Shown one piece after another: positions 1 through 36,478 of a DNA stretch of 36,478 nucleotides. Both the position numbers and the translations under genes were made by a program. The DNA is from Cercozoa sp. M6MM (Eukaryota; Protista; Endomyxa: Ascetosporea), in NCBI GenBank assembly GCA_040357565.1, contig JBDODJ010000115.1. One strand, given 5' to 3'. The notes beneath the pieces were generated by a model. The model did no database searches, was not told the DNA's origin, and saw only the letters and a list, made by a program, of their open reading frames with translations. Position 1 is the stretch's first letter; each line of letters starts with the position of its first letter.

Positions 1-512
1 GGAGCAGGGGGTAAAGCTGCAGTACCAAACGGCCACAGCACGTTGCGGCCCTTGAGACGCTGGTAGCCCGCCATAAACTCGGCCTTGCTGTGAAGGGGTA
101 AAGTGGTAAAAAGGGAGGTAAAGGGGGGAAGGGGTAAAGGTGCAAGTGTAACATGAGACATTGGAGAGTAGGGAATAGAAAGGGTAAAGGGAAGGTCAAT
201 ACGCCAGAGTGAAGGCATGGCCCACGTGCAGCTTGCCGTTCATGTACGGGTACGGGAACGTGCACATGTACTTGGGCCGGTCATCCGGCGTCGACTGCAC
301 AAACAAAAGGGAGTGGTGCCGCATCCTTAACAAAACAGAAAACGAAATTAGAGTTACCTCAAAAGCACGCGCCTCGTCCCAAAGGCTCTGAGCGAACTCT
401 TCGTGCGCCTTGAGCTGCCAAACACAGGTGACTTCCCCACTTTCTCCTATAATACTATGCTCGAGTCCCGCAGATCTACCTGGTCGCGGCGAGCGGTGTG
501 TTCGAGCTCCAT
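1..512 (-). CDS. LARS1: Cytosolic leucyl-tRNA synthetase, 5' part (continues off the left edge)
   Basis: Spliced translation MELEHTARRDQ|LKAHEEFAQSLWDEARAFE|STPDDRPKYMCTFPYPYMNGKLHVGHAFTLA|KAEFMAGYQRLKGRNVLWPFG contains the class I HIGH-type motif (PYPYMNGxLHxGH) of eukaryotic/archaeal LeuRS. GT-AG introns at 415-479, 295-357 and 88-202 restore the frame. Confidence 0.96.
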
Positions 513-831
513 GTGAGTCGAGAACAGACAGTAACCAAACTGCGCACACAGAAACAAAGCTTGGTCAAGAAAAAGCCACAACACATCTGGTTTGGGAAAA
601 CAACTCACGTCGTGTTTTCGAGATGTGACGCGCTGGACGGCACGTTTCAGCATACAGGCCTCACGCAGCACGGCGGTGGGTGGCCTGTCGGGGCTGCGCA
701 CTCATTTTCCGGCTCAGAAGTTGTGGCTATTGTTTTTGTTTCTGGCTCACATAAAATTGGCCCTCGTCTTACGACCTCTTGGCAGGCGCACGAATGTGTG
801 AGTACTCTAATTGTAGAAAAGTGAAGAAACA

Positions 832-1543
832 ATGAGGCGATTAATCGTTCTGGTGTTCTGTGTGTGCCTTGTTCTGGGCGTCAGTGACGTCGGTGCTCAC
901 GAACAGCATGCAGAGGATCAGGAGGAGCAGGAGGACCTGCGAGAGACATGGTTGGCAGCCGCTCTGCGTTCTCGCACTGACAGACGTGAGTTGGTTTCTC
1001 TTGTGAAACTCCACCTGTCTGTCTTTATTTGGACTGATCTGTGTGGTTACAGACCTGCCATGGACGCGGACGGAGATGGAGCTGCTCGTGGGCAGTGGGC
1101 GCGACCTGGCGGCCGATGAGGTGCGCAACCTGTACAACTGTCTGCTGAGCAACGGTCCCTTCCTGATCGCGCACTTTGCGGGCTTCACGAGCGACATCTG
1201 CGAGGTGGCCGAGCAGCTCGTCGGGTACCGCGCGCGTGTCAAGCAGTACGCGCGTAGTCGCGGCGCCTGGTTCACCGAGCAGTTCCTGCGTCTGCGCGAC
1301 GTTGTCAAGTACGGCGGCGACCTCGATTTCGACGCTGTCTACGCCAAGCAGTGGCGCCGCCACCGATGCCACGACGCCAACGTTGATCACGTCGATGAGA
1401 ACGGCGACGACTTTTGCACCGAGCGAGCCGTCTGTGCTGCTGTTCTCAGCTCTGCCCTGCGGTCCAACGGCGGCTACAATGCCGCACTCGACCCTGACAA
1501 TACCCAGAACGGCAACAAAGAGCCCGTCAAAACCGACATGTAG
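832..1543 (+). CDS. Secreted protein (signal peptide, acidic linker) with a C-terminal domain resembling all-alpha bacterial polymorphic-toxin/CdiA-CT domains
   Basis: Exon 1 MRRLIVLVFCVCLVLGVSDVGA is a classic signal peptide. One phase-1 intron (gtgagt at ~986 to ttacag at ~1052) joins it to ORF 1043..1543. Motifs EVRNLY, YRARVKQYAR, RDVVKYG and VLSSALRSN..YNAAL. The gene model is solid; the domain call is recalled similarity only. Confidence 0.7.
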
Positions 1544-1714
1544 GATGTAGATTCACGTCAACGCATTTTATAGCAACACTACGGTGTCAGAAATCGAGAA
1601 CCTGTCAGCCAGGGTTTGCAGTTTCCGTTTGCCGCCAAGAAAAAGTGTGAGCGCTGACTGTGCTGCACTGTAGGAAGTTGCCATTACTTAAAATGGAATA
1701 TATTCTGACTTTAG

Positions 1715-3029
1715 ATGCCTGTGACGCTCACTAACGTCCTCTGGAAGAAGGAAGAAGATGAAAGGTGGCACTTTTTTGTGCGCTGTGGTTTCGCGTTATT
1801 TTGTTTTTGAGTGCAGTTTGATGGAGTTCGCGTGGAACTACCAAAAATCCAGGCAAGGGAAAGTAGGCGGCAAGCCCATGTTTCGAGCGGCGGCCAGAGA
1901 AGGTACTGAGTTCTCTCGGGGGACAGTCTTGTTTTTGTTGCCTTGGTATTGTCGGTTTGGCTCCAGGTGTTTGCGGCACGCGGTCGTGGGCGGCGATTCG
2001 CGCGCGCTGGCGTGACAAACTTTCTTTCAGTGAGTTAGTGAGTAACACAGCAGGGGTACCATATGTATACTATGTATATATATATACATGTGCACAATGT
2101 AGAGTTTCCGGCCTGGTGTCGCAAGCGTCGAAAGTCGTTGTCAAAGGACTCGCCTCAACAAGCTGAACGGCCGCGCAGTTCTCTCGCCGCTTTGAACACA
2201 CCTCGAAAGGGCAGTCCCGCCAGTCTGCGCAAAAAGAAAAAGAAACGTCGTCACACGGAACCCATGGTACCACCCCCTCGTTACCTCTGGTACTTTACCC
2301 CCCCCCCCCCCGCGCCTGCAGTTCCGTAAGCCCGCGCGTAAGCTGAGCGTTGCGGCCACAGCGCCAGACAAGCGAGAACAGTCGCCGACGAAGAAACCGA
2401 CCGTCGACGTGAGACGGCAGATCTCAGTGTCGTCGTCGTCGTCGCAGCTGTCGCTGTCGGAGGCGCGTGTTGGTACCAGCATCAACAGTGCCGAGCCCAA
2501 GGTCAGTTTTGCTTTTACCCTTCTCTACTCCTTTGTAACCATTTCTTTTTTGCAGGTCATTGCTTTGGAGAAACCTGAAAGAGTGAGAAGGAAAGCGCCG
2601 ACTCCAAAAGCAACTCCAGCACAAGCTGTACTGCCTGCCCAAGTACAGCCTACCCGAGTACAGCCTACCCAAGTCACTCAAGTACAAGCCACTCAAGTGC
2701 AAGTCACTCAAGTGCAAGCCACTCAAGTACAAGCAACTCAAGCACAAGTCACACGAGCACAAGCGACTCAAGGACCCACACCCGAGGAGCAAGCCGCACA
2801 GCTCGTTGCACTGGCACGCGAGCTCGCGCTGACGTGTCGCGTCTCGCCGCAGCGCGCCTTCCTGGCACTGCTGCGGCACTATCGGCCTCAGTCAGAAAGT
2901 TCCCTGGAGCACGTTCGGCATGTTCTGCTTCTTCACGTGGCCACTGGCGGCCGTCTATACGCATACGACTCCGCCACTGTGCCCTGCACTGACCTCGCGA
3001 GTCAGCATGCCAGTCGCTCCGAGTCATGA
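1715..3029 (+). CDS. Myb-domain protein, Rap1/TERF2IP-like (N-terminal Myb, basic/low-complexity middle, possible RCT-like C-terminus)
   Basis: Five GT-AG introns give MPVTLTNVLWKKEEDESLMEFAWNYQKSRQGKVGGKPMFRAAAREGVCGTRSWAAIRARWRDKLSF (W.xEED..L ... RSW..IR.RW...L, a Myb pattern of the Rap1 type), a KKKKKRR NLS, QVTQVQAT repeats and a helical C-terminus. The start could lie further upstream (ttag|ATG). Confidence 0.62.
2640..2770 (+). repeat. 15-bp coding tandem repeat (CAAGTCACTCAAGTG-like; QVTQV/QATQV)
   Basis: About 8 degenerate 15-nt units visible directly in the last exon of the Myb gene. Confidence 0.85.
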
Positions 3030-3185
3030 CTCGATTCGATGAGCCGAGTGCACGTGGTCGCGACGTACGGTACGGGACTGCAAAACGTTCGCACTCCACC
3101 TGTAATATAAACAAGAAGGAAACCCCGTAGCCCGCATGGGTGGCGTGGTCAGTTTTAAAACTAAAACTGAAAACCTCTGCCAGTA

Positions 3186-3674
3186 TGTTGCTGACGGTTG
3201 TCAGTGAAAAGAATTAAATAAAAGAAGTAAGTCGTCAATTAGACGAAGCGAGGGAATCAATTATTCAGTTTGTAGCGTAGAAGCGAAGTGAAGATTCACC
3301 CCAACTGGGTTCTTACGTCAAACTAGACGGAGTTGTAGCCGGAAACTTCCGTCACGGGGAAAATCGTGATGAGAAGATTAAAAAACCCCTTCTTTCTACA
3401 ACAGCCAATGCTTACTTGTAGAGGTGGATATCAGTACAAACTGCAGAGTAACTGACCAGCTGATGCCAAGTAGATGAGGTTTTCTCTTTGCCAACTGGCA
3501 GGCTCAATCTACAGGACAAGCTTTCAGACAGTCCAGTCACAGCTCTATAGGCAGTAGTACCGCAGAGCAACAAACTCTTAACTCTTCTTTCTCTTTTCTT
3601 CAATGATGGGAGACCAACTGGTCTGTCTGGGTTTATCCCCGCGGAGACTGCATGTTCTGAGTCAGTCTGTAACA
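3186..3674. mobile_element. Solo-LTR-like element (489 bp), divergent relative of the 28105-28585 family
   Basis: Begins TGTTG and ends TAACA, flanked by a 4-bp direct repeat AGTA (3182-3185 and 3675-3678). Collinear blocks are shared with 28105-28585 (taagtcgtca, acccc.actgggt, taactgac, tctacag, actctta). Confidence 0.75.
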
Positions 3675-3686
3675 AGTACTAGTATC

Positions 3687-3790
3687 AGTTAGTAGGTTGA
3701 GTCTTATGAAACCAACTAAGCGGTTCCGCTGCATCATCCGAGGTGGGTTCCCAGAGCATGGCCGTGTCTACCGACCGCTTACGGTCGGAC
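3687..3790. repeat. Dispersed structured non-coding element, copy 1
   Basis: Core 3708-3763 matches 23154-23210 at 47 of 57 aligned columns. Both copies have flanking hairpins at the same positions. Confidence 0.75.
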
Positions 3791-3816
3791 CAGATCACTC
3801 CTTTTGACGTTCCCCA

Positions 3817-4731
3817 GACAACGAAGTCGACTTCATAGTTGGTGCAGGTAGCGCAGTGCTCCGTTTATCCGGCAGTGCAGCCTTGATGGAGATGTCCTGG
3901 GAACTAATTGGGTGGCACAGGGTACAGGGGACTATAGGTACTGTACATGGTTGGTTTTTAAATAGACTAGACAGGTAGTACACTCCGGCGAGACAGTACT
4001 GCGTACAGTATCACGAGATACCATCTCCAGTTTTGTACCGTACAATGCGTGTCCAGCAGCTCGAGTAACAAGATGAAGAAATGGTGTACTAATGTCCTGT
4101 ACAATACAAATGGTAAGGAAGATGGGAACTAATTGGGTGGCACAAAACAAAAACAAAAAACAGAAAAGACAAAACACAACACACACACACACACACAAAG
4201 TGAAGGGCACAAAAGCTCAGACAGCTCTCTCGGCAGTCCGCACGCACACCCGTAGTGCACAGACACGCCAAGCAACATGGTGCACAGTGAATCACACGCC
4301 ACAGAAAAACAAAAACGCCAAATCCTTGCCTTGTAGTGCTCGATGCACTCGGCCTTCTTTTCTCGTCTGGTTTCACAAGTCGAAGCCTAACACAATGTGC
4401 GGTGAGAAACAGTGCATTTCTGTACAAAACGCATGTTCACGCACTCATCGCATGTGGCTACCACAGAGACAGATCGGCATTTCGGCGTGCGTCAGAGTGG
4501 TATAACACCGCCCTGGTCGGTCTCGACGCACCAGCTCGGAAGCCGGCCCCAGCCAGGCAGGGCCAGAACGACCAGAGTGCATTAGATAAAGCGTGGGACG
4601 TGCGCAGCGGACACTCAAAACTGCGCAAAACCCGTGCGGCACCTTCCGGTGCGCTCTCACGCTGCAGCAAAAAGCGAGTTTTGCAAACAACAAATCGGGC
4701 ACGTCGCGTTTCTCCACACAAAGCTGACTAG
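3817..4731 (+). CDS. Possible multi-exon hypothetical gene (only the 3' exons are reasonably supported)
   Basis: ORF 4336..4731 follows an acceptor (cttgtag) and joins in phase to an upstream exon (QKLRQLSRQSARTPVVHRHAKQH|VLDALG). It ends tail-to-tail with the gene ending at 4796. The upstream exon chain is unresolved. Confidence 0.3.
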
Positions 4732-4795
4732 GGACACTTTGGCTCAGGTTTGACATGAAAACAGTATTTTACGTTAGTTAAAGTAGCTTAAACAT

Positions 4796-7061
4796 CTAAT
4801 TTTGCGCACCGCAGCCCAACCAGATTATTGGGGAATTGTTGTTTTGGGGCGAGCGTCTGAAACTGTGTTGCCGCTCAAATATGTAGTCGCAAACGACACT
4901 CAGCACATCATCGTTGGCGTATGGAAACAAGCAGTCCAGTTCTTGCTTGTACGGACGAAACAGTTCCTGACGGTAGCTTTCGAGCTCCCGCATCACCACG
5001 CACTCTGCAGCGGCACGACTATGCGAGTCCTTGCCTAATGCAGGAAGATAAGTCCTCACATAGCGGAAACCGTAATGTAATGCTATGTACTTGATGTTGT
5101 TGTTTCAAAAATCGCACGATGGAGCCGAGCTTTTCTTTCTGTGTCGTCGAGCGAATCGATGTATCGAATCAAACTGAGCATGGTGCAAACAAAAGTCGTT
5201 CTTGTCTTGTCTTTCCACCAGTTGTTCCGGTGCCACGCCGCAAAGCACTTCCATTTCGTGCGCTGGATCAGGCAGTTTGGGAGCGGCACCCCCAACTCGC
5301 GAGCTTGGAACGCGAAGCGTGAAACCGTGGCATCCCAGTCGCAGAACTCCATGATATCGTCGACACTCATGAAGGACTGTGCCCACGCAGATTGATCGAT
5401 GCCGTCCGTTGCCCGGGCTGCAAAGGAAAGCGCAGTGTTTTCAAGCACCGCAACTTCTTGTTCATGCAGCCACGACAAGAACTGACTCCAGATGTTGCAA
5501 TTGCGCTTCTACAGTTTACACCCATGGTGAAACAAACAGCACAGTACTGATCATGAAATTACGCGTCAGTATTTCAGGACTGTACCCACAAAAGCATGAA
5601 TAGATCGCCAAAGCTCTGACCCGACCCCTTGATTCTTGAAAACACAATTTGAATATACGCCGTGAGTTCACGACTCTTGACAGGGCAGTCTGAGGAAATG
5701 GCCGCCGCCATCAAGGCTTCCAGAACCAGCGAGAGTGTACTTTCGTTGAAACTGAAGGAGGCAAGCTTTCGCAAGAGTAGCTTTGGGAATTCCCTGTCGC
5801 TGATCTCGTGCGGATCGAATTTGACGAGTCGAAACACAGGAAAATTTGAGTTTGCACCTACTTGACACTCCTCAAACTTGAAGGCTTTCTGCACCTGCTT
5901 ATATGTCATAGTATATTTACTGTACTATCGACTCGGTTGCGGTACGGGAATTGAACGCGAGGCGATGATAGTACCAACGTTGCAACTGCCTTGCGAGGGC
6001 AGAACACCAAGCGGTCGGAACAACTATGCAGCCCGGTGCAATACACACCTTTGCGAAGAATCAGGTCAAAATCTCCGTGAATCTCATCGTCGAAGCACTC
6101 GTCAATGTGAGACCAAGCCAAGTGAAGAAGGATAGTGGCGACACCAATCTTGCACCTGTTCCATGGAGAAGCTGCACAAACGCATGTCACGCTTCCGGTG
6201 AAGGCGATTCCTTCGAAGCAGTTTGAGGCTTCCACTGCTTCAACGAGTTCTACCGCAACGTCTCGGCTGTAGTCATTCACCGAAAAAGCAGACAAAAAGA
6301 AGGCACGCCATGCAAATGGTATTTCAGTCCAAGGGGCGGGGAATTTCATCTCACGGGACTCTATGCGCAGTTCTCGGGACCAAAGCTGAATGTTACTATC
6401 GAGGGCACTGCTCGATACTAATCCGCAAATAATACCATATAGGAGAAGTCCTCAATCGCCTTCAGATTGTTCTGCAGTGACATTAGTCCTGTCAGGTACA
6501 CATAGCACCGGGTTTCTGCAGTTGCGTTCAACCACTCCAAGCTGAAGCTGTGCGAGGGATTTCTTTCGCAAAAAGCTATTCAAGACCTATTGCAAGCAAG
6601 TCTTTTGAGGTCGGAACAAATATTTATACCGTCTTCGTGCATCAAATCTCCTTGCAATGCCGCTGAAACTTCAGGTAGCATCCTAGCGACGTCATTAAAG
6701 AGGCTCAGGATAGTATCAGCAACGTTCATGTTTCTCACAATCACAAGGATTCGATCTGCAAGGTGCGACGGTGGAGCTGCTCTTCTTAAATCGGTAGGTC
6801 GCCAACGAAAATCTAACAGAGAACGCGAGACGGCCTTTTCCACATGTTACTATAGGCACCGCAAAACCAAAAACCTTTGCGCCGTCGCATGAAAAGATAT
6901 GGGAGAAGCATATCAACGTGAGAAGCCAAACGCTGCGGCAGGTTCTCCTTCTCTGTTAACGTTTCATCGACAAACTTTTCAACGTCACTTTTCTGCTCCA
7001 ACGTTAACAGCTGAATCAAACGGTCCCTAGTCTGAACGCGCTCTTGAAGGAGCGAATGCAT
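4796..7061 (-). CDS. Hypothetical protein (~630 aa) with a C-terminal F-box/SOCS-like helical motif
   Basis: The consecutive minus-strand ORFs (6813..7061, 6580..6843, 5906..6349, 5574..5909, 5083..5478, 4796..5059) join in frame through six phase-compatible GT-AG introns of ~50-80 nt (e.g. 6576-6629, 5035-5090). C-terminal LFPYANDDVLSVVCDYIF. The start is uncertain. Confidence 0.7.
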
Positions 7062-7364
7062 GCTGGACAGGTGCTGCTCAATTATCTCAACAGCACACGG
7101 CAGTCAAAAACAGGGCTCAGTTTTGCTGCAATCATTGCAAGAAACAAACGAGTTTGGACTCGTGCGTTTTTCGAAACTGGTCATGTGCGTTTTTCTTTTG
7201 GATCCCCCTGTATTTCCAGTGAATAACAATCCTGTCTCAGGCGTCCTGTTTTTTCACGTTGTGTTAGATAAACTCAGTATTGTATTTTAAGTTGTAATTA
7301 AAAATTTACATTTCTAAACTTAGTGACATCGGCGAACCCTAAAAGTCTAAAACGAAGTGCAGTT

Positions 7365-7480
7365 TGAAAAACTAAGTCTGGAAGACTAAGTCTAAATTTA
7401 GAAAACTGAGCATGGAAAACTGAGTATGAAAACTGAGTCTGTATCGGAGGGGGCAAAGACGAGACTGACAACTGAAAGCA
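7365..7480. repeat. Intergenic array of AAAACTGAG/AAGACTAAG units
   Basis: At least five ~12-nt degenerate units (gaaaactgag x3, actaagtct x2) downstream of the gene ending at 7527. Confidence 0.7.
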
Positions 7481-7526
7481 TAAACTTACTAGTATAAATT
7501 GGGCAGCTTCAATCGGGAATTCATTT

Positions 7527-9920
7527 TCAAGTCATGTATCGGTGTGCTCGACTGACGGACTCCTCGATTTCAAGTAGTTTGGCTTCTTCTTCATCCTCTG
7601 CATCGATACTTGCAGCCCGAGCTGTGGGCACCCTTCGAGAATACAATTCATGTCGGTCAAAGTCACTGTCAGACTCAGTTTCATCTTCCGAAAAGCCGCC
7701 TGGTAGCATGGCATAATCAAAAGTGGATTGGTGAGACGACTCTGCTGGAAGTTGCGCAATCGAGAGGACCGAAGGCGATGGCGCAATCGGTCGCTTGAGA
7801 TTCTTTTGACGCTGTTGTTCGCCTGTTGTATCGAGTACCTGCTGGTGGGTTCGCCGCAGATAAGCGATTCCCCCAGGCCAGAGTTTCGTCAAAACGGACA
7901 AACGTCGCAACACCATGGCTTTTTCCACCGGCATTAGGAGCAAGAACTAAATGTACGCTTTCTAACTAAAACAACAAGTGCAAAATGTAAAGTGCAAATG
8001 TACATCTTCTCTTCGTTTCATGTTGGCACTGCATCCTTGCAAAGCCAGTTCGAGTTGTGGATTCGGCAGGAGTGAACTGCGACGAGCGACGTCGACGATT
8101 CTGTGAAAACTCATCAAAGCTTGTGGAGTACATCGTACCCAGTAGAATTGCTAGAAGTGAATCGTACGCTGCCAGCTCCTCGCAGAGTTCCTGCGTGACC
8201 CACTGAAAGACATGTCCCCGCGCGTCACGCAACTGCTTGGTCATTCGATCCACATCGCGCGCTCTGCCGTGGCAAAGCTGTGCCACAAGTTTCTCATCGT
8301 ACCTGGTGTCAGACAGGACATCAAATAGACCTCGACCCTCCTGTATCGGCATTCCGTCCACACGAAACTTGTTCAACGCATCAAGACGTCGAAGTAGCAC
8401 ATCGCGTGGCAACAACAACGTTGGCGTGCGTTCGCTCAGACGGAGCAGCGCGTGTGTACGACGCAATTCTGTCAGCAAGTTCGCGTGTTTCTGCGACAGA
8501 GCAGTTGCATCGGCAATTGAAACTGCCCAGTCCTTCCTCGCGAACAGAATCACCAGAAGCGACACCGAAACTGGCACCCAAAACACTGTACGAACCATCG
8601 GCACGAGAGCATCCACTCCAACCAGAGCGTTCTGCCACTCGGCGATGAAAGCAAAGACGAGAATGCTCTGAATGGCAGCACATGTGTCCAGAGAGGACTG
8701 CACGACGTTGCTCGAGGTGACACGAAACACTGGCCACGCAATTCGAAGGACCCAAATCATCACCACACACGCCATCAGGAGTCCGAACTGCAAGTTTCTT
8801 TCGAACGAGTACTCTCCTGCCTTAGCACGCGGCACGACCACAATGAACACGTACAGCAACGACTCGAGCACGCGCAGTGTCGTTCCGTGCGCCGCATGTC
8901 GCCGAAAGGAGGAGATCGAAGCCATCTGACGCACCTGCCACGTGTCGGAGGCTTTCGTGAGATACTCGACTTCGGCCGTCGCAATGGATCGATCGTGCAA
9001 CTGTGTGTTGTTAAACACTATGTTAGACTTCTCCAGACGAAACGAATGCCACAGCAGAGGACACACAAAGGACAGAAACGACAGGACCCCGGTCAACAAA
9101 ATCATGACACGTCGCCAGTCACGTATCGAACACTCAATATCTTTGTCTACTCGCACATGAGCGAAACCGTCGCACAGACAGAGTCTTGCCGAGTGCAATG
9201 CCGTTGGGATCACCAGTACTGGCAACCAGTCCAATGCTCGGTCGTGAGCTTTCGCGACGCGCCGCGCAAAGCGTCGTAACAACTGACACATACTATAGCG
9301 AAGGTAGGGCCCACTCCAGTTGGCCCGCGACACTAAGGCTCCAAACGCTCGCTGTCGCGACTCGAAACGCGCATAAAACAGCGACTGTTCAAGCCAATGC
9401 ATGCAAGCAACGAAACCAAACAGCACGTGCGGTAGACAGGCCACTGCAATCGCCCAACTGTCCCCAAAAACAATATTAGCTAAAAATCACACAAAACTCG
9501 TGAGTTGATGCAAGCTACGGTAGAGCAATATCCGAGTGCTGATCGTCGAGAAACTCGCGTCTACCAGACCATTTTGCGGTCACGGTTTCGTCCAATACGC
9601 GACTGGCGCGTCCCATCGCTTGGGCATCAAGCGTCACGACGAATAGCCAGGCAAAGTGCGTGCGCAACGTGGCCGGCCAAGGCCAGCGCTGCGCTTCTGC
9701 CGCAAGAAGTGCGAAGCACTGCAGAAACGTTATCACTGACAAAACCTGTGCACAAAAAACATTTTCGCACAACAAAGTTGACTCTTCATCCAATGTTGCA
9801 AACCTTCTCGAGCCACCATCTCCCGACTTGATTGTTCCACTCTGCTCGCGTCGCTTTGTTCAGAGGCAAAGGACATCTAGTGGCACTGCACCACCGACTG
9901 TAATGTGATAACAGTCCCAT
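7527..9920 (-). CDS. Multi-pass membrane protein (TRP_C/FLC-like transmembrane region)
   Basis: Spliced start MGLLSHYSRW...WWLEK|VLSVITFLQCFALL...WPWP...WLFVVTLD has the LQ...WP...LD signature of protist TRP-C-like TM regions. The long exon within ORF 7966..9444 has ~5-6 hydrophobic segments. Further phase-compatible introns lead to terminal exon 7527..7943. Confidence 0.68.
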
Positions 9921-10175
9921 CGCATCAAAAATCCGTTTAAACCGCACGGAAAGTCAGGATTGTTGGTATTTTTCAGGGACGCGCTGGCTACACCCAGTGA
10001 TCTCGCTTGAGGGCCGCGCGTGTGTGTACCAGTGTTTACCGGGTGTTTGAAGTGTAATAAAATCCTCAGAAACCTTTTTTAGTCCACTGAGGCGATTTAT
10101 CTTTTCGGCACCCACAAAACAAAGGTTCTCTTGATTATCTTGTGCTCAGCGATTGTACGTTCGAATGGGTCCAGG

Positions 10176-10896
10176 ATGTCTGTGTTGGACGAAATCGCCG
10201 CGGAGATTGGTCTGTCGCTGATGTCGCAGGAGGAGACGATGCGAGACGACGACGAGGGCGAGGGTCAGACCGAATCCAAGCAGGCCGAAACGAGCGTTGA
10301 GCCAACTGGGTTTGAGTTCGACGCCTCCACAATGTCGGAGGTTATTCTCGGTCAAGTCACTTCCGTCATGCAGTCCGAGAAGACGATTGTTGTGCGCGCA
10401 CTGCCGGATGCGCCGCTGCTGGACGTCAAGTCGGCCATCACGCTCGACTCGGCGCCGCTGGCTCGCGTGAGCGACGTGCTGGGCCAGTTGTCGTCGCCGA
10501 TCTACACGGCCGTACTGGTGGTGCCACTCACGCCGGACCTTCTGGAGAAACTTCGCGACGGTGCCCTCGTGTCGACGGTGCCGCAGCTCGCGCAGACTGT
10601 CGCTACCGACTCACTCGATGTCGAAGGCATCGACGAAGACCGTACCTTCATTCCCTCCCTGTGTTTACAATGATGATGACTATATTACCACGTTGCGTGC
10701 AGCCGAGATGCCGAACGAAATGTTTGAGGATGCCAAACCGCCGCAGCAGCAGCGCAAGGAACGCAGGGGGAAACACTCGCAGCGCGGCCGACGCGGAAAG
10801 CCGCGCCGAGGACGCGGTTCCAGAAGAGGACGTCTTATCACGGGCACTGCCGTTGCTGGCAACGCAAGCTTCGGCCTCTTTTCGCTCGACGTGTAG
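10176..10896 (+). CDS. NAF1: H/ACA RNP assembly factor NAF1 (Gar1/Naf1 domain)
   Basis: LGQVTSVMQSEKTIVVRA...LLDVKSAI...LARVSDVLGQLSSPIY...VPQLAQTV follows the Gar1/Naf1 beta-barrel pattern. Acidic N-terminus. One phase-1 intron (gtacct...gtgcag) leads to an RG-rich last exon. Confidence 0.8.
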
Positions 10897-11096
10897 CTCC
10901 ATCGGCTCCGCACGCACTGGCCAGTCCATGTCGGATCGGATTCCGTCTACCAATCGTATTCGTCGATCCGATTCATTGATTTATCAGTATCTCACGTAGC
11001 TTACTCATCGTTACTTACCGTACGTACATAACGGATTTAGGATACAACCAATCCCGTCTGTTTATTCAATGCCCTAATTAAAATTATTCTACTCGA

Positions 11097-13070
11097 CTAC
11101 CTTGACCGAGCCTCAGAGCCGGAACCCTTGAGTGTGTCGGAACTGAGAGTATCGCAGTCGTCGTCAGGGGCAGGTGCCACCTGGCACTGCCAGAGCTTGA
11201 CGTCGCCGTCCTCACTGGCACTCAACAGAACACGACGCTCGTCATGCCACTGCAAATCGACGATGGCGCCACTGTGCGCCTGCAGTTCGTCCACCGGCTG
11301 TCCCGTGGCGAGTGACCACAAGATCATCTAACACAGCACACACACATGGTATACTCGGATAAATTATGGGAAAAGACTATGTGTGTGTGTAGTAGAAAGT
11401 ACTCTGCCATCAAAGGTGCCAAGAACGAGCATGCCAATCGACTCGAGAACACCCAGTGCTGTCACAGGTCGCCTGGCACCGTCAAAGAAATGCTCCTGCA
11501 GGCGCGGTCGCGGCACTTTCTCCGGAGTGAAAGCTCCTGCCGCTGAGACCAGACAAGTCCACGCGGCGGCAGAGCAATCCTCTCCACCACTGTCGTTGCA
11601 TTCTCTCATTGAGTAAAACAAACAAACAAAAGCTGCCAAGACAATGTACCTGAAAAGCAAGCGCTGTCGTTTGGCCCACCTGACAGCTCGAACGGCTCCA
11701 ACGTGTCCACACAACTCTCCGACCACCTCGATTTCGCTTAGGCCTCCTGGCGAGCACAAGGGCGGCCTCAGCGAAACAATCACTCTGTTGTCAGGAGAAT
11801 ACCAAAATTAACAACATAAAGTCAACACAATGGTAGCAAAAGCGAGAGTACACTTTGTCCGTGCTGGTGCCGAGAAAAAGGCGCGATCCGATCGGATCGA
11901 AGGAAGAGCACAGGACCTGACAATCGTCGGCAATGACGGCTCTTTCTGTCCTTCGTATTTGTGTCAAGTCGGCGTTCAGCAGTGCCACAAAGCCCTTGAC
12001 TGAGACGCAGGAGACGCACTCGCGCACTTCGTCAAAAAAGACAGACTCGACGGCATGTCGCCAGAATCGCGTGCTGTGCAGCAGCGTGAAGCCTTTCTGC
12101 GCGTTCTGTTTCTCATTTTCCTGTCCTGTTTTCTGCCGATTTTTCTGTTCGTTTGGTCGTTGGGACGGTTCGCGTCTGTGTCGCTCTTGCAGTTCGTGTT
12201 TCGACAGACGGCCGTCTTGCGTTGTTATTCTGTAGGTGTTGATGCTGCCGTTGCTGGTGCCGACAACGAGGTCGTCCTGCTGCCAACACACGCAGGTGGG
12301 CACACTGTCGACGGCGAGACTGTGCGCGAGCTGCCACCGGTAGTTGCGAAAGCGCCACAGTGACACGTTGCCCTCGCTGCCTCGGCGACATGTCACGACC
12401 AGTCGGTCGCGACGCGAGTCGGCATCGAGTCTCCACGCCGTTCCTGTTATCGACTGCGACTGCCTCAACATCGCGATCGGGTGACTCGGCAGCGAGCCGT
12501 ACGCACCGTTGGCACACACGTTGAATCGCGGACAGTTTTCTGCAGGCACAGCTTGTTTCTCAAAGCCAAAGGACTCAAAACTCAAAACAAAAACAAAAAC
12601 AAACTGACTACCTGGAACACGAAGGAACTGTAGCAAGGCGCGTGATCGACAAAGTTCTGGTGCCGCAATCACCGACGAAATGAACATATCGAGGCCCTGC
12701 CGCCGTTTCTCAACAAAAGCACTGTCGTGACTGACTCGGAACCACGTTTTTGGCGGCAACGGCGGCACGTGACTGCCCATTCGCGCGAGCGCTTTCGCCT
12801 GCTCACACCCCAGTAAACTACCACATCAAAAATAATCAGACAGAGACAGGTGATGAATCGCACGAGTGCATCAAATTCACTGAAGCGGTGTGAGATCGAC
12901 CACGAAAAACGCTGGTTCCATGTCACCACAACAACGAACCTGCAAGGCACACACAAAAGCTGAACTGGAAAGTCATCTTCAAAAACAGCGAACACTGTTG
13001 CGGCCTTGTCGCGCCGCGCGACTGCTACGTGCGCCTTTAGCGGAAGAGACTCCCGCAAGTCGACGCTCAT
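11097..13070 (-). CDS. PX-domain + WD40-repeat protein
   Basis: PX motifs SWSISHRFSEFDAL, PPLPPKTWF and FVEKRRQGLDMFI. WD40 repeats GHVGAVRAVRW, SGGEDCSAAAW and AHSGAIVDLQW...LLSASEDGDVKLW. Several GT-AG introns. Confidence 0.85.
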
Positions 13071-13418
13071 AGCACCTAACACCCTGGCCCTGGTGACCTG
13101 AAACCAATTTCAGTCAAAATGGCGGATTTGACCACAAGTCAATATTTCATTTGACATCGAATGTCGGATAATATGTGGAGCTCGTTCGGTCTCTCAGCAC
13201 AACAAACAAAGCTTACCAGTGTTATTGCAGCATAGCACACACAGGGAGACCAGATTGAGTTCCTGGAGCCTTTATTTTTATTGTGCGCTCCGAGTACACT
13301 CTACTATCTCCGACAGCGGTGTGTGAAGTCTCGTGCCTGTGTTAGTTCAAGTGTACGAGGTGTGTTTTTCTGTGAGCAGAGTCTTGTTTTGCTGAAACTG
13401 ATTTACTTGTAGCACAAA

Positions 13419-14864
13419 ATGAATGTGGACGATGACGAATTTGAGGAGTTTCCGCTCGAGATCTCAGAGTACGCCGACTCGCTCGAAAAGGAATACGCGG
13501 AGCGACTACTTGATGTTGGTTTTGTTTTAGAAAGAGAAATTGCGTCGTAGCAGTACTTTTTGGGTGCAGGAACGGAAAAACGTGTGCAAGTTCTTCCTAA
13601 AAGGCACGTGCACGAAAGGCGACACCTGCCAGTTCCGTCATTCGACTGCAAAGGTGCATTTCCTGAGTACTTAGTGCGGTAGCTAAGACAGTGAAATTGT
13701 GTGCTGTAGGAGAAGACAATTGTGTGCAAGCACTGGCTGCGAGGATTGTGCAAGAAGGCCGATCAGTGCGAGTTCTTGCATGTGTACGACATGTCGCGCA
13801 TGCCAGTGTGCCACTTCTGGCAGCAGCAAGGTCGTTGCGGCAATCCAGACTGCACATTCCTTCATATGGATGAAGGTAGACTCTTTTACTCGTTCCAAAG
13901 CAGGGTAAAGAAACAATCAACTGTATGGCAGGAGAGCAACGGAGAGAGTGCCAGTGGTTTGCGCGCGGATTCTGCCGAAATGGACCGAACTGTACCGTGT
14001 GTCTGCGTTTCTTGTTTGTTTTGAATTGCTTCTCTTGCTTAGGCAAGCAACGACACGTGCTCAAGTCGCCTTGTCCGCTTTATTTGGCAGGCTTTTGTCC
14101 GCGCGGTCCATCATGCCCGTTTGGCCAGTGAGTCAGCAGCTTTTCTGTTTTCGTTTTGTTTTTGGGTGTGCGCTTTTGTGGTTGACTGACGGGTGTTGAC
14201 GCAGTCCAAAGTTCGAAGTGCCATCCAGTGACCTGCCGCCGATCTCTCACCGCGACTTCTTATGGACCGCCCCTTGTGCGTTCCCAACTTTGATTTTGAG
14301 CTATTGCTTTCTTTTGTACTGATAGGTGTGTGTGTGTACTTCAGTCTTGTGCACTCTGTGCGGACACAATGGTCATACGTCGTCTCATTGCACTCTGTGA
14401 GTCTCCTTTGTTTCAGTTTTTGGCAATGAGGAGGCTTGACACCTGTGTGCAGGCGAGGCAATGTGCAAGGCAAGCGGCCGCTGCACGAGGTGCAGTGTCA
14501 CAAGTGCGGCGAGTATGGCCACTACGCCAACATGTGCACCAACCTGCGCAAGCCGGGTCCGCACCAGCAAGGCCACGCGCGACAACGACAGCCGCACTGG
14601 CAGACGCACGCACATCAGCACACGCACGGGGCCGAGTACCCCGAGCAGCAGCCGCAGCAGCAGCAGCAGCAGCAGTACGCAGGTGGCAATGCGGCCTACC
14701 AGGCGGCTCCACCGAGCAACAGCTACGGTCACGCCTACCAGCAGCAGTCGCAACAAGACTACAGCAGTCATTACGGCAGTGCCTATCGCGGTCGGGGTCG
14801 TGGACGAGGTGGCTACCGTCCGCGCGGCCGTGGTCGAGGACGTGGCAACTTTCACCAATACTAG
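13419..14864 (+). CDS. CPSF4: Cleavage and polyadenylation specificity factor 30 kDa subunit (5 CCCH fingers, 2 CCHC knuckles, Q/RGG tail)
   Basis: VCKFFLKGTCTKGDTCQFRH, KTIVCKHWLRGLCKKADQCEFLH, CQWFARGFCRNGPNC, CPLYLAGFCPRGPSCPFGHPKFE, and knuckles CTLCGHNGHTSSHC and CHKCGEYGHYANMC. Confidence 0.95.
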
Positions 14865-15248
14865 CTACAGTTTTACAGGTTTTCAACAGCACCAACGTTA
14901 AATTTTGAGCCTGTGCTCATGTCGGTTCGCTGCCCAGCGTGTCGCGTCAGCCAGGTTTCTCACAACTGGGCAGCCGAGTCGATCGCGACCAAGGCAGTGC
15001 GTTTTCCGTTTGATCTGCACCGATCAGTCGCTATCGGTGCCCGAAGCCGGCGAGCAACGCGTAGAACATTCATTCTTGCGCTCAATCAGTGCGTTTAAGC
15101 ACGCTGGGAGATTGAAACGCCGAGAGCAGGTTGCACCGACGTTTGGTGATTTTGCCGCACGGTTTCAAGTTGGTGAGTATGTACCACGGATCATGTATCT
15201 CTAGTGAGTGCGTTATTGAGCTTACTTTTGTTACCTTCGTGGCAGCCT

Positions 15249-15302
15249 GAAAGATCGTAAAAGTACGTTGGCCACAAATTGGCGAAAGATCGTAAAAGTA
15301 CG
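15249..15302. repeat. 19-bp perfect direct repeat GAAAGATCGTAAAAGTACG x2 (35-bp period), possible promoter element
   Basis: Copies at 15249-15267 and 15284-15302, 26 bp upstream of ATG 15329. Confidence 0.8.
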
Positions 15303-15328
15303 ATAGATTGAAAACGGCTGGGGCAACG

Positions 15329-16451
15329 ATGCCGAAAAACCATTTGCGAAGATGGTGCGCCATTTGTGGCAGTAATCGTGTTAAGGTGAGTTCCCTCAGC
15401 AGGTTCATCCAGTTAGACTGAGCAATGTGGGCATCGTTTCTAGCCAGGAACCAAGGCATGCCAGCGATGTGTCACCTCACAAAGAAGGTATCGATATTCG
15501 AACCAATAATTTGCATCCTGCCAGAGTTTTCTTTGTCGTTTCCTCTTAGACCTTTCGGGAACCCGTGGTGCGGCGGATGCGGCGGTCGGAGAGCAGTCGC
15601 ACAAGCTGCCACGTTCTGCCAAAAGTGCAGCGACGCGATAGGTGACCATTTCAGTTTGTACAGTCTTCCATTGTGATAGAAAGAACTGCCGGCTCAGGCT
15701 TGAGTCCAAAAACGCAGTCCAAAGCGCCGACATCGCCGAGTGTGTCGTCGCTTGACATCTCAGCAAGGTGCTTTGTCTTTCCTTTTGGTCTACGCATATT
15801 ATTTTATGAAAGCTCCTTTCAACTAAGTTTATTGACATTGTTCTGATCGAAGACCGGACCCTGTTGCGGTGCGGAAGCGCATGCCACCGCCGCCGATTCC
15901 TCTTCCACGCACCCCTACGTCGCCTGCTGCGTAGTTTTCTTTCTTCATTTTTTTATCCCGTTACCTCTCTCTTGGGTAGTCCCATACCATCAGTCTCGCC
16001 GAGACCAATGCGATCGGTGCAGTTGCCAGCATCGCGCGTGCCACCGCCTGCGCCGACACGGAGTGTCATTCCGCCGCCTGCACCGACAAGAAGCAGCGTG
16101 CCACCTGTGCCTGCGAGAAAGAAAAGTGCCATTCCTCCCGTCGGTGGGAGGAGTGCGATTCCTCCCGTTCCTCCCCGAACGGTTCCTGTGCCACCCCGCA
16201 GTGCCGTGCCTCCTAGGTACACCCGTCATCGTTGACATACACTTCCCTATTTGACATCGGTCTTTTGCTGAAGGGCACCTTCCCACGTCGTGCCTCGTGT
16301 GCCACCGCGTGCTCCTGCAAGGTACATTCAACCCTCAGGTTTCAGAGAAATATGACTGGTTTATAGAGGACCACCGCCAGCGCCGATTCGCAGCGCAGTG
16401 CCGCCACGAGCGCCACCGCGTCCAAACCCTTTCACCAACCGCGGCTACTAG
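15329..16451 (+). CDS. Double zinc-ribbon + proline-rich (PxxPxR) protein ending in an NPF motif
   Basis: Seven phase-compatible GT-AG introns give MPKNHLRRWCAICGSNRVK|PGTKACQRC...PWCGGCGGRRAVAQAATFCQKC..., then PPVPARK, PPVPPRT, VPPRAP ... PPRPNPFTNRGY*. It is absent from the ORF track as one unit, and the start could be further upstream. Confidence 0.72.
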
Positions 16452-16562
16452 TCGCCTACGGTACAGTCCGTTGCCGTCCAGCCGCACACAAAAGATACGT
16501 CCACCCACGTGGTCCCATCATGTCAGTGGTAAATGACAATGTGAGGTGAGCTTGGGATCATG

Positions 16563-16776
16563 TTAATGTGACGTGACGTCACATTAATTTGAGCTACCAC
16601 ATTCTATGTGAGCTGGTGTCACATCATCACGTCATTCACCATGCTGTGAATTTTATTTAAGTTACACGATACTCCAGCGGGGAGCCGAGCGCGACGCTGC
16701 GGCTAGCGCTGGACTTGACTCGACTGCAGTCGAGTATGGTACGTACGGTGCTATTGTAGCACGGTACCGTACGTAC
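16563..16776. repeat. Cluster of perfect inverted repeats between convergent genes
   Basis: TTAATGTGACG-tga-CGTCACATTAA (16563-16587); 18-bp palindrome ACTCGACTGCAGTCGAGT (16718-16735); 11-bp arms GTACGTACGGT/ACCGTACGTAC (16739-16776). Confidence 0.85.
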
Positions 16777-16892
16777 TGTACTATCGAACGAAAATCGAAG
16801 AAACGAAAAGTTGCGTTCGTCAGTCAGTTTTCAGTTTTCAGTTTGCGTTGTTGCGTTGGTGCGTGTTGGGGGAGTCAACATAATCGATTAAC

Positions 16893-19370
16893 TTAATCGT
16901 CTTCCGTGAAGTAGATAACCCGGTGGTCCCTGCAAAACACACACATACACATACACACACACACCTCTTTCATTGAAACAAAAATCGATCGAATGCGTGT
17001 GTGTGGCACGGTACCTATCGTCGATGCGATGATCGGTGGCAGCAGCAGAAGCGAGGTTATCCATGTGCTCGGCGTCGGCATCGGAGAACTGCAATGACGG
17101 GAGAAAATGTTAAATCAAAAAGGGCAAAACTGGGAATGAAATACCGCTCTGGGTCGATGTCCGTATGCCATACTGAGCTCATCAGCGTCTCTGCAATCAA
17201 AACAAGTAAATTTAACCTCACAGCAAAAGAAGGCAGGAAAGAGCTGTGTACTCCTCCCCTGCTGCTCGTTCGTGCGTGTCCAACTCGTGAATATCATACT
17301 CTAGACACAGTGAATATTCCATCCTTTAAAGCACAGTGGGCACAGGGACTTGATTCTTGGTACCAGGCGTATGATGCACTTGGTTGCCATCATCGTCCAA
17401 AAGTCTCACATCGTTGCGACCATTTTGCAAAGCACCTGCAGGCCAAGCAAAAGAAAGTTAAGAGACCAAAAGGAAACTCAAGCAATCACTGTACGTCTTT
17501 GGCGAGTTTTGCGCGAAAGCGTCGGTTTCGGCATGGTTTCACCCACATCCTGCAGCACGTCACGCATGTTGGCCGCGCGGAAGATTGACCTGGAGTGAAG
17601 AAATACAAAAAAAAACACGGCTCGGATTTCCAAACAAACGGAACACACCGGAAAAACGGCTCAGCGAACGTGTTGGCATGTCCAGGGTCGTAAAAGTCCT
17701 TCACCTACAGCGGAAATCGTGTCAAAACAGAGTCTCGGGTGAGCTAAAGCTACCGGGAAGGCATAGCGGTGCGCCAACGCAGCCAAAAACATTTCGATAC
17801 AAATGATAAAATCTTGCAGCTGCTTGGCGATCTTGTCACCTGACCAAAGGCAAGACACGGCTATTGTGACCACACAAAGTCACAGAGATACACAGGGTAC
17901 CCTCCTCATGCTCATCGCCTAGAACACCGGCCGAGACGAGAATGGCCAGGGCGACTGATTGCCACCAGCTGTTGGAAAACACAGGTCAGTTGGAAAATAC
18001 CAAAATCACGAGACAAAGAGGGATACGTGAACATAATGACGGCTTTGATGCACATGAACTTGGCCACAGGGTTCAACGGGGCCAGCAGATCCTTGGTGCC
18101 TAGTCAGGGGGAGGGGTGGGGGTTGAATAGTAAGGAAGCGGGAACGGGGCTTAAAGTATAGCCTACCCAGGTAGAAGTAGGCCAGGCAGTAGAGCGCCCA
18201 CATCTGCGAGCAGTTTGTCAGCAGTGCCACGTAGAGGTAGCCGTCGTTGAACTTGAGGGCACCTAGAAGGTGTCGGGGTATCCCCCTAGGGTATCGGGTA
18301 TGTGGGTAATGTAAGAGGGTACCATCAGTATAGGCACCCGCCAGGGACAGAATGAGCGTCAGCGCAGCACAGAGGAGCTTGACTGGCACGTACTGCAGGA
18401 TGCCTGATCGGCCACAAGAGGAATTTTAGACCCTTTTGACCTTTCATTACCCCCCTCCTCCTGTTACCAAGTTTGTTCTTGGCGAGGAATTCGTCGCCCA
18501 TTCGCCATGGCGTTACACACCTGTGCGGATACCGTGTTTTAGCCCCCTTTTACCCTCTTTACACCTCTTGCCCCTTCACTCATTTTACTCCTTTACTCTC
18601 TCTTACCCCCCCCCCAGACAGTCATACCGAAGCGGGAAGATATGCCGCACGATCGGAAACTCTTGCAACGCACGCGCCAGCAGCGGCTCGCCTCCCACGA
18701 ACTAACCAATCAACGCATATTTACGATACCTTCTTCTACCCCCCCCAGAACGAAGGAGAAACAAAAACTACCTCGACGAGCATGAGGAAGAAGGAGTACA
18801 TGACGAACGCTTCGTAGAGGTCACGCAGCGTATCGAATACCTACGGGGAGGTGGGTTAAGAGGTAGGAGGAAAGAGGGTTAAGGAGGGGAGGGGTAAAAG
18901 GGGTAAGAGGTAGCAGTAAAGGGATAAAGGGGCAAAGAAGGGGAGGGGTAAAGCTACGATAGCACTGCTCGGGAAGCGCAGGCCGAGCCACGCCTGCAGC
19001 GCGTACACCGGCACCATCAGCAGGATACGCAGCACATGCTTGCGCATCACCTGTTCGCACATGTGTCGTATCATCTACCAAAGTGCCAACAACAAAAGGG
19101 TACCGGATTTTGATTAAAGATCGCATGTGTTCTGACTGCAACACAACGGAGAAACATGGTGGGGGAGGGGGGGGGGGGGGTTAAGTCAAATGGTACCATG
19201 GTGCAGTGTCAGAATCGTCGCAAGGAAGGCAAACACGCCGCCGATCCAACTGCGTTAGAACAGCACGTACCAATAGAAAGAGGTACAAAGAGGCCAATGA
19301 CACGAAAAGTGGGTCAACAACACGCCTGAGCAGAAACTTACAACAGCGTGTTTCCGATCTCGACTGCCAT
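16893..19370 (-). CDS. TMEM184: TMEM184 / organic solute transporter alpha-like membrane protein (~18 introns)
   Basis: RKHVLRILLMVPVYALQAWLGLRF, FDTLRDLYEAFVMYSFF, GILQYVPVK, NCSQMWALYCLAYFY, PVAKFMCIKAVIMFTWWQ and LQDFIICIEMFLAALAHRYAFP, all joined by GT-AG introns. Confidence 0.94.
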
Positions 19371-19632
19371 CTTTTTGGGCTGTGCGTTTTGTCGTCTTAC
19401 AGACAACTTTCTGCGCAGCACGCAGCCCTATTAACTTCGCACACACCACCTAACGGTCTAGATCTGCCGGTGATGCCAGCACCACAGCACCTCTTCGCTC
19501 GAGCCGGCAGCCGGTCTATTTGCGTTCAATCGACTCAAGGGCGCCGACTCAAGAAGAAGACTGTAACCGGTGTGATCACAGTAGAGAGTGCGATTAGACG
19601 CGCAGAGCACGTTACCCGTGATTATTTGTGCC

Positions 19633-22600
19633 ATGCACCGAGTGGCACGCCTCTGTGGCTCGACGGGTGTTGTGCGTTCGCGCGCATGTGGGCGCCAGGT
19701 GCGCGCACTCGCGCGGCCCCTCCCAGAAGACGGCAGGACACTCGCGGATTTCCTCGTCGAGGGTCGACAGAATATCGTCATTGACGAGGTTTCTCCCTCT
19801 TTTTTTGTTTTCCACATCCGCGCGGACAAAAAAGTTCTTGTTTTTGCAGAGCAAGCCGCATTTCGAGCCGTTGCAGCCGGCGCTGGTGGCAAAACTCCAC
19901 ACTACCACAGCAAGCGGTAGATCAAGCTGAATGAACTTATCTCAGTAGAGTTTATCTTTAAATTGATCGCGTAGAAGCGCCGAAGCTGTACTGGCTCGAG
20001 ACTTATGGCTGTCAAATGAACGTGGTAGTTTCGCTGTGGCCTTATTCTCACCCTCTTGCTTTGACTGTCTGGGTGAGTCAGAGTGACACGGAGATTGTGC
20101 GCGCACTGCTGAAAAAAGACGGTTGGCAATCTGCCGAAAGCGTCGAAGAGGCGACGCTTGTGCTGCTCAACACGTAGGGCGTTTTGACTTTACCTTTGCC
20201 CCCCCCCCACACCGATTCTATCTATGCTCTGCAGGTGTGCCATTCGAGAAAATGCCGAACAGTGAGACAGTTTTCGTTGTGTGCTTTTTGCGTGTTTTCT
20301 GTATGTTTCTGTGCAAAAAAAAACGCAGGCGAATCTGGAACCGTTTGGATGAGCTGCGCGCGCTGAAGCGAAAGCGACGAATGCACTTCCGCAAGCGCGG
20401 GTATCTCCGTCTTTGACTGATCAATCGGTGATCGATCAGTGATCGATCGCTCAGTGCTCATCGTCGTTGTTTTGTTGTTGTTGCAGTGGCGACCCGCGCC
20501 TCATGGTCGGCGTGCTCGGCTGCATGGTACATTTGGACATTTTCCATGTTGGACGGTCAAATTGGACTGGTCCAAACTGATGGTTTGTCTGTCCAACTCG
20601 CGTAGGCCGAACGATTGAAGATGCGTCTGCTGGAGAGTGACAAGAGTGTCGACATGGTGGTTGGGCCTGACTCGGTACGTCCACCCTACTGCCTGATCTA
20701 AGTATCTTCACGAACAAGTGTGTTCGGACAGTACCGTGATCTGCCGCGTCTTGTGTCGGAGGTCTTCAACACTGGCGTGTACATATACCCAGTCCATCCC
20801 CATCCCCATCTTGAACCCTTCATCCCCCTTGGTGTATAGTGCTGCACTAAACACGCAGTTGTCGCTCGATGAAACCTACGCTGACATCACGCCGGTGCGC
20901 GAAGGTGCTGCAGCAGTGTCTCGACAGACCTGTTAGATCGTGTGGGTAGGTAGCATCGTATCTATGTAGGTAACAATGGAGTCAGTGCCTTCGTGAGTGT
21001 CATGCGCGGCTGCAACAACATGTGCACCTACTGCATCGTGCCCTGGACACGTGGTACTCTGCTTTTTCCTGTCTGTACAACGTGTACATTTGTACAACGT
21101 GTCCATTTGTACAACGTGTTCGTTTTGGACAGGACGAGAGCGCTCGCGTGACCCGGATTCGATCGAGCGCGAGGTGCGCGAACTCGCCAACATGGGTTAT
21201 CGCGAGGTACCATCTGTGCGGCTACAATCCCATCGTATCCTTAACTGTTTTCCTCTGGTATATTTGGACGATCAGATTGTGCTGCTGGGACAAAACGTCA
21301 ACAGCTACAATTACGTTGACGAGGAGCACCTACTGAAGGACGACACGGTGTCAACGGTTGACGGTTTCTCCACGGTATCAGTCGCTGTGAGTGGTCATAC
21401 TATAAGTGCTCACTGTGGGTGGTCACATGGTCATACGCACAGGTGTACAAGGCACCGCGACGTGGTATACAATTCGCCGAGCTAGTGCGTCGTGTGGCGC
21501 GTACTCTATTTGCACTCCTACTTCCTGTCATACTGCCTTACTGCCTTTACTGCCTTACTGCCTTTACTGCCCGCCTGTGTGTCTGGCTACAGGAGCCGAC
21601 AGACGTGTCCGCGTGCGTTTCACGTCGCCGCATCCGAAGGACTTCCCGGACGAGTTACTGCAGGTGATTGCCGAGGAGCCTAATGTGTGCAAGTCGCTGC
21701 ACCTGCCGGCTCAGAGCGGCAACACCGAGTGCCTCGGTACATGGACTCTAGGATACTGACGTTTCATTTAAGGTTGCGCTGGTTTATTTTAGATCGTATG
21801 GGACGTGGCTACTCGAGAGAGGCCTACCTGTACCCCACCCCACACACATTTGTTTATATAGGGAAACAGTTTCTCACTTGTTTACAACAGCAAGCTGGCC
21901 ACGCACATTCGCCAGGTGATCCCTGACGTCACATTGAGCAGCGACTTCATCAGTGGTACAAATCAACGGTTTAAAAGTTGATGTGCTTGTTCAAAGTGTG
22001 TCCAAAATAGGTTTCTGCGGCGAGACTGAGGAAGAGCATCAGTACTTTGCTTTTTAAATGTATATGCGTAGACTCGGTACTCTTGACGCTCGCAGGGACA
22101 CTCTGACTCTGTTCGATGCCGTTCAGTTCGAGCATGCGTACATGTTCCACTACTCGATGCGTGAGAAGACCAAGGCGCACCGCAGGTAGCCCTGGTCGCA
22201 TTCTTAACATTAAACTTGCAGCCTTAATCAACTGGTGTAGATATAAAGATGATGTGCCACTCGATGTCAAGAAACGCCGACTGGGCGAAGTGATCGAACG
22301 CTACCGTGTACTGCCCGATTTCTGTCCCTCAATGACTCAGTTAAAGAATTGGTTTTCTGCAGGAGAACAAACTGCGAAGACTCAAGGCACAAGGAGGCAA
22401 GGTATCAACTAGAATTCTGAATCTGTCCAGAATTTTCATCTTGCGAGATGAACCTGTAGATTCACCTGGTGCTGCTTGATCGTGAGGCACGAAAGTGGCT
22501 GTCAAAGGATTCGGACATTAAGGTACACTTCATGTGCTTGCAAAAATAGTGTATCCCACTCGTGAGAATTGACACTCTTGCAGGTTCGTCAACTCTACGG

Positions 22601-23023
22601 TCGCAGCGACAACAATTTCTCTGTTATCATCGAAGTGCCCGATGACCTACAAGTGCCCGTGTTCGCGCATGTACCGTTCGAAATACTCCTCCTTCTCTAA
22701 CAACCGATTGATGTTGTCTTTCCGGAAACAGAACGGCACGCACAACGAGAGCACCAACGAGAGTCGTATGCCGCAAATTGGCGACTTTGTTGCCGTCCGC
22801 ATTCGGTACTCACAACGTTCTTACAACGTTCTAATGCGCATGCATTGTGCATGTGTTTCTGTATCGCGTAGAGAGGCACCTTCGGGACTCACTCTAAGAG
22901 GTAGCTCTAACTCTCTGCATGCTGGATTGGCCTGAACGACGCTTTTCGTTAGGTGATGTGATGGGCATTTCGGACTCGCCGATCTTCTGCGCCGACGAGT
23001 GGGAGCATCTGCTGCCGTTGTAA
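19633..23023 (+). CDS. CDK5RAP1: Mitochondrial tRNA methylthiotransferase CDK5RAP1/MiaB (radical SAM + TRAM), ~25 introns
   Basis: Arg-rich transit-like N-terminus; [45 protein letters not shown] (CxxxCxxC), [27 protein letters not shown] and [14 protein letters not shown]. The complete frame was reconstructed with 25 GT-AG introns. Confidence 0.96.
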
Positions 23024-23132
23024 TCGAACTCGCGTCGGACTTTGCTTTGGGATGCGCCATATTTCGTTTCACCACTTGCACTCGACGTTTCAGCGCAGTT
23101 CTTTACGTTTTACTCGATTTATACGATACGAT

Positions 23133-23235
23133 AGTTAGTTGAGTCTAGTGTAGGAAACCAACTATGTAGTTCCCCTGCACCAGTCCGGGGTGGGTCACAA
23201 GAGCATGGCCCGGGATATGCGGTTACATCCCGGAC
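23133..23235. repeat. Dispersed structured non-coding element, copy 2
   Basis: Same orientation and core as 3687-3790; lies ~110 bp after the CDK5RAP1 stop. Confidence 0.75.
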
Positions 23236-23395
23236 GGACGTCCAATTGATTTAAACAGCGCAAAACGAAATGGGCGCCGGGGTTGACGACGGGCCCGGGA
23301 GTTGGCATATACTGTATCACGACAGGGCGCGGCTGCGATCCTGGCGGCGGATCGAGATCGCAATGCACGCGAACGCGCTAGCACTGAACCCAGGG

Positions 23396-24324
23396 CTAAA
23401 TGAGACCGCGACGGTGTTCCGAAGCCGGGTCGTTCGAGTACATCGCGCTGAGATCACCGAGCAACGATTGAGTGGCTACTTTGCAAACAAACGATCACAG
23501 TGGCAGTCTACAAATACAAAAAAGTGTCGATACCATTGCTGGTGAAGTTATTATTGCTCGTTCTGCCACTGGCACGATTAGAGTCAGCATGCGCTTGCTG
23601 CAAGGCTTGTTGGACTACAGAACCTGTGGCAAAACAAATTTGTTCAGTGCGATCAAACGTACTAGAAAACAAGTTGTTCTACCGACTGGGTGTGGCGCAT
23701 TTGGCACGGTCCGGAGCACTGTTCGCAGCAGCTTTTCGTTGTCCTTTTCGCTGTGTTCATAAATCCAAGTTTTAACGTGCCAAAAAACTGACTCAGCAAG
23801 CGCAAGAAATACGCAGGATGTCGCTTCTGCAGAATCGTCAACAGTTTCGGCAGAATCAGTGTGAACACGCCTCTTAATCTGCAGACCAAACTTGTTCGTT
23901 TGCAAATTCCAGCGAAGGAAAGAAAGAGGATTTACGACTCAGCAGACAGAACACAGAGGTGCCGCCGTTGCGAGACCACTGCCAAATATGATTTATTATA
24001 TTTTCTTTATTAGTTCGATATTGAAAGTCGAAAAAACAAACAAAACAAAATACCACTGCCAAACGGAGGACCCTCTGGCTTCCAGTGCTTCCTGAGTTGT
24101 TTGTAGTAAAGTACACAGAGACGCCGTAAGAAACACGCACCACTGTGCCGGTTTAAGAGGTTCAGGGGCGTGCTCATGTTCCTGCGAGCCAAAAGCCAAG
24201 TCAGTAAGTCAAAAGATGAAAGAGCGGTGTACCAGGGAGGGTTCCTTGGCGAGCACCACCATCCAGATACACTTGCCGGGACTGCAATGTGACACCTGTA
24301 CAACAACACGCACGCACACACATG

Positions 24325-24416
<92 letters not shown>

Positions 24417-25009
24417 CACACACAGATACATACATACATATATACATACACACACACGCACACACACACACGAGTTATCTTGTGTTGAAGGTAGTTGAAA
24501 CAAGGACGGTACCTGTAATTCGACCACATCAGAGAGTGCGAATCGAATGCGATGCCGCAGACCGCCCAAAAGCATGCCCCAGGCCAGGTGGTCCTGCAAA
24601 GAAAGCACCTCAGTCAACACCGACAAGCAACGCAACAACAAAGAAGAACCCGTTCTGGCAGCCATTCAACTAGCATGTCGCCTGGGTGCAGTGACTTAAA
24701 ATGAGTCCATCCAAGGGGACAAGAACATGAGTACCCGCAAAGTCACTCCGAGTCTTCATATCACCCACAATAAGGTTCTCAAACAGGAAGACTGGACTGC
24801 AAAATAACACACTCGGGTTAAGCTTTCTGGGTCTAATTGAAAGAGGCACAAAAGTACCAGCCATCAATAACATCGACTTGGCCTGGCACACCGCCTGGCA
24901 TGGTTGGAAACTGCAAGTGCCGCTGCGGCTGCACTTGTGGCGGGTTCTCTTCTGTCGGTTGCTGCTGTTGCTGTTGTTGGCGTTGCCGCTGGTGCTGATG
25001 CTGTTGTTG

Positions 25010-25069
<60 letters not shown>

Positions 25070-25349
25070 GTGTTGCTTGAGTCGTTGCACCTGTACAGTC
25101 TCTCCAGTACACACAGCAGCGAACTGGAGAATTGGGAAGAACATACCATAACAGTAGCAATAGCGTGCACTTCTTCAGGCGATACTTGCAACTGCGAGGC
25201 CGCTCTTTGAATGCCCTGCACAATCGATTAAAATCCGTAAGCACGTGCACGACCGATAGAGCATGCAAAAAGAGGCCAAGACACACCTGCTCAGTGTTCA
25301 GCTGCCCTTGCCGCAGCATCTGCAGGATCAGCATCACTTTGTGATTCAT
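23396..25349 (-). CDS. PolyQ protein with a TRF2/HOY1-type PH-like domain (3' end uncertain)
   Basis: Spliced LIVGDMKTRSDFAGDMLVEWLPERDHLAWGMLLGGLRHRIRFALSDVVELQ|VSHCSPGKCIWMVVLAKEPSL|EHEHAPEPLKPAQW...SQRRHL parallels the recalled pattern of the plant/amoebozoan domain (IG.W....GDL...Y.....L.W....GLK..I....SDI...L...P...P.P....W....RRH). It is preceded by a long Q tract. Confidence 0.66.
24301..24471. repeat. (CA)n/(TG)n microsatellite within an intron
   Basis: About 170 bp of interrupted CA repeat; it accounts for the spurious HT/CV ORFs. Confidence 0.95.
24959..25077 (-). repeat. CAG/CAA trinucleotide repeat encoding polyglutamine
   Basis: Plus strand (CTG/TTG)n, in frame with QRLKQHQQQ...QPTEE on the minus strand. 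Confidence 0.9.
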
Positions 25350-25722
25350 CTTCGCGCGCGACGACTTCGTGTTCTGTGCTTCGATATCGTTTCAAGACGA
25401 CAAACCACGTCATCGACACTTTCCATGAGAGCAAACATACCTCACCGCGACGAAACGGTGACCAGGGCCAAAAATAATCGCTTGATCGCTCAAAAACGCG
25501 AACTGAAATCCGTCTTGTGACTTCCGCCGTGCCCCTGTGAGCAAGATCACTCGGCAGAGCTACCTGAGACTGCCTTGATGACTTCTGGTTTATTAGAATC
25601 ATGGGCTCATTATCTTCAACAAGAAGTGAGCCGATACTAGCACCGTCCCGGGCCAGCACGTAGTGCAGCAGAGGCATAAGCACGTGTGTGCGCGTGCTGT
25701 ATTGTCTCTAGAGTCGTGTGGC

Positions 25723-27873
25723 ATGGGTAAAGTTAATCACTCGGCGCACGACAACGAGGAGTTCATGTCATCTGACGACTGGCACAGTGAGACTGAGACT
25801 GTTGCCGTGCATGAAGTTGACAGGTGTGCTGCTCTATGTGGATCCATTTGGGCGATCAGACCAGCCGTTTTGTATTTTCTCCCTTTGAATTATGTTTTTG
25901 CAGTTTCCAGCGCGACTGGGACATTGTTCTGCGCAACAGCAGACGTCTAAAACTGCGCGATGCTGCAGATAAGGCGAAAAAGGCCGCAAGCAAGGCAAAG
26001 CTGGCAGCCGGCAAAGCAGCTGGCAAGGTGCGAGCGAAAGCGAATGCTGCGCGAAGGAAGGTGTTCTTGCCAGCTTTTGCTGTGTTTGGGTTGTCATAAC
26101 AAGCGAAACTTGTGATAGATCATCACGGGCGATCCGAACAAACGCGTGCGCGATTTCATGCGCGAAACGCCCAAGAGAGGTAACTGTCATTGTTGAAAAT
26201 GTGCAACCGTGACTTCTGATTTGACTTGTGTCATGCAGTTAAGTTCGTTGACAAAGTTTCATTCACGGTACGTTTTTCGGTTATCTTTCATTCCAGTTAG
26301 CTTGGGGAAGCGTGTATTGGCTGTGTTTAGTATGGCGTGCTGTCGCTGCTGCTGACGCACTTTGTGCTGATGAAGCTGCAGGGCTGGTTCGCCTGGTACT
26401 ACGCCGTCACGTTCGTCGTGCAGGTCGGCGTTCGCTTCTTTGGTGTGTTTCCTTTCTTCCTTTCTTCTTTGCTTTCTTTCTTTTCTCATCTCCGTCCTTC
26501 CCTCTTTTCTTTCTTTCCCTAGTTTCTTTCTTTCTTTGCTTCGTTGAGTTTCTTGTTGTAGTCTACCGCAAGCACAAGTGGCACTTCTTCATGCTCGACT
26601 TTTGCTACTTTACGAACCTGCTGCTGCTGTACCACGTGTTCCTGCAAGAGAAGAACATTGCTCTCTTCCGTGCGGTAGGGGACCGCTCTGCTTTGCTTGT
26701 TGTTGTTGTTGTTTTTGAAAACGCTGTGTGTGGTAGCTCTTCATCATGACGAACGGTCCGCTGACGGTGGCGATGATCACGTGGCGAAATTCTCTCGTGT
26801 TTCACTCGCTCGACAAAATCACCTCTGTCTTTGTACAGCGCGCTTTCTCTCAAGTGTCCTTACGCTGTTGCAGTTGTATGCTGTTAGATTCATGCACTAC
26901 CGGCACTGGCGACGTTCTCGCTCAGATGGCAGGGCAATGAGGGTGCCCAATATGAGAAAGGTGTCTTGTTGAAACTACGTGTTGAAAGTACATTGTTTGA
27001 CTAGACAACCACTGGCGCACTGATCGCATGCTCACTGCCGAGGGTACAAAATAGTCTACCATATCAAGAGTTGTGATGAGTGTTGGGGAAACAGACGGCG
27101 TCTCGCGCGCTTTTGACACTGTGCTGAACGCGACGCTGCTGTACATGATGTGGCAGATTGCCTACTGGATGCTTACCGAGTGGATCTTCCGCGGAACACT
27201 CGCACGTGGTGTGTCTATGCTTTCTCACACGATAATACTGTGTGAGAATAAACGAGGGTATGATTAGACAAGAACGTGGCCACGTCGATGCGCTGGTTCG
27301 TGCGAGATCGTCGCGGCGCACTCCGCGCGGTCGCTTTGCGCGTGGTGCGACGACTCGGTGCGTTTCCTGTGCTGTCCATTTCCTTCTTCACACCTGTATC
27401 CTTGCTTAGGCATCCTGTCGCCCGAGGAGGATTTGCACGAAGATGACATTCGAACGCAGTTTACTTTCGTGCTCTTCACTGCATATTATATATATATATA
27501 TCTATGCTCTGTATTTTATGTGTTATTTGGTGTCTTTGTCAGATGCTGTCGCAACTGATCTACACGTGGATGACGCTTATCGCGCCAGTCGTGTTCTACG
27601 ACTTTGAAATTGCTCACGTGTGTTCTGTTCTGTTTGCATGTTTTGGTTTTGCTTGCAGAATGCCTTGCTGTTCTCTGCGCGCAGATTGTCTACCTGATTG
27701 GCATCCTGCTGGTGTGCATCTGGAATGGCGCCAGTTTCTACATTGGTAGCACTCGATGTGTTGGCCTTGTAAAGCTCATCTGTATTATACGGTGTCTGTG
27801 TGAGTGAGCAGAAGTTTTCTCGCGTCGCTACATGACCAAGTTCGAGTTTGAGCGGCTGACTTTCGAGATGTAA
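25723..27873 (+). CDS. GPC1: Glycerophosphocholine acyltransferase GPC1 (DUF2838 family), ~14 introns
   Basis: [68 protein letters not shown] and WNGASFYIEVFSRRY. Confidence 0.93.
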
Positions 27874-28104
27874 CTTGAATTAATCCCATGACGAGACCGG
27901 ACGTCTCACGTCACTGTAGCGGATATATACGTATACATCGAGTCCCCGACTTCGTCGCCTTGAGTCGGTGGTCACGTCACAGCGCAGGGTCACATTTTAA
28001 GCTTTAAGATAGTCAGCAGTCTACTCAGGCTGTCCCGAGGGAGTCCCGACTGCGCTGTAGCGTGACTGCACAGGCGAGGCCTAAGGCGCGGCGGTAGGTA
28101 CCCC

Positions 28105-28585
28105 TGTTACTGCGGCTCAATGGCCCAATCAGTAAGGGAAAGGAGAGACTAAATAAATCATTCAGTTAGATAAGTCGTCACTCAGTTGGGTCAACGTTAG
28201 AACTGATACCCCTACTGGGTCTCGAGGTGATCCCACTGGATCTCGACCGAAGCAAGATGTCCTTGGTCGTGTTAATGCGTTTAATGAAAAACTCCGCCTG
28301 TGAACACACGATGAAGTGAGTGGAATGGAAACCAGCCAAGGAGCTAACTGACAGGCTGAAGCCGTGACGGAGCTTTCTGCTTCTCTGCAAGGACTCTGTC
28401 CAGGCAAGATCTACAGCAACAGCAATCCACTGAGTCAGTAGTTAGGTCTCAGAGCAAGGTACCAAGCCAAAACACTCTTAAACTTCTCTCCAGTCTCAAA
28501 CTTGTTTGAGACATGGATTATGACCTCCACGCGGACGGGTCAGAGCAATAACTATATAATTATTTACTGAAAGTGTGCAGTAACG
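28105..28585. mobile_element. Solo-LTR-like element (481 bp)
   Basis: Starts TGTTACTGC and ends GCAGTAACG (CA in the other copy). 4-bp TSD CCCC (28101-28104 and 28586-28589). Its right ~300 bp recurs inverted at 36192-36478. Confidence 0.85.
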
Positions 28586-28832
28586 CCCCGTTTAGCCAGA
28601 TCGCATCGCAGGGTGTCACGGTGCTGCAGCTGGCCATGAGGGCCAGGGCATTGAATTTAGTATTCGATCATATGTTCAATTGCAACGTCGGCCAAAAGTC
28701 CGCACGTCGGTGATCTGAGATGTCGCACGTGCCTACCGCGGCTCTTTTAAATTTGGGTTCAGGTCTCAAACTCCAAAAGTCGAAACTCGAACCTGTAGCT
28801 CGTACTGTAAAGTTTATACTGTATCCCGATCT

Positions 28833-31090
28833 ATGCGTGCGCTTCTCTCATCAATATTGGTGGCTCGGACATTCCTGTGTTGCGTCGGCGTCACAGCATC
28901 AAGCTCGTCTCGACAGACTCGAGTGACGCAAGCGCTGGCGCATTTGGGCCAACCCTCGTTTTTGAGCGGTAAGGGACACATTTTACACTGACCGTGTTAG
29001 CTCCAGTACTTTTGCTACTTATCGATACTGATGCACATAGCCCCTGACCCACTCGTCGCGACACTGGCACAGGACTTCGACTCAACTGCAGCGGACACGA
29101 GACTTCGACTCTTGTTCGCTCGTGCAGCAGCCGACGACGAGCAAAGCCGCCACGACGCGTCCTTTGCTGAGCGCGGGCATGGGCAGTTTGAAGCCTTGGC
29201 TCATCTCGGAGCACGGTGGTTCAATGCGACACGGCGTTTAACCGCGTCCTCATCTGGAGAAAGCGAGTGCTCCGCTTTTGCGAAGGCGTTCTTCGGTCAC
29301 TTTGACGCAGTGCACGTCTCGGCCGAGATCAGCGCGCTTCAAACTTTGGTACGTCCGGCACTTTCTGGGATACTACGCTGTATACGTAGTTTACTACAGT
29401 ATATTCGGACACTCCTTCGCAGGGCTTGGCTCTCGAATCCTTCGCGCAGCTGATGCTAACCAACGAGATATGCGCCAGCTTGCCAGACGCAGACGCAGCC
29501 ATCGAGGCCGCTTTCGACAACGTCGAATTGCTCGTTCTGATGCGCCTCCGCAGAGCGTTGGAAGCAAGCGAACTTGCGTCCACTGCAGCACTCTCAATCC
29601 GCGACCGACTGTCGATCATCGATTGTGACCTGCTACTTCGCGTTGTCACCCGTGCGGCACAGGCCGACCCACAACGATTCGCACGACAGCTACAGCAAAT
29701 CGAAAATCCCGGACGCACACATTTCGAATTCGAAGTAGGTACAAAAATTTTACAGGACCCTCATCACTATGCCTGATTTCTATTCGTATCCGTGTGATAT
29801 TTATGTCGACTCTTTGTAATTAATCGACTCCTAATGATCAGAGGGACTCCACAAGTACCGTGTTCACGAGGAACTGGAGGACGGCACTCTTTCCGCAGCA
29901 GCAAAGGCCGCGGCAATCCTGAACAAGCCCCTCGTTGAGTTCGAATCTTCAGTGACAGACCAGCTGTCGGGCTTTGAACACGTCTCGCAGTACGTTTTCA
30001 CACAGCCTTGGCGACTAGCTATCTGCCACGCATGTGTGCTTGTGTTTTACATTGTCTTGCCGTTGCAGCTTCGTGACACGTGTGTATGGGTACCTTCGCC
30101 GCCTCAAGAAAACTGACCGCCGACGCGTTCTCGTCATTGCACAAGACGAAGTGTGGAAGGGTGCTGAAATTGTCTGCCTTTATTTTTCGTCATGGCAACC
30201 TGTATCATGTCAAACTGCTATAGTCCTGGCGGCGACGCAGGTGGCACTCTCACTGAGCAATGCAAGCGTCCAAGGGTTGACGCCTGCAAACAAGATTGCG
30301 TTCACTCCGAGTGAGATCGCCATCGAACCCGCTCAGTTTGACCACGAGGCACTGGCACTTCGACTCGAATGGGCAGGCAAATGGGCGAGGTACAGCGTCG
30401 AGAGATCAAGCAAAACGATTGAAATCAATGAATCTCTGCAGTAAAGTACTGTATGTTTACGCTGCATTCTGTACTGTAGCGACCTCGGTGTGGCGTCGAC
30501 TGTCGCAGGATGCGCGGAGGCTGACTGGATGGAACTGCTCACGATGCACAATGTCGATATGTTTGTAGTCTTTGGCGTGCTAACCGACATCGTAACTACC
30601 CAACAACGACCCACTATGCTCAAACTGCCGACGGACGCTGTTAACGCCGCACCGGTGTGGAAGGACCGCGATCCTGTGATCTATGGACGCACTTGGAAGC
30701 AATCGGCAAGCAAGTGGGTACGATAAGTGTATTAACTTAGCTTGGTTTAGAGGTTTCGTCACTGAATTTTCGTGAATATAATGAAGGCTGCTCGAGCGAC
30801 CTCTTTGCTGTCACTGCCTTCTCGGAGACCATCTACCCCACCGCAAAGTGCCAGCAGTTTGAGCTGCACAGAAACCGAAGAGCCGCATGTGCCGCAGCGC
30901 TCCCCCGAGCTCGAGTGCACCTGCCTCAACTGGCCTAGCAGTTAATGCCGAAGAAGCAGAAGTCACAGCAGTCGCCATTGCTACGCCTTCGTGTGACCCA
31001 GCGTTGCGCTCTTGTCTTCGGCGGCAAGGCCAGCGGACAACCTCCACCGGCAAAACCGTGCGCTTCGAGCAAGAATCTGAAGTGCAGTGA
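28833..31090 (+). CDS. Hypothetical protein with signal-peptide-like N-terminus (last exon junction uncertain)
   Basis: MRALLSSILVARTFLCCVGVTA, then exons within ORFs 29031..29453, 29426..29776, 30034..30444 and 30490..30726 joined by phase-compatible GT-AG introns. The probable last exon ends LRSCLRR...KTVRFEQESEVQ*. Confidence 0.55.
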
Positions 31091-31380
31091 GAAATGAACT
31101 GAGATCGTATCGATACAACACGCACGATGGCCGGTTTACGAAAGTATGGCACCTGTAGTACTCTTTGTAAGTTGAAATTAAATTGATTTGAGTCATTCGA
31201 GCGCCGCACTTGACGACCGACTGACGACAGTATTAGTTCTGTACCCCACTTAACGCGCAGTTTCCAAAGTTTCAGTGGACACCTGTGAAGCAGCAAAGCC
31301 CTGGTTATGCTTGTACAAAAACGCCCTGTTTTTGCCTATAAAGCCCTGTTAAACTTACCGACGGAGCATTCTTTGTAAAT

Positions 31381-33408
31381 TTATTGAGTCATTTGAGCCT
31401 TTAGTTTGTTCTCCCAGATGACGTAGCTGGTCGGCGTTGCCGGTGCATGTGAGATGTCTTGAGAGCGCTCGCGAGGGAGACGCCATGTGCACTGGCTGGA
31501 CGCTTTCGCGCAAGAGCGCGCCTCAGACTCTCGGAGGAGGTGACTGACGCCAGACTGTTCCAGGAGAGCGTCTTTTCGGCCATCTTTAACTGTATTTGGG
31601 GTCCATTCGATATACACTGCGTCTGCAATATTCTTGAGAGGCAAAATATCGTACGCTTTCAGTTTCGACCCTTTTCACAATCTCCATCGCCGAACTCGAC
31701 GGTCGTCTCACGCTGGACGTTGCCCCTGTTCGAGCTTGACCTTGATACACTCCAAAAGAAACCCCGGCGCTGCTTCGTCTGTTTGTGTCAGTCTCATCCA
31801 CAGCGGCATCAAGTAAAGGTGCTCGCGGAGCAAAACCTACGCGCGATAATTTTAGATTGCATACTTTAAATTTAAGTTTAGGTTCGGGAAGGACTGCACC
31901 GATAGGCTGCTTCAGCTCAACTGACATCACAGGTTTGATATCGATCCCGTGGCCGACAATGGCTTCGCTGAAGGCGGCACGTTGCTCCTTCTGTGACACG
32001 ACTTGAGATCGCTTCCATCCGAGCTTCGTCGACACACTGTGACGCCTGCTTCGTGCAGCTTTTTTGTGGTATTTGGACCGCCTAACAAAGCACACTTGCT
32101 TCGTATCCTATGGAAGCAAGACCATTGGTACCGCTTGCTTTCCTTTGAATGTTGCAGCGCCTTAGATTGCCGAATAAACGATCGCACGAATCTCTCGTCG
32201 ATGTTACCGAAATTTTCACCGTGAAGCAGCCAGTCACTTCGTCGTTTTTCGCGCGATCTATGGCTAGCCGCTTGCGTTGTAGGCAACGCGCTCTGTGCTC
32301 CGTCTTCCTGTAGCAGAGCTTCATCAAACTGAGCCAAATCCTCTTCGAGCTCTCGAATGCTCTTTTCTCTGACAAATCGCCGGCGGTATCCAATGGGGTC
32401 ATTCCTGTCCTTCGAGACTTGCTCTTTTGTCGGCCAAACAGGATACCTCACCTGCCCGGGACCCGAATAGTAGCGAGGAACATGCTTTCTCTCCTTGACA
32501 ACCACAGTGCAGAGACGCCTTGCCGGCTTTTGCGTCGCCGAGCGCTCCTTTAAAAGATGCCTGCTTGGATATCTGAGTGAGTTTTCCAGCAGTCTGTGCG
32601 AAAGCGACAATCCTCGTGCGCTTAAATCTCGCTCCATCCAGTCGCCTGACCACAAATTCATGAAGAAGCAATCTGAAAAGCTGATCTGGATCAGGAAATG
32701 AAGTACCATATTCGTCATTAAATCCACCGTCAGCGCCAAGCGAATGTTTCTTCGCCGATTCGCCTACCCTGTTTGGCTGTCCCAAGCGTTTGGCACCTCG
32801 AAGTCGCGCGGTGTCTCGTTTTGGCAAAATCTCTTGCAAGTCCGCAGGAACTCGGAAACTGAAGCGTTTCGAATGAAACCAGTGACTTATCGTGTCGAGC
32901 ATTTGAATCAGCTCGGTGGTTCTGGCACTCAAGCTGCGAGATCTGCTGAGGTGAGCTTCACACAAAAGCTCCAGACTGTAGCATATTGTCCGCAAGAAAG
33001 TCAGCCTCAATTGCAGTGCAGCTGCATCACTTTTGGTGAGGGTTGCCGAACGCTCACGGAAGTGTCGCTCAGCTTGTGGAAGCATCTACAAGCGACCACG
33101 TCATTTGATAAACAAACACTGAGAAACAGAGTGAAGCGTACGGTGCACTGCCCAAACAGTTGCAAGAACGACGGTAGAGAACACAAAGTCGCCTCGAATC
33201 TAGGATCTGTTTCATTTGACCTGTCGATGGCTCTGCATAGTTTTTGGAAGACATTTGGCACGTCATCAACTGAAGCAGGCTGGTGCAGTGCGAGGGCAAC
33301 GTCGAAATCCGAAAACAGCCGTTCCAATGTGAGCGTTTTGCTACTCCCAGGCGCCGTTTTAGTGTGGGTGCGAGCCACTTTCCCAAGCTGGAGCCGAGGT
33401 ACTTCCAT
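31381..33408 (-). CDS. Hypothetical protein (large exons, few introns)
   Basis: MEVPRLQLGKV... ORFs 33007..33432, 32399..33085, 31927..32739 and 31586..32095 join through ~50-60-nt GT-AG introns. The 3' end is approximate and no family was recognised. Confidence 0.55.
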
Positions 33409-33663
33409 TTCAAAACTCGGGTGCTTCCCCACGCAGCGGGTTTTTGCCCACTTTACGGCGCCCAGGCCTTTAACGCGCTATCACAAGCAGCAAGTCAAGA
33501 TATGCACCATTCTAAACGTACTCAGCGTATGGTATTTACCCACAAACGCGCGGAGGCTGTTGGGCCAGACTTTCTTCTTCCTAGCGCAGTAGCCACCCTG
33601 TTTCTGAGTGGCAGGACAAGTACATCAATGGGTAGCTCCAGTGCTGTGTGCTAAACAAGGAGT

Positions 33664-35905
33664 ATGGTGCTAGGGCAACAGCAGCGCGTCCAACTGTACT
33701 TGAAATCTGAGAGATGATATGCACGTGTGCATTTTGATTTTGTGTTTTTTGGCAACGTTTGTGTGCTTGTGGGCAGCAACGCCGCCGTGCTATGGCACCT
33801 GCGAGATAGTGGATACTTGGAGTCGTTCGAAGCGCTGCAGCGCGAGTCGGGTGTCTCACTTGCCGATCACGAAGCGCAGGTGTGTTTTTTTTTCTCACAA
33901 ATAAAGTCTAAGCTATGAGATCTGCCAGAGTACCGTTGCTCATGTCCAGGTGGCTCGACTACTGGAACGAAAATGGAACAGCGTCGTGCGATTGCAGCGA
34001 AAAGTTTTGGACCTCCAACGGCAACTGAAGAGTACAAATACGAATACCCCTTGTTTTCTCCATCCAGCTTTGGTATGTTGCAGGTGCCACGGAGGCACTC
34101 GAAAGTGCATCGGCGCTGCCGGCACAAACAGTTAATGGAGCGACTGCACTGACACATGCGCAGTCGATTCGATTACCACGCGCGTCACTGCGCACGCTGA
34201 GTGGTCACCGCGGTGCTATCAACTGCCTCAGTGTGCATCCGTCGCTGCCGCTGCTGCTGTCAGCTGGTGTGTTGCTTCACTCCATGTTACCCCTTCCCTC
34301 ACACCCCCACTTTCTTATACCTTGCTCTTATTCTCCCTGTTTTTTCTACACTCTGTTATAAGACTTTATATTTTACACTCGCTTTATAACCTTGCCATGT
34401 ACCCCCCCCCCCTCAGGCGAGGACGGCTCAGTAAGATTGTGGGACACTGCGACCGGTGCGTGCGAAACAGCGGCGCGTGCGCACAGCGACAGCGCCTCAT
34501 GCGCCGTGTTTGTTCCTTCCGGCAGCACGACGTCGCTTAGCGAGTCCGAGGGACCGCTTCTGGTGGCCACGGGCAGTGTCGATATGTCAGTCAAGTTGTG
34601 GGACTTCAGAGGTATGCCCCTCACCCCCTGTATGTGATGCGTGTCATGTACCCTCTGTGTGAAGGACCGAAACCGAGGTGTCTGCGTACACTGCGCGGCC
34701 ACGAGCACAGCGTATCGCAGTTGGCGCTGCTGCCGAGCGATCCGGGTACGCTGCTGTCGTGCTCGCGCGATGGCACGCTCAAGTTCTGGCAGGTGCAGAG
34801 GTGCGTCTTCCTGTACTTTGCCCTCCCCTCCCCGTTACCCCTTCCATCTGGACAGTGGAATGTGTATCCGCACCCTGACGCCGTTCGCATCGGTGACAGA
34901 CGGCAGCAGTGGCAACAAGCAGTGGGTGCGCTGTGTGGCCACTCTGTACGGCCAGGTTAATGCGAGCGACTCGATCGCACTCGCCTCTGGCAGGTACTGA
35001 GTGTCTTCACAATCAACATACCCCTTTACCCTTTACCCCTTTACCCTCTTTGTCCCCTGTTGGTAGTGGCCACGTGGCAGTACTGCGCAACGACACTTCG
35101 CACGAGGACCGGCTGCTGCGAGTGCACGAGCACGTGATCGAGGCTGTCGCATGGGCGCCGTTGCGAGCCGAGATTCTCCTGCGGCACCGCGAGGATATTC
35201 TCGCATTGTTGGGTATACCCTCATTACCCCATCACTTCTCTGTTACCCCTTTAATTTTACTCTTAACCCCCTGCTCCCACGCAGAAAAAGACGCGAGCGA
35301 AGAGAATTTGCAGCGAGAAAGCGAAATTGTCGAAACTTTTGTGCAGCGTCGTTTGGATGCATTAAAGCTTGGTACACTCGCACTTACCCCGCGCGGCCCC
35401 CACCCCACCCCACCTACCTTACCCCTTTGGGCAGAGAAAGAGTCCGACTTTGACGACAGCGACGAGTACCGGCTGAGGCGTTTTCTGTGCACGGCCTCGC
35501 GTGACTGCAGTGTCCGACTGGTCGATGTACACGCCGGCAGTGTCGTCGAACTCGGGCGGCACGACAACTGGGCGCGCGCCCTGTGCTGGCACCGCGACGG
35601 TCGCGTTCTCTTCTCTTGCGGCGATGACAAAAGCATCCGCGCCTTTGACGTCCTCAGGAGGCAGTGCGTTTCTCCCTGTGCACGTGCTTTTAACCGCTCA
35701 ACAAGAAACGCCCTGTGTGTGACAGGGAAGTACGAAAGATCACGCGAGCGCACGAAGCCTTTGTTTGTATGTTCAAATATCCTTCCTTTCGATCTCGGTG
35801 AAAGGTTGTTTACAAACCTTGGTGTGTGTAGCTGCCTTGGCCACTACGACGCGTCTCGTGTCGAGCGACTCTCGCGGACTCATTCACGTCTGGGACTCGC
35901 GTTAA
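33664..35905 (+). CDS. LIS1: LIS1 (LisH, coiled coil, WD40) dynein regulator, divergent; 11 introns
   Basis: MVLGQQQRVQLNAAVLWHLRDSGY...LLERKWNSVVRLQRKVLDLQ matches the LIS1 N-terminus. WD repeats LSGHRG, GEDGSVRLWD, LRGHEHSVS, SCSRDGTLKFW, HEHVIEAVAW, HDNWAR and SCGDDKSIR. Confidence 0.92.
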
Positions 35906-36191
35906 TTCCACAGCCACCGGCGCGGTACCGTCGACGTCGCGATCGCGCATCTCGTTTACGTTAGAGATTGTACGTTTGAAATTTAGTCAGTTCAGCAGCT
36001 TTTCGAACTGAAGCCTGCCGGAGGTTGCAAGAAATCGCTGTCGTGTGTCACTGCTGGCGCTCGAACAAGCAAATGACGTGCTGGCTTCAGCGAGCGACTC
36101 GGTCATCGGAACTTCCCCGCCTCTTTCTCTGTGATCTCGTCTTTCTGGTATGGTGCTCCAGCGATGGCGCAAGTACTCCCCCTCGCTGTGT

Positions 36192-36478
36192 TGTTACTGC
36201 ACATTTTCAGTAATCATTGCTCTGACCCGTCCGCGTGGAGGTCATAACCTATGTCTCAAGCAAGTTTGAGAAAGGAAGGAGTTTAAGAGTGTTTTGGCTT
36301 GGTACCTTGCTCTGAGACCTAACTACTGACTCAGTGGATTGCTGTTGCTGTAGATCTTGCCTGGACAGAGTCCTTGCAGAGAAGCAGAAAGCTCCGTCAC
36401 GGCTTCAGCCTGGTCAGTTAGCTCATTGGCAGGTTTCCATTCCACTCACTTCGTCGTGTGTTCACAGGCGGAGTTTTT
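36192..36478. mobile_element. LTR-like element, inverted copy of the 28105-28585 family, truncated by the window edge
   Basis: Reverse complement aligns to 28287-28585 at roughly 90% identity (by eye); intact terminus TGTTACTGC at 36192. Confidence 0.88.

Follow-up and report, generated by a model that had tools for sequence, protein, structure and literature searches.

Polymorphic toxin systems of bacteria (Rhs, LXG, MuF, ESX/WXG100, and CdiA-like) are the described systems closest to the gene reported here; in these systems, a homologous domain forms the C-terminal tip of the carrier and is followed by a small gene. In barnase and barstar, a signal-bearing, exported enzyme is encoded beside a small, acidic, cytoplasmic inhibitor that plugs its basic site. 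Toxin domains have also been transferred to eukaryotes, as exemplified by the tae/dae amidases. For amoeboid lineages, at least six toxin domains are recorded as having moved to eukaryotes in the accessible part of PMC3482391; the present gene resembles the known transfers in that a bacterial conflict domain is found in a eukaryote with eukaryotic gene structure and export, but its domain is not recognizable among the transferred toxins tabulated in that part of the paper.

The CdiA-CT toxins of Escherichia coli 3006 (EC3006) and Klebsiella pneumoniae 342 (Kp342) (PDB 6CP8 and 6CP9) are likewise toxin tips, with a basic residue, a Tyr, and a Thr/Ser in the proposed active site; the accessible text of PMC9086364 describes both as BECR alpha/beta folds with a key or catalytic His and gives strands for each. 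A further system, likened to ours by description only, is PT6 (Nachmias et al., bioRxiv 10.1101/2021.10.19.465003), which the accessible part of the preprint presents as a short domain of environmental bacteria that is toxic in the periplasm and to yeast. PT6 is described there as fused to DUF4157 and absent from pathogens, whereas distant members of the present family occur in Ralstonia and in mycobacterial prophages; the accessible part of PMC13675652 adds nothing further on PT6. PT3, considered because of Ralstonia, was rejected, as it is described in the accessible text as ADP-ribosyltransferase-like.

Unlike the members of polymorphic toxin systems, many bacterial copies of our domain are short and signal bearing, and the amoeba copy has an intron and a Cys pair and stands without carrier or partner. 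Transfer of toxins to amoeboid eukaryotes is already known; what is new here, as far as our searches reach, is that the toxin-immunity pair is not in the catalogs and that its eukaryotic offshoot had not been described.

Results

Structure of the amoeba gene

The DNA analyzed (the window) is a stretch of 36,478 nucleotides of contig JBDODJ010000115.1 (assembly GCA_040357565.1) from Cercozoa sp. M6MM, an amphizoic amoeba of the Apofilosa (Rhizaria) according to the accessible part of PMC11069148; in the accessible main text of that paper, the wording "horizontal" or "lateral gene" is absent. The features considered are as follows.

1..512, minus strand: 5' exons of a cytosolic-type leucyl-tRNA synthetase (LeuRS), a head-to-head neighbor that is probably incidental
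832..985, plus strand: exon 1, residues 1-51 and the first base of codon 52; the spliced product is the stored protein P0001
832..897, plus strand: predicted ER signal peptide, residues 1-22 (MRR, hydrophobic core at 4-15, likely cleavage after VGA)
913..936, plus strand: acidic stretch EDQEEQED, residues 28-35, within a 47-residue spacer (from the sequence)
986..1052, plus strand: spliceosomal GT-AG intron, phase 1, 67 nt, in agreement with the NCBI model
1053..1543, plus strand: exon 2, including the stop codon (at 1543); GC3 0.81
1106..1486, plus strand: helical toxin-like domain, residues ~70-196 (AF2, HHalign, and conservation counts)
1199..1435, plus strand: Cys101 (1199-1201) and Cys179 (1433-1435), a clade-specific pair (from alignment rows)

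From the ATG at 832 to the stop at 1543, the spliced frame encodes 214 amino acids that are letter-for-letter identical to P0001 (NCBI MHM6MM_003536, named hypothetical protein, Cercozoa sp. M6MM); without splicing, the frame from this ATG stops after 95 codons. The N-terminal hydrophobic stretch (residues 4-15) has a mean hydropathy of 3.69, and the cleavage site was placed by the -3/-1 rule rather than computed. Seven Cys residues are present, two in the signal and five in the domain, and the domain, which has a net charge of -4, contains EVRNLY, YR.RVK..AR, R...KYG...F, and VLSSALRSN..YN.AL, with GDLDF at the site of GP[ST]F. The intron, motifs, acidic stretch, and five domain Cys residues listed in a preliminary description of this DNA were all borne out, and its export signal is upheld by hydropathy.

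Genomic context

LeuRS starts at an ATG at position 512 on the minus strand, 319 bp from the ATG at 832, and was recognized by its HVGH motif and by a weak Pfam tRNA-synt_1 match (E 0.0056) on the fragment. In run X1, possibly the source data of the assembly, an 1,880-bp contig joins LeuRS to the P0001 gene at a depth of 556, with flanks at 472 to 570. The preliminary description had suspected that the adjacency to LeuRS was a coincidence, and so it appears: at the one homologous locus that we read (L163), the gene lies head to head with an unrelated membrane-protein gene and there is no synthetase. The pairing with LeuRS is thus not shared by L163, where a poly-T leader and an AT-rich tail accompany a single-gene layout.

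Could the gene be bacterial contamination, or the contig chimeric? The GC3 of exon 2 (0.81) is above that of the other long frames in the window (0.44 to 0.62; these are frames, not confirmed genes), and 0.6% of M6MM genes are flagged as possible contaminants in the accessible part of PMC11069148. Nevertheless, the intron is required to yield the protein, a LeuRS exon has a GC3 of 0.89 over 28 codons, the 1,880-bp contig joins LeuRS to the gene at flank-like depth, PX-domain and WD40 genes lie in the same window, and P0001 groups with a Pelomyxa protein, apart from all 64 bacterial rows of the tree (support 100/100). We consider contamination or chimerism extremely improbable: the gene has a spliceosomal intron and is linked to eukaryotic genes, as expected of a eukaryotic gene.

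The PX-domain gene (window positions 11794-12825) and the WD40 gene (34897-35961) are ordinary eukaryotic neighbors. Downstream, at 2060-3029, lies an intron-bearing gene with a tandem VQATQ/VTQ low-complexity repeat; at a poly-C run at 2297, one contig has one extra C, so the assembly may carry a frameshift there.

Eukaryote-type homologs

A phmmer search of 1.84 billion representatives (cutoff, E 0.001 or better) yielded 24 proteins including P0001, of 113 to 350 amino acids; their aligned identity to P0001 ranges from 25 to 39%, and Pelomyxa schiedti is the source of one. We call these proteins eukaryote-type, although only 2 of the 24 carry a eukaryote name and one further contig (L163) merely looks eukaryotic. 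Rhizaria and Amoebozoa, at least, are represented in the clade, which is set apart by its own Cys pair and an RGS motif. The earlier idea of a toxin domain in this amoeba was correct as to homology; however, the case is not a one-off, since P0001 belongs to this clade of 24.

Both C101 and C179 are present in 23 of the 24 eukaryote-type rows and in none of the 96 bacterial rows, and from this pattern the two are likely to form a disulfide. A hydrophobic segment was found in 14 of the 15 eukaryote-type proteins that have at least 25 residues before the domain, and a C-terminal hydrophobic segment follows the domain in 6 of 24. Among 15 spacers compared, none is as acidic as that of P0001, with 6 D/E in 10 residues against 1 to 5 in the others; an inhibitory acidic propeptide, proposed in the preliminary description, is therefore not a family trait. 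From the eukaryote-type alignment, AF2 predicted an all-helical structure with good confidence (mean pLDDT, 87.5).

Relationship to a bacterial domain

A DNA pattern, KYG-x-x-[DN]-G-P-[ST]-F, devised partly from the alignment, was run on bacterial and archaeal genomes and hit at least 120 loci. Among the matches listed, 103 of 120 reached at least 25 bits with an HMM built from eukaryote-type proteins only; the N-terminal half of that HMM, which excludes the fished motif, scored at least 10 bits in 68 of the 103 and in 0 of the 17 others. HHalign aligned the eukaryote-type profile with the bacterial profile at 99.5% (E 4.1e-22, 123 columns) and P0001 alone with the bacterial profile at 91% (E 1.1e-6). 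Conversely, an HMM built from 96 bacterial rows only scored at least 20 bits for 22 of the 24 eukaryote-type proteins; P0001 was the weakest of the 24 at 15.4 bits, a value reached by 0 of 1,000 shuffles (best, 7.1). An AF2 model of the bacterial domain had the same seven helices as the eukaryote-type model; neither has a strand of three or more residues, and pLDDT exceeds 90 in most of the core.

P0001 shares R76, Y79, A104, R111, K115, R119, R133, D134, Y138, F144, S185, R188, S189, N190, and N194 with the bacterial proteins. Conservation in eukaryote-type and bacterial rows, respectively, is 22/24 and 95/96 for R76, 21/24 and 96/96 for Y79, 24/24 and 95/96 for R111, and 24/24 and 94/96 for R119. 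Neither a His nor a metal-ligand cluster occurs among the residues common to both groups, which are Arg, Tyr, one Asp (D134), and Ser/Thr-Asn.

The domain is widespread in bacteria. By motif-free search, 26 of the 301 genomes covered in the Corallococcus phylum and 4 of the 401 in the Thiotrichaceae phylum carry it (center genome counted in each), and the record titles of the homologs, among the matches listed, name 12 phyla in the tree plus Actinomycetota. Of 18 loci from a pattern scan of metagenomes, 1 was a true homolog; viral contigs gave none (0/5 loci, 0 matches, 0/10), word-seeded searches found few homologs, and tblastn of the amoeba and Pelomyxa domains against phages and plasmids gave chance matches only, including a chance-level DprA match that was rejected.

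No family in Pfam, NCBIfam, or PHROG matched the window domain, the 24 aligned eukaryote-type members, or two sets of 26 and 16 bacterial homologs. Sequence and profile searches of the PDB returned nothing better than E 0.4, and the ESM Atlas gave no usable feature match for P0001 or P0034. Fold searches with both models found no match at E 0.001, and no structure, CdiA-CT or otherwise, stood out clearly as the nearest; the best Z scores, 5.2 and 5.7, are at the level of common helical arrangements, and for these predicted models they indicate neither a new nor a different fold. No account of the domain was found in the literature searched, including motif searches of the accessible supplements of PMC3482391, PMC8213781, and PMC9424270; nameless domains are difficult to locate by text search.

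Bacterial carriers and export

The domain is the C-terminus of a 1,449-residue Rhs protein (P0028), where it follows the DPLG motif. It is also found at the C-terminal tip of a Bacillus LXG toxin (L123) and of a MuF capsid protein (L124), at the tip of mycobacterial ESX-linked prophage proteins (L122 and L127), one of which is annotated "polymorphic toxin" (a class described for ESX in the accessible part of PMC8092301), and at the tip of a 3,374-residue Ralstonia protein (L125) of the two-partner/CdiA-like kind, near a POTRA-type transporter. A small gene comes next after the LXG, MuF, ESX, and 3,374-residue tips. The listed carriers score 46 to 171 bits with the bacterial HMM and 5 to 55 bits with the eukaryote-only HMM (Rhs, 55; LXG, 23; ESX, 15; MuF, Ralstonia, and a Clostridium phage, 5 to 8); hence, the last three are distant tips that are linked through the bacterial profile (42 to 68 bits). 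At the family level, then, the domain is a tip on several unrelated trafficking carriers, as expected of a polymorphic toxin. The profile match and these tip contexts support the relationship, proposed earlier from sequence motifs, with the all-helical toxin tips of Rhs, LXG, MuF, and CdiA-like proteins, and at the level of sequence the toxin ancestry of the amoeba domain is supported. At the amoeba locus itself, only a signal and a spacer precede the domain and no partner gene lies in the window, so that it does not constitute a toxin system.

Short proteins with a hydrophobic N-terminus are frequent among the bacterial copies: they account for 41 of 60 complete genes, 15 of the 41 being lipobox-like, in a motif-fished set (the pattern matches listed) that is biased to one subfamily. 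Among the others, the upstream sequence was too short in 13 and a hydrophobic N-terminus was missing in 6. Given that so many bacterial homologs already carry a signal, the export signal may predate transfer. The proposal of a domesticated eukaryotic gene consequently stands as regards the intron, the export signal, and the lack of an immunity gene in the window, but the signal is not necessarily a eukaryotic invention.

Two bacterial forms deserve mention. In Bacteroidota (L005, L014, L021, L026, L061, and others), a signal peptide is followed by a LysM-like domain (NCBIfam PRK11198, E 1.8e-5, below the cutoff) and the helical domain with extra Cys residues; perhaps these forms represent a separate, bacterial domestication into a cell wall role. 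In Myxococcaceae (L011, L019, L080, and L133 to L148), the N-terminus is rich in Ser/Pro/Thr and Arg, there is no hydrophobic signal, and the coupling to the partner gene is tight.

A candidate immunity family

The bacterial domain is often followed by a gene for an acidic, Trp-rich protein of ~68 amino acids (NDFP...FDDWP; for example, L041:545-751). Among the matches listed, 92 loci have room for such a gene after the domain, and it is present in 47 of them (5 more loci had no room); 26 of the 47 were used to seed the partner HMM, and near-copies are numerous among the Corallococcus loci. The partner is missing behind the other 45, including 11/11 LysM-like and 11/16 lipobox-like loci. By form, it was present in 8/10 plain-signal, 5/16 lipobox-like, 0/11 LysM-like, 6/15 long, and 28/40 short signal-less loci. 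The partner gene is often ATGA coupled, and its product is mostly net negative, with no hydrophobic N-terminus or signal in any listed copy. Thirty partner proteins had no match in Pfam, NCBIfam, or PHROG, and the partner HMM had no match at E 10 in the window and none in L163. Other small genes, not of the partner family, lie behind the LXG, MuF, and ESX tips. At L030, L042, and L059, the partner frame runs on into unrelated downstream sequence.

Complex prediction for the L041 domain and its partner scored 0.75, compared with 0.01 for the best of three controls, with at least 68% contact agreement between runs and a partner pLDDT of 87; 51 of 78 solved complexes came up to this mark, as did 2 of 108 mismatched pairs and 7 of 44 blind neighbors. 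In the predicted complex, the DFP loop and FDD motif of the partner touch R59, Y62, R98, R102, and R117, which correspond to R76, Y79, K115, R119, and R133 of P0001. These predicted contact residues are among the most conserved in both groups and are kept in 21 to 24 of the 24 eukaryote-type rows. The model supports, but does not show, that the partner is an inhibitor that plugs an active site still present in the amoeba protein. The acidic ~68-residue family is likely to be a new immunity family, and the predicted Arg/Tyr patch is the candidate active site. The logic of barnase and barstar would fit loci such as L041; the fold is unrelated, and a nuclease role here is putative.

Discussion

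In the unrooted tree (88 rows, 113 columns; 64 of 96 deduplicated bacterial rows kept after thinning), the 24 eukaryote-type rows make up one side of a branch with 100/100 support. As for the sister of this clade, neither the long-carrier tips nor the Myxococcaceae forms were rejected (p-AU, 0.46 and 0.43). Transfer was probably from bacteria to eukaryotes, given the bacterial breadth of the domain and the toxin-immunity layout, and the P0001 gene was likely acquired from bacteria. For both Rhizaria and Amoebozoa to occur in the clade, the acquisition must be old and followed by losses, or the gene must have passed between eukaryotes.

We propose that the product of this intron-bearing gene, which is predicted to be secreted, has at its core a polymorphic-toxin domain that was likely acquired from bacteria and has kept its Arg/Tyr patch, the predicted active site. 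The protein would likely serve the amoeba as an antibacterial or digestive enzyme, with a phosphate-rich molecule, most likely RNA, as its substrate; as a whole, we give this reading an even chance of being correct. In bacteria, the acidic cytoplasmic partner would be the immunity protein, which implies that the ancestral target is present in the bacterial cytoplasm. A basic patch blocked by an acidic cytoplasmic inhibitor, even behind exported forms, would point to a phosphate-rich cytoplasmic substrate, most simply RNA, and the label "nuclease" for the family is a provisional one that rests on the Arg/Tyr/Ser-Thr patch and the acidic cytoplasmic partner. In the amoeba, the protein would enter the ER via its signal peptide, would be stabilized outside the cytosol by a C101-C179 disulfide, and would attack prey or competitors, either in the phagolysosome or extracellularly. 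Routing by the signal peptide into the ER would leave the amoeba without need of an immunity gene; ER import, the disulfide, and action outside the cytosol would together explain the loss of that gene. Several observations count against an antibacterial enzyme: P0001 is the weakest of its clade against the bacterial HMM, has GDLDF in place of the usual motif, and has an acidic domain (-4), the partner gene is missing behind 45 of 92 bacterial loci, and it is hard to see how a secreted nuclease would enter an intact bacterial cytoplasm.

Alternatively, the target may lie in the envelope, where export alone would bring the effector to it, the Arg patch binding or cleaving phosphate-bearing lipid II, undecaprenyl phosphate, a phospholipid, or teichoic acid. 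The export signals of 41 of 60 complete bacterial homologs, 15 of them lipobox-like, and the partnerless Bacteroidota forms (0/11) with a LysM-like peptidoglycan-binding domain are in keeping with such an effector, and there is a precedent in PT6, which is toxic to E. coli only in the periplasm and causes filamentation (accessible part of bioRxiv 10.1101/2021.10.19.465003), although PT6 is likened to the family by description alone. However, the partner is signal-less even behind exported forms (8/10 plain-signal loci), which argues for a danger in the cytoplasm, and we regard an envelope target as decidedly unlikely. It is also envisioned, and in our judgment unlikely to a slightly lesser degree, that P0001 is no longer a weapon at all but a lumenal or surface protein whose old patch binds or scavenges an anionic ligand in nutrient uptake, adhesion, or signaling. 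The single copy-like depth, the wide clade with N- or C-terminal anchors, and the divergent motif and acidic domain of P0001 are compatible with this idea; the C-terminal hydrophobic segment of 6 of the 24 proteins fits a membrane-tethered, nonweapon role, and inactive domestication has a precedent in teneurin GHH (accessible part of PMC3482391). Against it, the residues predicted to be covered by the partner are kept in 21 to 24 of 24 rows despite identities of 25 to 39%.

The preliminary description had instead placed the domain with the E. coli 3006 CdiA-CT tRNA nuclease, and a corresponding reading would make P0001 a member of the E. coli 3006/K. pneumoniae 342 group, cutting tRNA-Ile and functionally tied to LeuRS. 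There is a loose chemical likeness between the Lys-x2/3-Tyr, Arg, and Thr of those toxins (accessible part of PMC9086364) and R76-x2-Y79 and R188-[ST]189 of our family. Those toxins, however, are described in the same text as alpha/beta proteins with a key His, whereas our AF2 models consist of helices only, with no three- or four-stranded sheet, and no His column occurs in 60% of both groups, where only Arg, Tyr, and Ser/Thr are shared; moreover, L163, the one homologous locus read, adjoins a membrane-protein gene and not a synthetase. The assignment to the EC3006 group is accordingly not supported, and membership in this group is very improbable; a nuclease-like function is possible all the same.

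On the bacterial side, these results provide a toxin domain without a name, a cognate candidate immunity family, and a predicted active-site patch; on the eukaryotic side, they provide a clade that keeps the patch without the immunity gene. If the amoeba protein is active, it would represent a new enzyme class in the antibacterial or digestive kit of bacterivorous protists and a clean case of a toxin made safe without an antidote, through ER routing and disulfide dependence, and the bacterial partner would be a ready-made inhibitor for experiments. A more far-reaching scenario, which we consider conceivable but doubtful, starts from an uncatalogued toxin-immunity pair with a fold unlike solved structures, present in ~13 bacterial phyla and frequent in predatory myxobacteria. 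Phagotrophic protists would have acquired it early and in a single event, after which the toxin gained a disulfide and the immunity gene was lost; across Rhizaria, Amoebozoa, and further lineages, the protein would now work, secreted or in lysosomes, as an active antibacterial nuclease belonging to a new structural class.

Two further bacterial loci were noted. In one member of the Bryobacterales (L035), two domain-plus-partner modules lie in tandem. In a mycobacterial prophage (L122:1569-2098), two tandem DUF7161 genes lie behind the toxin; DUF7161 is accordingly a candidate for the immunity family of that subfamily.
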